Shown here in pieces: positions 1 to 64,000 of a stretch of 64,000 nucleotides of DNA (position 1 is its first letter; each line of letters starts with the position of its first letter). Made by a program: the position numbers and the translations under genes. Below the pieces are notes generated by a model, which was given only the letters and a program-made list of their open reading frames with translations, was not told where the DNA came from and searched no databases. The stretch spans positions 4,712,001 to 4,776,000 of the forward strand of contig NC_058369.1 in NCBI RefSeq assembly GCF_018350175.1, read 5' to 3'. This DNA is from Felis catus. Taxonomy: Eukaryota.

Positions 1-149
1 CCACAAACCGGGAGGTGAGATCATGACCTGAGCAGAAGTCGGATCAAAGTCAGAGCCACATAAAAAGGTATGCTCGGAGAGAGCTTGTTTCCAACCTTTC
101 CTGTCCACTCTTTTCCGCCATGGGGAACTATTCTCATTAGTTTTTTGGT

Positions 150-376
150 TTTTTTGTTTTTGTTTTTGTTTTTTTTTTAAGTTTATTCACTTATTTTGAG
201 AGAGTGGGAGAGGAGCAGGGGAGGGGCAGGGAGAGAGGGAGGGGGGAGAATCCCAAGCAGGCTCCACACGTCAGCGCAGAGCCCAGCTTGGGGCCCGAAC
301 TCACAAACTGTGAGATCATGACCCGAGCTGAAATCAAGAGTCGGACACTTAAGCGACTGAACCACCCAGGCGCCCC
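150..376 (-). mobile_element. Can-SINE (tRNA-derived) with TSD tctcattagttttt(t)ggttt
   Basis: Reverse-complement SINEC head GGGGCGCCTGGGTGG, CT-rich body and poly(A) tail. Confidence 0.92.
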
Positions 377-429
377 TCTCATTAGTTTTTGGTTTGTCCC
401 TTTGCTGGTGTTTATTTTGCAAATATGAA

Positions 430-433
<4 letters not shown>

Positions 434-478
<45 letters not shown>
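434..478. repeat. (TG)n microsatellite
   Basis: About 22 units. Confidence 0.95.
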
Positions 479-479
<1 letters not shown>

Positions 480-1231
480 CACAGAGATCCTCCCCACACG
501 AAAATTGGCGTTCTGTACATACTAATCTTCATTTTTAAAAACTTTACAATGTATCTCGAAGATCTTCTATCCGCGTTGACGACTTCCTTGTCCCCTTCTA
601 TAACTAGTATCCGTTGTGTGGTACATCCATTGTTTATTTAGCTGAGTTAGTACTTGTAGGACCACAGACCATAAATCGTGGGACAATTTATTGACAGACA
701 AGAAGCTGTTTGCAGTCTTGTGCCACTCACTACAGTGTCGCACGAAATGACCTTGGCGTGTCATTTCGTATTTTTTGCTAGGATCTTTTCATAGGTTCTT
801 CAGGGTGGGTTTGCTAAAGAGAAACGTGTCCGCCATTTTGCGAGCTGTCACCACACTCTTTTGCATTGCCACCAGCGATAGAGGAAAAGGTCCTTTCCTC
901 ACACCTACAACCAACAGAGGATACTGCCAAACTTCTGGGTGTTCTTCTGACTTGTTAGGTGTGAAACGGCATTTGGGGGTAGTTTGAAATGGGCATTTCT
1001 CTTACTATGAGTGAGATCACACATCTTCCCCAAAGTTTAAGGACCGTTTTAATTTCTTCGGGGTGCTCTTTATCAATCTTTAGCTATCTTTGTTTTAAAA
1101 AGACAGATTGTTGGTCTTTTCTCCTTGATTTCTAGGAACTCTTTATATAGTAGGGCTATTAGCCCCCCACTTTGTCAATTATCTTTTGACCTCACTTTAT
1201 GGTATCTGTTTGCCATGTATAAGTTATTTAA

Positions 1232-1444
1232 ATTTTTTTTAACATTTATGTATCTTTGAGAGACAGAGAGAGATGGAGCATGGGGGGGGGGGGCAGAGAG
1301 AGAGGGAGACACAGAATCGGAAGCAGGCTCCTGGCTCTGAGCTGTCAGCATAGAGCCCGAGGCAGGGCTTGAACTCACAAACCACGAGATTATGACCTGA
1401 GCCAAAGTCAGATGCTCAACCAACTGAGCCACCCAGGCACCCCT
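1232..1444 (-). mobile_element. Can-SINE (feline type)
   Basis: Matches SINEC_Fc-like consensus. Confidence 0.9.
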
Positions 1445-1585
1445 ATTTAAAAATTTTTAAATCATATTTATCAATATTTTGTTATTTCTTCTTAGACTTT
1501 AAGACTCCCCCCCGCCCCCAATCCTAGGCTTATAAGGGGATCCATTCATGGCTTATTTAGCACTTGTATTACCTTATTTATTTTC

Positions 1586-1827
1586 TTTATTTTATTTTAT
1601 TTTTATTTTGTTTTATTTTATTTTTTAATATTAATTTTTGAGAGAGAGAGAGTGTGACAGAAACAGGGCACGAGCAGGGGAGGGGCAGAGAGAGAGGGAA
1701 CTCGAAGCAGGCTCCATGCTCTGAGCTGTCAGCACAGAGCCCAATGCAGGGCTCAAACCCACGGACCATGAGATCATGACCTGAGCCAAAGTCGGATGCT
1801 TAACCGACCAAGCCACCCAGGCACCCC
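1586..1827 (-). mobile_element. Can-SINE (feline type) with (TTTTA)n tail
   Basis: Matches consensus; TSD tgtattaccttattt. Confidence 0.9.
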
Positions 1828-2275
1828 TGTATTACCTTATTTCTTACATTTCTATCTCTGATCCATTTGGGACTCATCTTAGTTTTGGGGATGCGGTAAG
1901 GGTTCAATTTGATCTTTTTCCAAATTGTGATCTAGTTGTCCCAGGGTCATCCGGTTGAAAGCCTGTCCTTTCTCCATTTTGGGGGGATGCCACCCTCACC
2001 ATACAACATTCCACATTATCCTTGGGTTAATTTCTGGATTCCATTTTGTTCCAGGGGTCTGTTTGTGCCCCTGCGCACTGCTGTTTCAGGTATGGTGGCT
2101 TTAATAGGTTTCAGTAGCTGGTGGGGCTGAGTAGTTCCTGTCTCACGCCCACCATCTTGCTGCACTTTGCCTACGTTCTTCTGGCCATTTTCTGCTTGTT
2201 TTTGTATTTGAATGTTAGAATGAACCAATTAGACTAAAAACTATCTTATCATGTTGAAATTATAAACTAATTTGA

Positions 2276-2490
2276 GGGGCGCCTGGGTGGCGCAGTCGGT
2301 TAAGCGTCCGACTTCGGCTCAGGTCATGATCTCACAGTTCATGGGTTCCAGCCCTGTGTCGGGCTCCGTGCTGACAGCTCAGAGCCTGGAGCCTGCTTCA
2401 GATTCTGTGTTTCCCTCTCTCTCTACCCCTCCCCCACTCGTGCTCTGTCTCTCTCTGTCTCAAAAATAAATAAACATTAAAAAAAAAAAA
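2276..2490 (+). mobile_element. Can-SINE (feline type), 18-bp TSD aattataaactaat(t/c)tga
   Basis: Full-length head, body and A-tail. Confidence 0.93.
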
Positions 2491-2671
2491 GCAATTATAA
2501 ACTAATCTGAGAACGCTCACCTCCTTTACGATGTGGTCTTCCTATCCAGGCACATTTATATCTTCCTCTTGTTCAAGTCTCCTTTGAATCATTTAGGAGT
2601 ATTTTGTCCAACTTTTCCTTAGAGGTTGTCCTTAAGACTGCACATTTCTGGAAAAGTTTTGTCTGAGCACT

Positions 2672-2875
2672 TTTTAAAGTTAATGTTTATTTTTGAGGGA
2701 GAGAGAGAGAAACGGAGTGTGAGTGGCAGACAGAGAGGGAGACACAGAATCGGAAGCAGGCTCCAGGCTCAGAGCTGTCAGCACAGAGCCCGACGCGGGG
2801 CTCGAACTCACGAACTGTGAGATCATGACCTGAGCTGAAGTCAGATGCTTAACTGACTGAACCCCCGGGCGCCCC
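2672..2875 (-). mobile_element. Can-SINE (feline type)
   Basis: Matches consensus; TSD ttg(t/c)ctgagca. Confidence 0.9.
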
Positions 2876-4178
2876 TTGCCTGAGCATTTTATATTTCATC
2901 TTGTTGCTGTTGCAAATGGGGCCTTCTTTTCTAACTGGTGATTTTCGTATACACGTGGGCTACAGACTTCCGTGTTAACGCTATATCCTGCTATTTTGTC
3001 AAATTCTCTAAAGTCTACACTAGTTTGTTGATTTTCTTGAGTTTTCCGAAAATATAATCACATCATCTGCAAACAGACATTGTTTTACCCCCTTCTTTCA
3101 AATTCAGGTCTCTCAAATTGATTTCCGTAATCTCATTGCTTTAGCGAACCTTCTTATACCTTACTAGGTCACAGGAGCAAGAGTGGGCAATTTTATTTTG
3201 TTCCCAATTTAGTGCGGAAGCAAGTTTCCATTAAGATCCTGGCTGAAGATATTTATCAATTCCTACCCTCTTAAAGAATCTGGAATGCATGCTGAACTTT
3301 GTTAATTGCCCTTTCTGTGTTTATGAGGATGATCATATGACTTTTCCCTCTGATGTGAATACAATAAATTGTATTGAACCATCCTTGCTTTCCTGGAATG
3401 AGTCCCACTTGGTTTTTGTTTTGTTTTTAATGCACCAGTGGAGTCTATTTTACAAGGAAATTCTGGAGGAACTAGTAGCAGGTAGAGCTCACAGTGGGCG
3501 GCCATGGAGATCTAGGAAGGTCTTCCTGAGACCAGTCAGGGAGGGGAGGGCAGTGGTATGGGCAGTGGTGAGCTGGGGACTCTGCCTTGCCCAGCGAAGT
3601 ATCTGGGCAAAAGGAAGGAAATTGAAGACTGCTTAAATCCATCTTGGAAGGAATATTTCAATTCAAATATCCACCAACCTAGAACTAAGAAACGGTACAT
3701 CCATAGAGCAGAATTCTGTAACAATCAGGAACTTCCTTAATGTGCCGACACGGAGTCATCTTGTGATACGGAGCGAACAGGATTGAAGGCAAATCAGTAT
3801 CTTCACCACTTGTACAAAAAAGGAGGAAAAAGGACATCAGAGCCAATTTGTTTGTATGGTATATGCCTAAAATAACTCCAGACTGAGACACAAGAAACAA
3901 CTCCTGGGAGGCTGAAACCGGGTGGCTGGGGATGGTGAGGAAGCAAGTCTTCACTCTTCCCTGTTAGCGTTGTTTACTGATGAGCTCTGCCAATGTCCTA
4001 CCCATCCAAAAAAATGAACACGTAAAACACATACTTGGAGCTAAAAAAACCAAGATGCACCCAGGGGGGGCCCGCACAATCCTAGACTCCTGATCTCGGG
4101 GTCGGTGGGGTGGGGGGGTTGGTCAGGGAGCCACTGCACCTTGCCTTTTCCTCATCCAGCCCCTTTGTGGGTGCCTAG

Positions 4179-4370
4179 GTGGGCCGGGCCCCAGACCTCA
4201 TCATGTTTGATTGCTCCATGGATGCGATGGTCTGCAGAGTGTGGCATCGGGGCCAGAAGGAGCACCGGGTTCGTGACTGTGAGTCGGCCCTCCGCCAGGG
4301 CCTAGAGACATACGACACCCTGTGCGAGCCAGTCTTGACCTCCTACCAGCAGAACAACCTGCTCCGAAAC
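4179..4370 (+). pseudogene. Adenylate kinase (AK1-like) penultimate exon, LID/C-terminal region; likely inactivated
   Basis: Acceptor gtgcctAG at 4177-4178. The 192-nt phase-0 exon encodes VGRAPDLIMFDCSMDAMVCRVWHRGQKEHRVRDCESALRQGLETYDTLCEPVLTSYQQNNLLRN. It aligns without gaps to recalled AK1 residues 109-172 ([64 protein letters not shown]), about 20/64 identical. The donor reads GCGGGT instead of GT. Confidence 0.85.
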
Positions 4371-4726
4371 GCGGGTACTCCCTGCTTGCCACTCACCCCC
4401 AACCCCCCAGGGGAACAATGCAGGGGTCATGCCAGGGCCCCACATCCTGGACCTCCCTGGGCCTGTTTCCCCAGCGTGTACTCTGGGACTTTCATTTCTT
4501 CCACTGGGCAGTAATAAGCACAGGCCGTGGCCTTCCAGCTATGACGTTTCGGTCTAAACAGAGTGACTGTCTCCAGAACTGCAACATTAAATACATTTTA
4601 GAATGTATCTACAAAACCTAGGATTATGACAACCCGTTAACCACATTAACCGTGGCTCAACTCCTATCCAGCCATATATATTCTTGGGGCAGGGGGGTGG
4701 GGGTGGGGAGCAGGGATATTTTAATT

Positions 4727-4929
4727 CTTTTTTTAATGTTTATTTATCTTAGAGAAAGAGAGCACAAGCAGGGGAGGGGCAGAGAGAGAGGGAGACACAG
4801 AACCCGAAGCAGGCTCCAGCCTCCGAACTGTCAGCACAGAGCCGGATGCAGGGCTTGAACTCACAGACTGTGAGATGGTGACCTGAGCTGAGGCCAGAAG
4901 CTCAACCGACAGAGCCACCCAGGCACCCC
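4727..4929 (-). mobile_element. Can-SINE in the last intron of the AK-like gene, 15-bp TSD agggatattttaatt
   Basis: Perfect TSD at 4712-4726 and 4930-4944. Confidence 0.93.
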
Positions 4930-5357
4930 AGGGATATTTTAATTATTAAAGTGACCCACCCAGTTTCTCTCCGGTGGAAGGTAGGAGTGCTGCAGAGCCT
5001 AAGATGAAGCGCCCTGTGCAACCGGCTCTCACCGCCGAGGGTGGGATGCGAGGGCAGCAGCCTGGAGGAGGCAGTTCCCCCACACCATCCTCCCTCCCGA
5101 GGCCTGCTCCAGGGGACAGGGTCTCCACCGGGCTCGGGTGGCCGAGTGGCCAGCTGTGATACGGAACGCTGTGTTGCAGCCTTCCTGACTGACCCACTTC
5201 CCTCTTCTGTCACTCGCATGGCTCTGGCATCACACCTCCCGATCCTCTGTGGGCTCTTAGTGAAGAGGCCTGCTAACCTGCTTCCGCCTCAGTGGAGGGG
5301 TGGAGGACAGGGTCCCTGCTGCCACTCAGAACTGACCTCTTGCTCCCCCTCTTCTAG

Positions 5358-5425
5358 ATCTTGGCAGAAGCAGCTCCAGAAGACATTCTGCCCAGTGCTG
5401 CTCTGTCACTGAAAGGCTGCAGTGA
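5358..5425 (+). pseudogene. Adenylate kinase (AK1-like) terminal exon with apparent 1-bp deletion
   Basis: Polypyrimidine tract plus ttctAG at 5356-5357. Reads ILAEAAPEDI, then in a shifted frame AQCCSVTERLQ-TGA (5423-5425). Length is 68 nt versus 69 nt for the recalled AK1 last exon [22 protein letters not shown]. Confidence 0.75.
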
Positions 5426-6264
5426 CGGGAGGGGCTGGGGGCTCTTGCTTCTCCCCTCATCCCAGAGGCCACACAGGGCTCAGAAGGGGTGCAGGGCCTG
5501 TGAGGTAAGAGACCTGGTGACAGGAGGCCAGGCTTTAACCCAAGCTGACTCCCCAGGAGACCCCAGACTGACAGCCCCTTTCTGGGCCAAGGCAGCACGA
5601 GGGTGGGCTGATTGGGGGCCACCACCCACAGGGGTAGGTTCCTAACAAATCTGGATGAGGCCCTGGGGGGGCTGTGAGCTGTTGAGGGCTCCAGTGGTGC
5701 TGCCCTTGGGGCCTCTGGATCCTGAATGGGAAACCGCATCTGTGTTAGCATCCAACTAGACACTCAAAAGGCACCCTACAGCCATCTAGTATGTCTCAAG
5801 ATGGGTACCCCTGGGCCAGACAGCTCAGATGGCCCCTCAGCTCACTCTCCCATCTCCCGTCCTCATCCTTGGGAGGCCACGGCCGCACACCAAGCACTGG
5901 AACTCGGGCCATTTCCCTTCACAGCCCAGGTTTCCGCCTGGGGGGACGCTGACAGACTAGGACCCAGCCAGGTGCGCATCAAGGCGGGGGGGGGGGGGGG
6001 GGGGACGACGACTCCCGAGAGGCACAGCCATGGGTTTGCTGTGCTGGCGGGCTGCATCCATGGAAACACCTGTCCCCAGGGACCCTCCCGGGTGCCTTGC
6101 TCCCCATGTTCCCAGAGGGAACCGGGCTCAACCTGCTATTGCCCTTTCTGCAAGGCAACCCAAGAAGGGCAGTCTTCGGGGGGCCCACACCCCACTCTTA
6201 GAGGCCAACCCCTGTTTCTCTTCAACTTGTTTCCTCTACAAACACAACTGCGGCCAGCACGCAG

Positions 6265-7213
6265 TTTTTAGACAAAAAGCACTTTATTTAACCAAAAAAA
6301 GGGGAGGGGGTTAGGAAAGCACAATGCGCCTGCAGAAAACTATTTTTTCTTATAATTCTTTTTCTTTAAAAAAAAAAAAAAGAAAGAAAGAAAGAAAGAA
6401 AGAAAGAAAAAACACAACACAAAGCTTGTAATTTCCAATCACCATTATCAGGCTTTTACAACATCTATAAAGAACGAACAAACATCTGCTTCAAAACTCT
6501 ACAGGGGGAGAGAGGAGAGAAAGAGACGGCACCCAGCAGACACGGGGAGGTTTTGTTATCATTTATTTGTGAAGTTAAAAACGAGCGATAAAAAGTAAAA
6601 ACTGCCATACAATTTTTTGTTTTGTTCTCAATTTGTTTTCAGTTTCAATGTCCTCTTGAACAGTTGAAACACAAGACCAGTCCCGGGAGGGGGGGTGGGG
6701 TGGGAGGGGGGCGGCGGGAGGGGCTGCAGGGGAGCCGAGCGAGGCGGGAGGAAAGAGGAGGAGCAGAGGCCGAGGGGCTCGACTGAGGGGGGAGAAGGGG
6801 GGGTCCTGAAATAGCAACACCTGGTCCAAGGAATGTTCCAACTCTAACTAAAAAAAAGAAATAGCAAGAGTGACTTTTTTTCCTTTTTAAAAGTTTATTT
6901 TAAAAACACGAAGAGGGCCAAGGGTGGTAGGAAGAAAATGAATTGCTTTCCCCTGAAAGAGGCAGTTTCAGGAAGGGATAGAGATTTTTATATATATATA
7001 TATAATTTTATAGGTTTTGTTTGCTTTTTGTGTTTTTTATATTTAAATTTTTTTTTTTTTTTGGCAGAGATTTAATTCTATCTTCTATGGCTGGCTCAAC
7101 ATGAAAGATCCCAATTTTGAAAGAAAAAAAGCATGAGACACACAGAATGAGCGAGAGAGTGAGAGCCCAGCATCGCCTGGGGCATGACCTCCAAGCCACT
7201 CACAGCGAGGGCG
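6265..7213 (-). other. KHSRP: KHSRP distal 3' UTR with U-rich tracts
   Basis: Non-TE A-rich (+)/U-rich (mRNA) sequence resembling the recalled human KHSRP 3' UTR (e.g. TTTCAAAATTGGGATC...TAAATCTCTGCCAAAA). Confidence 0.8.
6283..6288 (-). terminator. KHSRP distal poly(A) signal AATAAA (further copies at 6562-6567 and 6894-6899)
   Basis: TTTATT on +, with GU-rich downstream sequence on the minus strand (about 6240-6260). Confidence 0.75.
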
Positions 7214-8378
7214 NNNNNNNNNNNNNNNNNNNNNNNNNNNNNNNNNNNNNNNNNNNNNNNNNNNNNNNNNNNNNNNNNNNNNNNNNNNNNNNNNNNNNNN
7301 NNNNNNNNNNNNNNNNNNNNNNNNNNNNNNNNNNNNNNNNNNNNNNNNNNNNNNNNNNNNNNNNNNNNNNNNNNNNNNNNNNNNNNNNNNNNNNNNNNNN
7401 NNNNNNNNGGGGAGGGGAGGAAGGGGCGGGAGACTGGGGGGGACGGTGGCGAGGAGGGGGCCAGGAAGCCCCTCCCCTGAACCTGTGGCGAGCTGTAACT
7501 GTCTAGGCAAGTGCTCCGGGGAACTCGGCCGAAGTCAGACTGGCTCCTTGATGGAGGAGGAGGAGGAGGAGGAGAAAGAGTGACGTAAAGACCAGGAGGA
7601 GAGAAGCGGGGTGGGGGGAGCCGCAGAGACAGAGCGGGGGGGGGGGGGGGGGAGAGAAGGAGAGAAGCGCGCTTGGGGTTTGGGAGGGAGGAGGGGTGCC
7701 CTCTGTCCTCAGGAAGGCAGGTGCTCCGGCGCATCACAACATGACAATGTCAGAGATCACGGTGTCCCCACAACACCCCTGTGAGGTAGGTTGGAAGGTG
7801 GCGGCGATCGTCATGCCCACTTCACAGACAAAACCGGGACACAGAGGCAGGCGCGAGAGCGGAGGAGGCAGAGCCCGGGGAGGGGGGCGGAGAAGGGGGT
7901 GCGGGGGGGGGGGCCCTGGGGCCGGCCCCCTTGGCAAGCTCCCCGAGTCCCAGCAGAGCCAGGGCTGACCCGCGCGGGGGCCGCCTGCAACACACAGTCA
8001 CTTGGACACGGGGGAAAGACCGTGGGGTTAAAAATAAAAGAATGCCAGGAACAAAACCCAAAAAAGTAACGCGGAGAGGGGAAAACACATCCGTTTTCTT
8101 CCCGAGTGGCCAGATTTTGAGTGAGCGAGCGAGCAGCCAGGATGGCGACCGACGTCTGTGCCGCTGGCCTGCCCCCCCACCCCCAGGACTACCCACCAGT
8201 TCAACAGTTCCACCTTGTATTGGTTTCGCGCTCTCCCCCAGCATCGCGACAGCGTGACACAGGAACAAGCGGGCCGGCGCAGGGAGGCCTCTTCGTTTAA
8301 CCTCTGGACCCAGCGCACACTTCCCCAGCTCGTGGGGACTCCCGGAGACCTCTGGCCACACGGCCCCCGCTGCAGGCA

Positions 8379-11300
8379 TCAAGGACACACCCCGNNNNNN
8401 NNNNNNNNNNNNNNNNNNNNNNNNNNNNNNNNNNNNNNNNNNNNNNNNNNNNNNNNNNNNNNNNNNNNNNNNNNNNNNNNNNNNNNNNNNNNNNNNNNNN
8501 NNNNNNNNNNNNNNNNNNNNNNNNNNTGGGGGCCGCCGGGACCTGGAGTCTGTCCGTAGTAAGCGGCCTGCTGTCTGTAATATTCAGCCCAGGCGGCACT
8601 GTAGTCTGGCTGGGAGCCTGGGGGAGCTCCCGGACCCCCTCCGGTGGCCACTTGAGCTGCGGGCAAGCAGAGGGTGAGCGAGTGAGGCCAGGAGCCGGAG
8701 GACCTGGACCCAGCGCTGCCCCGCCCCCAGAGCCCCCAGCAGCTCACCCTGCTTCTTGTAGTACTCCTCCCAGGCCTTCGTGTAGTCCTGTTGTGGCGGT
8801 GCTCCGGGCTGCTGGGGCTGCTGGCCTGCAGGAGGGAGGCGGCGGGAGGTCAGAGGACGGACGGCACCGGGACCTGGCTGCCTCTCACCAGCCTCCGGCC
8901 TGAGCCCCCGAGGTCGCCCGCACACTCACCAATCTTCTTGTAATACTCTTCCCAGGCCTTAGTGTAGTCCGACTGGCCGGCGGGTGGGGGCTGAGGGGGC
9001 TCCCCCTGGGCAGGTGGGGCCGCGGGGGCTGGCGCAGGGCCGGGCACGGGGCCTGGGGGCTGCTGGTAGTAGTGTGAGTAGTAGGCGGCCCAGGCGGCAT
9101 TGGGGTCTGCGGCGGCTGCAGCTTTATCTGTGGGAGGGTGGCGTGGGCTGAGGGGCGGTGCGGGAGGCCAGCCCTGCCCTCCCCACCGGGGCAGCCACGC
9201 CCTGCCCTGCCCCTCATCTGGGCAGCCTACTTACTTGGGTCGTGAGGAGCAGGTGGCTGCCACTGGGGGTAGGTATTGCCCCAGCCCTGGGGTGGGTACT
9301 GGTGAGGAGGCGGCCCCCCCGCACTGCAGGACAGAGAAGGGGCGACGGGTGAGCCGGGACTGTCGCTCCACGGGGGCAGGCCCGGCTGGCAGGAAAGGGG
9401 CCCAGGCCTGGCCACAGGCTCCTCGCCCAGGAAAAGGCGAGACGATCAATGCCAAAAGAGACACACTGTGCTGCTCTGGGATGTGAAAGTCCCCCAAATA
9501 CAACGTCCATGAGTTTGCCCGTTAGGTGGGAGACTACGGTCAACATCTGTGCTGTCTATGGAACAGGAGGCTGGGCTGGGCCGTGCCTAGGGCCGAGACC
9601 ATTAGCACATCTTGATGTGAGTGAAAACGGGGCCCGTGGCTCTTCCTGCCAGCACAGCAGCCCCTGAGCCCCAAATCCCAGGAGGCGGAGACCAATACTC
9701 ACTGCGGGGGAGCCCCAGGTGGCCCCTGGTTGAAAGGCCCGGGGTTGAAGGGCCCCATGGGGCCGGCAGGGCCTGGTCCCCCTGGGCCTGGTCCAACTGG
9801 GCAGAGGGGGCCCTGGAGGAAGGAGAAGCAGATGGTCAGTGGAAGGAAGGGGGGGGCGGTTGAGAAACAGGAGCCGGGTCCAGGCTCTAAGAAGCCCTCC
9901 CGAGCCCACCTCAATCTTTTCCTCAATGAGCTGTTTGGCGTGGTCAATCTGTTGGGGTGAGCCCCGGATGATGAACAATTTGAAATTGGGGTCCCCGTTG
10001 GGCGGCAGCTGCCGGGAGATCTCCACAAAGGCGCCTGTCTGCTGGTTTATGGCTTTCACATTTTCGCCACCTGTGGGAGCCACAGGCAGTGAAGGGCGGG
10101 CAGGAGAGGGCAGGAGAGGAGTGGAGTGCATGTGGGGCGCAGGTGGGGCCTACTCACCTCGGCCGATGACCAGCCCACACTTGTGAGTGGGGATGGAGAA
10201 GGTCATCTCTCCACCAGGGGGGCCCCAGTTGCCTTGGCCCCTTCCTCGCCCCCGGCCCCCCGGGGGCATGCCAGGACCCCCTGGAGGGCCTGGGGGTCCA
10301 CTCTGCAAGACAGGGAGGAGAGGGAGTGAACACAGAAAGCCAGCCTGGCCCCTGGACTCCTCTGGTGGGGCCGGGCCAGCCCCCCTCTGCACCCACCAGC
10401 TGTTGGCCGCACATCCCAGTGTCACCTACCCTGAGGCTCTGGAGGAGATCATTGATGATCCGTGCTGCGTGCTCACACCGGTCTGGGGGCCCCATTATGT
10501 GAGCTATCTTCTCGGGACCTGTCCCATCATCTGAAGCCGGCACCCACAGAACAGAGATGGATTTTAAGGAAAAGCACAACGCCAAGCCCCCATAACACCG
10601 CCTCTGCGAGGTAGACATCATGCCAAGCCAGGTGTCAGAAATATCTCGGGCTCAAACTGCCGCTCACCACGCTCCCAAGTATTGAGGAGCGGGCGGGAAA
10701 TGCCGGTGGGCCCACATTTCCAGATGAGAAAACCGACCACTGAGGACAGGGTGGCAGCCGAGGCTTCTTCCTGTTTAGGGCACCCCAGGACTAATAGGTG
10801 CCTTTTACTGAGCTAAAAAGGACAATAGACCTCTGAAAGGCAACAGAGCAATCCTTCCTCCCCACAGGCCTGCCACTTGGGAGACTGAGCTGGGGCAGTG
10901 ATCTGATCTGGTCCAGGCTGCCCCCAGTCAGGATGGGCTACGTGGTAGGGAAGAGGAAAAGGGACAGATCGGGTGACAGAAGACATCGCCTTTGGACTTC
11001 AGAAATGTGTTGGGAAGTGTGTCCCTCAGCAACTCTCTCACATGGCTGTGCCCTCTTCCACTGTGGCGAAGGAGGCACCACAAGGAGGTCCCAAACTCAA
11101 CAAGGTTCACACCGCAGTACCAAGGCATCTCAGCGGACTCTCGGAAGAATCCCTAGGACACAGCTGGTGGCACAGTCACCCTCCAGCCAACTCATCTGTT
11201 CGGCGAAGCCCCTGACCTTGCTTAAACTGTATCCGCACGCCAGCATCATTCTGGATCTTCTTGATCATCTCTCCGCTCCGGCCAATAACCACCCCGACAG

Positions 11301-14300
11301 AATGCCTGGGCACCGGCACCTGAGGAAGGGGTGGGGGAGGGTCCAGCTGGGTCCTGTCCCCGCAGCTGTGGCGCCCTCCGCCCACTGCACCCAGCCCATG
11401 GCCCTCCATTATCGGGGGAGGCCTGCACTCACGTCAATGCCCCCACCAATCCGGGATCCGTACTCGTTCCGGTCCCCAAAGCCACCCTGGTCACGCTCCC
11501 GGAGGATGTCCATCACCATCTCGCAGGCTTGCTGCAAACACACAGGGCACGCTCTACTCCAACACCGTTCCCCGGCATCCCACCACCCAAGGGCCCACGG
11601 GCCGAGGCTGAGCCCATCAGCGCCCCGCTGAGCTCCTGCCCTGCTGTCCCGAGAGGAAGGAGGAAGGATGGCCAGCAACCCCCATTTTCCAGATAGGAAA
11701 ATGAAAGATCAGAGTTTAGGCCTCTTACTTGTGTCCAGCACTGGGAGGGACAGCTCAGCATGAGAGCGCTCTCGAATACTGCTTCCCCTTTCAATCAAAT
11801 CCCGAGCCCCATCTGTCGCTCACTTCTCCAGGTGCCCCAACACCCCGGGGTTCTCACCTGCACTTTGTAAGGATCCCCAATGATGCGAAGAGGCTTGTCC
11901 ACGTTTGTGTTCTGGGAGCCATCTTGAATTAAAATCATCTTCACTCCAGCTCTTTCCTTCACAACCAATGTGGAGAGTCAGTGCTGGGCTTTCAAAGGAC
12001 TTTCTGGGGCTAGTGCACGTGGGTGGGGCAGATATGACCACGAGGGTAAGAGGCTCTGGCAAAGCAGCCGGCGGGGTATGCACACGCAGATGCAGGAAGG
12101 AGACTTTCCTGGGACAGGAGGAGCTTCCGTCCCAGCCCTCACCTGCAGCTGCTTAATGGTCTCGCCACCTTTGCCGATGACCAGGCCAGCCTTCCCTGCG
12201 GGGATCATGATCTCCTGTACAGTGCCGTTCTGGCCCCCGTTGGCATTGTCGTGGAACTGTCCTGGGGGGCCCCCACGACCCCGAGAGACGATGTCATCCA
12301 GCATCATCTTTGCTTTCCTGGGAAGGAGAAGACTGGGACTGAGACACCTGAGAGAGTACTGGCCTGACAGCCCCGTCCAGCTCAAAGGGAAGAAGGTGAG
12401 TCCGACACGCGTGTCTGGCAAATGACGACGAGGAAGAGGGTCCATCCCCGGGGCTAGGGCTGGGGCCATTCGGGTTGTTTTCCCAGATCTTCGGAGTCAG
12501 GGGAATCGAAAATCAGTACAGTCCCCGGCGAGGGCGACGCCCCCAACTTTCCAAAGGATGGAGAGACCTTCTGCTTGTTCCCCTCATCACAAGGGCCCAG
12601 CAAGGGACTTACTGGACAGACTCCGGGGCTCCTGTCAAGGATACGCTGCGCTCTGGTAGGCCACCGCTGTCTGGAGAAAAGAAACAGGGTCAATGCCTTT
12701 CTGAGTCTGTGGACACCGGAGAAAGGCTTTCTATGGAGATGACGAAAGTTGCACTACCAGTGGCCACTTCTGCCACCATTCAGTGGCCTGACAAACCACT
12801 ACCTTGCCAAACACCCGGGAGGCTACTCTATGCAAGACCAAGGTCAGGAAGCTCACAGTCCAGGAAAGGAGACAGATCTTTCAGGGACAAAGACGAGATA
12901 GAAGGAGATGTCCTGAACCTAGGCCACTTCTGCCACCGTTGAGGACCACACATGCACTCTCCACGGCCTATGAAGCCCACTACGTCAGAGCAAGTCCTCA
13001 GACACCCCTGCACAGCAGTCCTTGCCTGGCCTTCAAATCTAGGCCTGGCCTCAAAGTCGTTCCCTTGAAGGCACCTCCCTGCTTCACACGTTCTCACTGA
13101 TTTTCCACCAGGTGCTTAGTTCAGATGGTGACTTAACTAATCGCTTAGAGCAGGATCTAAAACAAGACTTTTTTTTTTTTTTTTTAAAGTAGGCTCCAAA
13201 CCCAGCATGGAGCCCAATGCGGGGCTTGTACTCTCGACCCTGAGATCAAGACCTGAGCTAAGATCAAGAGTCAGACGCTTTATCAACGGAGCCACCCAGG
13301 CGCCCCTAGAACAAGACTTCCTATATTCAATTTTCGACTCTCCACCTCAGCCCTCCCCCTGCAAGCGTACAATGGAAGAAACCAAAGTTGCAGCCACACC
13401 GCAGGGCACTGTGCTGTACGAGTGGAGACCCTGCCCTGAGCCCGGCACACAGAAAGCACTCGGTGAACACCAACCCATCTCACTTCTGTCCTGTCGGAGT
13501 CCAGCCCAACCCCCCACGCCCGTCGTGACACAAGTCTGGCTCTCCTACCTGGAGAGATCTGGACTTTGCAGCCTGAATCCTGCTGGATTTTGTTAATCTG
13601 TTCACCTCCTCTGCCAATGACTAGGTGGAGAAAAAGGAAAAAATAGAAAGGATTGGTGAGGGTACCCTAGCGCTGAGAAGACTGTGGCAGGGGTTCCTGG
13701 CCTCCCCTCCCCAGAGAGCTCCACCATCCTCCCGGCCCAGAGTGGACAGGTGAGAGCGGAGCGGACTACAGGAGGCCTGCTCAGACCAAAGGCTCTGGGC
13801 CAACAGGGGCTCCCAGGGCGCGGTCCCTGACAGGGTGTGATGGGCATCCCACAGTGACCCACTCACTTAGTCCCACCATGCCATCTGGGACCCTGTACTC
13901 TTCTGTCATTGAAGTCCTGCAAAGACAGATGGTAACAATCAGTCTCAAGTGGGAAAGAAGACAGGGGGAGGGGAATGGAAGAGACGGGAGAGCCTCCAGG
14001 AGAAAAGGCCGCTGGAAGCCAGAGCTCCTAACCTGTTCCTAGGCCACAGCTCCTAACCTGCAGGGTCCTTGGTGCTTCCAGCCTCTGGCCCTGCTTCCCA
14101 CCCAGGGCAGGCCTAAGCAGAATCCTAAGAGAGTACAGGACCCCCTCTCCCCACAGCAAGCCACTCAACCTCTCGAGGACTCATCTTCCCCATTCGGGCC
14201 ATGAGAGGCTTGGTTGAGGTCAGCGTGGCCCCTGAACTAGTGCTGTTCCACTGATTCAGGACAAGAGTGTTCTGTAAACACTCAGACACGTTTACAGAAT

Positions 14301-17300
14301 TCCAATAGTCATTTCAGGTCTCTAGACTCAAAAGAAAAAAGATTTGTATCTTTTTCATGTCCTTTCTCTAGTAAGCCCTTACTATATTTTATGTAATTAA
14401 AAAGTGAAACAACGTGGTCCTTCACAAACAATTCTATGTCAGATCCACTGGACTCGTTCTGGGGGGCAAAAAAGTTAAGAACCCCAAGCCCCATCAGCTC
14501 TCAGGGCTCAAACATTTGCAGAAAGCGGACAAGAAACCCACGGCCAGCCCCCTGCCCTTCTGGGAAGATGGCTGTCTGCTGAGGGTCTCACCACAGTGCA
14601 CAGAGACCACCCCCTCCTTCATCATGGCCACGTGCTCCCCTCCCCTCCCTAGGCCCTACACACAGACCAACATAGGAGCAAATGCTGCTCCTCTGCCTCC
14701 TGGGCCTCTCTCTGGCCAAGTAGCAGTGGGGACGAGGCCATAGAACGGTGTACCCCCAGACACAGCTCTCCCCACATCAGCAAGGAAGGCCAGAAGACAG
14801 CTGACAGACAAGGAAACAAGCGTTCTCCAAATCGCGACTTACCTGGGGGGAGGATGGATGGGTCCAAGTTGAGAACTGATGGCTGCAGAGAGAAAACCCA
14901 AAGCAAAGATTGGCCTGGCTCCTCCTTGGGACCCTGAACACTGCTGGCCCCCCGGCACTCCTGCCTGCGTGAGGAGTGGCTGGAACTTACTAGAGTGCTT
15001 CTGAGCCTTCCTGAGCGCTCAAGTGTGATAAGCCCACCTCACATCAGCACACCCACTGACTGTCCCTGCCTCAATCTCTGGGGAATCTGGGATCCCTAGA
15101 GCTCATGGACCCCAGATGATGAACACCTAGAGCCTCCACAAAGGACAGATGCCCTCTGCCTAGAGCTTCCAGCTCCCGACTCCTAAAAATCTCTTAAGAC
15201 CCTGACACTGCCCTCTGCCTGCATCATCCAATGGACTTACAGTCTCCCTGGGAAGCCAGTTTCTTGCTCTCCGGTTGGTCTGTGAAAGAGAGAGGATGTC
15301 AGATGCTGCACCCACCCACCCACAGCTGCCTCAAATCTGATGCTGGTGCCACACGGCCTGGCAAACAACCCCCCCTCCCCCACCCCCACCCCCAGAGCCC
15401 AGACAGGAGAGTAGCAGGGACCAACCCCAGAAGAGGGACAGACTTCCATCAGTCCCACCACCAGCACTAAGGGTGAAACAGTCCTTCCGAATGGGAACAA
15501 GGATGGCAGCACTCGAGTCCAGGGGCAAGGAGGGCCTGGGTGAAAGTCCGGTTTGGGCTGATCCCCACACTGATCACTTTGGCTGCCGTGGGCAGTGCTG
15601 CATGCCCTAGGGCCAGCCACACTGCACTTCTGTGGGGCCTCGATAAAACCGTGAGCATTTCCCAAGCCTACCAGAAGGGGAGGAACAATCTTGAGAACTT
15701 ACAACTTGGACCTAGTCACAATCTGCTCCTCTCAGCCACCTGATACCCCAGAAAGGCAGCCCGAACAAAAAGAATGAACAAAGCTGGGATTGCTGAGGTT
15801 TTAAAAGACCAAATGGCAGTGGGCTTCCCCCTGACTCTGAGCCGAACAAAGGCTACCCCCAGGCCTTCCTCCCAGCAGGTAGTTACAGTTACCTCCATCT
15901 TCTAACTGCCTCTTTTGGCCCCCAAAACCAAAATCAGGAGTGCTGTTATTCACTGTGGTAGCAGCGTCGCCTCCAATTTTGGCTGCGATCTAGAAACAAA
16001 ATTGTAAGCACACAAGATTACCACCAAAACCCAACCTTCCCTGGTGCTCGGCTCAACTTCTCGGAACCTACCCAAGGACTCAGCGTTCAAGAGTCATCCA
16101 GGAATTTCAAAACTCCCTTTCTGGATGAGATCTGTACCTACGCTGTTCGTGATCCGACGGGCAAGCCACACTGATCTGCTCTCGAGAGGGTCCCCAGGTT
16201 GCCTCCACGAGGGAACCAGGGAACCAGAACGTGTGACTGTAGCCCCACTCTTCTGAGATGTTCAAGAGCACAACTTTCCTTTATCTCCCTCACCCTCAAA
16301 ATCTTTGTATCTGTTGAACAAACTGTAGGGACGTTTTTGCTTAAAGGCATCTGAAACCTTCGTTCCACCAAAACAAAAGACCCTCTTGGGGCACACACGT
16401 TACATTTTGGACACGTGAAGAACAACTTCAAACAAGCCTGATCCAACAAATTTAAAACCAGAGTCCGTTTGTGGGATTATCACAAGTTTTCCAAAGAAAC
16501 ACAAACCAGATGCTAAGCTGAGGATCTATCTTCCACCTCTCCCCATTTTTTTTTTTTTTTAACACTTGGGAGGCAAAGCTCTTAGGATGAAGACTTTTTC
16601 CTATTAACTCGCCCCGTTACAACTGCTTCTCAGTTAAAGCGCTTGGGTGGGCGTCCAGATTCAGTGCACATTAGAACCCTACCTGTCCCATCTCATAGGT
16701 GAGAAAGACACAGACCACACTGGGCGGGGAACAGGGCGTTCACCTAACGGGACCTCCCACTCTGCCCTGGAGGCACTGAACAACCCAGGGAAAGCACTCT
16801 TGCGGGAATGCACTCAGACGGCCCCCAGCTGGTCGGCTTCCCGGGAGGGCGGCAAAGTTCTCCCATTCTACAGGCCTCCTTCCCTCCAGGACGTAGGGAG
16901 GCCGCAAATGGAGCCGAGGAGGTCAGTCACACCAGCATGTGACACCTCCACGTTACCATCACGCCTCAAAACACAGTGGTGGGACCCTCCCCCCTTTCCA
17001 AAAGAGGCAGACCACGCTTTCAAGGCACCGGAAGCATCAAAAAGAGCCAGCCCCTATGCCTACCCTCCCCATTTCGCCTAAGTGCCCGGCCGCTCTGATA
17101 GCAGAAGGGTCCCTCTTCCACTTTCCAGGCTGAAGAGGAAGAGCTGTTTTCCTCTCGAAGTCCCTTCTTCCCGGGGAGCAGACAAAAATGCGACTGGGCT
17201 GGGGGCAAACAGGGCCCTCTACCCTGATGGGGAGATGAGGGCAACGCAAGACCGTCCCCCGGGGAAGGTGGACACTTTGCTTCCAGGAGAGGGGAGCACG

Positions 17301-17835
17301 CCCTCGGGTGTCCTAAGAGGAGGGCTCCCTAAGTGAGTCCCCGCTTTCCGGAGCCCCCTGAACATCCAGGGGCCACTCCTGGCGACCCCCCGGACGCCCC
17401 ATGCCCCTGCAGGGGGTCACCCGCTGGGGGCCACGGGAGACACCCCGAGCGGCCCTGGCCCCCGCCTACCGCCCCACGTGACCCCGCGGCGGCCTCGCCC
17501 CCCCCCACCCGCGACCCCGCGCGCGCGCGCGTGACCCCGCCCCCTCCCCCGCCCGCGCGCGCCCCTCAGGCCCGCGGCCTCCTCACCTGGCGGGCCCGCT
17601 GCACGGCGTCGGCGAAGGCGTCCTTGCGGATCCCCGGGCCTCCCCCGCCGGGCGGCTGGGAGGGACCCCCGGCCGACCCCCCGCCCGGACCGCCGCCGCC
17701 GGGGCCGCCGCCGCCCCGGTCCCCCGCGCCCGGCGGGCCCGGCGGAGGGCCTCCCCCGGCGCCTCCCGCTCCCCNNNNNNNNNNNNNNNNNNNNNNNNNN
17801 NNNNNNNNNNNNNNNNNNNNNNNNNNNNNNNNNNN
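8379..17835 (-). CDS. KHSRP: KH-type splicing regulatory protein (KSRP/FUBP2), 4 KH domains plus C-terminal AWEEYYK repeats
   Basis: Exons (+ coordinates): ~17835 (ATG inferred inside N-gap)-17587, 15989-15893, 15279-15241, 14882-14843, 13916-13867, 13620-13549, 12670-12613, 12317-12143, 11956-11858, 11531-11433, 11319-11217, 10530-10430, 10302-10158, 10070-9910, 9812-9703, 9323-9235, 9127-8930, 8825-8748, 8656-8379 (read-through ...GVCP* form). GxxG KH motifs (IIGRGGE, VIGKGGE, VIGRSGE, VIGRGGE). All visible junctions are GT-AG and in frame. The stop of the shorter ...AQ* form probably lies in gap 7214-7408. Confidence 0.97.
13169..13306 (-). mobile_element. Short Can-SINE in KHSRP intron 6
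   Basis: SINE head and A-tail; TSD ta(a/g)aacaagactt. Confidence 0.85.
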
Positions 17836-18830
17836 NNNNNNNNNNNNNNNNNNNNNNNNNNNNNNNNNNNNNNNNNNNNNNNNNNNNNNNNNNNNNNNNN
17901 NNNNNNNNNNNNNNNNNNNNNNNNNNNNNNNNNNNNNNNNNNNNNNNNNNNNNNNNNNNNNNNNNNNNNNNNNNNNNNACGAGGGGGGAGAGGGACGCCC
18001 CCTCCCGCCGCCGGCGTGACGGACGGCGCAGCCAGGCCAATGGGAGGCGGCCGCCGCTCCTGGGACACCAATCGCGGGCTCCGGAGGCGAGCGGCCAATC
18101 GGAGTGCCGCGAGAGGCAGTGGGCGGGAGGCGCCGCGTGACCGACAGCTCTCGTAGGCAGTGGGCTGCCGGCTGCCGGTCCTGGGCGGGCAAATCGAGGA
18201 GACCCGAAAGGGCAGGAGGCCCAATGAAGCGGGAGTTCCAGAACTACGGGGCGACTTCAGAGCCGGATTGACGGCTCCAGAGAGTCAAGTGGACGGGAAG
18301 GAGGGGACTGACGAAAGGCCCCTTTCAACAGGCTGGGCGGGCGCCAGGTGAGATAATCGTGCACGCAAGCCAATGAGTACACGCGGGAGGCGGTTCTTGT
18401 CAAGATTGGCAGTCGATTTAACCCAATTCCTGACGAGTTCTGGGTGACGAGCTTAGGTTTGGACTGGATTGCTTTCCCCGTTAACCAGAATCCTTTTCTC
18501 GCCTTGATTTCTAAGCCAATGGCTGGGTGGCGGGGGCGGTGCAAGGTGACAGACACCGCTGCAGACAAATGGCAGTGAAGGCAGTAAAGGTGCCCAGTTT
18601 TGGTGGGAGCCAGTGGAAGCGCAGCTGCATTGGGGCGGAGCCGGCCACCCAGACGACGAGAGGCGATTGGCGGTAGCGGGAGTGAATGGCAGTCGACGTG
18701 GGCAGTGCCGACCGGCTGCGGGAATTCGGGCCTGACGTCTGAGTTAGCGCCCCTGGAGCCTGACTGGGTAGGCCGAACACATGGCCTGCTCGAGGTCTTG
18801 GAGATCGGTGCTTCCGGGGGTGGGGTGGCC
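17300..18830 (-). promoter_or_regulatory. KHSRP CpG island / TATA-less promoter with about 10 CCAAT boxes and GC boxes
   Basis: Very high CpG density. CCAAT/ATTGG at 18037, 18068, 18095, 18221, 18370, 18404, 18423, 18516, 18629, 18666. Confidence 0.88.
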
Positions 18831-19343
18831 CGAGAGTAGGAGGGAACCCAGGGATCCCCTGTATCCCTTCACTTCAACACCCAGGATTCTAGAGCCCCCA
18901 CTTCTCTCCCAGGATTCAATGAAACCAGTTCCCCTCCAGAATGCAAGGGTCTAGAGCCGTTGGTTCTCTCCTAGGACCGTAATGCCACACCCCACACCCG
19001 CTTCACATACGGTCTGGGATCTGAGCTACAAGCTCCCGTCCTAGGTACTCAATTTCTCTCCTGAACCCAGGTATCAGGTAGCTTTACAATTCCTATTCAG
19101 GTGCAAGGGGTCCAAGATATCCAGCCCCCACTCCGGGCCCCCGGGATCCCAGGTACCTGGCTTCCACTTTTGGACCTAGATATCTGAAGCGACCAGCTCC
19201 CTCTTAGACCTAGGGTATTCCAGGTCCCCAACTCATCTCCTGGTACCAAGGATTCCTAGTCCCCTCCTAGACCCAGAGATTCCAGACACCCAGCTCCTCT
19301 CTTGGACCCAGGTATCCCAGACCCATCCAGCAGAAACCGTCTC

Positions 19344-19349
19344 TTTATT
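19344..19349 (-). terminator. SLC25A41 poly(A) signal AATAAA
   Basis: TTTATT about 255 nt downstream of the stop codon. Confidence 0.7.
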
Positions 19350-19604
19350 TCAGATAGTCTCCTTGTCCACCATGTCACCCTGAAGCCAGGACAAGCCATA
19401 ACGGGCCAAATTGGAGTCCAGACTAGTCCCAGCCTGCACCCTGGGGAGGGGTCCCCAAGAATCTTCTGACCCAGGCCCCCAGACTGCTTCTCCTGACAAA
19501 AACTGCCCCACCCCCCTCGGGCCTCAGCCTGGAGGGCTCTTTGGGTCAGGGGACACTGGACCCTCCTGTCCATTTCTGCCCAGGGTGTGTCGACCAGACA
19601 GTGT

Positions 19605-25778
<6,174 letters not shown>

Positions 25779-25879
25779 TTAGGACGCCCAGATTCAAAAC
25801 CCAGCAACCATGTGGGAGAGCCACCTTGTCAATTTGGGTACCAGAGCATGATGAGGTCACAGAGGCCCTTGTGACCTCA

Positions 25880-26390
25880 CTGGATATGGTGGGTAGAATA
25901 AGGGTGTCCCCCACAAAATGCCCACATCCAAATCCCTCTAAACCCACGAACTTGTCATGTTACACGGCAAAGGGGAAAGTAAATTTGCCGGAGGAATTAG
26001 GGTCGCTAACCCAACCAGCTGATGAGACGGAGAGATTATTCTGGATCGACTGCATGGGTCCAGTCTGACCTCCTGAGTCCTTAAACAGTGAAGAGGGAAG
26101 TACAGCATTCGGTGTTCGAAGGATTCAGTGTAAGAAGGACTCGACCGAGCTTTGCTGGCGTTGCAGGTGGGGGGAGGCATCCGCCAGCCCCCGAGTGCGG
26201 GCAGACCCTCCTCGAAGCTGGAAAAGGCCAGGAAGCAGATTCTCCCCTGGAGTCTCCAGAAGGAGCTTGACTTTGGCCCCGTGAGATTCATGTCAGACCT
26301 CTGACCTCTAGAACAATAGACTTGTGTTGCTTGAAGCCACCAAGTTTGTGGTCATTTGTTAGAGCAGCCGTAGGAAACTAACACACTGGG
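25880..26390 (+). mobile_element. MaLR MLT1-type solo LTR immediately upstream of the SLC25A41 ATG
   Basis: Starts tatggtgggtagaataagggtgtcccc, ends gtttgtggtcatttgttagagcagccgtaggaaactaaca. Confidence 0.8.
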
Positions 26391-26689
26391 TTTTGTTGTC
26401 ATGGCAATGGGAGACAGAAGTGAGGGAGAATGGGAGGGTTCTGGAGTTCTGGGAGGGAGAGACACAGTTGGTCCCCCAAATAAGGCAGGCCGTAGGGTTG
26501 GAGGCAGCCCGGGTTTGAATCCCATCTAGGACAACTCTTGCTGTGTGTGACCTTGGGATACTCGCTTTACTTCTCTGAGTTTCAGTTTCTGCATTTGTAA
26601 ATCGGAAGTAATGCTAAGCCCTACCGCATGGAGTCAATGGGCTCTAAGGAGTCTTCAGGGGGAGAACACCCATCCTCCAAGTGGTTTGG

Positions 26690-27530
26690 TTCAAAAATCT
26701 TGATGTCATCCGTGATTCCTCCCTCTCTCTCATGCACACGCTGTCAGCAAATCCTGGCTTAACCTTTAACATACACCCAGAATCTGGATGCTTCTAACCA
26801 CGTCTCGGGCCTCCACGCTGGTCCAGCCCCATGATGGGTCCCCCGGACAGGTGCCGTCATGGCCACTCTGATCCCTCCCACTCTCACCCCCCAGTCTGTC
26901 CTCCCCACAGTGGCCACCAGAGGACACCAGTGAGCACCTGAGTCCCGTCCTGCCCTCCTCTGCCCACAGCCCTCCAGGGCTCCCACCACCCCAGGTAGAA
27001 GCCTAAGTCCTCCCTGAGGCCCACCACACCCTGCACAACCTGTCCCGCCCCCTCTGCCCTCCCTCCCTCCCTCCCTCTTTCCCCCTTGCCCACTCTGCTT
27101 CAGCCCCACGGGCCTCCTTCCTCTTCCTCCAACACGCCAGGCATGATGCTGCCCCAGGGCCCTTGCACTGGCTCTCTTCTCTGCCTAGAATGCTGTTTTC
27201 CTAGACATCGCCATGCTGCCTCCCTCGCTGTCTTTAAATCCTTATGCAAACATCTCCTCCCTGATGCTGCCTCTGACCACCCTATTTAAAATTTAAACTC
27301 TGCCCTGTAGGATTTCATATCCCCCTTCCCTCCTTTGTTGGTATCTGTAGCATCTTTGTTTCCCACATGGCTACATATTCACTCACGTGTGTTATTATTG
27401 TTTCTCGCTCCCCACTGGAATGTGGGGTCTACGAGAGCAATGGTGGTTGTCTGTTTCACTCACTTCTGTGTCCCATGTCCAAAACCGGGTCTGGCACCAA
27501 GTAAGGGTCCGGCAAGTAGATGGTGAATAG
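26690..27530 (+). mobile_element. L2 3' fragment
   Basis: Typical L2 motifs (ctcttcctccaacacgccagg...agggcccttgcactggct...ctgcctagaatgct). Confidence 0.65.
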
Positions 27531-28239
27531 GTGAAGAAGGTAACACATCCAAGAGCTTAGCACACTTGCTCAATAAATGTAAGTTCTTTTCCCTCTAAAG
27601 ATGTTAGTTGAAGCACCTCTTATTTTGGGGAGACATAGAAAGAGAAAAAGCAGTCTTTCTGGTGTCACACTGCATATCCGCAGGGCCTCCTAAGTCCCAA
27701 CCAGCATAATGGAATGCAAGAATGTGAACAAGAAAACAGACGTTAACGGACCCGATTCAATCCAATCAAAGTGGTAATACTCGATGCTGGTGTGACTGAA
27801 GTAAAACTAGTAATGCTCATTCCTTGTTGGTGGCTGTGTCTATCGCATACGAGTTTTCTGGTGGCATGATCCTGGAATAGTCCTAGCCTTTGGCCCAGCG
27901 ATCCTGCTTCTGGGCATTGATCCTCAGGACATAATTTAAAGGAAGTAAAAGTACAACATAGCCAGGTTTCATTTCTTAGTTGAGTGTGTGGAAAATCATG
28001 TCTATGTATGTGTACGTGTATCGGTTAGCTACAGCTGCATGACAAAGTACCCCAACTGTAGCAGCTTAAAACACAGAGAAGATGGTTATCTGCAGTGCCT
28101 TTTATAATCTCTTCTTGGTAGTAACATACTATCACTGCTGTTGGATCCTCTTGGTCATACAGACTCTCCTTGGTTCAGTGAGAGAGGGGACTACCCAAGA
28201 ATGAGTTCTAGGAGGAAGAGATCCTTGGGGAACATCTTG

Positions 28240-28738
28240 GTTTTTTTTGGTTTGCTTGTTTTTTGTTTTTCCTTTTTTTTTTTTTTTAACGTGTATTCAT
28301 TTTTGAGAGACAAAGACAGAGCGTGAGCGGGGGAGGGGCAGAGAGAGAGGGAGACACAGAATCCGAAGCCCGGCTCCAGGCTCTGAGCTGTCAGCACAGA
28401 GCCCGACGTGGGGCTCGAACTCATGGACTGCGAGATCATGACCTGAGCTGAAGTTGGATGCTTAAATGACTGAGCCACCCAGGCACCCTGGGAACATCTT
28501 GGAGGGTGACTATCATGGTCCACATAGGAAAAAGGTTGGTAATTAAAAATTTTTTTAATGTTTATTTTTGAGAGACAGAGACAGAGTGCAAGTGGGGGAG
28601 GGCCAGAGAGAGAGGGAGACACAGAATCCCAGTCAGGCTCCAGGCCGTGAGCTGTCAGCACAGAGCCTGACGCGGGGCTCGAACTCACGATCCGAGCCGA
28701 AGTTGGACTCTTAACCGATTGAGCCACCCAGGGGCCCC
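28240..28738 (-). mobile_element. Two tandem minus-strand Can-SINEs (28240-28489, 28545-28738)
   Basis: Both match consensus; the second has a short internal deletion. Confidence 0.88.
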
Positions 28739-28929
28739 ATGTTTGGTCACTTAAAGACAGGCAGAAATTGGACTGAGTCTACAGGCTGAGGAACAGTGTC
28801 AGCGACTGCCAAAAGCTGGAAGAGGCAAGAAGGATCCTCCCCTAAAGTCTCTTCAGAGGGATCATGACCCTCTGATTTCAGACTTCTAGACTTCAGAACG
28901 GGGCAGACAATAAATTCCTGTTGTTTCTT

Positions 28930-29426
28930 ATTCACGATATAGCCCAAAGTGGAAGCAACCCAGTGTCTCTCGTTGGATGAAGGGTAAACAGGATGTGGTC
29001 CATCCATACAACGAAATAACGTTCAGCCTTAAAAAGGAAAGACATCCTGGCACCTGTTACATCGCGGATGGACCCTGAGGACATTGTGCTCAGTGAGAAA
29101 AGCCAGTCACAAAAGGACTTCATGACCTCCCTCACAGGAGGTCCCTAGAGGAGCCCTGTCCACAGAAACAGAGAGGGGATGGTGGGAGCCAGGGGTGGGG
29201 AGTCAGTGCTTCATGGGGACGGGGTCTCAGTCTGGGGAGATGGAAAGTTCTGGAGATGGGTTGTGGGGGTGGCTGCACAACCATGTAATGTGCTTGACTG
29301 AGCTGTATACTTCAAACTGGTTAGGATGAGGGGCACCAACTCAGTTGAGCCTCTGACTCGATTTCGGCTCAGGTCATGATCTTGGGGTTTGTGAGTTTGA
29401 GCCGTGCGTCCAGTTCTCCACTGACA
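28930..29426 (+). mobile_element. L1 3' end followed by a SINE head running into an N-gap
   Basis: atagcccaaagtggaagcaacccagtgtc...gccttaaaaaggaaagacatcctggcac. Confidence 0.8.
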
Positions 29427-29573
29427 NNNNNNNNNNNNNNNNNNNNNNNNNNNNNNNNNNNNNNNNNNNNNNNNNNNNNNNNNNNNNNNNNNNNNNNNNN
29501 NNNNNNNNNNNNNNNNNNNNNNNNNNNNNNNNNNNNNNNNNNNNNNNNNNNNNNNNNNNNNNNNNNNNNNNNN

Positions 29574-31596
29574 TTGCCATTTTAAGGCCCCAGTTGGTGG
29601 TAATTTACAGCCCTGGGCAAACAAATACCCTTGTGTAATTAGAGTACTGGAAAAATCCAAAGGGCTCATGAATGTGGATTTCTCACTGCCCCCACTTTAC
29701 AGCTATGGAAATTGAGGCTTAAAGAGGGAGTCACTTCCTGGTCTCCCGGAACTGCGTGGTGCGACGGAGGACGGCCCATGTCCCTCCCCTGCTGGGTAGT
29801 TTGAGGCGGTCCCCCCCCACCCCTTTTCAGCAAAAACCACAACGAAAGAGCTTAGAAAGTGTATCCTTTTGCTCTTTCCTTGGAAATAACACACACAGGC
29901 GGGGAGGTGAGACACGGTGTAGGTGGGAAGGGGAGGTGGGGGGGGGTCCTCCAGCCCCCTGAAACAACACAGCTCCTCTTTTGCAGTCCTCTAATGGGGT
30001 TCCCCAAAGACTTGGGAGGAGTGAAGGGAGGGGGTCCCCAGTTATGCTAAGCTCAGAATCCAACTATAAAGTGCAGAATGTACAGGGTAGTGGGGGGTGC
30101 TGGGGGGGGGGCTTGGGTTATTTGAGGGGGAAGGAATGTCTGCTCCTCTCTGGTAGAAAAATAGACGTAGACTGAGTTTGGGGATTTGGCCTGTTTGTTT
30201 TGCAGAAGCAGATGCTGGGCTCCAGGGAAGGCTAGTCCGGGTAGACTTCCTCCTGGCTCCCAACCCTGAAGCCTGGGGAGAGGCTGGCAGTGCTAGGGTG
30301 GGTTTGGGGGGGGGTCCCCTTAATGCGTCCCCAGCCTCAGACTGCCCCCTTGCCAGCCCCCAAGAAAGAGTGACTGGGGGTTATCGTTAGCCTAAAGGTG
30401 GGAAGGGGACGGAGGACATTGCAGAGCATTTCGGGGGAGCAGTTTCCCCAGGGGCCAGAGGCGTAGCCATGCTGGGTAGGTGGTGGGGGTGTCCAGCCTC
30501 TGTCTAGGGTGTGGGAGGGACCTCTCCTTCCTGTGCTGCCAGCTTTTAGATGGGTCAGGACTTTGGACAAGTCCCAAGAAGGAGGTCAGGACCTGGGCTT
30601 CCCGCAGGCTCCTTAGACCATGGGCTTTGTGTCACGGGGAGTGGGGAGGGCCCTGGGCTCTGGGGTGTGTCTGGGACGGGGGCGTGTGGGGTCCAGGATG
30701 TTGTGATTGGCCTATTGGGATCTATCTAGGCTTAGAGTCTGAGCGCTCAGGATCCAGTGCCTTGGGAGGATTCCGGTCAGAATCCAGGGGTTAAGGGGCT
30801 GGGATCCAGTGCTTGGAAGGGTCGGGGTCTCCTTCCTATGGGTGAGGTTTCAGCATCCAGTGCCTGTGGTGAAGGGGTTGGGGCCCAACAGCTGCAGTCG
30901 CCGGGACCCACGCGCTCTGCCGCTGGGCTCTCACATTGTGGATTTAGAAGCCAGGATCCAGCCGGTCAGGGCTTGGGAATCCGAGATCCGGTGGTTGGGG
31001 GTTGAGGGCGTAGTGGTTGAAATGTATGGAATCCAGTAGTCAAAGCGGAGGGATCCGGGACTCGGTGTCAAGGCAAAGGAATTCGGGAATCCAGTAGCTG
31101 GGGTGAGGGGATCTGGGATCCAGTGGCTGGGGCCCCGGGATCTAGGCATTGCATTGTCAGGATCCGGTGGCTGAGGCTTCTTGATATCCAGAATCCAGTG
31201 GCCGAGCTTGGAGATCCAGGGCTGGAAGCATGGGGATCTGGGATCCGCCAGCGGGTTTGGGGATCTAGGACCCGGTGCTGGATCTGGGGCCTGAGGGAGC
31301 TGGGGTCTGGGTGTTTAGATATGGTGGGATGTGGTCCTGTGGTTGGGTCACCAGGATCCATTAGTTGGGTTGTAGGGGATCCCCTGGTTAAGACATGGAG
31401 GCCCAGGACCCAGCGTGTGTGCGGGGGTGGGGAGGGGGCGGAAGCTGAGACGTGGGGAGCAGGACCCAGTGGATTAGGTGTAGGGATCCTGTGATATGGT
31501 GCGGGGGCCCTGGGGTCCATTGGCTGGGCCACCAGTCTCCAGTGGCTGAGGTGTGGGGGGGGTTTCATGATTGGGGTGGGGCAGGCTCTGGATCCC
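29574..31596 (-). other. SLC25A23: SLC25A23 3' UTR (about 2 kb; end probably in gap 29427-29573)
   Basis: Largely TE-free sequence following the stop codon. No AATAAA is visible before the N-gap. Confidence 0.55.
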
Positions 31597-41773
<10,177 letters not shown>

Positions 41774-42839
41774 GGCGCCCGGGGGGGAGGGGAGGCCCGG
41801 CAGCGGCGGCCTCAGCGGGGGCTTCGCGGCTCCCCCTCCCCCCCGGGGCCCCGCAGGGCCAGCTCCGCGGCCACGGCCACCGCAGCCTCCGCGCTGCCCG
41901 TCTGGCTCTGGCACTTGCAGGAGCCGGTGACTGCTAACCGTCGCCGCCCGCGCCGGAATTGGCGTCTCCTCCCCCGACCCGCATGGGGGGGGAGGGGGCC
42001 GGAGGCGGAGCTGCGGGTGTGGGGCGGTGTGTCGGGGATGCTCTGATATTGCACAGCCTAGGAAGCGCCAGGGTTCATTCTGGGGAGAGGGGCTGGAGAG
42101 ATCAATGGTCTCAATTCTGCTTTCAGAGTTCTGCCTTGCGTGCCTCAGTTTACCCTCTGCCCCAAGGGGCGAAGTAGAGAGATATCAGGGATTTGGTTTC
42201 GTAATCCCTTTCCACTTGACCTCCCTCCCCTACTAATCCTCTTTAGGCGCCAAAGTACTCGTTTTCAACCCAGACGTGCTCAAGAACCAACCCGAGGCCA
42301 TCCAGCCCTCCATCTGCCCGCCCGCTCATTTCACATCCCCCACTCGGCCGCAAAAACAGAAAATCAAGAGGCGGTGCTTTCTCCCGCAAGCTTTACATCC
42401 CTCCCGCGAGCCTCCTTTCTCTGTCCCACTTAGACTGGGAAACGGAAGATCAACTGGCGGCGCGGCTGCAGAGTCGGTTTCCTATTGGCCAGGACTGCTG
42501 GAGCTGCGCCCGCCCGCCCCACCTGGGCGGGGCTTCCGCGCAGACCTGGTGCCTTCTTGGGCCCCCGCGACTTCTGGCTGGCCTGGCCGTCTTAAAGGGG
42601 CCGCGGCAGGATCCGGTCGCTTGGCTGACTGCTCTCTCCAGACCAACCTGGGCCTCTCAGTATCCCAGGCTCGAGTGCCGACGGAGACCGGGAAGCCGAA
42701 CGCTGGAGGCGCGGCATCAGCCTGTCGCGCTCGCTGCACCTGCCGAAAGTCCCTCCCACTACTTTTGGGCGCAGTTTCTCGAGTCACCATTAGGGGGAGG
42801 GGCGGCCAGAAACACATTGGCGAAAAATAATAATAGCTA

Positions 42840-43040
42840 ACATTGACTCACGGCGTTGCACAAACCCAAGGCCTTTTTACTCACCTCTCGCGTCGTCCTC
42901 GCCAAAACTCTATAAGGTAGGTGGGTGGGACTGACTTTCCCACTTCACAGATGAGGAAACTGAGGTTAAACTGCTCTCCCCAGTCCACATGCCCACTACA
43001 GGGCAAAGCAGGGATTTAACTAGACCTGGAATTCTTACCC
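42840..43040. mobile_element. MIR fragment
   Basis: MIR core cccacttcacagatgaggaaactgagg. Confidence 0.7.
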
Positions 43041-43949
43041 ATCGCTCTATACTCTAAAAGTGATTAATTTCCCCTTAGCCGCTACTCTTCACCCTAGAGT
43101 TCCCAGGAGGTGGTGGTCTTATCATCATCGTCCTTTATCCAAAAATACAGCCATGAGGACCCATTTAGTCCTGCCCAGCCAGTGCTCAAATAGGTGCGTC
43201 CCAGACAAAGGAGCCTCTTCTTGAAGGTCCCCTAGGTGGTCTTCCTAGGTGGTCCTTGCAGGTGCCCTTCAACATGGGGAATACAGATGTTTTCCCACAG
43301 AAATGCCCCCAACAGGTGTTTTCTCACGGAAACATCCCTAGCAGGTGGGCCTCAATACACAGAAGCCTTTGTCCCGCCGCGCCCCCCCCCCACCTGCCCC
43401 GCGCGCCCCGCCGTCTGCTTTAATATGACTTGTCTCATGCAGATGTTCTCAGGTCTTTTTTCTCACTTGATCTCAATTCTATGCAGATAGAATTGAGATC
43501 ATACAGCCTATACCCTTCATTTCACAGGTATGTTTCTCAACAGAAATCCACTCAAGAATGCATCATACAGCTCCCCTCCCCCCGCCTCCCCCCAAAGGCA
43601 TGTTGCGGTTAAGTATACACCCATATGGGCACGTTTCCGTGTCACTGGGTCCTATAAGGTGTACTTAAACGCGGACGTGTCTCGTGCAGCTCTTTCCGAT
43701 ACATTTCTACGCAGGAATTGTTCATACAAACGTTGTTCATTTCATAGGGGAGCCATGCAGATGCGTTTCCTAAACAAACGTACCCTAACCCAGACGGCCG
43801 CGGTCAGGTGTTACAACGCAGGCGTGTTCTACGCAGCCGTTTCCCACACAGGTATGCTTCCGTTCGTCTACACTCCAGAGATGTGGCTCAACGCACACGT
43901 CTCCCACAGGTGTGCCCGCAACATAGGTGGGAGGTCCCTCTTACCCTAG

Positions 43950-44750
43950 CTCGCTTCCGCCCCTACTTACTCCTTGCTGTTGTAGAATTAGGTTCCCGTT
44001 ACAGGTGCGTCCCTGGCGCGGCCCCACCCCCGTTCGGCTCCGCCCTCCCATCTGGGCTCAGGTGCACGAGCCGGAAGTGCGCTCCTCTCCCAGGTGAGTG
44101 ACTAAACTTTCCGGGTCACGTGAACGGGAGGAGCTGAAGGAGTCCGACCGAGCTACCGACCGACGCACCGAGGGTTCGAGCCAGGTACTCGGACCGGGCA
44201 CCGGAGCAAGGTCGAAGACGCCTGGGCCAGGTAGGGAGGTAGGACGCTCGCCTTGGCCTGCCGCCCCTTCCCCCCCACTTTCCTCTTCCCTTTCCCCGGC
44301 CCGGGAACGCGCCGCTCCGAGTTAATCTTTAATCTCTGACCTCTGGCGGCGGGGGCGGGGCAGGACTCCGGGGTGCCCTGGGCGGGTCACCCCTCCCCTG
44401 GGCCTGCGCCCGAGCCCAGCCCCCTCCCCCACCCCACCCCCGGCCTTTCTCTTTCTCCCGCCCCAGGTGCCGGGTCGCAGGTACCCCTGGCCCGAGATGC
44501 GGTAGAAACAGCGCGCAGGAGACGCCCGGTTCCCGGTGCCACCAGCCCGTCGCCCGGCCCATGGCGAGCCCCGGCCTGGGGCTGCTTCTGGCGCTCGGCC
44601 TGCAGCTGCTGCCCGCCCGCTGGGGCCGGGCCTGGGGGCAAAGTAGGTACCGGCCCGGGGCGCGCACGGGGCGGGGCTTGGAAGCGCGGGTTACCTGGGA
44701 CCCGGAGAGGTCAGGAACTGGGGAGCGGGCATGGGATACCTTGAGAGGCG
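43950..44750 (+). promoter_or_regulatory. CRB3 CpG-island promoter and non-coding first exon(s)
   Basis: ETS site CCGGAAGT (44071), GTCACGTGA E-box (44115) and GC boxes. Candidate donors CAG|GTGAGT (44093), CAG|GTACTC (44184) and CAG|GTAGGG (44230); acceptor at 44466. Confidence 0.7.
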
Positions 44751-45934
44751 ATCAGTGCTAGGGGTTTCCTTGGGCTGTCGCCGTTGGTGTAGAATTCCTG
44801 AGTCCCTGAGGAAGGGGGAATTGTGATCTGGGGGACAGGAAGCTCTATACCTGAGTCTCAGTGCGGCTGAGGTGTGTTGGGCAGACTGGGAGCCAGGAAG
44901 AGGCCTGCCTGGAGCTCTGATCCCGGGTTCACCAGGCTGGCCAGAGGTGTGGACTCAGCCATTCAGTCCTTCTATTTCAGTTTCGAGAGCCTGGGGGGAG
45001 GTGTGAGTCAGACACTCCAGGGAAACGCAGATCCACCCAGATCCTTAAGGGCCAGGGAGGGCCGGAGAGGTGGGGGGGTGGGGGGGCGGGGGGGGGGGGA
45101 GGGCAGGGTCAGGCTCCAGACACCATCCATTATAGCAGACCCCAACTCAGCACAAACTGCAAACTGCTGTAGGCTGCTTACTCGCTGCGGGGCTCTGCTG
45201 GGTTCGGGGCAACATCAACCCGGCGGGCCCTTGCAGGCAGGGCACCCACAGTCTCTACCAGAATGAAGACTCAGCAGAGTTCTAGCCGAGGGATGCCCGA
45301 GGGAGGTGCAGTTGTGCTAAGATGGGAAGGATAGATGAGGAATAATTTGTCCCTCCCCGCAGCGCTGGACCCCCCCGTAAATGACAACAGCACCATCACA
45401 CCCTCTGACCCGGGCTCCGGCTCCCATGGGGCGCTGGTGAGTTACATGTGGGAGGAGGGCAGCGGGGTGTTATTCAGGAGTCCCACATGTAGCAGGTGGA
45501 GGGACCCAGAGGTGGCGGGTGCTTGGGAGGGGGGATCCCAAACATGGCAGGTGGGAGCCTGGGAGCCCCAGATGGGACAGATGGGACGTGGGAATCCTGG
45601 GTGGAGGAACCACACCACCAGAAGTGACAGGCTGGGGGGGGGCGCTTTGGGAGCCCTGGATGTTTCTCAGGTGAGGGTGGACAGGGTCCCCTGGCTCAGG
45701 TGAGCACACCTGTCCCTCCTCCTGCAGTCTCAGGAGGCTATCACCGCCATCATTGTGGTCTTCTCCCTCCTGGCCGCCTCGCTCCTGGCCGTGGGGCTGG
45801 TGCTGCTGGTTCGAAAACTTCGGGAGAAGCGGCAGACACAGGGCACCTACCGGCCCAGCAGCGAGGAGCAGGTGGGTGCCCGCGTGCCGCCGCCCCCCAA
45901 CCTCAAGCTGCCGCCGGAGGAGCGGCTCATCTGA
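44561..45934 (+). CDS. CRB3: Crumbs homolog 3, isoform A (C-terminal ERLI PDZ-binding motif), 120 aa
   Basis: Coding exons 44561-44642, 45363-45436, 45728-45934 total 363 nt. Signal peptide MASPGLGLLLALGL..., N-glycosylation site NST, transmembrane helix, FERM-binding GTYRPSSEEQ, ends PPEERLI*. Confidence 0.96.
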
Positions 45935-46221
45935 ATGCCGGGGCCCCGTTGCCGCCTCCACCGCTGCCCAGGACTGCCCGGCGCTCGCTCACACACAGCA
46001 GCCGCCACCGAGGAAACAGCCTCTGATGGTTCAGGAGGACTTGGGGGGCCACGGGGCACCTGCCTGGTGGGCTCGGTGAAGCATGCCACCTTTGCTTGAC
46101 TGCCTGCAACTGGGGGGTGCCGGGGCTGGGGGCCCGCCTCCCCGCTTGCTGCACCACCTTCGCTCGGCTGTCTAGCCCGCTGCCACACAGGCCCAACAAA
46201 TCCCCTCTCCTTTCCTTCCAG

Positions 46222-46293
46222 TTCTCCCACGCAGCCGAGGCCCGGGCTCCCCAGGACTCCAAGGAGACAGTGCGGGGCTGCCTGCCCATCTAG
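46222..46293 (+). CDS. CRB3: CRB3 isoform B alternative last exon (CLPI C-terminus)
   Basis: Internal donor CAG|GTGGGT after 45871; acceptor ccttcCAG at 46219-46221. Encodes FSHAAEARAPQDSKETVRGCLPI*. Confidence 0.92.
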   Translation, partial: FSHAAEARAPQDSKETVRGCLPI

Positions 46294-46301
46294 GTCCCTT
46301 T

Positions 46302-46305
<4 letters not shown>

Positions 46306-46338
<33 letters not shown>

Positions 46339-46462
46339 GTGACCTTGGGGGAAGGCAGAGCCCTCTCTGGGCAATCAAACCTACCTAGTGCTTAAGAATA
46401 GAAGGGAGGAAGGTGCTTCAAAGACTCTGCCCCTGAGGGGAAGGGAGGGTGGTGCTGCTTAC

Positions 46463-46501
<39 letters not shown>

Positions 46502-46510
46502 GTATATACA
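46306..46510. repeat. (CT)n and (TA)n microsatellites in the CRB3 3' UTR
   Basis: (CT)n at about 46306-46333; (TA)n at about 46469-46499. Confidence 0.9.
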
Positions 46511-46530
46511 TAAATCCCATAGTGAGATAT

Positions 46531-46536
46531 AATAAA
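46531..46536 (+). terminator. CRB3 poly(A) signal AATAAA
   Basis: AATAAA followed by a T-run. Confidence 0.75.
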
Positions 46537-46797
46537 ACCTTTTTTTTTTTTTTTTAAGCCGGTGGGGCAGGAGTCAGTCTAGATGGAGAGGACAAACTCA
46601 GGGCTCATAGGCTGTTGAGAGATGAATTGTAAGGGTGCAAGAATCCAGGGGGGGCTTCCTGGAAGGGAGGGGCTTCCTGCTGCACCTGGGAGCCAGCTGG
46701 AGGAGGAGGAGGAAGGTGGCGGATGGGGTACGTTTCTGAGCACAGAGAGGGCCCCCAGATAAACTCACCAGGAAAACCAGCTTTGGGCTCATGTGGC

Positions 46798-46803
46798 TTT
46801 ATT
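46798..46803 (-). terminator. DENND1C poly(A) signal AATAAA
   Basis: TTTATT only 33 nt beyond the stop codon. Confidence 0.6.
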
Positions 46804-46836
46804 GAAGGACCAGGGTCTCCTCTGGGACCCTGATTC

Positions 46837-49800
46837 TTAACCTTCAAAACACTTTTTAAGCTCAGCGACTCTGGGCCGGCTCCTAGCCTGGGACTCCTGC
46901 CAGTCGCTGTCGGGTGCAGCAGGGGGCCTGAGGGCTCCTGGCCCCTTGGGGCACTGGAAATGAGCATGTTCTGCCAGCATGACCTCAGATGGCTGGGGCC
47001 TGGGGTTCTCTGGGGAACCAGGATCTGAGGAAGAATCAAGGGGCTCAAGGGGTTGGGATGTCCAGGTAATATCCAAGTTGGGCTTTGTGGGGACCAGAAG
47101 TTGGGGGCTTTCTGGAGGGCTGGACTGGGTGGGTGCTGTGGACAGCTGAGAGCAGGGGCTCTCCTGGGCTCTGGGGTCTTCAGCTGCCTTGCGGGGAGGG
47201 GAGAGATGTAGGATGAGAAGACTGGACTCGGGGTCCCCTGGGCTGCTGGGGTCTGCAGAAGCTGGTGGAGGCAGCTGGTGAAGGATGGCTTCTTGGCTGG
47301 CCTCCAAGGCTGGCTGGGAAATAGGGTCCTTTGAGGAGGTCGCGGCATCCGAAGACTGGAGGGTTTGCTGAGATGGCAGGTCCGCAGGCAGGGACAGGGG
47401 CTGGGGCTCTGGAAGTTTCTCATCGTCTGGTTGCCATCTTGGTCTTTCCGCTATGTCAGGCTGGGTGGGGGTAGGGGAACGGGCAAGTTGCTGGCCTTCA
47501 GATGCTGGGGAAGGCTGACAAGTCCGATGGACTTTTGGCAGGGGGGTTGGACGGGGGCTGGGGCTCTCACCAAGCTGAAGCAGCCGTCCGTGTCCTCTCT
47601 GTGACAGCAGTCCAAGCTCTGGCTGGGCCGCAGGCTCCCTGTCCTGCTGGCTCCCAGGCTCAGACTGTCCAGAATCTCGCCCAGCAAATCTAGTTCTTCT
47701 CCAGACCCCAGGAAGCTGCTGTCCAGAGCCTCCTCTGCCCATGGGTCCTGGGCCTCCTCAGGGCTCCGAGCAGGTGTCCTGGGTAAGGATGGGCAGCCCC
47801 AGATGTCTGCCCAAGACCCCTAGTCCTAATGGGACTGCTCTGGAGGTTCTGGAGTTTAGGGACCTGGCCTCCCTGCCCCCTCCCCCTGCCTTTGAGTCTC
47901 ACCCTTCCTCCCGGGACTCGGAAGGTCTCTCTTCTAGTCGCCGTCTCCTGCTGGGGCGAAGGGGCCGGTTCTGCGAAGGACAGATTTGGAGGGTGGGGCC
48001 TCAGGAACTACAGGTTTCTGGAGGAGGGTGTGTGGTAAGTGGGCACCGAACACTGGGGTAGGTGAGCATGTGAGCAAGAAGTCTGGGTGTAGACAGAATG
48101 GGAGAAGGACAAGGTGGCGTTAGTGTCGCAGGGTGCTGGGGGAGACGCACTTACCTTTCCAAAGTGCTGGGTGATAGGCAGGCGCTGTTGCAGGCGATCT
48201 GAGCGGCTGGTGAGGGACGGGGCTCTCAGGGAGCCCCCCCTTTGCCGGCTAGAGTCCCCATCCTAGGAAGAGGGTGGGTGAGCCGGGTGGGTGAGCCCTT
48301 CTCCACTGCCCCGGCCGTTGGCCACCGGCCTTACCTTGTACATCAGAAGGCTGTGCACACCCTTCAAGCCGCTCTTGGCCTACGGAGGAGCCACAAAGAG
48401 AATTAGACTCCGCAGTGCTTTGAACCTGGGCAGTCAAGAGCTCGGCTCTCCGTCCCCTAGGATCACTGTCCTGCCATCTGTTCACGTTTGTGCTACACGG
48501 ACCACCTGAGAAGTCAACACAGACTCACCCCTTGCCTAATAGAAACGAATTCCTAGAGGACATAACCACCGAACGAAACGGAGAGTGGCAAACACAGAAC
48601 ACTGTAAGTGGTGTCAGCATTCAAGAGACCAGCAACAGATAAGACCCAAGGGACAATTCGGTGCGGCAGAGGTTGGCCACAGGAAACTTGGGGGCTCGGG
48701 AGAAAAAGAAACACAAGGGCAGAGGCTGGGACCGTAGTGTCTGAGGACAAAAGATGTTCGCCAATGAATCTTGGTCGTCAGTTTTCAGCGGGGAAGAAAT
48801 GATCCTGGCAGAAATGAGCAGGTAACCGGAAATTAAAAGCGCGAAGACTTATTTAACTGCCGGCTTGCTTCTGGTCAAAAGACATGTTTGCACTTTGCAT
48901 GTGAGGTTAAAATGTCCTGTCCCCACGAGGGGTTGCCATGTGCCTTGTCCCCTGGTCTTCGTGACCCCCGCTCGGTGGCCTGTGTCGTGTAGCCTCACCG
49001 AGCGGTACATGTTTTTGACAGCTGGTTGAGTCTTGGCCTTGACCGAATGCAGGAGAGCACCGCCACCTTTCTGGGGAGACAGAATGGCAAGGGAGAGAGC
49101 CTTGGGCCTCTGGGGTTACCCCAGACTCCACCTCGTCACCCCAGCTGTGTGAGGCTGGACGAGCCCCTCTCCCTAGCTGAGTCTCCATTTCTTCTGTCTA
49201 TAAATGAGCGTAACGGTGACCCTCCCTGGGGGCTGTTACGGGGCTAAGTTAATCCCATAATAAACACTAAGAGTGCGGTGTTCTACCTTTAGGTTGTCTG
49301 CCCAGAGCTGGTAGGAGTAAACAGCGCCTGCAGCGAGGAGAGGGGTGGTCACGGCTGGCGGGCGGGCTCAGGCGGGGGTGCTGGTGGGGCGGGGCTCCGG
49401 GCTAGACCCAGGGCTCACCTGAGGAGGCCCCATTGCAGGTGATCTCCTGCTCAAAGAGATCTGAGAAGCCCTCTCCTGTGTTCAGCTTCTCCAGTCGGCC
49501 TTCGATGAACTGGGGGTGGGGGAAGGGTCAGAAAAGGGCTGCCTCCGCCACTTTTGAATTGGAGGACCCGGGATTCTGCCGGCCCTGCATCCCTGGCCTC
49601 CGGGCCATCCCTGGCCCCTCCAAGGGACTCGCCTCCGGGACCCAGGAGTCTGGAGGCGCCTCAGGAAGCCAGGAAACCTCCCCCCACCCCGCACCAAGTC
49701 AGGACCAGTCCGGGACCAGACCCCGCCCCTCATAGGGATCCGGAAGTGGGACTCTGACACTCCCGACAGGCCTCCCCCCAAGTCGACCCCACCTTCAGGG

Positions 49801-51173
49801 ACCCGAGAACCCATCCCTACACTGATGGACCCTGGAGTCCAGCCCACCTCCCAAGAACCCCAGAAATCGGGCTCCGCATCTCCTCCACGTCCCGATAACC
49901 CAGGAGTCCCCGCCCACCTCCTCTCCGGCAAGGGGAGGGCGCACTCAGGACACGCCTCCTTCAGAGTCCCGCACTTACACCCACCCACCCCTGACCCTGG
50001 ATACTCCATCCTCAGGGACCCAGGAATTTAGTCCCACCCTAATCTCCCCAGGAACCTGGGACTAGATCTTATCCCTCGGGAGCCCAGGAGTCAGGGGCTC
50101 CCATCTTTAGCGACACAGTTCAGTCATGCCTCCCCCACCCGGGGACCCTGAGGGCGGGACCCCCAGCTGGACCGACTCTAGTCTCGCCCATGGAACCCAG
50201 GCATCCGCCCCTCGGGGTCCGGCTCGCTCCCAGGGACCCAGGGTTGTCCTCCCCAGCCCCTACTTAGCCCCGCCCCCGGCCCCAGCCCCGCCCTCAGGGT
50301 TCTGGAGCACCTGTTTGAACAGCTGCAGGTGCACAGCCCTCCGATGGAAGGCCTGCAGGGGCGCCCCCGGCTTCTGGGCCAGGAAGGCCTCTTCACTGAA
50401 GGTCACAGGCTGACCCTAGAAAAAAAAAGACCCGTGACCTGATCTTCCCGTGGCTCTCCTGGACCCCAACTGTCTCCCTTATTGGCTCACATATCTATGT
50501 AGCAAGGTTGAGCGCCTACTGTGTGCCTGATCTTGCACAGCGTCTCGTGGGCCGCAGGGAGATGGGAGCCTTTGAGGAGGAGGAGGGCGGGACCTGACTC
50601 AGGTGCTCACCATGGGGGAGGACACACAGTAGGGGGCGAGGGTGGGAGCCCCTTGAGAGTGAACACAAGGGAGATGAAAGTCCTAATCCAGGCGAGCAAT
50701 CATGGGGGCCAGAGCAGGGTGGAGACAGAGGAGGGGAGAAATGGGCAGATTTGGGATGTGGTGTAAAGGCAGAGCCAACAGGAATGTCAGATGCTCACAC
50801 GATAGACCCCCCCCCCCAATTTTTAGAATAGTTGTGAAAACAGGGGTGGGGGGAAGTTTGAGAGTCAGCAGATCCTGAAGTCCTGGCTTCAACACTCACC
50901 TGCTGTGGGACTTCTCCAAGCCTTGGTTTCCTCATAAGTAAAATGGGACCATAATGGTATCTAGCTTATCACACTCTTGTGAGCATTAGTGAGATCATAG
51001 TAACAGAAAAACCTAGCATTTATTGAGTGTTCACGATGTGCTAGGCACTACCCGAACATGTTGCATATGCCCATTCACTGACTCACCTGACCCTTTCGTG
51101 TGGGTGCTAGTGGGATCCCATTTTACAGATGGGCAAACAGAGGCACAGAGTAAGTGCTCCATAAAGGCTAGGC

Positions 51174-51210
<37 letters not shown>

Positions 51211-54200
51211 CCTTCAGGACCCACGAGGCCTCCCCCTCGGCCTACCCGCTGCTCACCGGCCTGCAGACGAGCGCATCGCGGTATCCCCCGAAGAGCAGGG
51301 CCTGGGCTTTGAGGAAGAGACGGGACACCCCTTCCCCGGGCGCCAGGGCAACCTTCCTTAGCCGCAGCCTCAGCAGGGACACCTGGAGGACAAGGGGGCA
51401 GCTGTGAGCCGGTGGGTGTGGGGCCTCCCCTCCACCACGCGCGGGGGGGAGCAGAGAAGGGGGTAACACTGACCACGTCTGGGGGCAACGCTTGCACGTC
51501 GTCGAAGGGCGTCTCTAAGGTATTGGAGTCCACGTTCATCATCACGACTTCCTCCAGGGCTTTCTCCCGCACTCTCTGCATTGGGGAGTGAGGGTGGGGA
51601 CGGCCGCTCAGGGCCCGAGGGTCTCTGGCGGGGGCAGTTATTTGGGGGTCCAAAAGAGGGGAATCCCGCAGGCCGCTGCGGTCCAGGTCCGCTCTCACTC
51701 ACCTCGGCGAGACTGGAGTGCACTCCGATGAGGTAGGGCATGGGCGCACTGCGGACGACCGAGGGGACAGGGTCATGCAGGCGCCGCCCAGGGGTCCCCA
51801 GGACCCCAGGCCTCTTCCCCAAGCTCGGCCCCCGCCCCTCACCAGCAGTAGTCCAGCAGATGCGGCGGCAGCGTGGGGATCAGCACGTGCTCCCAGTGCA
51901 TGGGGTACAGGAGGGCGCAGGACGCGTGGACGCACGAAGTCAGCTGGGGACAGGTGGGGGGCCGTGGAGTCAGGGCGTGGACCCCCAGCTTCAAGGAACC
52001 TCTTCGGGACGGTGGCTCTCCCGGCTCCATTCCCCACGTCCCCAGTCTCCTGTCCCTCTCTCCCCCTCCTCGCCCCTTGCCCACCCCCTACTGCGTGAGA
52101 GGTGAAAACTCCAATCCCTTCAGGAATCCTGTGACGGCCAAGAATTCGGCAAATTACAGGGCTTGGAGCAGGTGGAGCCAGGACTCAGCGGGTCTCAGGC
52201 GCTCCCTTTAGGGGGCGGGGCTAATATACAACCCTCGGGGAGCTCTCTCCGCAGTGGTAGAACAGCCCGCTAACTCCACCCACAAAGAGGCGGGGCTAGA
52301 ATTCAGCTTCCTTAGGCCCGCCCCTAGGGGAGGAGCCGGCGTTCCTCACCGCCCCCCTTCCCCCACCCGGGTCCTCCTCCTAGAGACCCAACTACAATTT
52401 AGAGCTCCCCCGCACCTCCCCGACGGCACCCTCCAGAGGGGCGGAGCCAGCCTTGCTCTGGCCCATAGTGGGTGGGGTCTGGACCAAGCGCTCCCAAAGA
52501 GGGGGCGCTACAGCTCAGCCCACGCCGATTCCCCCCGCTAAGGGCGGAGCCAGGATTCCACTCCATCCTGAGGCTCAAAGGGGCAGAGCCAGGCCTTCGC
52601 CTCAGGTCTCGCCCAGAGGAATTAGACTGGGAATCCGTCCCGTGGTCACGGCCCCAGGGGCGAAGCCCCACCCCCGGCCCGGCTGGCCCCGCCTCACGGT
52701 GCTCAGCTTGCTGGCGGTGAGAAGGACCCTTCTCTCCGCCAGGAGCGCGGCGAACAGCCCCACGATGTTCTCGTCTGTCACCGCCACCACCAGCTCCGTT
52801 AGGTTCCTCTGAGGATCAGAGAGAAGCGCTGGTCGCGAGGGACCACAAGATGTGGCAGCCCCCTCCGGGTTTCGGGACCTCTCCCCGCCCCCAGAACTCC
52901 CTCCCAGGTGTCCACTCACGTTCTCAGGAATGGATGGCAGGCGGCCAGAGTCGGGGGCTACGAAGCAGGAGAGCTGGGCGGGGGGATGAGCGGGGGCACC
53001 GATCAGTCAGGGGTTGGCCTTGAGGGCCCAGCCCAACGGGGTCCCCAGTTCTGCTCACCGGCCTGCTGTTCCCAGGGGCAGGGGGCGGGATGCTTTGTGC
53101 ACTGGAGATGGTCACTCCGCTGCCCTGGGAGAGAGGTGTAGCTGCGTAGTCCTCGGGGCTGGGGTACAGCCTCCCCACCCACCTAAGGTCGGACTCCCAG
53201 GGATTGGGGGCTACTCACCAGCTCCACGGAGGCCTGGGTCCCAGGCAGGGGCTGGTGCAGCAGATTTAGAAGAAGTTCCTCCACCTCAGAGACCTGGGTG
53301 GGGGTGGAGTGTCTGAGCTGGGGGGGGTGGGTGGGTTGAGGATTGGCTGGGGCTAGGTGGTCTGGGAGGAGCTGAGGGGCTCAGGTCAGGCCTGGGAATT
53401 CCGAGCCTGGTGGAGGGCTTGGGAGGGTAGAGGCTGGGACTCCCACGGGAAGAAGAGGGAGGCTGGTCTCACTTGGTCCTGGGCCAGGAGGTCGCCCACT
53501 GTGTTCAGTAGCTTGTAAAACACCTCAAACCAAGGCAGATGGCTGTGGAGAGGGCGCGTACGTTCCACGAAGTGCCCCCAGGCCAAGGCCCTTCCCACCC
53601 GCCCCCCCCCCAGAGCCCCAAATCTCACACCTGAGGATGCACAGGCAACTGTGGGCACCAGCCCGTAGGTGGCAGAAACCAAATCTGCGGGTGCCGCTCA
53701 GGTCGGTGAGGGCAAAGGTGAAATGTTGTACAGCTGGGCTGGGGGGCTCCCTGGAGGTGGGAAGGGCTCTCAGAGACCCAAGGGTCCCAGGTCCCCGAAC
53801 CACGCCCCCACCCCAGCACCAACAACACTCCTACTGCTGTGTCCACCAGTCTGGGGCTCTGGGTGTATAGATCCTTAGTTGTCAGGGTCCCTGAGTCCCT
53901 GGGTCCCTGGGTGTTTGTGGGGGTCCCTGAGAAGTCTGAGTCCTTGGGTTCCTGCAAGTAAGCTTCCTTCCATACCTTTCCACATCAAAAGGGAAGCAGA
54001 ATTTAGGCACCATCTGCATAGCTTCCTGGGGATGGAGAGAGGGCACACTGCTTGGCCATTCGGGTTAGGCCCCACCCCTGGCCAAGACAATCTCTTCCCC
54101 TGCCGGGACTGGCCCTGGGCCCAGGGGAGCCAAGAACCAGCCAGCATACCTGGTCCCTGAAGTCTGGGGGAAACTGCCGCAGGATGGGGGGATCTGTGGG

Positions 54201-55462
54201 AGAGCGGGCTTCTAAGTTCAGGGCCCCAGACCTGCCCTCCACGTCCCCACCCCCACCTGATGCCCCCAACTCACCTTCTTGCAGGGAGGCAGGGCGGGCT
54301 GCTTCGAAGAACCAATCAAACACGGCAGGTGGACCCCCTCTGTGGGGGCAGGAATGGGCTTTAGTGGGTCCAGGGGCTTCCTTCTGTGTCTGTGGTTGTG
54401 TCTGCAACTCTGTACCTGTGTGTGTGACCTCAATGGTTTGTGACAGTGAGTTGGTTGTGGGGTGCCGTGCGAACAATAGTATTGAAGGTGTGTGTGTGTG
54501 ACGGAGAAGTGTGAAGGACCGAGTGTGACTTGTGTGCATGTGTGGACATGACGTGTGTGAGCCCGTGACTTGTGTTTAGGTGCTGTGTGACTTGGGTGAG
54601 CACACAGGTGTGTGTGCGCATGACTTGGGTGAACATGCAGGGGTGTGTGTGTTTGTGATTCTCTCCTGTGTTTTCCTGGAAGGATGAGACTGACCAGTGT
54701 CGGTGTCCGGTCGATGAGTGTGTGTGACCAAGCCAGCGTGGGGACAAATAGAATCCACAACTTCTTGTGTGGCTGTGAGTGTGGCTGGGTAAATGTGTGA
54801 GCATCTCTGTGGTCTGGAGACCAAGAGACCCTGCCCATGCGTCTCTGGCTGGGAGACTTCATGGTGGCCCAAGGGCTGACCCCAAATTTGTCATCAGAGG
54901 AAGGAGGGCAGCATGCCCTTGTGCCCCTGGGGGCCCTGCACTCTTTACTGCCTTCGCTTGCCCCCCCACCCCTCACCCCACAGAGGATGCTGGGTCCTGG
55001 GCTCAGGGACAGGGACAGGGAGACCAGAAGGGAGACAGCACAGGGATGGGGAGTGACTATAGACACACAGAGCCCCCGACACGGGAACCCCCCAGCACTT
55101 CACTCTCATGCTGGCATGGTCCCACACGAGCACCCAGGCACATGGACCCCACACAGTCTTCCCTCACCCCCAACCCCCGCTCCCTGCTGACCCCCGGAAG
55201 CCATGTTCCTCATGACTCTGATACACCAAGAGGTGCCTGCTCAGAGTTGCAAACTTAGTCACCCGGAGCCGGAAGGAGAAAGAAAGACAGGGAAGAGGGG
55301 CTGAGAGACATGCCCCAGTCCCAGCCACCTGCCCCTGTGGCTCACAACCCCTCCCGGGCCTGCCCCACCCCAGCTCCCCTTGGCCCCAGCCCGGGCCTGC
55401 TCTGGGAATCTTGGTCCAGAGAGTGGGGGAGGGTGTAGCTCTTACTCAGCTCTGGATCCCAT
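46837..55462 (-). CDS. DENND1C: DENN domain-containing protein 1C (connecdenn 3, Rab GEF), 802 aa
   Basis: 23 exons: 55462-55446, 54339-54275, 54193-54150, 54025-53976, 53750-53631, 53542-53473, 53293-53219, 53124-53059, 52973-52920, 52808-52698, 51943-51843, 51748-51703, 51575-51474, 51382-51257, 50415-50311, 49509-49419, 49327-49287, 49070-48999, 48379-48335, 48262-48155, 47970-47903, 47778-47571, 47460-46837, total 2409 nt. Motifs [16 protein letters not shown]...[16 protein letters not shown], clathrin-box-like ELDLL; ends [11 protein letters not shown]. Confidence 0.96.
50860..51170. mobile_element. MIR fragments in DENND1C intron 14
   Basis: tttcctcataagtaaaatgggaccataat and cccattttacagatgggcaaacagaggcacagag. 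Confidence 0.7.
51176..51208. repeat. (TTA)n microsatellite
   Basis: About 11 units. Confidence 0.95.
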
Positions 55463-55499
55463 GGTCCCTGCGGGGCCGCCGGTGGGGCCCTTGCCCTAG

Positions 55500-55830
55500 G
55501 GGTCCTGGGGGGCCTGTGCTTGCGTAGGGCTGGGCCCTGAGCCGGCTCAGCTTCCTGTGTGGCCGGGAGAGGAAGTTTAACGGGTGACGTCCCAGGAGGG
55601 AGGCCCCCGCCCCCACCCACTGTGAGAGACCCAGGCATCCTGTCTCCTAGCCTTCCCAGGGATGGGTGGGCATGGGTGGTGGGCTCGGAGGCCAGACCCC
55701 CAGCACTGTCCTGCCAGGCCAGGGCACCTCTGACCCCTGACATCATACCCAGGCCTCCCTCTGTCTGTGGCAGCCAAAGACTCACAATTTGCTTGAAATG
55801 CTTCCTCTTCGCTCAACTCTACTTTCCTTT
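55500..55830 (-). promoter_or_regulatory. DENND1C proximal promoter with ETS/PU.1, CRE-like and GC-box motifs
   Basis: CTTCCTG (55551), GAGGAAGT (55569), TGACGTC (55585), CCCCGCCC (about 55605), GCTTCCTCTT (55800). Confidence 0.55.
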
Positions 55831-55946
55831 GGTCTTTCTGCATCAGTCATTCCCTTTAGGACCACCAGAGGGAGCCAGGCTGGAGAGTGAACGCAGGGGA
55901 GCCAGGGAGGTGGAGAGACAGCACTCAGAACACAGGTAGAGGCAGG

Positions 55947-55947
<1 letters not shown>

Positions 55948-55988
<41 letters not shown>
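55948..55988. repeat. (CA)n microsatellite
   Basis: About 20 units. Confidence 0.95.
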
Positions 55989-55990
<2 letters not shown>

Positions 55991-56144
55991 CTAAGGTCTC
56001 CAGCCAAGACACAAGTGGAGATGAGACTGAACAGAGAGCTTCATGCCCCCCTTTCTCTCCAGGGAGGCTGGACCACAACCAGGACTGCAGATGGACGGTG
56101 CAGATTACTTGGCATCCGTCTCTCTCTCGCACAGTCTTAGACAT

Positions 56145-57100
56145 TGCTAGAGACTGAATGTTTGTGTCCACCCAAAATTTACATATTAAATCCTACCCCC
56201 GCCACCAGGGTGATGGTATTAGGAGGTGGGACCAATGGGAGACGATTGAGCCATGGGGGCAGGGCCCTCATGAGTGGGATCAATGACCTTATGAGACCCC
56301 AGAGAGCCCCTCCCCCCTTCTGCCACGGGAGGACATGGTGAAGAGACAGCGGTCTCTATGAGCCAGGGAGTGGGTCCTCAACTGGACACGAAGTCTGCCG
56401 GTGCCTTGATGTTGGACTTCCAGTCCTGAAAATTGCAAGAAGCAAATGTGTATTGTTTATGAGCCACCCAGTTTATGGCATTCTGTTAGAGAAGCCCTAA
56501 TGATCTAAGGCCTGGAGTCTGGGAGGAAGTTCAGCTGAGTGTTGACCTCTCTGTATTAATTATCTATTGCCGTGCAACAAGTCACCCTAAAGCGAACGGC
56601 ATAAAAGAACACCCGTTTGTCGTCTGGCAGTTTCTGTGGGGGCCCGGACTCTGGGCACAGCTCAGCTGGGTCCTCTATTGCAGGATCTCTCAGCTGTAGC
56701 AACGTGTCCCCTGGGCTGTGGTCTCATCCGAAGGACCAGGCGGCAAATGGTCTGCGTGGAAGCTCACTTGGTGGCTGTTGGCAGGATTCAGTTCACTGTG
56801 GATTGTGGGACTGAGGGTCTCAGGTCCTCGCTGGCTGCTGGCTGGAGGCTGCCCTCGGTTCTTTGCCACACGGACCTTCCCAACACGCTGCTTCCTTCAC
56901 CACAGCAAGCAGGCTGAGAAGACCACAGAATGTATCAAGGCAGAAGTCAGTCTTTTGTAACTTAGTCTTAGAAGTGACATCCCATCATCTTTGACGTATC
57001 AAAGATGATACGTCAAGAAGCCATCACCAGGTCCAGCCCACCCTCAGTGGGAGGGGATCACACGGGGGCATGAATAGGTGAGAAGGGCCTCACTGGGGGC
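56145..57100. mobile_element. MaLR LTR remnants (MLT1A-like + at 56145-56510; oppositely oriented MLT1 at 56550-57100)
   Basis: tgctagagactgaatgtttgtgtcc...gccacccagtttatggcattctgttag; tgtattaattatctattgccgtgcaacaagtcaccc. Confidence 0.7.
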
Positions 57101-57166
57101 AGTCTGAGAAGGCACCTTCTCTATTCTCTGGGCCTTCATTTTCCCACTCTAAAATGAGGAAATCAC

Positions 57167-57380
57167 GGGGCGCCTGGGTGACTCAGTCAGTCAAGTGTCC
57201 AACTTCGGCTCAGGTCACGATCTCACGGTTTGTGGGTTTGAGCCCTGTGTCTGGATCTGTGCTGACAGCTCAGAGCCTGCAGCCGGCTTTGAATTCTGTG
57301 TCTCCCTCTCTCTCTGCCCCTCCCCTGCTCATGCTCTGTCTCTCTCAAAAATAAATAAACGTTAAAAAGATTTATTAAAA
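57167..57380 (+). mobile_element. Can-SINE (feline type)
   Basis: Matches consensus. Confidence 0.9.
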
Positions 57381-57409
57381 TGGAGAAATCAGGACATGTA
57401 GAGTGGAGT

Positions 57410-58290
57410 TGCTCATTCATTCAACAAAGAATTACTTGAGGGTCTGTGTTGTATCAGGCTCTTCTGGGCATGTGGTGACCAAGGTAGACAAGATTCCTGT
57501 CTTCATGAAGTTTACATTCTAGTAGGCAAGGAAGAGGACAGACAAGAAACAAGACGAGATCATTGGAGTTAGCAATAGGCATGAGGAGTAAATGAAACAA
57601 GATAGTTGATGGAGAGTGACTGGGTGCTAATTTTAGATTCGCCAGGGAAGGCCACTCCGAGAAGTGACATTTGAACTGAAGCCTGCAGACCAAAGTAGCA
57701 GAATAGCAAGTGCAAAGGCCCTGAGGTTGAATCGAGCTTGATTTGATTGACCACAAAAAGAAGGTCACTGCAGTTTCAACTTAGTTGAGTGAGGGGGAGG
57801 ATGATGGAGAGGTAGTCAGCAGGGGGGCGGTGGAGAGCAAGGTGAGAGTTTGAGTTTCAGTCTGAGTGTGAGGAGAGTCGTGGCAAGGTTTTGAACAAGG
57901 GAGGGGCAGGCTTCGCACGTGCGATTTGCATATAAAGGCTCCTCTCTGGCTGCTGTGGATGAAGAACACACTTTAAGGGGACAGGGGTGGCAGCCGGGGG
58001 TCCAGGGAAGCGATCGGGAGGGGGGTTGTCTGGATGCTCAATAATGGAGGCTGAGACCAGGGTCCAGCCAAGTGGAGAGAAGGGGTCAAATTTGGGGTGT
58101 CTTTTGGAGACAGAGACAACCAGACTCAGCAAGAGATAGGAAGAGCATGTTGGGCGCAGGAAACGGGGAATCAAGGCTGATTCAGATCTGGGGTCTGAGC
58201 AACAGCACGGTGCCATTTGTCAGAGAAGGGGATGCTTTGGGAGTAGAACGGGGAGTTCTTTTGTGGCCACATTAGGTTTGAGAGGGTAAA
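57410..58290 (-). mobile_element. L2 fragment
   Basis: ctcattcattcaacaaa...agtgcaaaggccctgagg...cctctctggctgctgtgga. Confidence 0.65.
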
Positions 58291-58872
58291 GAGAGCCACG
58301 TTCACTGCCTGGTCGGTCCATTTTCTTTCTGCTCTACCAGCCAGCTCTGTGCTGTGCTTGCTGAAATGCGGGTTGCTGGGGACTGGCATCCAGGCTGTGC
58401 TCCCCACACTTCTTCCTCGAGGCTGCAGGGGGACCCGGTTAGTCAGGGGTCTGGAACCCCAGTCCGGGCCAGGTGGCCTAGCACAGAGTGGGGTGGACGT
58501 AGCTGATTGGCTCTCAGCAACTCCCCCTCCTTCTTTCTCTTCCTCCTGGTCTGCCTCCCTCGGTATTGCAGAAGCCAGAAAATTAAAAAGCAAAAAGACA
58601 CAAAAACACAAAACCCCACAACAAGCCAAAGCATTTCCTAGACTTCTTTGCCGCCCTGGTTCTGGAAGCACACGAGGTTCTGCTAACCAGAAATGCTCAC
58701 GAGAGATTTGCAAGGCAGAAGTGAGAGCAGAACTCTGCGTTTGTACCTATTTCCAGCGTTGTGCGGCGTTGGGAGGTGTGCTTGGATTCTGTAATTCTGG
58801 TGGCGGTGCCTTTCCCACCGAGCAGAGGAAGCAGTTCCCCGGTGGCTCAGCTCTGTGGTGTTCTGACCTGTT

Positions 58873-59074
58873 CCAGGGCTACTCAGAACGTGGCCTCAGA
58901 GGCAGTAGCCTCACCCAGCATCACCTGGGAGCTTGTTAGAAATGCAAGGTCTGGGGGCGCCTGAGTGGCTCAGTCGGTTAGACACTCTTGATTTCAGTTC
59001 TGGTCATGATCTCGTGGTTCATGAGTTCAAACCCCACAGCGGGCTCTGAGCTGACAGTGCGGAGCCTGCTTAGG

Positions 59075-59116
<42 letters not shown>

Positions 59117-60162
59117 ACTCTCTCTGCCCCTCCCATGATCTCTCTCTCTCTCTCTCTCCTTGAAATAAGTAAACTAAACTTTAAGAATGTTTTTTAAAAA
59201 TGCAAGGGCTGAGGCACCTGGCTGGCTTAGTTGGTGGAGCGTGCAACTCTTGGTTGTGGGTTTGAGCCCCATGTTGGGTGTAGAGATTATTTAAAAATAA
59301 AATCTTAAAAAATGTAAAGTCTTGGGCCCTACTCCCCAAAACCTATTAAACCAGGAAGTCTAGGGTGGGACCCAGGAAGCTGTGCTCTGGCCAAGTTTNN
59401 NNNNNNNNNNNNNNNNNNNNNNNNNNNNNNNNNNNNNNNNNNNNNNNNNNNNNNNNNNNNNNNNNNNNNNNNNNNNNNNNNNNNNNNNNNNNNNNNNNNN
59501 NNNNNNNNNNNNNNNNNNNNNNNNNNNNNNNNNNNNNNNNNNNNNNNNNNNNNNNNNNNNNNNNNNNNNNNNNNNNNNNNNNNNNNNNNNNNNNNNNNNA
59601 TTTATTTTGAGGGGCGCCTGGGTGGTGCAGTCGGTTAAGCGTCCGACTTCAGCCAGGTCACGATCTTGCGGTCCGTGAGTTCGAGCCCTGCGTCAGGCTC
59701 TGGGCTGATGGCTCAGAGCCTAGAGCCTGTTTCCGATTCTGTGTCTCCCTCTCTCTCTGCCCCTCCCCCGTTCATGCTCTGTCTCTCTCTGTCCCAAAAA
59801 TAAACGTTGAAAAAAAAATTTAAAAAAAATTTATTTTGAGAGAGAGAGTGTGAAAGCAGGGAAGGGGCAGAGAGAGAGGGAGAGAGAGAATATCCTAAGA
59901 AGTCTCCATACCATCAGCGCAGAGCCCGAAGTGAGGCTTGAATTCATGAACCGCGAGATTATGACCAGAGCTGAAATCAAGATTTGGACGCCTAACTGAG
60001 CCACCCAGGCGCCCCCCATTATTTTTTTTAATGTCGGCTTTACACCCAACTTCGGGCTTGAACTGACAAGCCTGAGGCCCAGGGTGGTATGCTGTCCCGA
60101 CTGAGCCAGTCTGGCACCCCTTGCCGGTGATTCTTCGGCACACTGACGTTTAAGAAATACTG
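58873..60162. mobile_element. MER5A-like hAT element interrupted by about 5 Can-SINEs (58953-59200 +, 59210-59310 +, 59611-59830 +, 59830-60017 -, 60020-60120 -)
   Basis: Pieces cagcatcacctgggagcttgttagaaatgca, cttgggccctactcccc...gggtgggacccagg and ggtgattctt...tttaagaaatactgg follow the recalled MER5A consensus in order. Confidence 0.75.
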
Positions 60163-60900
60163 GCCTGTGGTCAGCTCTCTTAGTCCCTCTAACAATGCCG
60201 GAAGCCCCCAAATCCTTGTATTAAATCCCTTTCTGCTTAATACGCCTATGATGGTCCTTGTCCTGAGCTCTGGCTGACAAAGGGGAATCAGAGTTCTAGA
60301 CTTAATGTGTCGAGAACCCCAACCTCACTGCTTGATGGCCATGGGACGTTGGGCAAGACTGTGTGCAGCAAATCACAATTTCCAAAGATGGTCACAGAGA
60401 TGTCTCCCATCCCACATGCCCTTCTGGAATCTTTCTTCTCTACCCTCAAGGGGGTGGAGTCTACATCCTACCCCCTTGAACCTGGGTGGGCCTTTGTGAC
60501 CCCCATCGATCAGGAGTCCAGAGGACGCTATGTGACTTCTGCAGCTGGGTCAGAAAAAGGCAACGTAGTCTGCCCTGCTCTCCTGGGATGTCTGCTCACG
60601 GGGAACCTGCCACCATGCTGTGAGGATGCCCCAGCTGACTATGGAAGGGTACTGATGCCCTCCGTCTACCCACCCCATCTGAACAAATGGAGGCTGAGAC
60701 CACAAGCGGCTTACTCAACACCACGCAGTTAGTTAGCGATCCAGCCTGCTCTGTCCCTCTCTGAAATCTCTGCCGCCCTCCCCAGCACCCCCAGATCAGA
60801 CGTCCCTTCAGCACCCAGGTCCATCCCATGAAGCTCCCTTGCTGACCCTCCCGCAGGGAGATGATACAACGCACGGGGCACACACCTGGCAGGCCACCAG

Positions 60901-60910
60901 TTTATTTATT
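60901..60910 (-). terminator. TUBB4A poly(A) signals (overlapping AATAAATAAA)
   Basis: TTTATTTATT on +. Confidence 0.8.
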
Positions 60911-61385
60911 GCGGGTGAAGCAGAGGGGAGGAGGCCGGGGAGGCTTGAGGGCGCAACGCCTTTTGCTCACATGCTCCAGGGCTTCTTCCTCGGGCGGCGG
61001 CAGCCAGCCCCCCACCACCCTGGCAAACCAAGGTTGGCTAGGGCCCAGGGGAGGGAGGGGCGGGGAGAGAGGGGAGGGGCGGGAGCCAGAGGGAGACGAG
61101 GCAGTCCTAGGGGAGGCGGGGCAAGGCCAGAGGGGTGGAAAGTAAACGGGGAGCACAGTGGGGTCCGTGGGGGAGGTCAAAGGTGAAGGAGAGGTCCGCG
61201 CGAAGGGAGGCTCCCGGAGAGTTAACGGTGGGGCTCACGAGGGGGTGCGTGCGTCCACGTTAGAAGAGCTACGGGGAGGGCGCCCGCGGGTCAAAGGTCA
61301 CCCGGGAAGCGCGAGGCTCGGAGGGGCGGGCCCAGAGGCGGGGCGAGGCCGGGTTGCAGCGCGGGGCGGGGGGTNNNNNNNNNNN

Positions 61386-62525
<1,140 letters not shown>

Positions 62526-62619
62526 TCACCCCGGCCATCCTAGGAGTCGAATAACAGCCATGAAATTATTATTGTGTTAGCGTTACTGTGGGTCGTTCTT
62601 GCGGTCTGCCTCTATCCTT

Positions 62620-63660
62620 GCTGGCTTCTCATCCAGCAGCCAGAGGGGATCCTGGGAAAGCCGGAAGCCATTCATGTCCCGCTTTGGCCCAGAAGCCTCC
62701 TGCTTTAGGCTCAAAAACCGGCTGGGTCTTTGAATAAAAGCCCAAGCCTCTCCGCCCCCACTCGGCCCACAGGCCCCTGCAGGACCTGCGAGCCCCTCTC
62801 CCTGCTCTCACCTCCTCTCTCTCTTTTCTGGCTCACTCTTCTCCAACCAGAGGGTCCTCCTTGCTGTTCCTCCAACACACCAGGCCCAGTCCTGCCCCAG
62901 GGCCTTTGCACATGCATTCCCTCTGCTCGAAATGGTCTTCCCGCAGATACCCACATGGCTCTCTCATCTCCTTCAGGGCTTTGTCACTCTCACTGAGGCT
63001 TTCCTCCCATTTCTTATTCCTCTTCCTTGCCTTTTTTTTTTTTCCCCCCTGAAGCACTGACAAACTTACGTGTTCTTGTTACTCATGTTCGTTGTCTGTA
63101 ATCTCACCGGGAAATGTGACCTCCAGGAGGGCAAGGATTAGTGTTAGTGGATGGGCCGGTATTTTTGTGAAAAGGTTAACATTTCTTCTCATTCCCTCCT
63201 TTGACTCCACCCTGGTCTGACCTCATCAACCCTGTTCTGGACTGGTTCCCACCCGCCTCCCCACCCTCTACAGAACAGTCTGTTCTCCTGCCAGCAGCCA
63301 GAGGGCGTCTGTGAGCACCTGAATCATGTCCCACCCTCCCCTACCCACAACCCTCCAGGGCTCCCACTTCCCTGGGGGTACAAGCCCAGGTCTTCCCTGC
63401 AGCCCACAGAGCCCTGAACAACCTGCCCCTACCCTGTCTCGTGCCTGTACTCACCTCCTCCCTCTCTCTCCCTCGTCCACTCTGCTCTAACCACATCGGG
63501 CTCCTTGCAGTTCCTCCAGCACACCAGGCCTGGTGCTGCCCCAGGACCTTTGCGCCTGCTGTTCATTCTGCCTGGGATGCCCTTACCCCCAGGTACTCAC
63601 ATAGCCGACTTTTCTTTCAGGTCTTTGTCCCATGTCACCTCCTCAGAGAGAAACGGGATT
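62620..63660 (+). mobile_element. L2 fragments in TUBB4A intron 3
   Basis: ctgttcctccaacacaccaggcccagtcctgccccagggcctttgcac and a second similar copy near 63500. Confidence 0.65.
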
Positions 63661-64000
63661 GCCAGGCAGTCTGTCTCCTGACTCCACACTTTTACCACTG
63701 CCTCCCCACCCAGGCTCCCAGAAGCCTTCAAATCTATTGGTCCCGATGGAGCCACCCATAGTTATCCTAGACTCCCTCACACCCTTTGGTCAACATTATT
63801 TAGTCCTTCCACAGCCATATCCCGAGGACATATTGTATGCCATACCCACACGGGAGCAGGGAGTTATCTTGCTGAATCATCACACAGACCAGAGAGGGGA
63901 AGTTGTTTGTCCAAGGTCACACAGCCTGTCCTGTCAACGCGTAGACTTCAGACTCTATAAACCACCCTGCTCTGGGGAAGAGAGGTTCCCCCGGGTGCTG

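Follow-up and report, generated by a model that had tools for sequence, protein, structure and literature searches.

Do two short blocks of unique sequence near the left end of this window (64 kb of the cat genome, the whole stretch of DNA that was analysed) belong to an adenylate kinase gene, to which one, and does that gene still work in cats? The first-pass annotation, made from the letters alone, had read them as the tail of a hidden, intron-containing AK1-like remnant that converges on the 3' end of KHSRP.

Two terminal exons and their matches

The identification turns on five features, all on the forward strand:

4150..4178 (+): pyrimidine tract and AG acceptor (4177-4178) of the penultimate exon, from sequence reading
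4179..4370 (+): penultimate coding exon of the cat AK1-like gene, 64 stop-free codons for the LID and C-terminal core
4371..5357 (+): last intron, 987 nt from the canonical donor, from sequence reading
5325..5357 (+): strong pyrimidine tract and AG acceptor (5356-5357) of the terminal exon, from sequence reading
5358..5425 (+): terminal coding exon of 68 nt, from protein matches in two frames

The penultimate exon corresponds to AK1 residues about 109-172, and in a search of 177,635 PDB sequences (phmmer) it found the AK1 chains 3adk and 1z83 with E about 1e-5, query residues 4-63 lying on chain residues 113-172 with no gap; the CMPK1 match in the PDB sequence search was weaker (E 0.03). Its identity to a genuine AK1 (Tupaia, P0164) is 30.8% over 65 residues, so the ungapped alignment at about 31% identity proposed at first pass was reproduced over 113-172. 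Against 1.8 billion representative sequences the exon matched 57 proteins, with best E values of 3e-37 to 1e-15, and the best matches were not AK1 but proteins that NCBI names "adenylate kinase isoenzyme 1-like" (E 2e-21 to 3e-37; for those of other species, E down to about 1e-21). The window exons, which were searched separately rather than as a joined spliced peptide, are 59-74% identical to the AK1-like proteins of dog, mustelids and rabbit, versus 31% to AK1. A check against the Pfam ADK family (PF00406) gave a split answer: the exon alone scores 17.3 bits, under the cut-off of 26.8, and the cat RefSeq model of which it is part reaches 43.4 bits (lynx 90, rabbit 141.6).

The exon limits, VGRAP...LLRN for the penultimate exon and ILAE...LQ-stop for the terminal one, are common to cat and to orthologues in dozens of species, and VGRAP starts the penultimate exon in all other-species models, both exon-skipping and full-length. 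Both acceptors proposed at first pass were confirmed, each following a pyrimidine tract, and with the 987-nt intron they bear out the description of an adenylate kinase gene tail with introns. The low identity to AK1 itself (31%) is the one observation, with nothing beyond it, that could suggest chance similarity or a processed (retrocopied) AK1 pseudogene; we ruled out both, and they keep next to no probability against the E values to AK1-like proteins among 1.8 billion sequences, the two collinear exons with acceptors and an intron with splice signals between them, and the exon limits shared with orthologues. The blocks form the 3' end of the coding sequence, its final two exons, in the cat orthologue of a tetrapod-wide AK1-like gene.

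That gene is not hidden. It is already annotated in cat and in more than 80 other tetrapods: the cat RefSeq models XP_023099901.1 and XP_023099917.1 cover precisely both exons, the former being 100% identical to the window over 4179-4373 and 5363-5422. Their RefSeq names, 'AK5 isoform X7' and 'UMP-CMP kinase isoform X9', are misleading, the second being a naming artefact. Ensembl and UniProt call the rodent gene "predicted gene 17949" (Gm17949). The human protein NP_001308530.1 bears the family name in our match table, the human comparison being by name only, and human LOC390877, which the first-pass annotation had named as AK1-like, is indeed listed as 'adenylate kinase isoenzyme 1-like' (PMC10171165).

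Protein queries from cat, lynx, mustelids, rabbit and dog, together with AK1, found no further adenylate kinase exons in the 64-kb window, only 4179-4370 and 5358-5425, in agreement with the expectation that the P-loop exons lie to its left. SINE copies (GGGGAGGGGCAGAGAGAGAGGGAGACACAGAA-type cores) at 200-330, 1240-1400, 1640-1790, 2700-2850 and 4722-4932 fill much of the large upstream intron, the last of them, at about 4722-4932 in the last intron, being a probable reverse-oriented carnivore SINE by its resemblance to the consensus; a (TG)n run lies at about 440-470. An Arctic fox model (P0003) matches 3442-3561 (+) with its 39 N-terminal residues, at 67.5% identity and within a 129-codon stop-free stretch (3247-3633), and this match reflects either an alternative upstream exon in the fox annotation or neutral similarity between cat and fox introns.

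A short-LID kinase family in tetrapods

In a maximum-likelihood tree the AK1-like proteins form a clade of their own (support 100/98), separate from the AK1 clade (97/91), which includes lamprey, so that the first-pass proposal of an AK1-like paralogue withstood the tree check. Judged by sequence, the gene is a paralogue of AK1 and AK5. The C-terminal domain of AK5 comes out as sister to the AK1-like clade with weak support (93/69), a relation that a long-branch effect may explain. Members came from placentals, marsupials, turtles, alligator, lizards, salamanders and caecilians, and a clade spanning amphibians to placentals upholds the claim that the gene is old. No fish or bird members were seen among the best matches of the newt protein, and ray and sturgeon entries named 'AK1-like' group with AK1 in the tree.

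Full-length members have about 212 residues, carry the P-loop motif GGPG(C/S)GKGTQC and end in ILAEEAPENIFAKCCSVIESLQ. The structure predicted for the rabbit member from a 40-sequence alignment (mean pLDDT 93) superposes on human AK1-Ap5A with an rmsd of 1.2 Å and TM 0.94-0.95, at 45% identity over 192-195 columns. The LID is short, having no insertion of about 27 residues between the equivalents of R132 and R138, as the first pass had held and as both the ungapped exon alignment and the rabbit fold match indicate. This is a genuine short-LID AK1-type kinase family. Intact orthologues keep the catalytic residues in 34-35 of 36 models, except that R97 is kept in 27 of 36 because several models skip exon 5, and this conservation suggests that intact members are active. 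The start MG(L/R/N)C in 27 of 30 full-length models suggests in turn that the family would be lipid-anchored like AK1-beta, a comparison for which we take the AK1-beta anchor as given and draw on the N-termini of AK1 models in this analysis.

To our knowledge, this AK1-like paralogue is missing from the usual AK1-AK9 list. A search of the open-access literature found no paper characterising the AK1-like family; 'Gm17949' was absent from the open literature searched, and 'LOC390877' and 'adenylate kinase isoenzyme 1-like' occurred there only in gene lists, which agrees with the description of the gene as little-studied. A 2026 paper on the rat genome (T2T) lists the gene among 'novel genes', at Chr9:6.77 Mb (PMC13477028).

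Lesions in the cat coding sequence

The cat penultimate exon has 64 codons, versus 65 in other species, through a one-codon deletion (DL-IM vs DIVIV). Its length equals that of AK1 because this codon was deleted in the cat family, the norm of the AK1-like family being 65; likewise the terminal exon has 68 rather than 69 nt because of a 1-nt deletion. The exon lengths that had suggested a match to the last exons of AK1 were thus as described, while the match itself is partly a coincidence of cat-family deletions.

Two further changes in the window, in AK1 numbering, are D140R and R149G, both at active-site positions. For alignment and rate counts the two exon translations were joined with an X at the frameshift. 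In the 40-sequence alignment of AK1-like and AK1 proteins the window exons hold nine invariant columns, of which cat alters two, T142A and R167G in rabbit numbering (R167 being AK1 R149); D158R (AK1 D140) falls in a nearly invariant column. Cat also departs at 6 of the 27 columns that are invariant in 24 other mammals. With W at the R97 equivalent in the cat model, the catalytic set R44, R97, R132, R138, D140, D141 and R149 is incomplete in cat. The frame and catalytic lesions are absent in the rabbit, rodent, mustelid, marsupial, turtle and newt members.

Could the cat gene nevertheless encode an active, divergent short-LID adenylate kinase? The exon retains the equivalents of R128, R132, R138 and D141 as well as the LETY and EPV motifs, and GGPGCGKGTQC is still present in other cat-family models (lynx, puma and lion). 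Set against these are the window's D140R and R149G, the cat model's R97W, the R44T or R44P of other cats, the frameshifted C-terminus and the sub-threshold Pfam score of the exon alone. We rejected an active cat kinase on the catalytic replacements and the frameshift, and regard it as very improbable.

We consider it probable, with good confidence, that the cat copy is a unitary pseudogene or a decaying non-catalytic remnant that is still modelled as coding; RefSeq still classes the locus as protein-coding. For the cat copy, then, "remnant" was the correct word. Several observations count against the pseudogene reading: no premature stop interrupts the 64-codon exon, RefSeq keeps its protein-coding class, and, as taken up below, the ancestral end of the protein can still be reached and amino-acid divergence among cats is modest.

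Splice donors and the frame of the terminal exon

How the two exons are joined depends on three further features:

4371..4372 (+): GC in place of the ancestral GT splice donor, from the sequence and from other-species read-through models
4375..4376 (+): alternative GT donor at +4 nt, the exon then ending at 4374, from RefSeq cat-family models
5643..5645 (+): TAA, the first stop met in the frame of the canonical donor, with 5358-5642 stop-free

Models that read through the donor (walrus, mink, camel, lion, lynx) give N/VG, that is GTG GGT, at this position. The donor codon is V (GTG) in lion and lynx and A (GCG) in cat, Geoffroy's cat, puma and cheetah. The exon frame is open through the donor to 4511 (111 codons; region 4371-4618, +), and RefSeq models of cheetah and lion retain the intron and translate the read-through.

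The terminal exon has lost 1 nt in a Phe codon at 5388-5389, which shifts its frame. The cat exon reads ILAEAAPEDI, then CT, then AQCCSVTERLQ-stop, where other species have ILAEAAPENIFAKCCSVVESLQ-stop, and proteins of Mustela, rabbit and dog match it in two frames (5358-5390 and 5390-5422). The CCSV signature is thus retained in the post-deletion frame, and only that shifted frame reaches the TGA at 5423-5425, the ancestral stop; the frame from the canonical donor leads to an unrelated tail of about 85 residues. The first-pass annotation was right that a 68-nt terminal exon is present but not that it is in register, the TGA lying outside the entering frame. With the 1-nt deletion and the GC donor, an intact reading frame through the last two exons is absent in cat.

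The +4 donor changes this outcome. XP_023099901.1 (P0001) reads ...LLRN-A-D-LGRSSS, or AAC GCG G/AT CTT GGC, joining 4374 to 5358, and the GT at 4375-4376 is used by RefSeq models of cat, Geoffroy's cat, puma and lynx. Combined with the deletion of 1 nt, the +4 donor restores the frame for AQCCSVTERLQ-stop, the last 11 residues, which RefSeq models recover only in this way. The cat-family models that use it have 12 unrelated residues (ADLGRSSSRRHS) in place of ILAEAAPENIF, a segment that in the rabbit predicted structure makes up the last beta-strand and opens the terminal helix. A dog isoform (P0126) uses the same +4 donor, the outcome in dog being a frameshifted tail, and the donor may be a minor splice site older than the cat-family deletion.

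The restored final residues and ancestral stop can be read as compensation under selection, and so count against the pseudogene reading. On this account the cat-family gene is alive as a non-enzyme, the +4 donor shift offsetting the 1-nt deletion to give a short, acylated membrane pseudo-kinase that has kept both its MGLC and its CCSV..LQ ends. Having lost the canonical GT, the cat gene would be forced onto the +4 donor; frames stay open in the models from six cat-family species, and MGLCKS is present in the cat model. Yet a restored tail is no more than would be expected soon after a frameshift, and the 12 replaced residues take in the final beta-strand and the beginning of the terminal helix. 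The cat X7 and X9 models are without the whole P-loop half of the fold, and cat-family models are mutually inconsistent, with intron retention in some and an extra 3' exon; the lineage is accelerated 3-6 fold; and lynx and lion, which still have the canonical GT, show that the "forced" donor does not hold throughout the family. We regard a living non-enzyme as unlikely and keep to the reading of a pseudogene or decaying remnant.

Beyond the terminal exon, the C-terminal 85 residues of an unnamed, lion-like MetaClust model (P0002) match 5927-6198 (+) at 71-100% identity, and at least one old prediction adds a 3' exon that ends about 70 nt from the poly-A signal of the converging gene.

Erosion in cats and in other mammals

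The codon deletion and the equivalents of D140R and R149G recur in the models of lynx, puma, lion, cheetah and Geoffroy's cat; in cat-family models the R97 equivalent is W and the R44 equivalent T or P (P or T in the lynx, puma and lion models). Since these lesions are common to big and small cats, the erosion predates their split. Relative-rate counts, for which the outgroup was horse, mole, manatee or mouse lemur, gave 20-27 replacements unique to cat in exons 5-7 versus 3-11 unique to the dog-side carnivores (p 6e-5 to 0.04); for the window exons by themselves the counts were 13-18 versus 2-7. Overall, unique amino-acid changes in the cat lineage are 3-6 times those of dog-side carnivores. 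The lynx end branch of the maximum-likelihood tree measures 0.46 against a median of 0.092 (five times). Cat and lion differ at 4 of the 64 residues of the penultimate exon, a modest divergence within the family that fits neutrality or weak constraint alike.

Eroded models also occur elsewhere, in gibbons, macaques, banteng and cetaceans (P0102, P0110, P0161, P0165, P0307, P0138 and P0142): gibbon models have R97W and R149S, macaque models are without exon 5 and whale models have R44W. This pattern suggests independent, repeated erosion across several mammal lineages, in which the gene seems dispensable. Among PDB entries, 8x1g and 7de3 are by their titles structures of the human AK1 mutants R97W and R128W.

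The converging neighbour

Downstream of the two exons, three features were placed on the reverse strand:

6283..6288 (-): AATAAA, the likely end of a converging KH-domain (KHSRP-like) gene, from a motif search
9556-10131 and 11978-12469 (-): KH_1 domains, from Pfam
20771-21061 (-): mitochondrial-carrier exon, from a Pfam test of one exon

The proposed convergence on the end of KHSRP therefore fits the minus-strand KH-domain gene that we see, beyond which lies a mitochondrial-carrier exon. The gene order expected for the AK1-like group would have it between GTF2F1 and KHSRP, beside SLC25A41 and SLC25A23; what the window shows downstream is the KH-domain gene and the carrier exon. A regular-expression search for mitochondrial-carrier signatures found nothing; the Pfam test of one exon was positive. 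Neither AATAAA nor ATTAAA occurs on the + strand in 4951-8032, so that an AK1-like transcript would need a non-canonical signal or an antisense run into the end of the KH-domain gene. Between the converging gene ends lie a run of about 22 G (5985-6006) and an (AAAG)n microsatellite (6378-6410), and N-masked stretches fall inside the KH-domain gene (7214-7408 and 8395-8526).

The first-pass annotation had seen here a small adenine-nucleotide gene cluster. In human, AK1, SLC25A25 and FUBP3 lie together at 9q34, and AK5 and FUBP1 at 1p31. If this map holds, the neighbourhood would be synteny inherited from ancient genome duplications, a simpler account than a functional cluster.

A model of the intact gene and of its decay

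An intact gene would encode a short-LID protein of ~212 residues with the AK1 fold and an N-terminal MG-x-C, which we infer to be a membrane-anchored adenylate kinase catalysing ATP + AMP <-> 2 ADP. In the cat family the gene would have been freed from constraint, its catalytic residues then being replaced, one codon deleted and the last exon frameshifted by 1 nt, and in cat the ancestral donor would have become GC. Cat transcripts, if made, would yield products incapable of kinase activity: a protein with the read-through tail, a product of intron retention, or the +4-donor protein, in which 12 unrelated residues would supplant the terminal beta-strand and the start of the helix. The gene's identity, its exon structure, the lesions and the faster rate are direct observations; lost activity, lack of function and the membrane anchor are the proposed part of this model.

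A bolder composite can be drawn, to which we give little weight and which we doubt: that the gene is an uncharacterised tenth vertebrate adenylate kinase paralogue, an ancient AK1/AK5 duplicate that kept the acylated, membrane-anchored form and was lost repeatedly (in cats, cattle, whales, apes and monkeys), and that the short, non-catalytic, acylated cat protein, compensated by the +4 donor, has taken on a new role.

In cat genome annotation this locus would best be marked as a gene in decay rather than as a functioning kinase. The wider interest is in a well-conserved AK1 paralogue, held from newts to rabbits, with the AK1 fold and a likely lipid anchor; it is a candidate for functional study in mouse or rabbit, and it offers a small case study of recurrent gene loss.

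Comparison with known adenylate kinases

The closest relatives are the predicted AK1-like genes (LOC390877, Gm17949), which are the same gene by their shared exon limits and C-terminal KCCSV(I/V)ESLQ signature; only the cat-family copy differs from the rabbit, rodent, mustelid, marsupial, turtle and newt members in its lesions. AK1 shares the short-LID fold and aligns with the exon ungapped over 113-172, and the rabbit orthologue superposes on it at 1.2 Å and 45% identity. The MG..C motif in N-termini of the AK1-beta type (Tupaia and caecilian AK1 models) resembles the AK1-like N-terminus. The AK1-like proteins differ from AK1 in forming a separate clade, in their identity of 31% (cat exon) to 45% (intact members), in their C-terminus (ILAEEAPENIFAKCCSVIESLQ), in their own locus beside a KH-domain gene, and in that the acyl-motif exon appears to be the main N-terminus rather than an alternative one. 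The C-terminal domain of AK5 belongs to the same fold family, the rabbit AK1-like model being 43-44% identical to PDB 2bwj, whereas AK5 has two kinase domains and no acylation motif. CMPK1 is a related short-LID NMP kinase (29-33% identity in the fold search) and is clearly more distant than AK1 and AK5.
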